Assembly: GCF_035594765.1 (NCBI RefSeq)
Contig: NW_026943821.1
Location: forward strand, 13,051,608-13,115,607
Source of the DNA: Anolis carolinensis
Lineage: Eukaryota
DNA length: 64,000 nucleotides
Direction: 5' to 3'
Shown: positions 1 to 64,000 of the stretch, piece by piece
How positions within the stretch are numbered: the stretch's first letter is position 1
Layout of the letters: each line of letters begins with the position of its first letter
Notes under the pieces: generated by a model
What the model was told of the DNA's origin: nothing
The model's input: only the letters and a program-made list of their open reading frames with translations
The model's database searches: none
Program-made: the position numbers and the translations under genes

Positions 1-9
1 CTGACCTAC

Positions 10-681
10 CTGTCAAGTCGCTTCCTTTTCTTCTCAGGGGACCACCTTGAGACTTCTCTCTTGAAATCTGCCAATTCATCCTTCAGGGCATTTACAAGAC
101 ATGGGAAATCATACATTTCCAAGTGCCATCTTGATATTACAAAAACCCTAGGAGAAGGCTCGCCTGCTTTGGTCAAGTTTTCACAGTAATGATTCCTTAT
201 CTTCTTCAGGATTCCTTCTTCACTGAAATTGGGGTTTTCTCTCTCCGATTCCAAGCTCTTATCCACTTTGGTGCGTACATAAACAAACTTCCTCTTTATT
301 TTCTGGATTGCGTGGACCAGCCTTTGGTCATCTTCAGTGAACCTAATTTCAGAGACAATGATGAAGAAATCATACTTGTTTAAATCTATATTCTTTACAT
401 ATTCCTCACTTTTAAATTCATTTGTTCCAATCCCTGGAAGATCCCAGAGTGTTATGTCTGAATATTCAGGATGCACATAGGCCGTTGGTTCATTTAGGAC
501 CTGTATCACATCTGTCACAGCAGCACCGCCTTCTACATCTGTCTTCATACCCCGCAGGGCATTCACAAGTGACGATTTCCCAGTTCCAGTTTCCCCAATG
601 ACGGCAATGTTAAATGTGACATCTTCAAGTTCCTGTATTGAGGATGGGTGTGAGTTTGTTCCCCCCATGATGATTTTGTGG
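10..681 (-). CDS. IRG (p47 immunity-related GTPase) gene 1, G-domain exon; ATG at 668; gene probably continues beyond the left window edge
   Basis: ORF 6-668 has G1 GETGTGKSS, G3 LWDLPGIG, YDFFII, G4 RTKVD and PRVFVIS. N-terminus MGGTNS fits MGxxxS myristoylation. Acceptor tttttacag| precedes 681; donor GACAG|gtaggt at 10/9 overlaps the ORF stop. Confidence 0.9.
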
Positions 682-803
682 CTGTAAAAAAGACATGGAT
701 ATTGTTAATAGAGACATTTTGCTTTCACATTATGGATTTGTTGGAGACAACAACCTTCTACAAGCCTCCTATACTAGTTATTTGTTATGTATATAGTTGA
801 GAT

Positions 804-1133
804 GGAGCCCTCAGTGGCGCAGCAGGTTAAACCGCTGAGTTGCCGAACTTGCTGACCGAAATGTCAGCGGTTCGAATCCGGTGAGCAGGGTGAGCTCCTG
901 CTATTAGCCCCAGCTTCTGCCAACCTAGCAGTTTGAAAAGATCTAAATGTGAGTAGACTGATAGGCACCACTCCAGCGGGAAGGTAACAGCGCTCCATGC
1001 CGTCATGCCGGCCACATGACCTTGGAGGTGTCTATGGACAACGCCAGCTCTTCAGCTTAGATATGGAGATGAGCACCAACCCCCAGAGTCAGACATGACT
1101 AGACTTAATGTCAGGGGAAACCTTTACCTTTAC
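804..1133 (+). mobile_element. Sauria SINE, full length
   Basis: tRNA-like head with GGTTCGAATCC, conserved body, (ACCTTT)n tail, TSD ATAGTTGAGAT. Confidence 0.9.
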
Positions 1134-1177
1134 ATAATAGTTGAGATTGCTGACTATATTGTGTATATACAGTAGAG

Positions 1178-2112
1178 CAGGGGTCCCCAAACTAAGGCCT
1201 GGGGGCCGGATGCAGCCCTCCGAGGTCATTTACCTGGCCCCCGCCCTCAATTTTATAATATAATATTTTTATATCATTTGAATAATATTGTGTATTTACA
1301 TATAATATTGATAATAATATTATAATGTTATACAATATAATACTAATACCATATAATAATATTAATTATATGTTATATATTACATATAATATTACAGTAT
1401 AGTGCAGGGGTCTCCAAACTATGGCCTGGGGGCCAGATGCAGCCCTCCAAGGTCATTTACCTGGCCCCTGCCCTCAGTTTTATAATATAATATTTTTATA
1501 TCATTTTTAATAATATAATATATTGTATATACATATAATATTGATAATAATATTATAATGTTATAAAATATAACATTAATAATAATACCATATAATAATA
1601 TTAATTATATGTTATATATTACATATAATATTACAGTATAGTGGTATCGTTCTTTATAGTAATATATAATGCTAATATTGTGCTGTGCTAATAATATAAT
1701 ATATTGTATGTACATACAGCTGCTCTGAGTCCCCTTCAGGGTGAGAAGGGCGGGATATAAATGTAAAAAATAAATGTAGTAAATGAATAAATAATTTTAG
1801 ACTTAGGCTTGCCCAAAGTCTGAAATGGCTTGAAGGCACACAGCAACAACAATCCTAATTCACTTGACTATCTCATTGGCCAGAAGCAGGCCCACACTTC
1901 CCATTGAAATCCTGATAGATTTATGCTGGTTACAATTGTTTTCATTTTTAAATATTGTATTGTTCTTTCATTGTTGTTGTTTTGCACTACAAATAAGACA
2001 TGTGCAGTGTGCATAGGAATTTGTCCGGTTTTTTTCCAAATTATAATTCGGCCCCTCCACAGTCTGAAGGCTTGTGGACCAGCCCTCTGCTTTAAAAGTT
2101 TGAGGATCCCTG
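1178..2112. mobile_element. Non-autonomous hAT element with tandemly duplicated left end, nested in a mariner-type MITE
   Basis: TIRs CAGGGGTCCCCAAACT / AGTTTGAGGATCCCTG; 8-bp TSD CAGTAGAG (1170-1177, 2113-2120); ~1178-1403 repeated at ~1405-1643. Confidence 0.85.
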
Positions 2113-2426
2113 CAGTAGAGTCTCACTTATCCAAGCTAAACGGGCCGGTAGAAGCTTGGATAAGCGAATATCTTGGATAATAAGGAGGGATTAAGGAAAA
2201 GCCTATTAAACATCAAATTAGGTTATGATTTTACAAATGAAGCACCAAAACATCATGTTATACAACAAATTTGACAGAAAAAGCAGTTCAATACGCAGTA
2301 ATGCTACGTAGTAATTACTGTATTTACGACTTTAGCACCAAAATATCACGATGTATTGAAAACATTGACTACAAAAATGGCTTGGATTATCCAGAGGCTT
2401 GGATAAGCAGGGCTTGGATAAGTGAG
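2113..2426. mobile_element. Tc1/mariner (Tigger/pogo-like) MITE; other copies at ~7973-8293, 46772-47094, 50809-51126, 59031-59700
   Basis: TIR CAGTAGAGTCTCACTTATCCAA...TTGGATAAGTGAGACTCTACTG with TA flanks in complete copies; high identity between copies. Confidence 0.85.
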
Positions 2427-2680
2427 TAATGTATATTGGTGTGTATTTCCCTTAACTCTATGTTGTTAGAGATTCTGGGAAGAAACACAGATCATGTGTC
2501 TTTGATCTTAGATTGTTCAGAGTGAGATCCCATTTTAGAATGCGTTTGAATCAGAGGTCAGTTGGGGTCAGTTAAGTCGAGGCTTGCTTTCTGGGAGTTG
2601 AAGGCCAAAAACATCTGGGGACCCCAAGTTGAGAACCACTGCTTTAGACAATGGCACTTTCATTGAAGATCTCCCTTCAA

Positions 2681-2946
2681 TGCAGTGCCCAGAATTGAAG
2701 ACAGTGTGATTCCAAGTGTGGTCTGACCAATGCGGAATGCAGGGGTAGCAGGACTGGATCTAGACACTAGACTCCTATTGATGCAGGCCAAAATCCCATT
2801 GGCTTTTTTGCCATGGCATCACATTGTAGGCTCATGTTTAACTTGTTGTCCACGAGGACTCCAAGATATTTTTCACACATACTGCTGTTGAGCCAGGCGT
2901 CCCCCATTCTGTATCTTTGTGTTTCATTTTTTCTGCCTAAGTGGAT
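2681..2946 (-). mobile_element. CR1 LINE ORF2 fragment
   Basis: Translation IHLGRKN..YRMGDAWL..EKYLGVLVDNKLNMSLQC is typical of CR1 ORF2; homologous to 25270-25499. Confidence 0.8.
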
Positions 2947-3024
2947 TATCTTGGAAGCCAAGAGGTTAAATAACTCCACCAATCTGAATTCTGAGTGTAT
3001 TTGTATTGATGGCCGACAGCAGAG

Positions 3025-3299
3025 GGAGCCTCCAGTGGCCCAGGGGATAAAAGCCTTGTGACTTGAAGGTTGGGTTGCTGACCTGAAGGCTGCCAGGTTT
3101 GAATCTCACCCGGGAAGAGTGCGGATGAGCTCCCTCTATCAGCTCCACCTCCATGCGGGGACATGAGAGAAGCCTCCCACAAGGATGGTAAAACATCAAA
3201 AAACATCCAGGCGTCCCCTGGGCAACGTCCTTGCAGACGGCCAATTCTCTCACTCCAGAAGCAACTCCAGTTGCTCCTGACATGAAAAAAAAAAAAAAA
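3025..3299 (+). mobile_element. tRNA-derived poly(A)-tailed SINE (second family); copies at ~21737-22003 and ~49880-50138
   Basis: B-box-like head, body GGCAACGTCCTTGCAGACGGCCAATTCTCTC, poly(A) tail, short TSD GCAGAG; three near-identical copies. Confidence 0.85.
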
Positions 3300-4764
3300 G
3301 CAGAGGGTGAGAAAGCCTATTCTATTCTGCCCAAGAAATTGAGGAAACATGACTAATGGAATATTCTTTTTTTAGAATGAAGAATAACATTTTAAGAGGA
3401 AGTGTTGATGTGTTTATTCCTCATGAAATATTTCCCCAAAAAAATGTGTAGCAGATTGTTAGAGCATGTAAAATTAGTTGGTGAGTGTGTTAACGGAAAA
3501 TGAAAAGCACGAAGCTGATTGGTTGGCTACATTCACCCGAGGAGCTAACTAAGCCTGGGAGTTTTGGCAACAGTTAGTTTTTCTGTGCAGGAGCTTATCA
3601 AGAAAGGTTTTCTCCTGGGCTGCTGGAAGAAGATTATTTACATGGATACCTAAGGACTATTTGAATCTTTCTCAAATGACATTGTGTGAGTCAATGCAAC
3701 TGTTCATATGACAGTATATATGTTGCTCTGCATTTTAAAGACTAAATTTCGTGTTCTTTTCTGATCATCTGCGTGGCATCTCTTTTCTCTGGCAAGATGT
3801 GAACTACGCATGATTTTCATTCTGCCACACTTCTTCAATTTTGAGAATAAGTGCTTTATGTTTGCTCAGTACTGTGACTACTAGGAGAGAGAGAATTTTT
3901 TTTCTTTATTTGATTCTGGCTTGAGAAAAACTCAGTAATTTCTTTTTCTGAAAACGTACTTTTAATATATAATACCTCACTTTTATGCCCAGCCAAACTA
4001 CGTATATGCAAAGCATCTGTGCTCTCAAAGCCTCAAAATGACTTTTAGTTAGTAAGGTTGGCTAATACTGCTTTTTTAATATCTGAAAATTCCCAATTTC
4101 CCTCTCCCCATCCCCCAACCCAAAAAAAACAAACCCAAACACTTCCCCCCACAACTCCAAAATGCCCAGAAATGTTGCCTTTCTGGTTAGCTGTGCTTTG
4201 CGCCTTCTGTGCCAGGGATTGGCATAGGAAAGAAGACTTTTCATCCAATCTAGTTCCCAGAATGTAATTATAGATGTCAATTGCCTCTCTGGGTTGAGAT
4301 GTAGAATGAGAGAAATGGTACATCGAAGCTGCTCACATTAGAAAGCTTTTGTATTATGTATAATCATTATGGCTCCCTCCTAAGGAAATGTGGGGTTTGT
4401 AGATTATCGGATATGTAGGGATTGTCTGAAAAGAGTAGGATGGGGGACAGAATGGGTTTAATGCTGCTCGGCTGAACACGGAAAGTAGTATAGAGCTTTG
4501 GTAGATTTTTTAGTGTTTAATAACAAAGTCTAGCACACACTCTATGAATAAGGGCTGAGTTCATTGCTTTGCATTGTTAATATTTACCATTTCAGGCATA
4601 TTTTGAGAGGAAAGCCAGGGTAAATGACCACACATTTTACATATTTCAGTAGCTCATGTTTAGCAAGAGCTTCTCTTTCCTGTGTGTGGCAGAAAATATC
4701 AGGTACAGGAGCACAGAAATTTAGGAAAGCAAATGAAAACATAAATTAAAAAAGACTGACTTAC

Positions 4765-5014
4765 CTCTAGTAGCAAAAGAAGGTCTGCAGATGAAAAGCC
4801 CAAGAAATAGTGGATCTGTTTAATTTCTAGGTGGATGGACACTTATTGGGATGTCTTCTCCGTCCCACACTCAGAAACTCTGCTGCTATGTCTTGATCTG
4901 CTGGTTCAGAAGCGCAAAAAGCCTCACAATCAAAAGTAAACGTCCGGTTGGGGGGTTTTTTTATAGGCTAAAGGCAAACATGTTAGTGTCCACCCATCAA
5001 GGAAGTCGATTTCC
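4765..5014 (-). promoter_or_regulatory. Probable promoter and non-coding exon 1 of IRG gene 1
   Basis: Minus-strand TATAAAA at 4965-4959 and strong donor GAG|gtaagt at 4765/4764. Shares CCCATCAAGGAAG (4993-5005) with the gene 2 promoter. Confidence 0.55.
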
Positions 5015-6879
5015 AACATGATTCAATCATGCCAGGAGGAAACATTGAGCAACAGTTTTTCTCTCCTAGGAATGGGAGGGCTATAACCTTATCCACTCCC
5101 CACTCCACCAAAATACCTTGGATAGCAAGAAAGAAAGTGCAATGTCCCAGGAAAAAAAGAGGACAGCCTTACCTTTGCCTGGTTTTTTTCAAAGGCACAG
5201 AGCCAATTCAAATTGAGGAAATGTTTGTAACAGGAGGCTGTGATTGTTAGGCTTGTGCAATTCGGTGGAGGGCTATCCGGTTTTGGCATCCAAATTTCGT
5301 TGGGCACCCAGGTCCATTTTCCAGGACCCTCCTGAAAATTGATTAATGGAAATATCAGTTTTTGGCTAGGCAGCTGAAAGATCCAGGAAGATCCGCTCAA
5401 TTGGCAGCAGTGGGGAACTTACAAGGCTCCACTTTCTGATCCTGGGATCCTTTCCTTTCTTCCTTTCAAGGGAGTCTGGATTTGAGCAACAGGGTTAAGG
5501 AAGAAGTGTAAGACACATCATGGCATTCTTCTATTCAGAATGGCCCAACAAGCAGGGCTCATAGGGAAATCCCATGTGAGCAGCATGTGGCAGCATCTTC
5601 ATGTGCCGCATGATGCCAAATAGGGGAGGAAGAGCCAAGATCAGCTGCCACGTGGTTTTGTAACAGATGAAAAACATGGTGGCCGGGCCCTTACCGTTAT
5701 GGCCATCTGGCCAAGCTGAACAAGCCGAATTGGCCTAATGGAACTGACTTCTCCAAATCCATGCACAAGCCTAGTGATTGTGAAGGGACACAAGGGGCCT
5801 GATTTAATTTGATTTAATCTGATTCATAAACAGCAATGGTATTAAGAATAGTTTAATTAAATAAACAGTCTTCTTAAGTGTTAGATATCAATAAGAAGGG
5901 TTTGCCACAAACGCCACCTAATAGCAGCAATAGACAAGCCTATCGCCTTCCTTGGGAATGCAAAGGGAATCAGTTGACCAGGAACTCACACATACAGGCA
6001 GGGCAATAAAACCTCAAATAGCAGTCTTAGATGTGAGGGTCAGAGATGGTGTTTTGTTTTAGTTTGATTTTGATAGATGGACATTTGTTGTTTGCTGTTT
6101 TGATAAATGTCTGACCAAATGGTGCCATGTGTAGGATGAAAAGAAAGAAGGTACGGAACGGAAGAATTTTGAAGGTGTAAAATATCCTTGGAAATCCTAT
6201 AAAAGTCCAACCAAGCTGTGTCTTGGTGTGGCACTTCTTTTCATGCTACCCGCTGATCTTGTTTTGCAAAATAAAGTCCGTTGTATCACTCTCCTCGCGT
6301 AAGAATCTATTTTGAACCACATGCTTCTGAGGTTTAATGAAGCCAAGCATCTTCAATTGTAATGCTTCATATTCCTGTTCTTAAGAAATAATTTTTTTGC
6401 ATATTCATGCAGGATCTTTGATTGGAGATCAAGCATTTACTCATTGGCCCTCCAAGTCTTTTCAGCTTCATCACCCATGTGCCCACTTCTCCTGCCAGTG
6501 AGACTAATGGCCAGGGATTCTAGAACTTAGAATCCAAAACATCTGGAGGACCAAAGTTTGGAATCTGCTGTTTGAAAGCACTCAGCTAGAGCTTCACCAC
6601 TTTTACCTAAAATACCTTGTTTCTACGGTGTTAATGTTTGGGAACTAAACATTAAATTTCCTGTAGTTTTTGGTTGCTGAGAATGAAGCAGAGTAGAGAA
6701 CAAACTCAAATGCAGCTCTCTTTTTCAATTTGAACACATAACCTTATCTTTTTTATTAGGCATGCCATGTTGTTTGCAACTCTCCCCTTTGTAGGCAGAG
6801 CCAAGTTGCCGTGTGTACCTTGTTGCTATCAACATCCTCCTTGTTGGCAGATCACTTACGGCAAACACTTGATTTAGGA

Positions 6880-6891
6880 GAAAGCGAAACC
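6880..6891. promoter_or_regulatory. ISRE/IRF element in duplicated upstream block
   Basis: GAAAGCGAAACC matches GAAANNGAAAC; conserved in the paralogous block at 22503-22514. Confidence 0.6.
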
Positions 6892-7560
6892 TAACTCAGA
6901 TGGCTGAAGTTTCCATTTCTTTTAAATCAGCGGTTTGACCAACAGCAGGAGGTAGGAGAGGGAGGTGGATAAGAAAAAATTGGGCCGCCTCCCAATTCCC
7001 ATTAGAGAATACAATGATGAAGCAGAAAAATAGTTTGCCTGATCTCCGATATACTTCTCCAAACTCCCCAGAGTCTTAGCTCCTTGAGACTCCTCTTGAC
7101 ATTAGCAATTTCCATGAAATCGTGCTGTTTGGTGCCTTTATTTTGTTAATCCCTCTGGGTTTTCCCAAACCTACCTGAACATTGAAAAAATGGAAGATAA
7201 CTTGTTCTTTGTTTCAGACATTATCATTAGTCTAATCAACCCTTTAGAAACCTACATGCTTTACATACGGTAAGAAGTAACACTCCTAAAACATGCTTCA
7301 ACATATAGTCTAATTTGATCCTCATTCCTCATGAAATCCCTATGTTAGGACTAAAGTTGAACTGTACTGCTTATGGCCACAAACAGATCTGGTGAAATGT
7401 TTGCAATCCCCTGCATCTTGTACTCAGTGTTGAACTGGGTGAGGGATACAAATATATCAGACAAATAAATGGACTTGCGTGCAACTCACCTTCCCCATAT
7501 TGCTGAGCAAGGTGAAGAGTTCTGGAGAACCCAAAAGCTCACACACTTCTGTGCTATTAT

Positions 7561-7888
7561 AAGTAAAGGTAAAGGTTTCATTTGACATTAAGTCTAGGCG
7601 TGTCCGACTGGGAGGTGGTGCTCATCTCAATTTCTAAGCTGAAGAGCTGGCGTTGTCCGTAGACACCTTCTAGGTCATATGGCCAGCATGACTGTGTGGA
7701 GCACCATTACCTTCCCTCAAAAGGGGTACCTATTTATCTACTCACATTTGAATATTTTCGAACTGCTAGATTGGCAGAAGCTGGGGCTAACAGCGGGAAC
7801 TCATCCACTCCCCGGATTTGAACTGCCAACCTTTTGGTCTGCAAGTTCAGCAGCTCAGTGGTTTAACCCGCTCTGCCATCAGGGGGCT
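7561..7888 (-). mobile_element. Sauria SINE
   Basis: Reverse-complement match to 804-1133 with (AAAGGT)n end. Confidence 0.85.
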
Positions 7889-9704
7889 TTTAATATTATT
7901 ATATTGCATTATTTGTATTATTATATTATAGCTTGTTTAAAAAGAGCTTTGCAGTTGCAGACATTGCATCTATAGTAGAGTCTCACTTATGCAACATAAA
8001 CGGGCTGGCAAAACACTGGATAAGCAAAAATGTTGGATAATAAGGAGGGATTAAGGAAAAGCCTATTAAACATCAAATTAAGTTATGATTTTACAAATTA
8101 AGCACCAAAACATCATGCTTTACAACAAATTGATAGAAAAAGCAGTTCAGTACACGATAACTGTATTTATGAATTTAGCACCAAAATTTTGCAATTTATT
8201 GAAAAATTGACTACAAAAACATTGACTACTAAAACTGTGTTGGATAATACAGAACCTTGGACAAGCGGAGCTTGGATAAGCGAGACTCTACTGTATATTT
8301 CAATATCTTTTCTGCATCCTTTCATCCTGTTTCTTTTTCTTCATCAGGATCTGACACAATTTTGGTACCATAATTTTTATTAATTTTAAGTTTGTACAAT
8401 ACAGAAATGTAAAACATTTCAAAGTATTCAAAATAAGGGAAAAAGTAAAAGAAAATGACAATAAGAAAGAGACAATAAAATATAAGAAAAATATATAATA
8501 ATGAATAAATTCATCAAAATATATTTGAAACTTATGTTATCTAACACAAAAACTGATACACTATACGTAAACACTGAACTACTAAGTAATTAATCCATTG
8601 TGGGGCTCAGGGCCCTCAATCTTATTAAAATAAATTTCTTTATAATTAAAATAAACTTCTGCAGAAGAATAAAAGCTTGTATAGGTCTCCCATTACAGAT
8701 TTGAAAAAATAACCCTACTAGAAGAGTTAAAGCTCGTAAACATAATCATCTCATTATTCGTCTTTTGACAAAAAAGGCCATAAATTGCTTTGAGATTTTC
8801 ATGAAATCATTAATTGGAGTTTTTTCCCCCTTCAAAATTCATGTTAACCTGCCAACCTGAGATAACTTGGCCACTTTAAGAGTTCATGATTCTATACTTG
8901 TTACTTCAGTTTGCTCCCAGATCTGAGCAAACAGTCTTCTTGTGGCTGTTCAAATGTATTGGAGAAGTAATCCATATTTGTTTTCTAATTCTTTGTCTGT
9001 TATTCCCAATAAATACATCTATGGTGACAAAACAATGTCCAACATTTTAAAAAAAGGAATTAGCATAATTATCCTGGACCAGGCCTTTTCCACTTGCCCA
9101 GAGATGTGTCCCTCACAACTGGAGAATTTGCATATTCATTTATCTCCTAATCTGTGAAAGTTAGAGACTTGTGACTGACCACGTCGAAAGATTTGGCAAT
9201 TTCACATAAACTGCAAGTGTCACCTGCCAGAAAATATTACAGTACATAGGACAAGGTGCTCTTTTGTGCATCCTGCTGTAAAAAAGCAATCAGTCCGCCT
9301 CTTGCTTGATCACTAAATGGCCATGGAGAAGGGGTTGTCTAGGCAGCAGAAAGGTAGTTTGCTTGCCTGGGAAAACTATGGGCAATGAAGTTGATCAATG
9401 CCTCCTTTCACACCAACTCTACAAGCACATAAGCAGATATAATAAAAAAAAATACTGGCAATACAGGGAATCAGTGTGCCACAGTGATTTGAGTGTTGGA
9501 CTACAACTATGGAGATCATGGTTCGAATCCATGTTTGATGATGGAAAACCCACTGGGTGACCCTGGCCATGTGATACACTCTTAACTCCAGTCAATGACT
9601 GGAGGACTTCTATTACTTCTCAAGAGTTACAAATCACAGTAAAGCAAATGACTGAAAGCATATATACATATAGGTTGGCTGGTTTCTTGACAAGAGTTGA
9701 TTTC

Positions 9705-10993
9705 TCATGTTCTGTTAAGAGGTCTATTGATATCATATTCAACATGCTTCAGGGCTTCTTTAGAAACCCTTTCAGCATCTTCAGCCACTTGATCTAGGAA
9801 TTTATAGAGCATTCTGGAAGTGCTTGTAAATGATAAGCCTACATTAGCTAAACTAGTAACCACACTAAGCGGAAAATATTTGTTCCAGAAAACAACAAAT
9901 GTCATAACAATATTGAAACATTTCTTTATTATACTATCTGTGCTGATGTATTCTTCTTGTGATGATTTAATTTGAGCCTTCAACTCTTCTACAGGCTTGT
10001 TTATGTGCCAGGCCAACAAAGCTAATGAGTCACCATCCAATCCAAATTTCTTGTACATGTCAGCCATATATTTCTGCAAAAAACTAGCATTGAAAGCCAC
10101 AGGAAAATCTGGAAGTGGAACAGCATTTATGCATGCAGTCACCAGAGAAACTTTCCATAACTCTCCCTCTAGGAGCTGTTTCTTCTGCTGTATGATATCA
10201 GATGACACATTGGGGAGATTCAAGATGAACTTCAGTTTCTTCAGTATGGGCAGATCTCCTTCAAGCCTCTCTATCAGAAGGTAAAAGTCAAACCTTTCCA
10301 ATTTGCAAGAGGATAGCAGAAAAACCTGGGGGATAAAACTCCCCATGTATACTTGGAAATATCTGTTACAGTCATCCCTAATATTTTGTAGGACATTTGC
10401 TTCATTGAAGGTCCTAGGATAATCCCTTTCCATGTTTGTCAAATCTTCATCCACTTTTGTGCGCACAAAATAAAACTTCTTCTTTTCATTATCAATTATC
10501 TGAGCTAGGTCAATGTGAATGTCCCGGAAGCGCTTTGAGCATAGAATAATGAAGAAGTCGTAACGGTGGAAATTAACCTTCTCAAGGTAATCATTTGATC
10601 GAAATTCTGGAGCTCCTACCCCTGGCAGGTCCCAGAACTTCACATTCGGATCATTCGGACTCTCATAACAGATTGGGTTCGAAGTTGTTGCTGTCACTCC
10701 AACTTGGGCAGCTCCAACATCTCCAGGCTTTAGGCCTCTCATAGCATTGATGAAAGAAGATTTCCCAGCCCCAGTCTCCCCAATGACTGCAATGTGAAGC
10801 TCTGTTTTTTCCCACAATTCCAGGGATCTTTCCAACTCACGAGCTACTTCATAAATAGATACAGCATTAAAAGTTTCACATAATTTCTCAGCTATGTTTC
10901 GGATTAAGTCTTCTTTGGCATTTGGTAAAGAAATTATGGTTTTTAAAACTGATCTCATCTCTTCAAAAAATGATATTTCAGAAAGTGCATTTT
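9705..10993 (-). CDS. IRG gene 2, main coding exon (full-length GKS IRG; ~440 aa with upstream micro-exon)
   Basis: 417-aa ORF with GETGAGKSS, FWDLPGVG, RYDFFII, RTKVD and C-terminal helical region (AVPLP, FGLDGDSL). Acceptor ttttttcttttctag| at 10994/10993; frame is open from acceptor to ATG 10958. Confidence 0.93.
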
Positions 10994-11060
10994 CTAGAAA
11001 AGAAAAAAGTTATTGAATCAATATTTGACTTGGCAACACAAAAGCAAGAGCATAACAATA

Positions 11061-11382
11061 CCGTATATACTCGAAGATAAGCCGAGTTTTTCAGCCCTTA
11101 TTTATGAGCTGAAAAGGCCTCCCTCGTCTTATATTCGGGTCAAGGTCAAGCCAGCAGCGGAGCCTGGAGGCCACAGTATGTTTTCTTTTCCAAAACCTCC
11201 CTCCTCTGCTTCTCCTCCCAGCCTGGTTATCTTATATTTTTTTGAGAGAGAGAGAGACAGAGACAAGAAGCAAATGTTTTCAAAAGCGAAAGGAGAATGT
11301 GAGAGAAACCCTTGCAAGACAGATTGCATGGGCATAAGGGGAAGAAAAAAAGATATTCTTGCAAATTTGCATGATTCATTAC

Positions 11383-11421
<39 letters not shown>

Positions 11422-12058
11422 TACTACTATTACTACTATTATTGCAAGAACATATGAGTCCAAAGGGAGGGAAGGAGGGAAAAGAGAGCAACAAAAGGTG
11501 TGAATTTCTTTTTATTCCTAAGGAAACAAAAATGAGGTGGGGTTTTTTGGGAGGGGGAGAGAAGTTTTAAAAAGCCTTTTCTGGCTACTTTTAGAGTTTG
11601 AAAAAGGGAGAAAGAAAAGAGGTGGGAAAGGGCAGGAGAAAAGAGGAAAAAGGTTTTTTTAGGGGGGCTTTACTTGCATTTCTTCCTTGGGTAAATGCAT
11701 GCCCCAAAGCTTCTAAATATTTATATAGATGTTCCCCCTACAAATACATTAATATATGAATTTTCCCCTCATATGTTTACAGGTCTTTGCAAAATCCTAT
11801 GTAAATTTAGATAACTAGAGATTTCCACATACCTGTATATCTGTTCCTATATGTATACATTAATTTTATATATGAATATATGATGCCTCAATTAATGTAA
11901 TTTTATTGGTATCTAATTTTATTTTTGAAATTTACCAGTAGCTGCTGCATTTCCCACTCTCGGCTTATACTTGAGTCAATAAGTTTTCCCAGTTTTTTGT
12001 GGTAAAATTAGGTGCCTCGGCTTATATTCGGGTCAGCTTATACTCGAATATATATGGT
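11061..12058. mobile_element. Non-autonomous Tc1/mariner-superfamily DNA element in IRG gene 2 intron
   Basis: TIRs CCGTATATACTCGA.. / ..TACTCGAATATATATGG flanked by TA; internal (TAT)n. Confidence 0.7.
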
Positions 12059-15011
12059 AATTCAGTTGGAAACAGTGAATCTATGTATTAATGAAAATTT
12101 TAATTCATTAAACATTTAATAGACATTCAGAAGCTGAAATGCAAGAGTTCTGTTTCTTTCGATTTTGTAAAGTCAAAATATCAATAGTTTTTAAAAAGTG
12201 CAACCCAATATATATCTTCTTAGAAATCATTTCAATGAATTCCTGCCCTTAAAGTTGCTGAGAATGGGGAGCACAGTGTGTATTCCTCTATTCTTTTACC
12301 CTGTGGTTTTCTAACCATTGAGCAATAGGAGGGATGAAATTTAGGTCAGCTCCAAGCCTGCTCTAAATGTTAATCCATCTTGGGGTCACAGTAGAGAGTT
12401 AAGGAGAAGGTTTTGGATCCTGCAGGTGAGGGGACGGTCTGCAAGTGAGACAGTCAGGTAGCCAGTCACTAAACGGAAGTGATTCAGGTGCAGCTTCTCA
12501 GTAGCAGCAGAAGAAAGGAGGGAGCTCAGTGGAGACAAACAGAGGGGTACTTTTATTGCACCCCAAAGCCCAGGGAGTGATTTATCTCTGGGGAAGCCAG
12601 AGGTTTGCTGGCCTAGGAAGCAGGCAAAGACACAGAGTGCCCCTAAGAGAGGTGAGATCATGCCAGAGGGAGTCTAGACACTATTTTATGACCCTGTTCT
12701 TTGTGGTTTTTATTCTTATTTCTTTTCTCACCCCGAGTTTTAACTTAGTGTTCATGTGGCCCGCCCTTGTTTTTATTGTTCTGCTGATTTTGCGTTGTAA
12801 TGTATATTATCATTTATTGTATTGTTCAATATGTTATGATTTGTTGTTCTTTTTATATTCCGTTATATTGTATTGTTCTGGGCATGGCCCCATGTAAGCC
12901 GCCCCGAGTCCCCATTGGGGAGATGGTGGCGGGGTATAAATAAAGTTTATTATTATTATTATTAGACACTAGAGGTGTGGAAAATGGCAAAAATCTGTTT
13001 TGATTTTGTTACAAAATTTGGATCCCCCCTCCCCCTGAGTTTAATTTTGGGAAGATTGGGGGGGGGGGGCGTATGGATTCACAATTCAAAATCAGAAGTT
13101 ATTGTTTCGGTAAGATTCGATCCATTAGCGCTAATGGATAAACTTGTGAGGCTAGTTTCTCCATCATTTTTATGGCTATTGGGATGAAACTTGACAAGCT
13201 AACTCCTTAGCCTCTCACATTTGCTTGTGTGAACACACATGCAAAATTTCTCTGAGGCATTCAGATCCATACCTGGCTAGGCTACAACTGCTACCTGACT
13301 CTACTTTCTTGTCCAGGGAGCTTTTTTTGTCTTAGATATATCCAATTTCTTGCCCCTTGCCCTGCCTGAAGATCAAGCTCGATCCTGGATCCTGGATTTG
13401 GGATTAATGTCACAGGGCTGGGCAACACTTACCTGTCCTGGCTGATTTTACACTGCTATTGTGCCGTCACACCCAGGCACCTTTAGTAAATTAAGATGTG
13501 CTCCTTTCTTTGCCGGGTGAACTACAGGGGCCTTACTTTGAAGCTCAGGAGTCCCAGCAACTAAGGCCACTTCAAATCGAACATCAAACAAGAATTTTTA
13601 TTTTCTCAAAGTTCTTAACAGGCTTGGCACAAGTTGTTGGGGTTACAAATACAAACAGTCAACTTATAAAATCATGCAGATGTTCCTTTTGTTTTTCCTT
13701 TTAGCTGCTGGGTTAACTTCCTCCAAAGGTGAAGAGATCCTGGGATGCTCTTTACCCTAACCTTGTGTTGCTTTATCAGAAAGAGCTGGTCTTTCCCTAT
13801 CTAAACTCAAAATTAGCTTGGAGACGAAGAGGTTAGAGCTTCTTCCAATGGCAGAAAAATCCTGGGATACTTTCTACCCTAGTGCTGAGTTACTATTTTT
13901 AGAAAGAGCAGTTCTTTCTCTATCTAAACTCAAAACCAGTTTTAAAGGCAAGAGGTTAGTACTTACGATGGCTTGTCTGAGCTGGCCTGGCTTGACCACA
14001 CAAGCACATCTGAGTTCTTTTTCTCTTCTGTAAAAAGGCAAAAAGGGCTTCTCAAAATGGAGATTTCATCTCCAGGAAAAAGGGGCGGTCTCAAGAACAA
14101 AAGGATACTTTTGCAAGCCGAAAGCGGCAAATGCTTTGCAGGCTGGTTACAAACCTCTGTTAATAATTAACTATCAGGGTGCTGTTGAACCTGTAGCAAC
14201 CCTGGAAGAAATACAAAAAAAAGGGGGGTGCTGTTTCCTACAACTATGAGACAATGCAAATGAAAGCCCTGAGAGATGGAACAGCTATCCTTACAGTGCA
14301 ATATAGAACTGGCATAATTGTAGCAACTCAATTGATGACTCCTGGACGAAGTATAACCGTTTTAACAGTTTTATGGCATTTATATGTTCTATTTGTTTTA
14401 TGTAAGTGATATATTGTATTTTACTTGTTATATAAATGGCATTTAATATTGCCATACTGTAAGCCACTCAGAGTCCCCTTCGAGGTGAGAAGAGCGGGAT
14501 ATAAATATAGTAAATAAATAAATATTGAGCTCCATTCCTTAACCCCACAGCTGGATTTGCTGTGATAGTAGCAAAAATGTCACTATTGTACATGTGGACA
14601 TATTAGGCCTGTACGTCTTGAATTTGAAATTACTTGTCCTTACCACAACCAGAAGTGCAACACTCCTTAAAATCAATTTAACCCCTCCCCATCTATACCC
14701 AATATTTCACATGCAGTGTAAGAATGCGGTAAAGGTAGAAAAATGTATTAATGAGAAAGAAAAGTCTGACTAGGAGAGGCTACAGCAGTTTGCTGTTGCC
14801 TCAGCTTCCAGGTATGTGTTGTTCTACCCCTCCTTTCCTCTGTCCTCATGACTATTTCTGCACTTTTTTCTCAGTTTTCCGCAAATGAAGTAAATTGAGT
14901 AAAGACTAGGAAAGTAGAATGGCCCTCTGGCATCTGTTAAGCATCCCCCATCCAAATAAATAATAGTTTTGAGTTCTTATTTCTTCATAAAACATCTACC
15001 ATATTCCTTAC

Positions 15012-15073
15012 CAGCCCTCTTTGGTTGTGAAATATTGCAACCCATGTCGGCTGTTCTGGAGGACTCCGGTGAT
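15012..15073 (-). CDS. IRG gene 2 micro-exon encoding MGCNISQPKRA (ATG at 15045)
   Basis: Acceptor ttcttctttag| before 15073, ATG in gacATGG context, donor GCTG|gtaagg at 15012/15011. Phase-1 end joins the phase-1 acceptor at 10993 in frame (G+AA = Glu). Confidence 0.75.
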
Positions 15074-15223
15074 CTAAAGAAGAACAGAAAAACTCTGGTG
15101 GTTAAACATATCCCACAAAAGGTTCAGATGGCATTTCAGCCAATAACTGCTTTCTGGAGCATTTATGATCATTTATCACCAACATTTATGACTGGAAATT
15201 TATTTATTACTAACATGTAATCA

Positions 15224-15486
15224 ACAGTTTGAATCCGGAGAGCGGGGTGAGCTCCCACTGTTAGCCCCAGCTTCTGCCAACCTAGCAGATTGAAAACATG
15301 CAAGTGTGGGTAGATCAATAGGTACCGCTCCGGCAGGAAGGTAATGACACTCCATGCATTCATGCCGCCTATGTGACCTTGAAGGTGTCTATGGACAACG
15401 CCGGCTCTTCTGCTTAGAAATGGAGATGAGCACACACACCCAGGATCAGACATGACTGGACTTAATGTCAGGGAAAAACATTTACC
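15224..15486 (+). mobile_element. Sauria SINE, 5'-truncated
   Basis: Matches body and tail of 804-1133. Confidence 0.8.
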
Positions 15487-16611
15487 TAACATATAGGTTA
15501 CTCCCAATGTCTATAATGCTTACTGGGGATAGATAAGAAATTAGCTTTTTCCTTTGTCCAAAAAGCAGCTTTACAGCCCTGGAGCTGTGCATCCAGGCCA
15601 GCGGGAGTGAAGAAGAAGAAACATTTTAACCTGCTGTTTCCCACAGCATCAGAGCTAGACCAGGAGCTGCAAGACCAGGGGCTCTTTCATATTCCACAGT
15701 TATAGTACTATACTTCATACACAGACATAGACATTAGAGGTGTGTGAAACAGCTGAAATCCAATTAGTAATTTGTTTCAGAGATTCGGATGGCCCCCTCT
15801 TCGATTATTAAAAATTTGGAGGGGTCCTGTTCCGATTCATAATCTGAATCTCCGAAGCTTCGTAATTACTTTGTTAAAACTAGTTCCATGAGCGGCAATG
15901 AGGGAAATTGCGAAGCTTGTTTCTCTGTCATTTTTATGGCTATCAGGATGGAACTTGGCACAAACTAGGCAACATTTATGACTTTAAGCTTACCAAGTTT
16001 CATAGCATTTTGGTCATCTACTAATTTTTAAGAAAATGTTTAAGTTTTTACAATTTAAAAAAATACAAAGGTATCATCTTTAATTTCTTTCACAATGAGA
16101 CAATGCAAGCAGGGCATCAATCCTGGAAAGTTTCAGAAACATTCCTTCATCTATTGACTTCTAGGAATTTTAACAGTTTTTTCAGCTACAAGGAGTATCC
16201 ACTCAAATTGTGGCACAGTGAGATACATGAGCATGGCAGCAAGCCTGCCAAGTTTCAGAACAATCAGTCTATCCACTCACTCTCTACTCACTCTAGGAAG
16301 TGAGAGCTACCACCAGCAGTGCTGGCTTAGCACCGAATCAACAGATCTTTTACAAATTTCTCCAAAAAGTTTTGGAGGATCCTGTTTTGATTCATAAATG
16401 CTTTGGAGGGGTCCTTTTCCATTAGGAATTCGGAGATTCATAGTCCCGAATCGTACAAATCTCCGAATTATGAAACAGAGCTCGGAAGCTTTGCACACAG
16501 ACAAAAATGACTGCATTCTATTGTTATACATTATGCTTCATAAATATGATTTCTAATCAAGCAATTAAGCACGAAGCTGTCTTTTGCCAAAGTCTAAAAA
16601 TTGTAAGAGGC

Positions 16612-16667
<56 letters not shown>

Positions 16668-18225
16668 TAATAATCCTTTATTTTTAACTCACCCTCTCTC
16701 CCCAAAAGAACTCAGGGCGGCTTTCAAAAACAAGAACGGCACACATTCAATGCCATGTGCTATGGTAGAAAAATAGAAATAAAACAGAGATAGGAACTGT
16801 CCCAATAAATGATCCCTCTGTTTTATAAGGAGATAGAAAGTGGAAAGGAGCAGAGCAGAGCAGAGCAGAGCAGAAGAAAGAATGATTAAAGAAGCAAGAG
16901 GGGTGGAGAAGATAACCTCCTCCCCCAAACCATCCTACCCCCACCCCCTGGTTTTAGAGAGAGAGAGAGAGAGAGAGAGAGCGCACAGAGAGGAGTGGAA
17001 GGAAAGGAAAAGAGAATTAAGAAGCAAGAGCGGGTGGAGAGAATTATCTCTGTTTTGGGGGAGATAGAGAGAGGAAAGGAATGGAAAGGAGAGTTAAGGA
17101 GCAAGAAGAGGGTGATGACACCAGTAGTCTGAAGTTTTGAGTGGGAGCCAGGTAAACAACCTTGGGGGGCTGGTTCCATCCGGTGGGAACCCCTGCTGTA
17201 TACTAATGCTAATGTGTCAAGTTTTGCTAACCTGTATATATCTTTTTTTGGTCACTGAGGAAGTTAGTGCAATCAGCCATCTGTGTTCACAGAGTCTGCA
17301 TTACTTCAACCATCGTCAGCTTGTGTATACTTTAAAAAAAATCCTAAAAGCAAACCTAGACATTGCCAATTTATATATGGGACACAAGTTCACCAAACCA
17401 AACTCAACAAGACCTACTATATTCCCAGGTTCCTTCTCTGCACAGTCTCCAACCTATCCACCACGCGATCTGCTATTGACCCATAGTTAGGTTCTCATAA
17501 ACCTTCTTCTCAGAGCCTGATAAATTGGCAAAAACAAAGATGTTCCTTATGGTTCAAATGTTCCTTACAGCTCATGATCTTGTCGTTCCATTTGTATAAG
17601 AAATAAATCCAATTCAAACAAGTAAATTCTATTTGTATTACTTTCTGAAAGCAACACACTTTTACATATCAGGCTCAGCACTTCTATGCCAAACCCTTCT
17701 CTGCCCCATCATCATTTTCACTCTTTCTCGTCCTCTGCTCATGAGATAGACTGGCACCCCAACACAAGTGTCAACCTAAATTGAAGGTGGTGGTGGGGAG
17801 CCAAAGGAAACAACAGGGAAGAAGATACATCAGTGGGGAATGGGAGAGGATTGTGACAGGATGATGTGCAATGGAATATGGAGAAGGCAGAAACAAAGGG
17901 GTTTTCAAGTCTGGATTAGGCTTCCGTGGAAAGGTAAGCAGGGGGGCAAGACAGGAGTTTCAAATCTGGGGATTGCTTCAATGGGAAGGTAGGGAAAGGA
18001 GTAAGGGACTGGTGTTGTTGGAAAGACTGCAGTGAAGAGCTGGACAGCAGACAGATTGAGGTGAGAAGGTAGAGCTAATTAAACAATTGCTACAAAATAA
18101 GTGATCTGTAAATATTGGTGGCCTGAGTGTACTCTGAAAAGCGCAGAAGTGATGATAGAATTGTTTAATTCTGTACTGGGGTGGAGTAGGAGCACAGACA
18201 TTCAGGAAAAGAAGTGGAGAAAACT

Positions 18226-18286
<61 letters not shown>

Positions 18287-18744
18287 TATTTTTCTATCCT
18301 GCCACCATCTCCCCGAAGGGACTCGGGCCGGCTAACATGGGGCCAAGCCCAAAACAGAACCAAAAAAGAACAATTACAACAAGTATCTAGAGCTAAAAAC
18401 AATGATACAATAATAAAATAAAATAAAATAAGCAGTTAAAACATAACTCAACATACAACATACAATAAAACACATAATAACCAAACAAAATGGGGTAGAT
18501 ACAAACATCAGCCACTAAAGATAAAAAGAGGTTGGGCATATAAAAATACACGATTTCAAAGCTTTTTAATAAAGTGCATGATCAAGTGTCAGAGAGTCAA
18601 CTGGTATAATATTTGATAGGGTAAAGTAGGAAGGGAATAAAGTGCTAAGAAGCAATGTATTGGTGATCGGGTCTATCATGTTGGTGGCTATTCAAACGCA
18701 CACTGAAAGAGTTGGAGCTTAAACCAAAAGGGAGAACGACTTAC

Positions 18745-18960
18745 CTTTTGGAAGAGCAGAAGAAACAGTAGTCCTGTTTAATTTCAATGTGTTTGTGAAC
18801 TTGTTAGGATGGCTTTCCTTTCCTGCACTTATAAACTCTTTGCTGCTATCTTTTGATCTGATGAAAGTCCACTTGTTTGCTTGATTTTGTAGGCTATATA
18901 TCAACATTGGTATTGCCCGCCCATCAAGGAAGGGAAGGGAGGGAATTTCCTGATAGGGAA
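18745..18960 (-). promoter_or_regulatory. Probable promoter and non-coding exon 1 of IRG gene 2
   Basis: Donor AAG|gtaagt at 18745/18744, TATA-like TATATA ~18895-18901, GC box GCCCGCCC 18915-18922, consensus NF-kB GGGAATTTCC 18941-18950. Confidence 0.6.
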
Positions 18961-20809
18961 AACTACCCTAAAATCAAACAGGAAACAAAAGCTGAGTATT
19001 CAGCTCTTTAGCCAGCGGAACGCGATGTGCAGTGGGATTAGGCTGTAAGGAATTCAGAGCTCAGGCAGGCAAAGATGCAGAGTCCAATCTTTAAAAATCC
19101 AATCTTTAAAAATCACAAAAGGTTTATTTACAATAATAAAGAATAACTGCCTTTCTTGATAATCAAAGAATTGGGTCTGAGCTACTCTATCACCCATCTC
19201 TTCCAAGGTTTCAAAGAGAGGGAAAAACACCAAGCACTATATCTCTCTGTCACATACACAGAGAGAGATCTCACAGCACACAGCTCATACTCTTACAAAG
19301 ATGTAAAAAGTGAAAGTAAAGCTTTCAGTAGAAAAGTACCCATTTTACACAACCAATCAGAATGAGAGTAAGAACAGAGAGGAGAGAAGAAATAGATACA
19401 TTCCCAACTGTCATATAGGAGACATGGGGGAAGGGAAAACCTTAGCCTTTTCTAAGCTATTTTATTTTATTTCTCATGTCAGAAGCGAACTGAGGGTACA
19501 AGTTGTAATGGATTTGCAAACATAAGCTAGCTAAACTATGTTCCCCATTGAGGACTTGAGACTTGAACAGTGTGGGGGTGAACTCCCAACATTTACAACA
19601 CACCTCAGTCATGTCAGGAGGAAAGAAGTTTTGTTGAACATCAGCATCCACCCCCTCCCCCCAAGCAGTTGGAGGAGCTATATACTTATCTACCTCCACT
19701 AAGAACAAGGAAATTATCTCTTGGATAACAAAAAAGAAAGTTTAATGCCCACGGATAAAGAGAGCAATACCTCCATCTGATTTCTTTTCCAATATGCAGC
19801 ACCAATTGAACTTGGAGGAAAAATGGGGACTGTTCTATTATTCTGGCAGACTCCAAAAGGGGACCTAGGCAAAGAAGGCTAGTCCATTTTATGGGAGGGG
19901 GTTAAAGTGAAGGGGCAAGGTTGTAAAAGATGTAAAAATACTCCTCTTAATCCAAAGTCAAAAGCAGGAGGCCCCTTTTCTGTGAAGAGGGCGAGGAAAA
20001 ACACCACAAAAGCTGGATCTTCAAACTGCAAAATAACTATTTATTACGTGGCCATAGCAATGAGACAAAAACATGCATACATGCAATCAAAGGATTTGTC
20101 CCAATTTCCAAAATGGTTGCAAGGTTTTTATCACCACACAGAAGTTATCAAGCATATCCTTATTGGCTTACAAAGATCATTTACCCCATTTGTCTAATGT
20201 TGTCTACGTCACAAGCATCTTGACCATCATGCAATCCCATTGGTTTTCTATGCTGTAACAACATGTAATTCTTTAGACAATAGTGCTTTCATATTACTGG
20301 GAACCGGTTCTGACTTGATGTATTGTTATTATTTGAAAGTAACTTCTTTTCTCTGGGACAACTCTTTTCCCAAACATCAGCATTTTCTCTCAAGTGCAGG
20401 CCTTCCTCAAACATAGGCCTTTTGCAACTTAGGTCAATCAAAACTTATGGGACTTATAGCCATTACAAGTATCTTTGAAAATTCTTTTTAAACGCACGTC
20501 CCTCTCAAAAGGAGGAAAACCATCTTCCCCGTTTTTGCTGGTTATTCCCCCAAACCTGTCACTTCCCATGTCATAAAGAACGTTTGTTTGGACAACATAG
20601 GTGGGGAGAATAACCAGAAAACAGAGGGAAATGATTTTATTCCTTCAACCTACCTACCCCGTAAAATAGACTATCCTCTGTCTTGTGCCTCCTTTTGGCC
20701 TCCGCCCAGATAATGGAACAGTACCAAAAATTGCTTGTCACATGGGGTTGTGTTGCATTTTTTCAGATTCCTTTCAATAAGACATTAAAGTCTTTAAAAG
20801 GCAGGACCC

Positions 20810-21703
20810 TGTAACACTCCTGGGCGGCACAAACACTGGGAACCAACACAGAAGCCAATAACAATATAATATCTTTATTAAAGCAAATAAAGTTCCAAAT
20901 GGAAATAAGCAGCAAAGTAAAAGTATCAATTGACCTTCCAGAAAAGATCAATTTTAGTCCAATAAAACAAAGTCTTATGTCCAGTATTAGAGTTCAAAAT
21001 CCAAAAACCGAAACACACTCAAACTCCGTCTGAGTTTTGAGTAGGGAAAGGAGCAGGGAGCAAGAAAAGTCCTTTAGAATAAATGTCCAAATCCGGATTG
21101 CAGGGCATGGCAAAACTAGATGTTCAGGAGCTGAAACGCAGTCCCAACGTGGCAAGAAGGTAAACCAACACCAGGTCTACTCCAAAGTAAGCATACCGTC
21201 AGGCCGCTTGGAAATCAGGAACAAGAGACAACAATGCTTCCCAGTCAGAAATTAAGTTGACACCGCACAGAATATTCTCAGCGCAAAACTTTTAATGAAG
21301 TTCATAGCTCCCCCAAACAGGTGCTTGACTCCCCAATACTTCCCAAGAAAACTGAAATGCCAAAACATCACGCCAGGTGCCTGCCTCCCTAATTCTTCCC
21401 AAGAGAACTGGGTTTAGCCACAATCGCCTCGCTCTGCTAATCTGACACTTCTTCTTAAACTTTGCCTTTGAGAGCGGTCTGTTTTCAGAAAAGCCCTTTG
21501 ACCAAACAGTAATTCCTCCAGAGATCCGGAGAGAGCCAGCACCATCTCAAGGGCATCCTTAATTGGCTCTGGCACAGAAATGTCAACAGGAGACATCTGG
21601 AAAGGAATTGAATCTTGCTCACTTGGGGAAAAAACCCAAATCCTCCTCAGTTTGGTCAGCAATGGCTACGGGGTCAGGGGCCAAAGGTGCCTGAGACATC
21701 ACA
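20810..21703 (-). mobile_element. Solo LTR
   Basis: TGT...ACA termini with 5-bp TSD GACCC on both sides; similar organisation to 57576-58449. Confidence 0.8.
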
Positions 21704-22502
21704 GACCCTTGATTGGAGATCAGTCAGTTCTTTGGTGGAGCCTCCGGTGGCCTAGGGGATAAAAGCCTTGTGACTTGAAGGTTGGGTTCCTGACCTGAAG
21801 GCTGCCAGGTTCGAATCCCACCCGGGGAGAGCGCGTATGAGCTCCCTCTATCAGCTCCAGTTCCATGCGGGGACACGAGAGAAGCCTCCCATAAGGATGG
21901 TAAAACATCAAAACATCCGGGCGTCCCCTGGGCAACGTCCTTGCAGATGGCCAATTCTCTCACTCCAGAAGCAACTCAGGTTGCTCCTGACACTAAAAAA
22001 AAAGTTTTTTGGTCCTTCAGGTATTTTATCTTCAACACCCATGTGTTCCCCTCCTCTCCCCGGTTCGGCTAATGGCCAGGGATTTTATCACCCAAAGTCC
22101 AAAACATCTGAAGGACAAAAGTTTGGGAGTTGTTATTTGAAAGCGCTCAACTACAGCTCCACTAACAGAAGTTTCTACTGTGTTGGTCTTTGGGAACTAA
22201 ACTCTGTATTTCTTGTAGTTTCTGGCTACTGGGAATGCAGCACAGTTCAAATGGGGCTTATCAATTTCAGATTGAACAGATAACCTAATCTGTTTATTAG
22301 GTATGCCATGTTGTTTATTACTCATTTATTATGGTGCTATTATTTATTTATTTACAGCATTCTCACCCCGAAGGGGACTCAGGGCGGATCACATTACACA
22401 GATAGGCAAACATTCAATGCCTTTTAACACAGAACAAAGACAAGACAAATATAGGCTCAGAGCTTACTGCAACTCCACTTACTGCAAACACCTCATTTAG
22501 GA

Positions 22503-22514
22503 GAAAACGAAACC
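22503..22514. promoter_or_regulatory. ISRE/IRF element, paralogous to 6880-6891
   Basis: GAAAACGAAACC in the shared context ATTTAGGAGAAA(A/G)CGAAACCTAACTCA. Confidence 0.6.
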
Positions 22515-22983
22515 TAACTCATCGTTTATTTTAAATCAGTTATTTGACCAACATTATGAGGTGGGAGAGAGAGGTCAGGAAGAGAAAGTTGGGCTGCCTC
22601 CAATTTCCCGTTAAGGAGTACAATGCTGAATCAGAAAAATGGTTTACCTGAATTCTCGTATACTTCTCCAGACTGTACCAAAGTCTTCGCTTCTTGGGAT
22701 TCCTCTGGGTATCTGCAATTTTCAGGAAACCAACATTATGCGTCTATGTTTGAATATCTCTTTCCTTTTCTTCATCTGTATTTGTCACAGTTTTGATATC
22801 ATACATTTTTATTAATTTTCAGTTTGTACAATACAAAAATGTCAAAAATACTTCAATCCTTCAAACTAAGGAAAGAATAGGAGAAAAAGAAAATTACAAT
22901 AAGGGAAGAGAAAATATATGAAAACATATATACTAATGCCTAAATACATCAAAATACATTTGAAACCATTCTACATACCTATT

Positions 22984-23308
22984 AAGGTAAAGGTTTCCCC
23001 TGACGTTAAGTCCAGTCGTGACCGACTCTGGGGGTTGGTGCTCATCTCCATTTCTAAGCCGAAAAGCCGGCGTTGTCCGTAGACACCTCCAAGGTCATGT
23101 GGCCGGCATGACTGCATGGAGCGCCGTTACCTTCCCGCCGGAGCGGTACCTATTGATCTACTCACATTGGCATGTTTTCGAATTGCTAGTTTGGCAGAAG
23201 CTGGAGCAACAGCGGGCGCTCACTCCGCTCCCGGGATTTGAACCTGGGACCTTTCGGTCTGCAAGTTCAGCAGCTCAGTGCTTTAACACACTTCGCCACC
23301 GGGGCTCC
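22984..23308 (-). mobile_element. Sauria SINE, young full-length copy
   Basis: 13-bp TSD TCTACATACCTAT; CpG-rich, close to the other copies. Confidence 0.9.
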
Positions 23309-24886
23309 TCTACATACCTATGTATAAGTCTAAACCTTTTAGTCAAGAAATTAACCTCAAAAACCAGCCTTAATTTATCCACGGGACAATATGAGTACTA
23401 TACTTTAACTTTTTTTAAAAAAAAGGAACCAATCTCTTTAAAAAAAACTAACTGCTTCACCATTCTAGACCTTCTCCTGTCTAACTGGGAAGGAGGTCTA
23501 AAACAGTCAGCTGTTGTCAGTGGGCCAGTTCTTGCAAAGTGATGTCGATGGTGCTAGCAAGGATTTACTTGGAGAAGAGACACAGTAAGGAGACAAAGGT
23601 CTGGTAAGATGGTGCACAGCCATAACAAGTTCATGACTTCCATCTAAATGGAGAAATGCAGTTCTGGGGAAATTAAGAAAAGGAAACAATCGCAGGGAAG
23701 TGGAATTCTGGTATTACAGTATTTAAGAAAATTCAATATGGCAGCAACATCCAAAGGGAAGCAGTAAATGTCAATAAATGGAATACATACGTATATGTGT
23801 AGAACCCCACACCTTTTAAATTCACTTCTGGCAACAAACCCCACAATCTCTTTATCCACTTCTTTCAATAGGAAACCCTTCAATACAAACTCCACCATCT
23901 GTTAACAGAACACAAGCTGCCAATGATATATAGACAGGTGTACCATCATGCATCAGAAACCTTGCCTCTGATGCACACTGAGAAATAACGCATGAATAGA
24001 GTCGATTGTTTCCCCATTTTAGAAAAGGTGTTTGTTGGTGGATCCTTTGCCTACAGGTGCCTATGGATTACTTATGAAAAGGACTATGTGCATTGTGGTA
24101 GTACCCATAGGAACCAGTAGTAACGGGCATCAGAGGCAGAGTATATGACTGTGTGATAAATATTACCTATTCTGATTAGTTTTGATTAAAGAGAAAGTAA
24201 TGTGTTTCTATTTACAAACTGTAAGTATAGAGCTAATATAGAGCTGTGGTCCTTGAAAATGTCACTCATAACTTTCCTAATTCTGAACACTGGGCTGAAA
24301 AGGATAGCGAGGGGAAAGATGCAAAAGAAGAAATTGCATACATTGGTTCTATAGGCAATAGGGATAATTTGGGCTTTGAAGGCTGAAGTAAGTAAAAAAA
24401 AACTTTATTTATATACCGCCCTCTCTCCCCAAATGGACTCAGGGTGGTTTACAAGCATAAAAATAGCAACATGCATTACATAAGTAGCACCATACAAACA
24501 TTATTAAAACAAAATTAAAAACCTATACAACTAGTAAAACAGTGAAGACCATAAGAAACAATCACAACAACCCGGAGGAACAAGAATATATAATCAGATG
24601 GGTTGACATGGTCCGTTATTAGGGATAGATTATCCTTGTACAGCATGTTTCAGGGCCAGGGGTTGGTGGTACACCAGAGAAGATTATTCAAAGACCCGCC
24701 GAAACCACCAGGTTTTCAACTCCTTGCGAATGGAGGACAGAGTAGGGGCTTGACTAATCTCCTTTGGCAGGATATTCCAGAGCCTGGGGGGGGGGGGGGG
24801 CAAGGGAAGAAAGTGGCAATGTATTACTAAAGCCTGAGCCAAAGACATGGGTCTGACCATGTATTACTACCTGAGCCAAAGCACCC

Positions 24887-25499
24887 CTGACCATCCAGCC
24901 TCTGTTTAAAAGTCTCCAAAAAAGGAGCCTCCACCACACTCCAAGGCAGAGAGTTCCACTGCTGAACAGCTCTCACAGTTAAGAAGTTCTTCCTAATGTT
25001 CAGGTGGAATCTCGTTTCTTGAAGTTTGAAGCCATTGATCCACGTCCTAGTCTCCAGGGCAGCAGAAAACAAGCTTGCTCCCTCCTCCCTATGACATCTC
25101 CTCACATCATGATATATGGCCCTCATCATGTTTCCTCCCAGCCTTCTCTTCTGCAGGCTAAAACATGCCCATCTCTTTAAGCCGCTCCTCATAGGGCTTG
25201 TTCTCCAGACCCTTGATCATTTTAGTCACCCTACTGTGGACACATTCCAGCTTGTCCGCATCTCCTTTCAATTGTGGTGCCCAGAACTGGACAGGGTGTG
25301 ATTCCAGGTGTGGTCTGACCAAGGCAGAATAGAGAGGTAGCATGACTTCCCTGGATCTAGACACTAGACTCCTATTGATGCAGGCCAATTGATGCATTTT
25401 TTAGCCACTGCATCACATTCTTGGCTCATGTTCACCTTCCTCCCCACGAGGACCCCAAGATCTTTTTCACATGTACTGCTGTCGAGCCAGGCATCCCCC
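24887..25499 (-). mobile_element. CR1 LINE 3' fragment
   Basis: [17 protein letters not shown] and RKNFLTVRAVQQWNSLP..EAP..FKQRLD are CR1 ORF2 C-terminal motifs. Confidence 0.85.
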
Positions 25500-25815
25500 A
25501 AATGCTTCTCTTTCCTACCTATCAAAAGGCAAGGTTAGAAAATACCTCCAGTTAACCTTGAGAAAATTAACAAACATATTCAGCCTTTAAAAAAAAGATG
25601 GCTAGGGATTTCTTTTCTTGATCAAAATGGTCATTTTGTCCATCTCGACCAACTAAAGATATTTTCACCAACAATCCTTTTTTTTGTTGGCACAGTTTGA
25701 TCTTTGCCCATCTCTGGATATAGATCATTTTCTCAATAGCCTGAAAATTTGGATCTTTGCAACTCACAAAACCTTTAGCTTCCTTTGTCAGTGACTGCTC
25801 AAGTTGCTCAAGTTA

Positions 25816-25981
25816 GGGACTTCCCACAAGAGCCAAGTTATGTGCCGGTGCTTTAACTTTCACTTTCATTCAGGCAAAGCTGATTGTAGAAAAGCCACAC
25901 ACAACGAGAGAGGAACAGAAAGAGAACACAGAAAAACTCAAGAAGAAATAGTTCAGCTTCTTAGCATTCCCTCAGCCGCAG
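25816..25981 (+). promoter_or_regulatory. NF-kB + IRF/ISRE promoter and non-coding exon 1 of IRG gene 3
   Basis: GGGACTTCCC at 25816-25825; AACTTTCACTTTCA (reverse TGAAAGTGAAAGTT) at 25855-25868; donor CAG|gtaaaa at 25981/25982, about 2 kb upstream of the acceptor at 28047. Confidence 0.65.
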
Positions 25982-38510: not shown

Positions 38511-41229
38511 AGTCTTGGACAAAGGCTGGCTGAGTGAATTTGTGAATTAATCAATGGTTTTAATCTGTACATGATGACACCGATGGCTTAAAAAGCTCTC
38601 AAGGTATCCAAAGATTATTTCCTGGGGTGAAAATATACATATTGGTCTAGCAGGGCTTGCCAGATTCCGGTTGTCACATACCTGGAGGCTGATCAGATGG
38701 GCCAGTGCTTTGTCAATAGGTTCGGCCAGGTAAATAGACAAAAGGAATAATCAGGTGGGGTGATCTTGGCTTTCTGAAGGCTGAAACTGCCCCAGATATG
38801 AATGTGACAAGGAACAAAGTGATCATAATTCTCTCTTTTGAGCGGCCTGCTCCGAGGCTCAAAAGGGGAGATCAATGTCTATTGTCCATGCAAGGGATTT
38901 GGTGATGTCCTTTTGTGAGAAGATTTCCAGTCCCAGGAATGCGGATGACTTTCTGCCAGCCAGGTCAAACAGAGGTGGCTCACAGTATTTTCATACATTG
39001 GGGAACACAGAGGGAAAGGGGGACATATGGGGGTACATAGAATACATTCATAAAGTCAGAAATCATATTGCCCACTCCCACCCACCCAAAGGTCCAGGGT
39101 AAATCCATAAAGTTCATAGAAAAATGTCTCTGATTGAGTCCTTTTTGTGGAGGGATTATTCTCCCCTCTTGGGAATGAGTGTAGCTTCCTGGCAGCCAGG
39201 TCACACAAAGGTGTCTTCTTAATATTTCATAATATAACTCACATATGAGGGACAAAAAAGTAAGGGAAACATGCAAGGATACATGGGACACATTCGGAAA
39301 TCATATCCACCCATCCCACCCCCCAGAAAGTCCAGGATAGACCCCAAGTTTCATAGAAAAGCATAAAACCCCAAGAAGGGAGAAACTATCAGTAAATGTC
39401 CATGAAATATGGCCAGACTGGCCAAAGTCCAGTTGAAAAGGTCAATGGGGCAGTGGTGGTAGCCTGAGGAATGAGGGGACCCTTGGATGACCCCCTCTTC
39501 GTGTCCATCCGGTAGGCCGAACTTCACAGGTCGAGGAACAGTGGCAAGGCAGGAACGCAGCAGGAAAGAAGCTTGATTTGACAATCAGCTGTTGTCTCTT
39601 TAAATCTTGCTGCGGTACTAAAGATGGTTTTTCCAGGAGTGTAGAGATTCCAAATGTAAAAGCCAGATAGCAGTTATGCTTAGGGTTATTTCAGAAAGAA
39701 GCGGTGTGAATTTGGGATCAATCCGTTAATGCATGGTTACAGAAATCCAGGGATGTCAGGATGCAAAAAAGATCAGCATTCTCCAAGCTAACCTTTTTCA
39801 CATCTGACTAGAACAAACCGGATAAGGAAGACCATTTGGTTGGGAAGGCTGATTTATGACCTGCTCTGGTTTTCAAACGTAGGAAAGAACAATTGAAGGG
39901 GAGGTGTGAATGGGGAAGAAGAGACGTGAGCGGGGGAGGGAAGAAACAACTTGATATACCGGGGAAAGAGCGGAAGAGGGGCAGTATAAGCTTTGCGGTC
40001 ATCTTGGCAAAGCGGATTCAATAAAGTTTCTATAGCTCCAAGCTGTGTGAGCCTATGTTTGTGTCCTACACCTTCCACGAACTGACAAGGGATCTCTGTA
40101 ACCACAGTTTAAAGGAAAGCATTCCAGCTGGTTGCCTGCAGCTGCCAGGAACTTGAGAAGGAAGGGTAAGCAATGGCGAAAGGTTTTTTATTAGACAGAA
40201 AAGATAGATTCCCCTGCCAGAGTCAAGGAAGGATACAAAATAACTACTATGAGAAAGGAAGGTTAGAATGAAATGATACTTTTATTTGGGATTAGTTACA
40301 TTGTTAGGGATAGGGAGAGAGGCAAAGAAGAAACATAAGCTGCTGTTGGAACACACTTCATTTATTGATTGGTTCAGCAGGGCTTCTTCATTTGATGGGT
40401 GGAACTCCCTGCTGCAGGTCAGATTAGATTGAATGCAGGAAGTCTGTTTTGCCCGACCTCATGGAGATGATCAGCAAAAGCTGAAGACTCCATCTTATTC
40501 TAAAATGCTTGATAGACAAATCTTTTATTCTTCACCCACGATAGAATCAAAGACCAATATAAGCAGAAAAAATAACTCAGATGAGAGTGTTATGGAAATC
40601 CTACATTCTTTTCTAGTTCTGTTTTTATTCCTCTCTATCCCAGTTGAACTGTATATTGTGTTATTATGGGGAGAGAAAATACAGTTATGTGTGAAATTTG
40701 ACATGGGAAAGTGTGGCAATTGGAGGGGGAAATAGGCTTATGGACAACCATGGCTATGTTGTTGTGATTCGGCAGACTATTTGCACAGAGACAACCGTGA
40801 TCTAATGCCAATAGACTGATTGTGTCCTAAAGGTATGACAATGGAGACCAGAATTCAAATATTTACTCAGTCATGGAAACCCACTGAGAGACTTCAGGCA
40901 AGTCACACTCTTTTAGCCTCAAAGGAAGGCGAAGGCAAACCCTTTCTGAACAATCCCTAATTTGCCAAGAAAACCTCATAATAGATTCGTCTTAGGGTCT
41001 CCATAAATCAAAAGTAACTTGAGGGAAAACAACAACAAAAGGTGAAATAGCTAAAATCAATTAAAAGAGGAAGCAGGCAACCATAAATGTATTTCATATA
41101 TGCGGTGCAAATATATCACTTTTAATATTGCCCATTTATAAGTGCAAATTCAGCAAAATTAAATGACAAATGAGAAACATGAAAAGTGAGTCAGAAGAAA
41201 TTCGGAAAGCACCCAACCTACCTGGCCAG

Positions 41230-42391
41230 CAAATGGAGTCATCCACCAATATAACCATAAATGAAGATAAGCTGTGTCCACATTTAATATGCAAGCAAGG
41301 TTGCATAAGGGAGGAAGGCAGTTGGGAACTGTGTGAGGCTGTCAAAGGGGAATGGCCTTTCTTGCTTATTGGCGGTTCCACTACCTGCCTCTCTGATGCA
41401 ACTTTTCCTGTGCTGTTGGGCCTCTCATTAGTGAGGTGGACAGTGGTGTTATCAAGAAATCTGACTCCACAAAATATGAATTATATGGAGTTACATGAAA
41501 CAGTAAATGAGACCCAGTGTGCTGCTCTGTCTTTTTTAAAAACCTATTCCATAGAATCGCCTTTGGGATGTTGCCCAGTTGCAACCAAGAAAATCTCCAT
41601 AATCCTTTTACAGTGGGTCAGGAGACACAGAAAAAGCAATTCAATGAATGAATGTCAGACTGCCTCCTGGTCTCATTGAGAAAGCTCCTGGTCTCATGGC
41701 TAACTCTCTTGCTGCCATTGACACATCTCCGGATTTCATTGACAAGTTTCCTGCTCTCAAAATCTGAGCACTGAGTGAGATTAGTCCAGATTTTATCAAC
41801 GATAGCTGTCAAAATGAAATAAAAGTGCTCTGTATTCTCCACTGCGATATGTCATCCTTTCTGGCAAGAAAGAATTAAAAAACCTCTGCTTTTGCCTTCT
41901 ACCCATCCATATCCTGACTTGGCCTTCTGGAATAGCTGGGACACGGCAAGCTTCCGATCTTACGAAATAGTTGAAATCACACAACAGCAGAATGGCCAAC
42001 AAGCAAGAGCAAGTCATGCCCCTTGCCAGCCTCATGTGGCTCCCAACTGATCTCATTCAAAAGGCCTTTAAAAACCTCTCTCTTGGTTTCTAAGGTCTTG
42101 TGAATGGAGCCATTGACTCTAACATGCATTCCAATTTTGGCTGTGTAATTTAGCCGAAAAAGATGTGCATTAGATTTGAGTAAATATGATGTTTTTCTGT
42201 CTGTGCATGAAATCATAGCACAATAACTGTACAGTGTGAAAAGACCATTGGTATTGGAGCATTAGGCTCTTTGAATTTATGGGGAACAGCAGCACCTCCA
42301 CAGAAGCAGAAGCAAAGTTAACAATTCTGCCTGTTCTTCCTCTTCTCTCCTTTGGCTTGGCTACAGACTCCAGGACTGGGAAGCTGCTTCC
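41230..42391 (-). pseudogene. Possible highly decayed IRG-like pseudogene
   Basis: Acceptor tattgttcag| near 42391 followed by staggered overlapping ORFs over ~1.2 kb (IRG-exon size). HFYFILTAIVDKIWTNL..FESRKLVNEIRRC resembles IRG KFYFVRTKVDEDLTNM..FNEANVLQNIRDDC. No intact P-loop visible. Confidence 0.35.
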
Positions 42392-43397
42392 TGAACAATA
42401 TAGAAACCACATTATTCATCTATGCCCAATAAAAATTACAAAGGTTGGGAGTAATTGATAGTACAAAATCCTCAGTGTTGCTAATAAGTAACTAAGCTAA
42501 TTTATCTTTCATCCAAGGTGTTATTTAAACAGAAAAGTAACTTCTTCCCAAACATCTTTCTGTGTTGTATTGGGATCACACTGTTATTTCAGCTCCTGGA
42601 AGCAGTTCTAGGCTGTAAACAGTAAGTCATTCCAGCTTTACATCAATCTTTTTTAGTGGCTTGCTTTATTATTGGGACAGCAACTGTGGGGGTGCTTTGT
42701 TTATATGGACATGAAGTTTTCAAAGGACTAATAGAAAAAACATCTTCCAGAATCTTTTATATCGGGATCATTTTTTTAGGGGGGGGGGGGGGGAGTTCAG
42801 CAGACTTAATGCAGCTTCTCTAACCTTAGAGTGTTGGTGTCTCAGCGAGCTGCAAAACCCATGATTCCATAGCTTTGAGACATAGCGGTCAAAGTGCATC
42901 AAACTCCATTGATTTTACCATGTAGATGCACCTGGAGAAAGAGAACTTGTTTTAGCAAAGCAGCTTGTTTTTTACCTGGATTTGTAAAACACAGGTAGCA
43001 TCACAAAAGATATCTATGCATTAGAGTGAGTGTCTGCAATTTCTTTGCAGACTTTTATAGTTTGTTATAGGCTCCACTGCTTTTCGTACTTCTACCTATG
43101 CCATAAATTCCAAGGGGCCAGTTGTGGACTACACAATTTCAGTGCTATGATCCCAATGGTTTGTCTGATGGAATCCTGACATTTGTAATTTGCTGAGGCT
43201 TTGGCATGCTCTGGCTAATAATTTTCAATTGTCCTCTTGAAACTGCCATTCCCAGTATTTTCTAGGATAGAACTATGGATTCACACTAATTCTATCATGT
43301 GAATGAACCATAGGTTCCTTTTTTTAGATAGGATGGCTCATCTTTTTCAAGTACCTCCAAAAATAAAGTTTCAGTGAAGTTATACTTATCTAGGGAC

Positions 43398-44092
43398 TGT
43401 TGCCCTGAAACACCTTTTCACTACAAACCATGCACACTTATAATCCAATAAGTAAAAGTTTATTTAAAGAAGATTATATAAATATAATCAAAGCTAAAAA
43501 AAAGAGAAGCAAAGTTCCAAAAGTTATTTCCAAGATAGCTAAGAGTCCAAAATCCTTTCAGATATAGTCTCAAGAGTCAATCCACAGATATATCCATAAG
43601 CATGATAGCAGGAATCCAAGGCAGGCACTCTATGCCACACATGAACTAGAAACAGCAACAACTTGGAGACTTGCATATATGAATTCCCAAAGCATAGGAC
43701 CAAGAACTGTGAGCTGTCCACCTGAATACAAGTTGTTCTCATGAAGAATTGTACCAGCAGAAACCACTTTAAAGGTCCCCAGTCCCTCCCATTACATCAT
43801 TCCTCACACATCTGCATTTCCTCTCCTTATCTTTAAACCTCTGGGGTAAGCGTTTTGCCTGCGAAGTGAAGTTCCAAGCACCATGATCTGGACAAATATT
43901 CATCTCCCACATTTCTCTCAGCCTACACTTCTGGCCGATTCTCATGAGAACTGATATCGCTTTCTCCAGTCTCGTGGAAACTGCCAAGAGATTCCAAAAC
44001 AACTCTCTCCAGGCTACTTCTATCCTCCTCTGAGCCCACTGAATCTATTCTAGCATCCCATTGCTCATCTTCTGAACACTCAGAATCTGACA
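43398..44092 (-). mobile_element. Old solo-LTR-like element
   Basis: TGT...ACA ends with internal TTTAAA and AATAAA on minus; no clean TSD. Confidence 0.45.
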
Positions 44093-47000
44093 CAAATAGC
44101 CAAACATGTATTTCTTTTTATCCTTTGGACTTACCTATTTCACTAGAAAACATTAGGCCTGTCAGATTGGTGGAAAAAATATTTCATTACTCCTTACAAA
44201 ATTAGGCGGTAATGGTGAATCGTTTCTAAAATATTATAAATGTCAGTTTTCTTAATGAGTTAATTAATTATTCTTTCCTATTTTGTTAAGTAATTGCGCG
44301 GGAGGGGGGAAAGACTTCCAGGCTCCTTTCTCACTCATTTTTAGAGCTTTTGGGATAAAAATTGCTACAATGGTAGAATATATTTACCACTATCCCCCCC
44401 ATCTCCCTCCCCCCATGTTTCAGAATGTTCCACTCATCTACTGAATTTTGGGAATATTTTAGATATTTACAAAACCCTTTTTTAAAGCAAAGTATAAGAA
44501 CTATGTCCTTGAATTTCTCTACAATTACATAATATAACCAGGGCATCATTATCACCAAGTTTCAGAAAGATTAGCACATCTCCTGATTTTTTGGGGAATG
44601 TTTAATGTTTTTGTCAAAAAATAAATCTTTTTAGTTGCTATGGCTGGCTGGAGTGGGATGGGGTGAGGTTAGGTGGGGTTGGGTGGGATGGAGGACACAT
44701 TTGGAGGGTAAGACACATTTTACATTGCACGCACGCCCATCAAGTTTCAGAACGTTTGGGCCATCCACAGATTTTTAGGAAATTCTTCATGTTTCTAGAA
44801 ATAAAATCTCCTTTAAAAGAAACCCAAAGATATCCCCATAGAACCCCTGTAAAAGTGGAAAAATAAATACATGTGCCTGACTGAAATAACTTGTTGTGTG
44901 GTGATTGTTGGCTGCCAATGCACACAAATAGGTCAGCAGTGCACTCAGCAGGCCAGTAGCCCTCAACAATACAGCAAAAAGATAAAACAGTCATAAAGCA
45001 AAAGGCCTTGACATGCATCATTTTTGCATGTCAAGAATACTCTGCTGGCAGGCCCCTCAAGTAAGTTTGGAAAGGGAAATGGGGGACTGTGAGGTTAGGA
45101 GGCAGGTACCATCCCACTCCTTCGGGCTCTAGAGTCCGAAGAATCAGGATCACTGTGGGGATTCACCTCTGGGACTGCAGAAGCAGTCCTGGGAGTCAAT
45201 CCCCACAGGGCTCTCATCTAGAAAGATCCAAACCTTAGTTTAAGGTCCAGGTCTTTCCAGGTGTTTTATTAATCTGGATCAAACTCAGAAATCCTAGTTG
45301 TCTCTGGATTAATTCTGTTTTACTTGAAGCATCATTTGGACAGCTCAGATAAAACCAAGACAGGTCCTGCATTTTAGGCCTGTCTGGAAGGGCCTATGGT
45401 GGAGGCTCCTTATTTGGGGGCTTTTAAGCAAAGGCTGGATAGCCATCTATCGGGGGTGCTTTGAATGCAATTTTCCTGCTTCTTAGCAGGGGGTTGGACT
45501 GGAAGGCCCACGAGATCTCTTCCAACTCTTTAATTCTATGATTCTAGACTCTATCAGTTCTGAAATGTTGAGGTGTCTGACCCAATGCCTTGATGAGCTG
45601 TGACTGCAACAGATAGACACACAAATATGCAGAGTGGTGATGATGATGATGGTCATGGTGACAGGAAAAACTATTGGTGGCATATGTGGTCATAATATGG
45701 TTAAACCTATGCATGTTTGAAGATTAGATAGATCAATAGGTAATTACATACAGTCCCCAAGTTACAAACATCTGACTTACAAATAACTCCTAGTAATGAA
45801 TGGGAGTGAGACAACAGGGAATGAGAGAAATCTATCCCTAAAGGGAAATTCCCTTCTGAAAGAGTTATCATGGGGAAAAGATGTCTTAGCTGAAGCTTTA
45901 TCCCCAATCCTTGTTTCCACAACAAGCCAAAATCCAATTATCACAGTGACAGAAAGTGAGATGAAATCTTCTCAACAGGGGTACAGATAGCAAAACAAAC
46001 ACCACAGGCATGCTAACCCTTCCCTATGCTATCCAAAGCTAAAATGTATGTATTTTTTAGTGGTGTCACACTTTTAAATGTACCTGTTCTGGCTAACATA
46101 CAAATTCAACTTAAGAACAAACCTTCTTGTTCATAACTTGGGACTGCCTGTACTACTTTTGAAACAAGAGAAAGTGCTCTCATTGCTTATTATCAAGCTG
46201 TAGTTTCCTTTCCACAAGAGGTCCACTTAACTCCCTCACTGTTCCTTTTTTTCAGTTGGGCTAAGGGCACTTCCAGACAGTGCCAAAATCCATGTTTTAT
46301 AACTGTCAAAAAAACTTGGGACCTGACAGCAGGTCCACACAGAAATTTGTCAGTCCTGCGATATGATCCTCTGCTGTTCTCACGACCTTCCCCTGTTGTG
46401 AATCAATATGAAGGGCGGATGGGGGACATCGTGTAGAAGTTTTTTAAAAATAAAAATATCACTCTGCTTTGCGTTGGACCGTATATGCACACACATGTCA
46501 AAATATAAACACAAGCAAATTTGCATTTGCACTTTTGAGGTCCAGCACATAATGAGGGAATTTAAAAAAAACAAAACTTCCGTTGGATTTCTCTTTTCCG
46601 CCAATCCTTAATTCATCCACTTATAAAAACCAGATGAGGAAATCAACTGGGTAGGTCATTTGCATTTATCCAACAGTATTCATTCCTACATAAAAGAAAA
46701 AATACTAAAGTAACTAAAAATTTAAAATATAAAAAGTATTCTGTGTCCGCTTCCATCTTAAAACAAAAGTACAGTAGAGTCTCACTTATCCAAGCTAAAC
46801 GGGCCAGCAGAAGCTTGGATAAGCGAATATCTTGGATAATAAGGAGGGATTAAGGAAAAGCCTATTAAACATCAAATTAGGTTATGATTTCACAAATGAA
46901 GCACCAAAACATCATGTGATACAACAAATTTGACAGAAAAAGTAGTTCAATACGCAGTAATGTTATGTTGTAATTACTGTATTATGAATTTAGCACCAAA

Positions 47001-47292
47001 ATATCATGATATATTTAAAACATTGACTAAAAAAATGGCTTGGATTATCCAGAAGCTTGGATAAGCGAGGCTTGGATAAGTGAGACTCTACTGTATAATA
47101 AAAAAAAATTAAGTCAGCATTCTAGTTATCTGTCTCTTTTTCTTTGGTACTTAGCTCCTAGGCTTCTGGCCACAATGGCAAAAATAGCAACCTACATATT
47201 AATAAAAAATATCACTGACTTCTAGGTTTGTTCTTGAGTTGGATTTGTAAGCAAGTCAGAACATGTATATTTTTTTTTCCTTGTAACTTTAC

Positions 47293-47294
<2 letters not shown>

Positions 47295-47351
<57 letters not shown>

Positions 47352-47368
47352 GTATCTATCTATCTATC
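47295..47368. repeat. (TATC)n microsatellite; other SSRs: (TAT/ATA)n at 11383-11442, 16612-16662, 18227-18281, 26999-27060, 52648-52727, 59906-59951 and (GA)n at 16955-16981
   Basis: Directly visible. Confidence 0.95.
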
Positions 47369-47923
47369 TGGAAGGGTTAACACCCCTGTGGCATGTCTTT
47401 TGCTGTCTGTGACCCGTTTAGAAGAGTTCAGTTCACTTTCTTTCCCCGTTGTAATTGGATTTTGAAAAAAATGGCATGTTGTGGAAACAAGGACTGGTGC
47501 TAAAGCTTTTGTTGAGACACCTTTTCCCCATGAGAACTCTTTCAGAAGTGAATTTCCCTTCTGAGTGGTAGATGTCTCTCACTTCTTGTTGTCTTACCTC
47601 AGTTCTTAACTATGATTTGTTTGTAAGTCAGACCTTTGTAACTCGGGGACTGCCTGTATAGCATTCTAAAGAACAGAAGATATAGGCAAGGAATTGATAT
47701 CTTGGGAAATTATACAATAAGCATCTTAATAAATATTGCATGGGATCATTAACTTCGTCAGACTTACCTGTGTTTGGCCACTTTGACAAATATCTTGTGT
47801 TCTGTTGGCATGAATGTGGCCTAAGTAAATCTGCTTTGCCACACAGAAACCCCTTGTTTAAAGGGAGGGAAATATACTATTTTTTTCTCTTTCAGATAAA
47901 TTGAACTTTCAAGAAACACAGCC

Positions 47924-49120
47924 ATGGGTATTGCATTAACAAAATCGTTAGTTAAAGAAGAGCTTCAACGATTCAAGGCTGCCAAGGAAGAAGGGAACAT
48001 TGAAGATGTTAAAGCCAAAATAATGAAGGATATGGAATTATTAAATAACACCACACTTCATATTGCCATTACGGGAGATTCGGGATCTGGTAAATCATCA
48101 CTTGTCAATGCCCTGCGAGAAATGACAGATGAAGAAAAGGACTCAGCACCGACTGGAGAAATCGAAATGACAAAGGATAAACAGTCATATAAGCATCCCA
48201 AGTTTCCTCAAGTTACACTTTGGGACCTGCCTGGAATTGGAACACCTAATTTTAAAGCAGATGAATATCTGAAGCAGGTAAATTTTCGCCAGTATGATTT
48301 TTTCATCATTGCTTCAGGAGAACGATTCACTGAAAATGATGTCAAGCTGGCTTGCGAAATTAAGGAAATGAAGAAGAAGTTCTATTATGTGCGCACAAAA
48401 ATGGATGTAAGCATTAGTAATAACAAAAAGAGGAAAAACTTCAGTGAGGAAAAAACCCTCCAGGAAATCAGGAATTATTGCATCCAAAGATTGAGGGGCA
48501 CAGGAGAACATTCACCAAGGGTTTTCCTAATATCAAGATGGCATTTGAACAACTATGAGTTTCCACTCCTTGTAAAAGCATTGGAGGAGGACCTGGATGC
48601 TCTCAAGAGACATGTTTTAATCATGGCTCTTCCAACTTTTTCAAAAGAAGTCATCAAAAAGAAAGAGAATGCTATGTCAGATCTTATATGGAAACTGTCC
48701 CTTCTGTCTTGTACTGTTGGGGCCATTCCTATCCCAGGCCTCTCTCTTGCTTGTGACATTGGTATCTTGGTGTCAACAATGAGAAAAATATTCAATTGCT
48801 TTGGGCTGGATGCAGAATCCCTTCGTAGGCTTGGAGAACGTGTTGGAAAACCTGTAGATGAATTGAAGTCTGCTAGGAAGAAATTCCAAGGAGTTGATAC
48901 GCTCACCAAAGAATTTGTAATTGACTACTTGCAGAAGTCAGTGGCATGGATAACAGTATCTACAGTGGAGTTGGTTCTAGATTTTGTACCTGTCGTGGGC
49001 TCGGTGGTCGGTGGAGGAGCTTCTTTTGTAACCACGTACTACATGCTGAAGAATTTCCTGAGTGATGCTGTGGAAGATGCACAGAATGTTCTGGCAAAAG
49101 TTTGTGAAAAAAAAGAATGA
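47924..49120 (+). CDS. IRG gene 4 (398 aa, canonical IRGC/IIGP5-like GKS IRG)
   Basis: Acceptor ttttttctctttcag| at 47895, Kozak gccATGG, MGIALT myristoylation-type start, GDSGSGKSS, LWDLPGIGTP, YDFFII, RTKMD, AIPIPGLSLACD, FGLDAESL; AATAAA at 49375. Confidence 0.95.
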   Translation: MGIALTKSLVKEELQRFKAAKEEGNIEDVKAKIMKDMELLNNTTLHIAITGDSGSGKSSLVNALREMTDEEKDSAPTGEIEMTKDKQSYKHPKFPQVTLWDLPGIGTPNFKADEYLKQVNFRQYDFFIIASGERFTENDVKLACEIKEMKKKFYYVRTKMDVSISNNKKRKNFSEEKTLQEIRNYCIQRLRGTGEHSPRVFLISRWHLNNYEFPLLVKALEEDLDALKRHVLIMALPTFSKEVIKKKENAMSDLIWKLSLLSCTVGAIPIPGLSLACDIGILVSTMRKIFNCFGLDAESLRRLGERVGKPVDELKSARKKFQGVDTLTKEFVIDYLQKSVAWITVSTVELVLDFVPVVGSVVGGGASFVTTYYMLKNFLSDAVEDAQNVLAKVCEKKE

Positions 49121-51309
49121 AGAAACCAAGGTTATGGAAACCCATTTGGTGTCCTCTGGCAAGTCACACTATTTCAACCTCAAAGGAAACTATAGCAAAC
49201 TTTTTCTGAACAAATCTTCCCAAGAAAATCTCATAATATGATTGCCTAAAGATTTCCATGAAGGCACACAACAAGAACCACCTATATTCCATATTGATCT
49301 TATTCACATCCACTGGCTCTTTCCATAATTCACTCAGAGAAAATGCTTTCCCCTTGCAATTTAAGAATAATACTAATAAAATATCATCCTTTCTTCACAA
49401 CTGCTGCTCAGCTTTAATTCTTCCCATTGTCTCTACACCACAAAGTTTATAGGTGCTATGAAAATGTTTTGAACCATGTTACCCTGGTTCTGGGGCTACT
49501 CCCACTTCTCCCTAGAGGTCTGAGGATCACATATCCCCCCCCCCCCCAATTACAATTTTATGGTCAACTTCCAAGAGATGTTGACCCCAGAGTCTTGTTA
49601 GAGGACCAAAAGACTCCTAGAGACATACTATATTTATTAGAGTATAATGCAACACCAAATGTAACCAAAAGATGCATATTACAAAAAATGGTTTGGCCCC
49701 CAAATGTAATGTGCACAACAGCATTGGCAGCCAGCATGAATAACCATTTGGGAAGCCATCAAGACGTGGCTGGCGAATTTGCATGATTCCCAACTGGCCG
49801 CATTCATGAGGCCTTCAAAACCGAGGTGGAGATTTTGAAGACCTTGTGAATGAGGTCAGTTGAGAACTGCATGGGACTAAGCCTCCGGTGGCCTAGGGGA
49901 TAACAGCCTCATGACTTGAAGGTTGGGTTGCTGACCTGAAGTCTGCCAGGTTCGAATCCCACCCGGGGAGAGTGCGGATGAGCTCCCTCTATCAGCTCCA
50001 GCTCCATGCGGAGACATGAGAGAAGCCTCCCACAAGGATGGTAAAACATCAAAACATCCCAGCGTCCCCTGAGCAACGTCCTTGCAGACGGCCAATTCTC
50101 TCACTCCAGAAGCAAATCCTGACATGGGGAAAAAAAAAGCCTGGTGGCAGGGCGGGGGCAGAAAAAGAGACCACAAGGGCCATCCAGGAGGCAGGATCAG
50201 AAACTGAGTGCAAAGAATGACTGGTTCATCAGATGGACAATCCTTGTCCTTTTCCAGGCGCTATGGAGTCTTGTGGCTGCTGCAACCAACAGAAACAGCC
50301 TCTTCATGTCAAACCCCCCCTGCCCCCCGCACACCTTCCTGGACACCTTTTGGGGTTCCTGGTTTCTCCAGGCCTTTTCACACAGGTGGGTTTATTTGTG
50401 TGATTCTAATGTACCACTGAATCCAACACACACCTCAATTTTGGCAATGTAATTTAGCCAAAAAAGGTGAACATTAAATCTGAGCATTTTTTCACTATCA
50501 GGGGGTTCTGTGCCCCAAATCCCAGTTGATATGGAAGGCTGACTGTAATTTTTAGCCCCTGGTTTGTTATATATTTTTATTTGTCCTCATTGTTGTTTGT
50601 CTTTATTATTTTCATAGTTTTATCCTTTGTGTATTTATGACTTCTTACATAGGAATTCCTACCTCTTCATCCACAGAACTGCATGCCAGAAAATACTGGA
50701 GGTAAATTATTTAACATAATTCCTGTTGAGTTCAATTTTTCAGTTCTCAGTGATTCCCTGGTGGGCGCTGCAGCAATCCAGGGGAGCAGTGATGGCCACA
50801 GGTACATACAGTAGAGACTCACTTATCCAACATAAACGGGCCGGCAGAATGTTGGATAAGCGAATATGTTGGATAATAAGGAGGCATTAAGGAAATGCCT
50901 ATTAAACATCAAATTATGATTTTACAAATGAAGCACCAAAACATCATGTTAGACAACAAATTTGGCAGAAAAAGTAGTTCAATACGCAGTAATGCTATGT
51001 AGTAATTACTGTATTTATGAATTTAGCACCAAAATATCATGATATATTGAAAACATTGACTACAAAAATGCGTTGGATAATCCAGAACGTTGGATAAGCG
51101 AGTGTTGGATAAATGAGACTCTACTGTATATCTTTCTGTTTAATTGCTATTAAAATTTTAAAAAATAATAATTTCCAGGGTGCTGAGTAATATATTTTCT
51201 GGAAAGGGGGCAATAGGCCAAATAGTTTGGGAACCACTGTTTTAGACTAACATAGGCATGCTGATTTCAAAACTGCAGTTAGTTTTCTTCTATCGAGTCA
51301 AGTTTATCT

Positions 51310-51960
51310 ATTTATTTATTTATTTATTTATTTAAAACATTTATATTCCGCCCTTCTCACCCTGAAGGGGACTCAGGGCAGAGTACTACAACAGATATAC
51401 GGCAAGCATTCCATGCCGGGACATAAAATAATTATAAATACACACAGACATTAAAAGCATTAAATATTAAAAACATTAAAATCAGTTATATCTACTTTAA
51501 AATCAGCTGTTTAAACCAATTCAAGGCACCATGCTGGCTCCGGTCAGAGGAATAGGTTTCCTCTTATTGCCTCATCACACTGCCCCAAAGGCTTGGTCCC
51601 ACAGCTTTCTAAAGGACAGGAGGGAGGGGGCTGATCTAATCTCACCAGGGAGGGAGTTCCATAGCCGAGGGGCAATCACTGAGAAGGCCGTGCCAAACGT
51701 GTCTGTGGTGGTGGTGGACCGAGAGCAAGGCCTCTCCGGAAGATCTTAATCTCCGTGGTGGTTCACAGGGAAATGCGTTTGGACAGGTATACTATGCTGG
51801 GGCCATTTAGGGCTTTATTCGCCAAAGCCAGCACTTTGAATTGTGCTCGGTAGCTAACTAGCAGCCAATGGAACCGGCGCAACATGGGAGTTGTGTGGTC
51901 CCTGTACGCTGCCCCAGTTGGACTATTTGAAGATTCCGAACAGTCTTCAAAGGCTACATC
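51310..51960 (-). mobile_element. L2-type LINE 3' fragment
   Basis: (TAAA)n tail with CTGAGTCCCCTTC.GGGTGAGAAGGGCGG 3' stem-loop; decayed ORF2 end. Confidence 0.6.
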
Positions 51961-52648
51961 TTATCTTAATGAGACCACTCTAGGCTGGCTTGAGGAAAGC
52001 AATAGTGCTCTCCTATTGGCTGAGAACAACCTCCTTCGAATGGGAAGAGGTGGAGAATGACCTTGGAGACCAGCGAAAGGTTCATACTTCTCTAGGACAG
52101 TGGTTCTTAAAATGTGCTCCGTGGAGCCCTTGGAGTTCCTCCTGCTCCTGCTCCAAGGGCGTGCGATGACACTGCCATGCTGGTTCTCTTCTTCCTCTTC
52201 TTTCCTCCTTCTCCTGCTACTTCTTTGAGGTCCTGGTGCTCCCAAGGCTCAGCGTGCAGTGGGGTCCCAAGGGGGGGGCAGCCATGCTCCCAGCAAAGCC
52301 AGGCAGAAGGGCCCTGCACCATAATGCTATGGCCACCGAGGATCACATCCCAGGGCCTTAGAGCCCACCAGTCCATCTTTCTTCTTTCTTTTGCCTTCCT
52401 TCCTGGATTCCTTCCTCTGCTCTCTCTTGCCAGACCAGACACCACCAATGTTGCCAAGGAGAAGTCAATACATGCCTTGCAAAGCCCGGCCTGGATCGCA
52501 AAGCCCCACTCTTCCTCTTCATTCTCCTGGGAGTGGAAGCACCTTCCGTGTTTCCAGAACCCTATTTCCCTCCCACTGCTCGGAGTGCTTTGATTGGGCT
52601 TTTACTGCATGGCAGAAAGGGGTTGGACAGCATAGCCCCTGGGATTGC

Positions 52649-52696
<48 letters not shown>

Positions 52697-52980
52697 CATC
52701 ATCATCATCATCATCATCATTATTATTGCAATGACTGGATGGCAATCTGTTGAGAGTGCTTTGCTTTTACTGCATGGCAGAAAGGAGTTGGATTGCATAG
52801 CCCCTGGAGTTGCTATTATTATTATTACTACTACTACTAAGATTGGATTGCCATCTGTTGGGGATGGTTGGGCTTTTACTGCATGGCAGAAGGGGGTTGG
52901 ACTGGATTGTTCTTCATTTTAAATATCCCTGTATTATAATATTAATACTATAATATTAATTGTACTATAATATAATATTA

Positions 52981-53310
52981 GGAGCCCCAGTAGCGAAGTG
53001 TGTTAAAGCACTGAGCTGCTCAACTTGCAGACCGAAAGGTCCCAGGTTCAAATCCCGGGAGTAGAATGAGCGTCTGCTGTTAGCTCCAGCTTATGCCAAC
53101 CTAGCAGTTCGAAAACATGCCAATGTGAGTAGATCAATAGGTACCGCTCCGGCGGGAAGGTAACGGTGCTCCATGCAGTCATGCCGGCCACGTGACCTTG
53201 GAGGTATATATGGACAATGCCGGCTCTTCGGTTTAGAAATGGAGATGAGCACCAACCCCCATAGTCAGACATGACTGGACTTAACGTCAGGGGAAACCTT
53301 TACCTTTACC
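52981..53310 (+). mobile_element. Sauria SINE; further copies at ~53512-53722 (+, truncated), ~56631-56954 (-), ~60460-60785 (+)
   Basis: TSD TATAATATTA; (ACCTTT)n tail. Confidence 0.88.
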
Positions 53311-54495
53311 TATAATATTAAGATTCCTATCTTAACACTCTCGGTGCATATGTATGCATTTAAATGTTAAGGTGTTACCAACTATGATTGGCACTCAATG
53401 TGTGCATGTATGTCTCTTCAAGCTGCTTGTCAACTAATAGTGACTTGATGAGTTTCACAAGGTTTTCTTAGCAGCTTATGGGTTTTTGGCATGGCCAAGC
53501 TAGTGCTCCTCCTGCCAACCTAGCAGTTTGAAAACATGCAAATGTGAGTAGATCAATAGGTACCGCTCCGGCGGGAAGGTAACGGCGCTCCATGCAGTCA
53601 TGCCGGCCACATGACCTTGGGGGTGTCTACAAACAACACCGGCTCTTCGGCTTAGAAATGGAGATGAACCCCAGAGCCGGTCACGACTGGACTTAACGTC
53701 AGGGGAAAACCTTTACCTTTACTAAGCTAGTGCTCTTGTACTGGCCTAAGTGCTGTTGCTATTCTTTTCCCCTTCAGCATACAATGCAAGAAACAAGAAA
53801 ACCTTTTGAAACCAGAAAGCAAGGAAGTTCATCACTAAAAAGCACCGTTCATCACTAAAAGTTGGGTTTGTTTACCCCACAAGCAAGACAGGCTGTCTTT
53901 TTAAAAAAGTAAAGACAACTGATCATGTCAAACAGAACTTTTCAAACATTTCATGTTGGTGATGCACTTTTTAGATATGCATCATTTTGCAACACAGTAA
54001 TTCAGTTTTAATAGCAAATTGGAGGTTAAACCAACCCCTTATAGGAGATACAGGCACATACATAAATTGCAATACTGAAATGTATGGGCACAGCATGTGT
54101 TATAAAAATGTTTTCTTTATATTTTAAAAATATATGATTGATAAGATAATAACACACATTTCCAAGATTTCTATCATTTTTTGTTATGTTTGTGCGACAC
54201 ATTTACACACCACTCAGATGTGAGCCAGTGAATCAAACTGCAAGAGAAGAGATTCCACCTAAAACATTAGGGAAAAAACTTGTAACCATACAGAGCTGTT
54301 CAACTGTGGGACCTATTATTCAGAAGGTTTAGACTCTCCTTCTTTGGGGGTCTTTTAATAGAAGTTAAATTGATGTCTTTTGGGAATGATTTCAACTTGC
54401 AGTGGATTAGACGAGATGGCTTTGCTGTATTTTCTGACTTTATTATCCTGTGATTCTGACTCAAGAAACTCTAGTTCCCTTTCTGAGCACTGAGT

Positions 54496-55419
54496 TTATT
54501 CGATCTCCAAATATTTACTTGCACGGCTAAATGTATGATCTTTATTCCCACGGAGGAAGCGTGCAGTGCTGGCCCATAGCCCTGAGGTCCTGATCCGGTA
54601 GTGGATGCTACCATCTCTTACATTATAGATATTGATGATATTTTGCCCATTCCCAGAAGCAAAAGTCACCACCTGCCCACCACAATCCACAACCATGTGG
54701 GCATTGTCTTGGATGCAGAATGGCTCCTTGGCAAACTCCTCTATAGCAAAATCAAGGCAGCCCCCAAGTTCAGGGGAAAGGGCCCCCCAGGACTGCAATT
54801 TCCCTCTCACCCTCCGCATATTGAAGATGCTCAACGGTTCCTGACGAACTGAGAGTCTTGCGAGGTACATCTCCGGTGTCAGCTCCCGGATACTGTGCTG
54901 GATCTCATTGTATAAGAGATACACTGAAATCTCACACTCTCCATTGCCAGAGAGAAATTCTATCGGCGTCCCGGCACACTGGATAACCATCCGAGCATTT
55001 TGCTGCACCAACGGGGGTTCCTTGTCAAAGATGTCAATGGCGACGTCGAAACAAGCCTTGAGAAGAATGTTTACCCCACTCAATTGATCGCGATGCCTCA
55101 AGAGATTCCCCACCGTCAGGGGTTCAAAGGAGGGCAGCAGGGTGGCCACGAAGAACAGGGCATCCTTGAGGACTTTGATGACACCAGGAGACCACCACCG
55201 TTGCCTGGTCGCCACAGACAACCCCTGCCCTCTGCTCATGGGAGAATGGTCTTCCTGGCCCACAGTAAGCCAAATAACAAATAGGAGGAGGAAAGAAAGC
55301 AACACCACAAATGTCACTACCATTAAAAATTTCCATAGGATTTTTTTCATGTGAGCAGCAAAGAAGGGGAGCATTGCATCAAGGCCCCACTGGATGCCAT
55401 TATGCAGCCAAGCTGCCAT
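54496..55419 (-). CDS. Uncharacterised 307-aa membrane protein with two tandem ~80-aa repeat domains
   Basis: Uninterrupted 924-bp ORF in non-repetitive DNA; acceptor ttttatttctttcag| 4 nt before ATG; hydrophobic helix aa ~27-53; internal repeat aa 99-178 vs 194-277 conserved at protein level. Confidence 0.85.
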   Translation of the reverse strand: MAAWLHNGIQWGLDAMLPFFAAHMKKILWKFLMVVTFVVLLSFLLLFVIWLTVGQEDHSPMSRGQGLSVATRQRWWSPGVIKVLKDALFFVATLLPSFEPLTVGNLLRHRDQLSGVNILLKACFDVAIDIFDKEPPLVQQNARMVIQCAGTPIEFLSGNGECEISVYLLYNEIQHSIRELTPEMYLARLSVRQEPLSIFNMRRVRGKLQSWGALSPELGGCLDFAIEEFAKEPFCIQDNAHMVVDCGGQVVTFASGNGQNIINIYNVRDGSIHYRIRTSGLWASTARFLRGNKDHTFSRASKYLEIE

Positions 55420-55611
55420 ATTCCTGAAAGAAATAAAATGTCATCAGTCATGTGGTAGATATCGTAAAGCTTTAATTCTCAGGTTGTACTTCTGTCTCAT
55501 CGTTTATTCTTGGAAACTAAGCTAGTGGTCATTACTGTTGGAAATACAACAATGGTTAGCACTGAAGAGTGAAGTATGCTGCACAGTGGAGCTGTAGTCA
55601 TAGGGTTAGAT

Positions 55612-55740
55612 CAGTGGTTCTCAACCTGTGGGTCCCCAGATGTTTTGGCCTTCAACTCCCAGAAATTGTAAGAGCTGGTAAACTGGCTGGGAATTTTTGT
55701 AGGTCAAAACACCTGGGAACCCACAGGTTGAGAACCACTG
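55612..55740. mobile_element. hAT MITE
   Basis: TIR CAGTGGTTCTCAACCT / AGGTTGAGAACCACTG; 8-bp TSD GGTTAGAT. Confidence 0.88.
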
Positions 55741-55759
55741 GGTTAGATAGTTCAAATGA

Positions 55760-56217
55760 GGCCGGGCTGTGGCGCAGGCTGTTGAGCAGCTGCAATAAAT
55801 CACTCTGACCATGAGGTCATGGGTCCGAGGCCAGCCCGTGGCGGGATGAGCACCCGTCAATAAAAAATAAAAAATAGCCCCTGCTCGTTGCTGACCTAGC
55901 AACCCGAAAGATAGTTGCATCTATCAAGTAGGAGATAAGGTACCACTTATAGAAAGTGGGGAGGCAAATTTAACTAATTTACGACGTTGGAATGAGGAAG
56001 TGCGGTCAGAGTGGATTATGAAGCAGCTGCTCCCCCCTGTGGCCAGAATCGAACATCCCCTCAGGAAAGGTTAAATTGCCTCTGCGTCTGTCTGTCTCTG
56101 TCTCGGTTCTATGTATATGGGCATTGAATGTTTGCCCTGTGTGTGTATAAGGTGATCCGCCCTGAGTCCCCTTCGGGGTGAGAAGGGCGGAATATAAATA
56201 CTGTAAATAAATAAATA
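55760..56217 (+). mobile_element. Anolis SINE2-like element (tRNA head, L2-type tail)
   Basis: Head GGCCGGGCTGTGGCGCAG; L2-like 3' stem-loop and (TAAA)n tail. Confidence 0.75.
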
Positions 56218-57575
56218 AACTCCCAGAAATCCTAACAGCTGGTAAACTGGCTGGGAATTTTTGTAAGTCAAAACACCTGGGGACCCACAGGTTGAGAATC
56301 ACTGGGTTAGATAGTTCAAATGACTAGAACCATCATCCCTCTATCTCTATTTAACCTAACCCCAGTGTGATTTCCAACCTGCCCTACCACATTCACTGGG
56401 ATTAGGGAAACAAGAAGCTTGCAAAAATGAAAACCTATGAACCAAAACATGCAATTTTATTAACTACTCAAAGAAACTAAAGGTCCTCCAGTACAAATTT
56501 ACTGTCAGTTTCTGCCGGACACTGCAGCAAATACTATTTCAGCCTACATTAATACAACTCTAGTTTCCAAGTCAGGAGTAATGATTGCCACATTGTATTC
56601 GAGCTTCATTGAAACTCTGTGTTCAGTTCTAGGTAAAGGTAAACATTTTCCCCTGACATTAAGTCTAGTCGTGTCTGACTCTGGGGGTTGGTGATCATCA
56701 CCACTTCTAAGCCAAAGAGCCGGCGTTATCCATAGACACCTCCAAGGTCATGTAGCTGGCATAACTGCATGGAGCGCCGTTACCTTACTGCCAGAGTGGA
56801 ACCTAGTGATCTACTCACATTTACATGTTTTCAAATTGCTAGATTGGCAGAAGCTGGGGCTAATAGCAGGAGCTCACCCTGCTCCCCGGATTCAAACCAC
56901 TGACCTCTCGGTCAGCAATCTCATCTGTTTAACCCGCTTTGCCACCGGGGGCTCAGTTCTAAGCACCTCATTTTTTAAAAAAGTATATAGACAATTGGGG
57001 TGTGTAATTCAGGTAAACCCCGTGTAATTTTCAATGTCCAATTTTCAGCTGTCTGAATTCAGGAGAGCAAAAGGCCATTTTTCAATCTGGCTGTTGAAAG
57101 ATCTGTTTTGGCTTCGGAAAGATACAATCCCTTGGTGGCAATGGGGGAAACTTCCCATACTCCCCTTTCCATCATTTTTAAGGCTATCGGGACGAAAATG
57201 GCCACAACATGGAGGAGACATTTACCACTGCAAGCCCGCCAAGTTTCAGAATGTTTGGGTCATCCACTGATTTTTTAGGAAATTCTTAAAAGTTTCTAGA
57301 AGTAAGGTCTCCTTTAAAAAAAAAAACCAAAAAGGTATTCCCCAGAATTTTTTCAGCAGCAGGGCGTCATTCCTGCCAACTATCATAAAGATCCACACAC
57401 CACACGATTTATGGGAAATTTTCAAAATTTTATTATTATATATTTCTAGTTATTTACATTTTATATGTGGGGAGAGGGTAGTTCAGGATTCTTGAGTGAG
57501 AGAAGTAGTACACGCAGAGAAGTCAGGTGAACTAAGGCAAGAGTATACACAAGCCATAAGATAGGCGAGGGGAAT

Positions 57576-58449
57576 TGTCACACTCAAGGCAGCAGAGCAC
57601 CAAGAACCATACACGGAGGCCAATAAACTATCTAATATCTTTATTAAGGAAATATATAACAATGATAAAAGCAAGTAGAAAATATAGTCCAGAAGCAGAC
57701 CTTTCAAATAAGGTCAAATATAGTCCAGAAATAGTTTGTCCAATAAATGATATTAGAGTCCAAAGATAAAATCCAATAAACCGGAACACACACTATTGCC
57801 ACTATTGCCAAACAATAGTGTGGGGAATTGTCCAGGGTCTTTCAAGGTCCAAGGTAAAATCCACAACAAGGCTGGAACCAAAACTTGATTCTAGGAACAA
57901 GGTCCGTGACTATGAACAAGGCAAGGCAATTCTTGAATACTTGAATAAGCAAGGCAAGGAAACTGGATTTGCGGACTTTGCGAAGTCCACACAAGGCTGG
58001 AACACGATTTCACTCCTGAAGCTGCTCTGTTGTCTCCGCACGGAATCAACCGTGCCAGGCACCTTTAACTGGGTCTCGTTTTCCCGCCAAACAGGTGCCC
58101 AGCGTTCTCTTTCCCTAGAGAACAAGAAACGAAACCCAACTGTCCAGATGTGAGACTCCCTGGATTTTCCCAGGGGAAACATGGCTAATCAGTGTCTTGT
58201 TTGGCTGCAATTCTTAAGCTCCTGCGAACCCGCTCTTTCATTCCCCTGTCTGCAGCAAAGGACTGTCTCCTAGCGAAGGGAGGTGAGAGCTGCTCAAGGT
58301 CTGTGTTAATTGGTTTTTGGGCAAGAACATCAACATCAGGCATCTGGAAGGATTCCGGCTGTTGTTGATCCGGAGAAAACCCCATGTTTTCATCCTCATC
58401 TGCCACAGGGACACTAGGAGCGGGACTACAAGACCCATGAGGCATCACA
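57576..58449 (-). mobile_element. Solo LTR
   Basis: TGTCACA...ATCACA termini with 5-bp TSD GGAAT. Confidence 0.82.
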
Positions 58450-58532
58450 GGAATGAAGGAGAAACCCACTTGGGTGAGTCACAAAGACCCCACCTACACT
58501 GCCACAGAATGCAGTTTCAGAATGCCCTTTAA

Positions 58533-59904
58533 TCTATATATATAAAAGAGTGATGGAATCCCGGCGTCCAAGAAAACAACAAAACTAAAGGCCCCCCAAC
58601 CTCGAAATTTGACAACACAACCCATCATCCACGCCTCTAGGTTGATACAACAAAAAGAAAAGAAAAATCAAGTCCTAATTAGAGGGAGAGGAATAATTGT
58701 CTTTATCCAATTGCTGCCAGTTAGAAGGCTAAGCTCTGCCACTTGGTCTCCTAGCAACTCACTCAGCCCAGGGGACAGGCAGAGTTAGGCCTCACTTAGG
58801 CCTCTTCCACAGATTATCTCATTTGCACTGGATTATATGGCAGTGTAGACTCGAAGCCCTTCCACACAGCTATATAACCCATTTATAATCTTATATTATC
58901 TGCTTTGCACTGGATTATCTTGACTCCACACTGCCATATAAAATGCACTTCAGTGTGCATTTTATACAGCTGTGAAGAAGGGGCCTCATATAATCCAGTT
59001 CTAAGCAGAAAATATAAGATTATCAATATACAGTAGCGTCTCACTTATCCAACATAAACAGGCCGGCAGAATGTTGGATAAGTGAATATGTTGGATAATA
59101 AGAAGGGATTCAGGAAAAGCCGATTAAACATCAAATTAGGTAATCATTATACAAATTAAGCACTAAAACATCATGTTATACAACAAATTTGACAGAAAAA
59201 GTAGTTCCATGCGCAGTAATGCTATGTAGTAATTACAGTAGAGTCTCACTTATCCAACACTGGCTTATCCAACGTTTTGGATTATCCAAAGCATTTTTGT
59301 AGTCAATGTTTTCAATACATCCTGATATTTTGGTGCCAAATTCATAAATACAGTAATTACTACATAGCATTACTGCGTATTGAACTACTTTTTTGCCAAA
59401 TTTGTTGTTTAACATGATGTTTTGGTGCTTCATTTGTAAAATCATAACCTAATTTGATGTTTAATAGGCTTTTCCTTAATGCCTTCTTATTATCCAACAT
59501 ATTCGCTTATCCAACATTCTGCCGGCCCATTTATGTTGGATAAGTGAGACTCTACTGTACTCTATTTACAAATTTACCACTGAAATATCACAATGAATTT
59601 AAAACACTGACTACAAAAACATTGATTACGAAAAGGCAGACTGCATTGGACAATCATGAACATTGTATAAGCGAATGTTGGATAAGCGAGATTCTACTTT
59701 AATATGAAATAATTTCTGGGATAGAATAATGTAAAACAATATAATCTCTAAAACCAGGACAGTAAATAAAAAGCGACACTCTGAAAGCAGGGAAATTGGA
59801 AATTCCACAAAGGAAACAATCAGGGCCAGCTAACACCTCCCAAGAAAGGATTCTTCCAGAAAGGAAGCTGAGAAGGGAGAAGGAAGCACTGTGTATTACC
59901 AAAG

Positions 59905-59951
<47 letters not shown>

Positions 59952-60865
59952 GTGTTGCGGTCAACCGTGAAAATGAATACAATCTGGTTCCAAGTATTCA
60001 AAAACACTAAAATCAGAATATATAAAAATTAATATGGTATAATAAAACACAACAATACAATCTCTAAAATCAGAACACTAAATAAAGAATAACACTCTGA
60101 AAACAGGGGAATTCCACACAGGAAACAATCAGGGCCAGCTAACACCTCCCAACAAAGTCTTCCCATTATCAAAGTCTGGCAAATCCTCTGTTTTCTCAGG
60201 GCCACAGACAGTAGAAGCACATAAAATATTGCAAAGAACACCACTCTGAAAACAAGGGAATTCCAGACAGGAAACAATCAGGGCCAGCTAACATCTCCCA
60301 ACAAAAAATTCACTCGGGGAGGAAACAGCCAGGCTTTAAAGCTGCAAGGCCATTACATCCTAATCATTTTCCCTAATTGCAGCATTCATACTAGCCTCCA
60401 ACAGACAAAAAAAAACCCATCAGAAATATTGTATATTCACAACCTTTAGGAAATAATATCCCCTGATGGCGCAGCGTGTTAAAGCGCTGAGCTGCTGAAG
60501 TTCTGGACCGAAAGGCCGCAGGTTTGAATTGGGGGAGTGGAGAGAGCCCCCACTGTTAGCCCCAGCTTCTGCCAACCCAGAAGTTCAAAAACATGCAAAT
60601 GTGAGTGCATCAATAGGTACTGCTCTGGTGGGAAGGTAACGCCACTCCATGCAGTCATCCCACATGACCTTGGAGGAGTCTACGGACAACGCCGGCTCTT
60701 CAGCTTAGAAATGGAGATGAGCACCAACCCCGAGAGTCAGACATGATTGGACTTAATGTCAGGGGAAAACCTTTACCCTTTACCTTAACTACCACCAATT
60801 CCTCAATACTTTATTTCCCATACCACCAGACTTCGCCACAGCAACGCGTGGCCGGGCATAGCTAG
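58533..60865 (+). mobile_element. Non-autonomous Helitron carrying MITE, Penelope-like and SINE fragments
   Basis: 5' TC after A; 3' hairpin GCCACAGCAACGCGTGGC then CTAG; no TSD. Confidence 0.78.
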
Positions 60866-61335
60866 TCTATATCTATAAAAGAGTGATGGCATCACGGCGA
60901 CCCACAAAACAACAAAACTACAGACCCCCCAACGTCGAAATTTGACGACACAACCCATCATCCACGCCTCTAGGTTGATACAACAAAAATAAAATAAAAA
61001 TAAAATCCTAATTAGAGAGAGAGAGGAATAATTGCTTTTATCCAATTGCTGCCAGTTAGAAGGCTAAGCTCCTCCAACTTGGTCTCCTAGCAACCCAATA
61101 AAAAATAATAAAAAACACTAAAAATAATTAAAAACACTAAAAAATTAATAAAATACCATACTAACAAAAATAACTAAAAATTATACAAGAAAATAATAAA
61201 ATATAATAAATAAAAAGATAACTTACAATAAAATTAATTAAAAAATACAAATAACGTCAAATAAAAATTACACAACAATTTTTAACCAATACCACCACCA
61301 CTTTGCCACAGCAACGCGTGGCCGGGCACAGCTAG
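60866..61335 (+). mobile_element. Second, shorter Helitron copy, head-to-tail with the first
   Basis: Starts TC immediately after CTAG; shares the first ~230 bp and the 3' hairpin+CTAG; followed by T. Confidence 0.78.
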
Positions 61336-61619
61336 TTGCATTATAAAGTAGTGTAGACTGCATTCTGAAAGGGCATTGCATGGCAGTATAGATACTCTCA
61401 GCTCCAGAAAAGCCCATCACTATAGCAACAAATAATATTCCCTATCCAAAGGTGGGGTGGATTCAGTAACTTCTCAAACTCTGGCAATGATTTACTAGAA
61501 TGAGCTAAGAGATGCCCAAACATTTAGATAGAGGCTACAAATAAATATTGGGATCCTGGGGAAAAAAATATAAAATTAAACATTTATCCATCTCATATCC
61601 CTTTGAGTTTCCCAGAACT

Positions 61620-61910
61620 TACATATCGAGTGCAACCTCTTTCTTTTGTCTTCTCTGAAGAAAAATGAAACCACCGGACTCTTTTTTGAGCTTTCGATTT
61701 CTTTGAAACCACGTGCCCCATCCTTTACTGCACTAAAACCCAATTTGTCTATACAAATTATCATCCTGGTTCAGAACTGAAAGCGAACGTACTGCATTTG
61801 GCTACTAGTCAGTCCGATGTAGAAGAATCTCGTTGCTTTGTTTCCTGCAGCAGGACTTTCTTTTGAATCTATCTAAGCAACTTTCTTTGGGGCCTTGGAC
61901 TCACCCCTGC
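61620..61910 (-). promoter_or_regulatory. Probable IRF-responsive promoter/first exon(s) of the 307-aa gene
   Basis: GAAATCGAAAGC on minus (61701-61690), GAAAAATGAAACC (61660-61672), GAAAGCGAAC (~61779); minus-strand donors gtaagt (~61622) and gtgagt (~61904); CpG-enriched 61.6-62.5 kb. Confidence 0.45.
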
Positions 61911-62761
61911 CAGGAGAGGGCAGCAAGCAGGGAGTCCAGCATTTAGAAATAATCCAGAATTCGGATTTTCCTGAAGGAAAACAGGAAGTCGGAGCCATTG
62001 AATAGACTGGATTTCACCGAGCATCGCCGCCGACCCTCGAAAACCCCCTTTGAGACCCCCTTTTGTAGCCGCTGCCTGCGACCTGGATTCCTCCCAGGCC
62101 TGAATTGCGTCTGCTTCCGAGAAAGGTATGTATGGGAAAGAGATGCTGTTCAACAGACAGGAGTAGAAGAAAGAATTTTTCGCAAAGAGTGTGTCCACGC
62201 TGTAGGTTTAACTCAGTTTGATACCGCTCCAGTTGCCACGGGATCCTGGAAGTTGCAGTTTCGCAAAGCGACAACTCCCCGGATTCCATAGCAGTCCAAA
62301 CGGTGCCAAACTGCATTAATTCCACAGCGTGGATCCTATCTGAGTGGTGGGCACCCAAGTGGGATCTATTCCCTTTGCAAAAATCTGTATTTTGCTGTTA
62401 CAATTTAATCGTGGCGATTGGGAAAAAGAGACATTGCTCAACTTTCCCGAAGAAGAATCGAAACTAATCTTGACCTTTTCCGGTGAGAGCGATAGGACTT
62501 GTTTCATAATCAGATTTTTTTTTTTGTAAGCAATATTTTCAACAGTAAAAGTTGGGCCTTTTCTCCTTCCCCCTTCCTTGCAAATTCGGTTTGCATTTGG
62601 GAGTGCATTTTCACTGTAGAATTAATATAGTTTAATACAGGAGTATTTTTCAGTGTTCTCAATGGCAAGGGCGCTATAAAATTCCATTATTTTCTGAACA
62701 ACCCTGATGCATTCTTTTGTGACTGTTGCAAATGTTATCTTTGAGATTTGTAGCTCTTAAG

Positions 62762-63021
62762 ATGCGGAACAATGGCTTCAAACTACAGGAAAGGAGATTC
62801 CACCTGAACATCAGGAAGAACTTTCTCACTGTGAGAGCTGTTCGACAGTGGAACTCTCTCCCCGGGGCCGTGGTGGAGGCTCCTTCTTTGGAGGCTTTTA
62901 AGCAGAGGCTGGATGACCATCTGTCGGGGGTGCTTTGAATGAGATTTTCCTGCTTCTTGCAGGGGTTTGGACTGGATGGCCCGTTAGGTCTCTTCCAACT
63001 CTACGATTCTATGATTCTATG
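62762..63021 (+). mobile_element. CR1 LINE 3' end (shorter copy at ~45405-45545)
   Basis: RKNFLTVRAVRQWNSLP..FKQRLDDHLSGVL followed by 3' UTR and (ATTCTATG)n tail. Confidence 0.88.
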
Positions 63022-64000
63022 TTTTGTTTTTATCTGTGATTTCCTCTTGTTGTTTATACCTGTTGCAATTGTGCTGTTAAATGTCAATAAAAGCTGTGTG
63101 TGAACAGTCTGATGTCACTTGGACCACCATGGTTCAATGCTATGGAATTCTGGGATTTGTAATTTGCTCTTGTTGGCAGGGAAGGCTAAAAAGACCCTGT
63201 AAAGCTTTGACTTGGGGTTGCCTTTGAAGACAGCGCGGAAACTACAACTAGTTCTCAGATCAGCAGCCAGATGGTTAACTGGAGCCAGTTACAGGGAGAC
63301 GTCAACTCCTCTGTTGAAACAGCTTCACTGGCTGCCATGAAGCTTCCGGTCCCAATTCAAGGTGCAGGTGCTTACCTATAAAGCCCTAAACGGTTTGGAA
63401 CCGGCCTATCTTTGTGACCACATCTTTCCCTACAAACCTGTTTGATCTCTAAGATCAATTAAAAGCTATATTAACTCTATTAAAACATAAATTATAAAAA
63501 TATTAAAATGCATGAGTAATTAGATTTGTTCACTGACACCTTTCGCGTATGCCTTGATTTGGCCATATTATCTCAGATATTTATTCCTCAAACGCTTGAG
63601 TACACAGTCATGTTTTGACTGCTTTCCTAAAACTTAGGAGTGTCAGGGCTTGTCGGATACTACTGCAGAGAGCATTTTATCATGTTATGTGATTTGTATT
63701 GGACTTGTCCCCATGTGAGCCGTTCCAAGCCCCCGTTGGGGAGATGGAGGCGGAATCCAAAAATAAAGTTATTGACTCCTGATGATTCCATAGCTCAAAT
63801 GGTGTCAAAATGCATCAATTATACACAGTAAACGCACCCATTATTTGATGCAAATTGACCCTTTTCCAGTTTGGCAGCTACTTGCTTTGGGATGGATCCA
63901 CGCTGCAGAATTAATGTAGTGTGACTCTACATTAACTGCCATGTTATTCTGGAATTTGTACTTTTGTAAAGCATTTTGTTTTCCAGAGAGCTCTGCTGCT

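What the first reader, a model, noticed from the sequence alone, without database searches (positions are those of the whole stretch)
15012..15073. Hidden micro-exon supplies a dual-acylation tag (MGCNIS) to IRG gene 2
Seen: a 62-bp exon with canonical splice sites, absent from the ORF track, splices in frame to give MGCNISQPKRAENALSEISFFEEMRS.... Established: MGxxxS is the N-myristoylation consensus, MGC adds palmitoylation (SH4-like), and myristoylation matters for vacuole targeting of mouse Irga6; most IRG CDSs are single-exon. Inference: skipping this exon, or using the strong donor at 13433/13432, would give a non-acylated isoform from ATG 10958, i.e. a splicing-controlled membrane-targeting switch.
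Basis: partly seen in the sequence, partly recalled or inferred. Interest (0 to 1): 0.7.

Follow-up and report, generated by a model that had tools for sequence, protein, structure and literature searches.

The report
Lizard IRG exon adds lipid anchor
A 62-base exon, spliced into the main message of a green-anole immune GTPase gene and already in RefSeq, supplies the protein's start with a likely myristate-plus-palmitate membrane anchor; the proposed on/off splicing switch was not seen, and the exon may have taken over from an older start codon that slipped out of frame.

Summary
The exon is real: window 15073-15012 (minus strand, 62 nt, AG/GT ends) joins 10993 in frame to give MGCNISQPKRAENALS... 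The joint appears in 8 of 8 transcript-like runs (5 studies); in 7 it lies on the contig that carries the long exon. It is not hidden: RefSeq XP_062818138.1 of Anolis carolinensis is exactly this protein. It is the main start exon of an immunity-related GTPase (IRG). Myristoylation is likely; Cys3 palmitoylation is plausible and untested. The proposed switch is unsupported: no listed joint skips the exon or uses donor 13433 (one table cut, one branch unresolved). The variation seen is a repeat-derived 67-nt leader exon with two upstream ATGs; RefSeq adds a repeat-derived 61-nt exon that would frameshift the MGC start. Two points go beyond the annotation. Cys3 occurs in none of the other IRG starts surveyed. 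Reptile orthologues start in the long exon, where the anole keeps an out-of-frame ATG (10990), so the tag may have arisen by frameshift capture of a leader exon (about 0.55). Conservation in other anoles could not be tested. Interest 0.3.

The parts
15012..15073 (-). 62-nt start exon (E3): 28 nt of leader, ATG 15045, codons MGCNISQPKRA plus 1 nt; carries the predicted myristoylation/palmitoylation tag
   Evidence: sequence; joint in 8 of 8 runs; RefSeq X5; single copy
9705..10993 (-). long coding exon (E4) of the IRG, IIGP domain with G1 GETGAGKS, G3 DLPG, G4 TKVD; 3' UTR continues below 9300
   Evidence: (PF05049 E 2.9e-91)
10955..10990 (-). out-of-frame ATG 10990, 3 nt after the acceptor, 11-codon frame whose TGA overlaps ATG 10958; candidate former start codon
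   Evidence: inferred origin
10956..10958 (-). in-frame internal ATG (Met24), aligned with the MES Met of turtle and gecko orthologues
16693..16759 (-). 67-nt alternatively spliced leader exon (E2), repeat-derived, with upstream ATGs at 16756 (10 codons) and 16746 (38 codons, overlapping the MGC start out of frame)
   Evidence: (both inclusion and skipping)
18745..18880 (-). first exon (E1), donor at 18745; its 5' end near 18870 is inferred from a TATA-like motif, not measured
18894..18950 (-). promoter-like motifs: kappaB-type GGAAATTCCC (18950), GC box (18922), TATA-like TATATAG (18900); consensus matches only
13967..14027 (-). 61-nt minor cassette exon of RefSeq X2/X4 and UniProt H9GVY8; would cut the MGC frame to 36 codons and offer a weak-context ATG 14009 (MCLCGQ..., no Gly2); not seen as a joint in the runs laid
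13460..14290 (.). about 830-bp interspersed repeat (91-94% to three other copies) that contains the 61-nt exon
13427..13435 (-). strong donor-like site (CAG|GTAAGT, exon side ends 13433), 27 nt outside the repeat; no joint listed in any run

Best explanation
The 62-nt exon is the main start exon of an Anolis carolinensis immunity-related GTPase, spliced into the long coding exon in every run examined, and it encodes an N-terminus that is likely myristoylated on Gly2 and possibly palmitoylated on Cys3, which would anchor the GTPase to membranes. Shown: exon, joint, frame, GTPase motifs, prior annotation. Inferred: initiation at ATG 15045 (first ATG when E2 is skipped, strong context), Met removal and myristoylation by N-myristoyltransferase (0.85), S-palmitoylation of Cys3 (0.5), a role in membrane loading as for Irga6/Irgb10 (0.7). 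Splicing does not normally switch the tag off; the leader exon E2 would tune translation through upstream ATGs, and the repeat-derived 61-nt exon would be a rare, mostly unproductive variant. Origin (0.55, inferred): the ancestral start was ATG 10990 in the long exon; a small indel put it out of frame and a leader exon supplied the new in-frame, acylatable start.
For: Joint 10993-15012 in 4 of 4 runs at the depth of the long-exon contig (143.6, 97.2, 128.8, 28.8) and 4 of 4 more (43, 78.2, 46.6, 91.8); intron contigs outside repeats mostly 5-17. RefSeq X5 identical. G-C-N-I-S-Q fits the myristoylation pattern (pattern recalled). MGxxxS is a family trait: 11 mouse IRGs (PMC1297648), 19 of 144 representative IRGs. 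Met-Gly-Cys is the dual-acylation consensus and Ser6 matters (PMC2132482 passages). Irga6 G2A loads poorly on the vacuole (PMC2581590 passage citing unpublished data); GM4951 G2A loses lipid-droplet targeting. Origin: nine turtle and gecko orthologue rows begin 10 residues before the Met aligned with Met24; their slots 1-5 score +3 to +6 against the ATG 10990 frame but -4 to -7 against the main frame, slots 6-11 score +8 to +20 against the main frame; start-to-G1 distance would be 69, against 68-70 in geckos and 69 in Zootoca.
Against: No acylation, ribosome or protein data. Contigs drop rare variants; the joint table hid 51 rows; joints at repeats were dropped in X13 (2) and X8 (3); in X9 the long-exon contig (69.4) stops at 10994 and the joint contig is 46.6, an unresolved branch. 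RefSeq lists 5 other accessions of the gene with other starts (X1-X4), none beginning MGC. Cys3 is absent from all other IRG starts surveyed, so no conservation backs palmitoylation. The frameshift origin has only p about 0.013 for one placement, about 0.1 over eight, from two independent lineages and protein sequences only; alligator orthologues carry their own MGxxxS, so an older tag cannot be excluded.
Confidence: 0.8

Rival explanations
1. One reading: skipping the exon or using donor 13433 makes a regulated non-acylated isoform from ATG 10958.
For: 13433 is the best-scoring donor in the region; Met24 is a conserved Met that starts many turtle paralogues; Irgm1 has a regulated exon-2 switch that changes localisation; X9 has an unresolved branch at 10994; no run is known to be interferon-stimulated.
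Against: No such joint listed in 8 runs; 7 of 8 long-exon contigs run unbranched into E3; none of 9 database isoforms starts at Met24; ATG 10990 precedes and overlaps ATG 10958.
Confidence: 0.08
2. A different switch: inclusion of the repeat-derived 61-nt exon 14027-13967 frameshifts the MGC start and yields an MCLCGQ... isoform without Gly2 (possibly palmitoylated only), or acts as a poison exon.
For: RefSeq X2 and X4 (3 accessions) and UniProt H9GVY8 contain it; canonical splice sites; MGC frame stops after 36 codons.
Against: Not listed as a joint in 8 runs; weak donor (rank 21 of 364) and weak ATG context downstream of a strong ATG; inside a young multi-copy repeat, typical of low-level exonisation.
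Confidence: 0.1
3. The main product is N-terminally extended and not myristoylated (RefSeq X1 from ATG 18907 through E2, or X3 from an exon at 61721), so MGC is internal.
For: X1 and X3 exist in RefSeq; E2 is in 52-100% of upstream joints by contig depth in 7 runs; contigs reach 19239 and 19284.
Against: ATG 18907 has a weak context and lies upstream of the TATA-like motif at 18900; the mean depth of those contigs (15.9, 18.1) against joints of 42-49 fits a short first exon plus background (my arithmetic; contigs cannot show starts); no joint from 22647 to 15073 was listed (table cut).
Confidence: 0.1
4. The tag and its exon are old and conserved in reptiles, and annotation missed the exon in geckos, lacertids and turtles; ATG 10990 is a coincidence.
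For: Alligator orthologues begin MGNSQS or MGNHQS; Ser6 recurs in gecko and turtle starts; null rate about 0.1.
Against: 17 of 21 rows of the subfamily do not start MGxxxS; alligator starts align with the long-exon start of turtles and geckos rather than with the anole exon; a search with residues 1-90 found only the anole cluster among 239 candidates.
Confidence: 0.3

Closest known systems
RefSeq XP_062818138.1 / XP_008123707.1, interferon-inducible GTPase 5 (Anolis carolinensis)
   Same: The same gene, exon and protein.
   Different: Nothing in sequence; acylation and origin of the exon are not part of the names returned.
Myristoylated GKS-class mouse IRGs (Irga6/IIGP1, Irgb10, GM4951)
   Same: IIGP domain, GKS P-loop, N-terminal MGxxxS.
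   Different: Irga6 has its Met at the start of the long exon; the anole tag sits on its own exon and has Cys3. Bekpen 2005 saw no other lipid motif in mouse p47 GTPases.
Mouse Irgm1 long/short isoforms
   Same: Start codon on a small penultimate exon adding a short targeting N-terminus.
   Different: Irgm1 exon 2 is truly alternative (hnRNPA2B1) and carries a dileucine motif; its palmitoylation is near the C-terminus. Here the exon looks near-constitutive and the predicted lipids are N-terminal.
Met-Gly-Cys dual acylation of Fyn and G-alpha-o; sperm hexokinase HK1S (MGQICQ)
   Same: Gly2, nearby Cys, and Ser6 as in the G-alpha-o type; HK1S is a dual-acylated isoform-specific N-terminus (abstract).
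   Different: Unrelated proteins; the resemblance is a six-residue motif, and acylation is untested here.

Membership tests
Immunity-related GTPase (IRG/p47), GKS class | IIGP domain PF05049 above cut-off | tested here: met
   306.8 bits, cut-off 24, residues 56-423; 13 PDB sequences at E<=1e-20, all p47 GTPases
Immunity-related GTPase (IRG/p47), GKS class | G1 GxxxxGKS, G3 DxPG, G4 TKxD | tested here: met
   GETGAGKS 83, DLPG 133, TKVD 190
Immunity-related GTPase (IRG/p47), GKS class | Interferon inducibility and loading on pathogen vacuoles | not testable with these tools
   only consensus motif matches upstream; no GAS match
N-myristoylated protein | Gly2 after the initiator Met, permitted residue 3, Ser/Thr 6 | tested here: met
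   GCNISQ matches the recalled PROSITE-type pattern
N-myristoylated protein | The Met is the real initiator | tested here: inconclusive
   strong context and first ATG without E2; RefSeq also models upstream starts; no ribosome data
Dually acylated Met-Gly-Cys (SH4-type) N-terminus | Met-Gly-Cys with Ser6 | tested here: met
   sequence; consensus in PMC2132482 passages
Dually acylated Met-Gly-Cys (SH4-type) N-terminus | Measured myristate and palmitate incorporation | not testable with these tools
   bench test needed
Splicing-controlled localisation switch (Irgm1 type) | Both exon-containing and exon-skipped messages at appreciable level | tested here: not met
   only the included joint listed in 8 of 8 runs; limits: contigs, one cut table, one unresolved branch
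Splicing-controlled localisation switch (Irgm1 type) | Regulation by stimulus or tissue | not testable with these tools
   run conditions not on record

The most novel reading that the evidence does not exclude
An anole IRG gained a Src-type dual-acylation anchor de novo: a small indel knocked the ancestral start codon out of frame and a formerly non-coding leader exon became the start, while alligators reached a myristoylation motif in the same subfamily by another route. It would be an N-terminally palmitoylated IRG, with repeat-derived exons on either side tuning its output.
Probability: 0.3. Interest if true: 0.55.

Novelty: new variant of a known kind. Interest (0 to 1): 0.3.

Why it matters
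IRG function depends on which membrane the protein reaches, and membrane targeting is set largely by the termini. If confirmed, this gene shows how a fast-evolving resistance GTPase can gain a new anchor in one or two mutations, and gives a natural test of what Cys3 palmitoylation adds to a myristoylated IRG. In practice it says which of six RefSeq isoforms to clone (X5). It is not a new system: the exon is annotated, myristoylated IRGs and start codons on a penultimate exon are known, and the switch that made the finding striking was not seen.

Tried and rejected
Skip and 13433 isoforms: no joint listed. No run was on record as RNA; the eight laid behave as RNA because they hold canonical joints, but no DNA run was laid as control. 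Retrocopy as source of the joint: only 1 of 8 genome matches is identical to the long exon and E3 is single-copy. Conservation in related lizards: no orthologue above 50% identity among the 120 listed of 581 hits, none in the N-terminal search or the 150 representatives, although A. sagrei (97%), Sceloporus (84%) and Pogona (82%) appear for the neighbouring paralogue; so loss, fast divergence or missing annotation, not resolved. Shared start-exon design among paralogues: window genes at 47924 and 668 carry MG starts inside the long exon; a pattern search for a split Met-Gly start upstream of the L001 paralogue found nothing usable. The careful tree did not finish; the quick tree was used (95 rows, proteins outside 370-500 aa and near-duplicate frog rows left out). 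The donor matrix, Kozak rule and myristoylation pattern are recalled, approximate tools. Atlas look-up of ORF 54499-55419 gave no answer. Earlier findings: none. Literature searches for reptile IRGs and for IRG acylation with splicing found no paper on this gene; the library lacks most subscription journals and no supplements were read. No structure was predicted.

Full report
Observation. ATG 15045 opens MGCNISQPKRA plus one base; joined to the acceptor at 10993 the frame continues ENALSEISFFEEMRS and runs 440 codons. The long exon encodes an IRG: PF05049 at 306.8 bits, G1/G3/G4 motifs intact, nearest solved structures mouse Irga6, GM4951, Irgb10 and Tgtp2. The genome holds 8 matches to the G-domain, 7 on this contig.

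Identity and prior annotation. The long exon is 100% identical to Anolis carolinensis 'interferon-inducible GTPase 5'. Its cluster has 9 sequences. XP_062818138.1 (X5) is exactly the proposed protein; XP_008123707.1 from the older annotation starts MGCNISQPKMAENALS; 3 of 9 start MGCNIS, 2 more contain it internally behind longer starts (X1 from ATG 18907, X3 from exons at 61721-61623 and 22712-22647), and 4 use a 61-nt exon at 14027-13967. The exon was missing from the ORF track only because it is short.

Splicing. Eight runs (7 samples, 5 studies; contigs, RNA status guessed by the tool) were laid. The joint 10993-15012 with canonical ends is in 4 of 4 and 4 of 4. In 7 of 8 the contig that carries the long exon continues into the small exon at one depth. 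No joint from 13433, 18745, 16693 or 13967 into 10993 was listed. Limits: contigs drop rare forms, hid 51 joint rows, a few joints at repeats were dropped, and run X9 branches at 10994 (69.4 against 46.6) for a reason I could not resolve; unspliced RNA is the simplest one, since X9 also has an unspliced contig at the donor. What alternates is a 67-nt leader exon, 16759-16693: included in 7 of 8 runs, skipped in 5 of 8, 52-100% inclusion by contig depth. It matches a repeat family and adds two ATGs: a 10-codon frame and a weak-context 38-codon frame that overlaps the MGC start. It would tune translation, not acylation (inference). The 61-nt RefSeq exon lies inside a roughly 830-bp repeat at 13460-14290, has a weak donor, would end the MGC frame after 36 codons and leaves a weak-context ATG without Gly2. 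It is the only documented route to a full-length non-myristoylated form downstream of the MGC start, and it looks minor.

Acylation. GCNISQ fits the myristoylation pattern (pattern recalled). MGxxxS is a known IRG feature: 11 mouse proteins (PMC1297648, passages); in my sets 6 of 119 listed hits, 19 of 144 new representatives and 5 of 88 new hits of the control search. Met-Gly-Cys is the dual-acylation consensus (PMC2132482, passages). A Cys within residues 3-7 of an MG start was found in 0 of 119, 0 of 144 and 1 of 88 (A. sagrei MGKRSC, Cys6 of another paralogue). So Cys3 is unusual for an IRG, and no conservation supports it. Irga6 G2A reaches the vacuole poorly (PMC2581590, passages, stated there from unpublished data), GM4951 G2A loses lipid-droplet targeting (PMC12749288, passages), and Irgm1 is palmitoylated near its C-terminus (PMC3994021, abstract).

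Relatives and origin. In a quick tree of 95 rows the gene falls in a 21-row reptile clade (SH-aLRT 100) with Zootoca, geckos, turtles and alligators, on a long branch. Four of 21 rows start MGxxxS: this protein and three alligator rows; a fourth alligator row has the motif internally. Turtle and gecko orthologues start either at the Met aligned with anole Met24 or 10 residues earlier. The anole has an ATG at that earlier spot, 10990, 3 nt after the acceptor, 32 nt before ATG 10958 and so out of frame. Its first five codons (MHFLK) score +3 to +6 against slots 1-5 of nine orthologue rows, the main frame -4 to -7; slots 6-11 of the main frame (SFFEEM) score +8 to +20. The start-to-G1 distance would be 69, as in Zootoca (69) and geckos (68-70). 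1634 of 127970 random five-codon stretches score as well, 0.013, or about 0.1 over eight placements, and the rows come from only two lineages. I put frameshift capture of a leader exon at about 0.55; the order of events cannot be told. The frame is the same in the older annotation and in the contigs laid, which show no gap over this part.

Comparison with what is known. IRG frames usually lie on one long exon, but Irgm1 and Irgm2 have splice forms with the Met on the penultimate exon, and Irgm1 exon 2 is a regulated localisation switch (PMC13367058, abstract and one results section). An isoform-specific dual-acylated start is known for sperm hexokinase (PMC4736023, abstract). Five searches found no paper on this gene or on reptile IRG acylation; the library is partial and I read no supplements.

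Verdict. A real, already annotated, near-constitutive start exon with a likely lipid anchor; switch unsupported; modest novelty in Cys3 and in a possible recent origin. Interest 0.3.

Noticed in passing
window 61721-61623 and 22712-22647 (-): RefSeq isoform X3 splices a far exon (start MGHVVSKKSKAQKR, itself MGxxxS plus basic residues) across two opposite-strand IRG genes into the MGC exon; the far exon may belong to the gene at 55424-54496, making X3 a read-through.
   Followed up: partly
window 54496-55440 (-): 314-codon frame with an acceptor near 55424, a predicted membrane segment and what looks like an internal repeat; no Pfam family, exact sequence from ATG 55419 not in the collection.
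   Followed up: partly
window 6-704 (-): IRG starting MGGTNS that stops after about 220 codons; no continuation of the family frame seen downstream in L001; truncated gene or pseudogene.
   Followed up: partly
window 27933-29210 (+): Divergent IRG on the longest branch of the tree (1.29), with FxIxSxxDLD-type changes around G4 (FVRSNIDLD); covered by contigs in 3 of 4 runs.
   Followed up: no
UniRef A0A803TSD5 (P0126): A 92%-identical version of this gene annotated in the older assembly has no second match in this assembly: divergent allele or copy-number variation.
   Followed up: no
window 18950-18894 (-): Compact promoter-like set: kappaB-type site, GC box, TATA-like motif; IRF/ETS-like GGAAAGGAAA at 18823; no GAS match.
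   Followed up: partly
window 30740-34819 (+): Frameshifted LINE (endonuclease and reverse transcriptase frames, label from recalled motifs) between IRG genes.
   Followed up: no
L001 2537-3825 (-); L003 1-3268 (+): Broken retroelement polymerase-like frames beside two IRG paralogues (labels recalled, not searched).
   Followed up: no
P0025, P0151, P0241 (turtle orthologues): The 10-residue start segment (MESxSALMKG) is tandemly repeated, so the N-terminus of this subfamily is unstable in turtles too.
   Followed up: no

Follow-up and report, generated by a model that had tools for sequence, protein, structure and literature searches.

The Locus and Its Gene

The window analyzed here is the whole of a 64,000-nucleotide stretch of Anolis carolinensis DNA (contig NW_026943821.1, positions 13,051,608 to 13,115,607). 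It contains four IIGP (IRG) open reading frames (ORFs): those at 6–668 and 9705–10958 are on the minus strand, and those at 27936–29210 and 47924–49120 are on the plus strand. Tail-to-tail with the last of these lies the gene with which this report is concerned, whose intact ORF of 307 amino acids runs from ATG to TAA on the minus strand. An acceptor AG with its polypyrimidine tract sits immediately 5′ of this ATG, and the start of the exon is therefore placed at 55423. At the other end, an ATTAAA signal at 54012–54007 agrees with the 3′ end of the contigs discussed below; the 3′ boundary of this exon is approximate. The preliminary description of the locus had proposed an intact 307-residue ORF with a strong splice acceptor, a coding sequence held essentially in one exon, and a tail-to-tail arrangement with the fourth IRG gene. 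All of these features were borne out, with exon 2 holding the entire coding sequence (Table 1).

Table 1. Features of the gene, by position in the window.
Feature	Position	Strand	Basis or remark
CDS, 307 aa + stop	54496..55419	-	ORF read and orthologues
Exon 2: 4 nt of 5′ UTR, entire CDS, ~0.5 kb of 3′ UTR	53990..55423	-	contigs of small runs and ATTAAA
Intron 1, ~6.2 kb, many high-copy repeats	55424..61622	-	donor and acceptor bounds
Exon 1, putative, non-coding	61623..61660	-	homology to exon 1 of the Tiliqua and Lerista NCBI models; 5′ end approximate
ISRE-like element GAAATCGAAAGC	61690..61701	-	~70 nt upstream of the exon-1 donor; GAAA halves invariant
CACGTG (E-box-like)	61710..61715	-	inside the conserved TGGGTCAC(G/A)TGG block of the five-lizard alignment
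Putative signal-anchor/TM helix, aa 27-53	55261..55341	-	hydropathy 3.1; modelled as helix
Repeat 1 of the module, aa 99-193	54841..55125	-	alignment, model, single-repeat HMM
Repeat 2 of the module, aa 194-292	54544..54840	-	alignment, model, single-repeat HMM

A check for spliced transcripts gave a favorable result. The stretch is contained in 18 runs from seven studies of one organism; the runs are presumed to be RNA, and their tissues and treatments are coded. Contigs from three of them (X2, X5 and X10, small runs whose sizes are 30, 50 and 123 million letters) span 54025–55423 and end at the acceptor, and depth in the same runs is near zero in the bin 55400–55599 and over the first 200 nucleotides of the intron. 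One X5 contig aligns to exactly 55423 and then continues for 19 letters that have no match in the genome: this is the pattern expected of a spliced mRNA. Runs of 30–123 million letters are too small to assemble a single-copy lizard locus from DNA, and an RNA origin is thus favored. A skink contig (L004) was rejected as evidence of splicing: it follows the genome without a break past the acceptor and is hence unspliced or DNA. The ORF is a real, functional gene covered by transcript-like contigs from runs that are presumed to be RNA.

Intron 1 itself is crowded with interspersed repeats of very high copy number. At 55600–56400 and 58400–59600, the summed contig depth in four runs ranged from thousands to millions, and the contigs contained many joints between copies.

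Orthologues and Selection

The closest database match to the protein was the Anolis carolinensis “uncharacterized protein LOC103282400” (98% identity over 247 amino acids). This public model (P0001) begins at Met61 and consequently lacks the N-terminus and the transmembrane (TM) helix. Orthologues with 46–63% identity were found in 12 squamate and turtle species, all of them unnamed or “uncharacterized” (e.g., Elgaria LOC134408152, Zootoca LOC118086966 and Gopherus LOC115643925); full-length examples come from Elgaria, Rhineura, Zootoca, Hemicordylus, Tiliqua, Lerista, three geckos and two turtles. LOC103282400 and these reptile orthologues are the same gene as the ORF in the window, and none of the models carries a name, a domain or a function. 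In an exact look-up, both the window protein and the Thamnophis protein were absent from the records.

Selection on the gene was gauged with the Nei-Gojobori method (NG86), which yielded dN/dS values of 0.22–0.37 among lizards. The ratio was ~0.2 in the two domains vs. ~0.5 in the N-terminal part of the protein, and an unsaturated pair of skinks (dS 0.24) had an omega of 0.27. These values indicate purifying selection, albeit on a protein that evolves fairly fast; at 0.2–0.3, the ratio is not near 1, and the gene is functional.

Could the ORF nonetheless have arisen by chance, as a pseudogene or from a transposon? The region is rich in repeats, and a LINE is present elsewhere in the window. 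Against this reading stand the full-length syntenic orthologues, the dN/dS of ~0.2–0.3, the missing transposon domain and the transcript-like contigs, and we regard its probability as negligible. A transposon-encoded protein in particular was rejected: Pfam returned no transposase, reverse-transcriptase or integrase match, the sequence occurs as a single copy in the window, and its orthologues are syntenic.

Exon 1 and the Promoter

Between the ORF and the end of the window, the pattern GAAANNGAAA has a single match, the ISRE-like element of Table 1. It lies on the gene's own strand and is accompanied by two imperfect neighbors, and the earlier report of several IRF motifs about 6 kb upstream was thus sound. 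The strict ISRE pattern, GAAANNGAAAC, is not found from the ORF to the window end; the element that is present ends in G, not C. The donor of exon 1 (GTAAGT, 61622–61617) conforms to the consensus, and the exon is located 6.2 kb upstream of the coding exon.

In an alignment of this region from Anolis, Tiliqua, Lerista, Zootoca and Elgaria, the five lizards do not differ in the E-box, in either GAAA half of the ISRE or in the donor TGTAAGT, and in each of them the ISRE precedes the exon-1 donor by 70–90 nucleotides in the gene's own orientation. The retention of the ISRE in this place across five lizard families constitutes good indirect evidence for interferon control. In Tiliqua, the element takes the canonical form GAAAACGAAACT. 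In Tiliqua and Lerista, the exon found between the ISRE and the donor codes for MAERAALRL, with which the NCBI Tiliqua protein begins; the other three lizards (Anolis, Zootoca, Elgaria) have lost the exon-1 ATG, and their translation begins in exon 2. From the sequence, we infer that exon 1 of Anolis is joined to exon 2. In the turtle Gopherus, a canonical GAAACTGAAACT is situated 1.2 kb upstream of the coding exon, with flanks that align poorly.

An ISRE/IRF element in the proximal promoter, one feature looked for in assigning a gene to the interferon-stimulated class, is present here. On good grounds, then, we infer that the gene is interferon-stimulated, and we refer to it as a candidate ISG.

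The strict ISRE pattern has five matches in the window vs. one expected. Matches at 6880–6919, 8329–8339, 22503–22513 and 23677–23687 are found a few kilobases upstream of IRG ORFs; these clusters are probably the promoters of the IRG ORFs at 6–668 (minus strand) and 27936–29210 (plus strand).

Linkage to IRG Genes

The gene is built like the IRGs of the window, with an ISRE followed by a short 5′ exon, an intron of ~5–6 kb and one exon for all of the coding sequence. It thus resembles the IRG/IIGP GTPases (PF05049) in chromosomal cluster and in gene architecture, but its product has neither a GTPase domain nor any sequence similarity to them.

The association is not peculiar to Anolis. IIGP genes flank the Zootoca orthologue on both sides, the upstream one being divergently oriented; in Lerista, an IIGP gene is positioned 8 kb upstream of the orthologue on the opposite strand; and the Elgaria orthologue falls inside the range of an IIGP gene. 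In Tiliqua, just 487 bp lie between the start codon of the orthologue and that of a divergent IIGP model, and a canonical ISRE is contained in this interval (L008, 9514–10001); judging from its sequence, the interval may be a bidirectional interferon promoter. The linkage to IRGs is therefore kept in four further lizard genera. At the one turtle orthologue locus examined, that of Gopherus, no IIGP gene was found within 10 kb. Nor was an IIGP gene called within 10 kb of the alligator paralogue, whose neighbor is a carboxylesterase, or of a Chrysemys gene with 20 repeats (see below). The second Anolis member of the family, LOC100558663 (L009), lies 4 kb from a TRIM gene of the RING/B-box/PRY type and has no strict ISRE within 10 kb upstream.

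These data invite a more prosaic account, according to which the gene encodes an ordinary lineage-specific membrane protein that has no link to interferon; its proximity to the IRGs would be passive synteny, and the ISRE would serve the neighboring IRG only. Conserved synteny can persist in the slowly rearranging genomes of reptiles without functional coupling, and the Gopherus orthologue and the examined paralogue loci, with no IRG neighbors within 10 kb, as well as the Anolis paralogue with no strict ISRE over the same upstream distance, are what this account would lead one to expect. It does not sit well, however, with an ISRE placed 70–90 nucleotides upstream of the gene's own exon-1 donor, and in the gene's own orientation, in five lizards, nor with a gene architecture that is the same as that of the window IRGs. 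We consider it decidedly unlikely.

Other sequences occupy the spaces between these genes. A LINE remnant (30800–34819, plus strand) with endonuclease/exonuclease/phosphatase and reverse-transcriptase ORFs separates the third and fourth IRG genes, and two plus-strand ORFs between IRG genes and the studied gene, at 52114–52593 (159 amino acids) and 41170–41679 (169 amino acids), had no Pfam match.

A Repeated Module and Its Family

The C-terminal portion of the protein had been described as a tandem duplication. Indeed, the two copies (nucleotides 55125–54886 and 54840–54589) align with 40% identity and 57% positives (E = 3e-19), and the consensus that had been drawn from them, EPL(T/S)xxNxxRxRxxL...SGNGxxxIx(V/I)Y, is correct on the alignment. 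The proposed length of ~80 amino acids was too short: the full repeat has ~95–99 residues, since it continues past the four strands into a third helix.

A profile search of 1.84 billion representative proteins matched 65 clusters. The matches whose source name was looked up all came from squamates, turtles or crocodilians, save for two WD40 proteins, a metagenomic Ig-repeat protein and a protein from a hemichordate; birds, mammals, amphibians and fish were absent from these names. Repeats were counted with a single-repeat HMM, for which 64 repeats were combined into a profile with 98 positions. It located 20 repeats in a Chrysemys protein (1,934 amino acids), 13 in one from Pelodiscus and 10 in one from Platysternon.

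Two of these turtle records merit comment. The Chrysemys picta gene (L006, 10001–15805) is an uninterrupted 5.8-kb ORF composed of 20 tandem copies of the module; its model begins mid-repeat, and the 5′ end is therefore probably incomplete. The Platysternon megacephalum protein with 10 repeats (TFJ95814.1; P0017) bears the source name “molybdenum cofactor biosynthesis protein MoeA”. It contains no MoeA domain, and the name is evidently an annotation error.

The hemichordate protein, from Ptychodera flava (P0075, 795 amino acids), is the sole non-reptile relative that was found. Its full-sequence E-value with the HMM was 1.7e-16 when scaled to an assumed database of one million sequences, and ~six copies of the module could be discerned by eye and with relaxed scoring; it has no signal peptide and no TM helix. 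A word search with this protein returned only itself, and a profile of the most divergent reptile subfamily returned reptile proteins only.

In a tree of the individual repeats, to which no support values are attached, repeats in first position cluster together across the three main reptile subfamilies, as do those in second position. From this grouping by position, the two-repeat form appears to be older than the split of the three subfamilies. The turtle arrays represent separate expansions.

Our literature search found no paper on the gene or on reptile IRG clusters. A poly(I:C) study in crocodile (PMC5702629) lists induced transcripts without names, none of which could be linked to the module family. 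As far as we have searched, the family, its repeat structure, its taxonomic range, the ISRE promoter and the linkage to IRGs are undescribed in the literature covered; the gene models are public but unnamed.

Predicted Fold of the Module

Residues 95–300 were modelled with AlphaFold2 from an alignment of 32 sequences (pLDDT 93.6, pTM 0.82). In the model, each repeat opens with a short strand, which is followed by two long helices and a short one, then by an antiparallel meander of four strands, and a last helix closes it. The two repeats are rigidly packed against one another and make up the C-terminal 200 residues of the protein.

Comparisons to known families were unproductive, and the earlier statement that the protein belongs to no named family was upheld: nothing credible emerged from Pfam, from PDB sequences or from fold searches. 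Pfam gave no credible match, and the PDB gave none either by sequence or by profile. A fold search with the whole-protein model was dominated by its long N-terminal helix and was thus repeated with the two-domain model; Foldseek then returned nothing better than E = 0.04 from the PDB and BFVD, and the ESM-Atlas offered nothing usable, whether searched by shape or by features. The best structural matches, all with E of at least 0.04, were the REDD1/DDIT4 core (PDB 3lq9), a THUMP domain (2dir) and phage tail-terminator/neck proteins (3fz2, 9oab). Like the module, these have helices packed on a small antiparallel sheet, and 74–85 residues were aligned. As modelled, then, the module has no recognizable known fold, although a missing match is no proof of a new one.

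One resemblance called for closer scrutiny. The segment F-x-S-G-x-G-x-N-x-I-x-V-Y-D of repeat 2 is reminiscent of a WD40 blade (PF00400), and the two WD40 proteins had surfaced in the whole-protein profile search with E-values of 2e-6 and 9e-4. We rejected the WD40 assignment at the level of the repeat, as there is no WD40 match in Pfam and the single-repeat HMM gives those two proteins no score, and also at the level of the propeller: the model is an alpha/beta sandwich, and no WD40 protein was among the listed matches of the fold search.

Predicted Membrane Helix and Topology

The protein has one strongly hydrophobic segment, at residues 27–53. The best 19-residue window (31–49) has a Kyte-Doolittle value of 3.1, and hydropathy thus corroborates the single TM-like helix of the preliminary description. 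In Anolis, this helix is flanked by three K/R residues on its N-terminal side vs. one on its C-terminal side, where E56 and D57 make the charge net negative. The same bias, with more K/R on the N flank than on the C flank, was present in 14 of 14 orthologues. By the positive-inside rule, it places the N-terminus in the cytosol and the domains on the exoplasmic side. Residues 54–77, which follow the helix, are weakly conserved, modelled as disordered and stalk-like.

Cysteines and glycosylation sequons also bear on the topology. Six cysteines are invariant among the orthologues. In a second subfamily, which occurs in snakes, lizards (Anolis LOC100558663 among them) and alligators, four cysteines follow the TM helix in six of eight proteins, and these align to helix-2 and strand-1 positions of each repeat. 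The same paralogue group has 28 N-x-S/T sequons after the TM helix, compared to ~10 expected, with an NLT and an NGT kept in position; LOC100558663, which has a single coding exon, contains seven sequons, and the protein of the window contains none. Taken together, the flank charges, the invariant cysteines and the sequons of the paralogues favor a prediction of lumenal or extracellular domains stabilized by disulfides. In silico, the protein has the uncleaved N-terminal hydrophobic helix with a more positive N flank that defines a type II membrane protein. On this sequence evidence, we hold it likely that the protein is of type II, with its domains outside the cytosol.

Two other arrangements were weighed. 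In one, the hydrophobic segment would be a cleaved signal peptide of unusual length, and the two-domain protein would be secreted. The small residues at −3 and −1 (T-V-G before Q55) could suit signal peptidase, and the linker that follows the helix is disordered in the model. However, the putative cleavage site is not conserved among the orthologues, and the hydrophobic core comprises ~23–27 residues preceded by ~26 more. A core of that length with such an N-terminal stretch is what one expects of a signal anchor rather than of a signal that is cleaved. Secretion by this route is accordingly very improbable.

In the other arrangement, the domains would be cytosolic, owing to an N-terminus on the outer side or to a peripheral or hairpin anchor, and the protein would act as a membrane-bound partner, receptor or regulator of the IRG GTPases. 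The conserved IRG neighborhood in lizards speaks in its favor, as do a promoter region that may be shared with a divergent IRG and the lack of a glycosylation sequon in the Anolis protein. In addition, signal peptide and TM helix are both missing from a third reptile subfamily and from the hemichordate protein, and some such family members have C-terminal amphipathic helices; this implies that the module can fold in the cytosol, and it seems to work there too, which weakens the lumenal reading. Nevertheless, the positive-inside rule opposes cytosolic domains in every orthologue, and the even number of invariant cysteines and the sequons of the paralogue group do so as well. We judge this arrangement to be unlikely.

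The topology matters for the proposal, made in the preliminary description, that the protein is a membrane anchor or partner for the IRGs. If the domains are lumenal, as the charges, the six invariant cysteines and the paralogue sequons indicate, only ~26–30 residues would reside in the cytosol, where IRGs act, and this argues against the anchor role. A complex prediction for the protein with the neighboring IRG (47924–49117) had a score of 0.00, which counts neither way. Overall, that description was right about an undescribed family, about the clustering with IRGs and about the upstream IRF motifs; the anchor role is the part that we would abandon.

A Possible Role for the Protein

The explanation that we prefer, with slightly better than even confidence, is that this two-exon gene of the IRG cluster is interferon-stimulated and encodes a type II single-pass membrane protein. 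After interferon signaling, ISGF3/IRF factors would bind to the ISRE, and the gene would be turned on together with the neighboring IRGs. The helix would serve as a signal anchor, leaving ~26–30 residues in the cytosol, while the disordered stalk (residues 54–77) and the two modules, probably stabilized by disulfides, would be exposed at the cell surface or in the lumen of a secretory or endosomal compartment. The module sequence shows no visible catalytic signature. The polar positions that are conserved, namely E-P where helix 2 ends, Q-x-N-A and the S-G-x-G turn, resemble a binding surface rather than a catalytic one, and the conserved face that bears the EP..VQ.NA motif and the SGxG turn is thus most likely where a ligand would bind. 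The protein could then serve in binding or restriction on the non-cytosolic side of a membrane, in the manner of other interferon-induced type II membrane proteins. It would be co-regulated with the IRGs without contacting them directly, and it would offer them no docking site.

BST2/tetherin is an interferon-induced type II membrane protein. Its plan, in which a short N-terminal tail in the cytosol leads through a signal anchor and a stalk to an ectodomain, with expression from an ISRE promoter, is also the one predicted here. The two have no similarity in sequence or fold: the ectodomain of the present protein consists of two alpha/beta modules instead of a coiled coil, and the protein lacks a GPI signal. 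What they share is thus design only.

A bolder proposal can be framed, which we offer as a long shot. The ~97-residue module would be a previously unseen fold common to reptiles and a hemichordate, and the gene would supply a membrane-resident part of a reptilian IRG system. Expressed along with an IRG from a shared ISRE promoter, the protein would mark or recognize the membranes on which IRGs act, in a role like that of the regulators bound to membranes in the IRG system of mammals.

Almost nothing is known of cell-autonomous immunity in reptiles, and this gene is a candidate interferon effector for which no counterpart was detected in birds or mammals. Its module is recognized by no database, yet it recurs in up to 20 tandem copies in turtles and is also present in a hemichordate. 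The gene offers a testable entry to the organization of the IRG system outside mammals and may furnish the catalogue with a new domain family. Should its role prove to be one of ordinary binding, these results would still be a useful annotation for a set of “uncharacterized LOC” genes.

Allelic Variation

There is an excess of amino-acid replacements between haplotypes of the Anolis gene that is worth following, in counts too small for a test. Over residues 61–307, six replacements (T151P, R202L, R203W, A213V, G219E and R290G) set the protein of the window apart from the public Anolis one, and three of them fall within residues 202–219. A second haplotype in run X1 corresponds to the public protein (CDS 54764–54969): the X1 contigs show the first five replacements, T151P to G219E, together with one synonymous change, at Y167.
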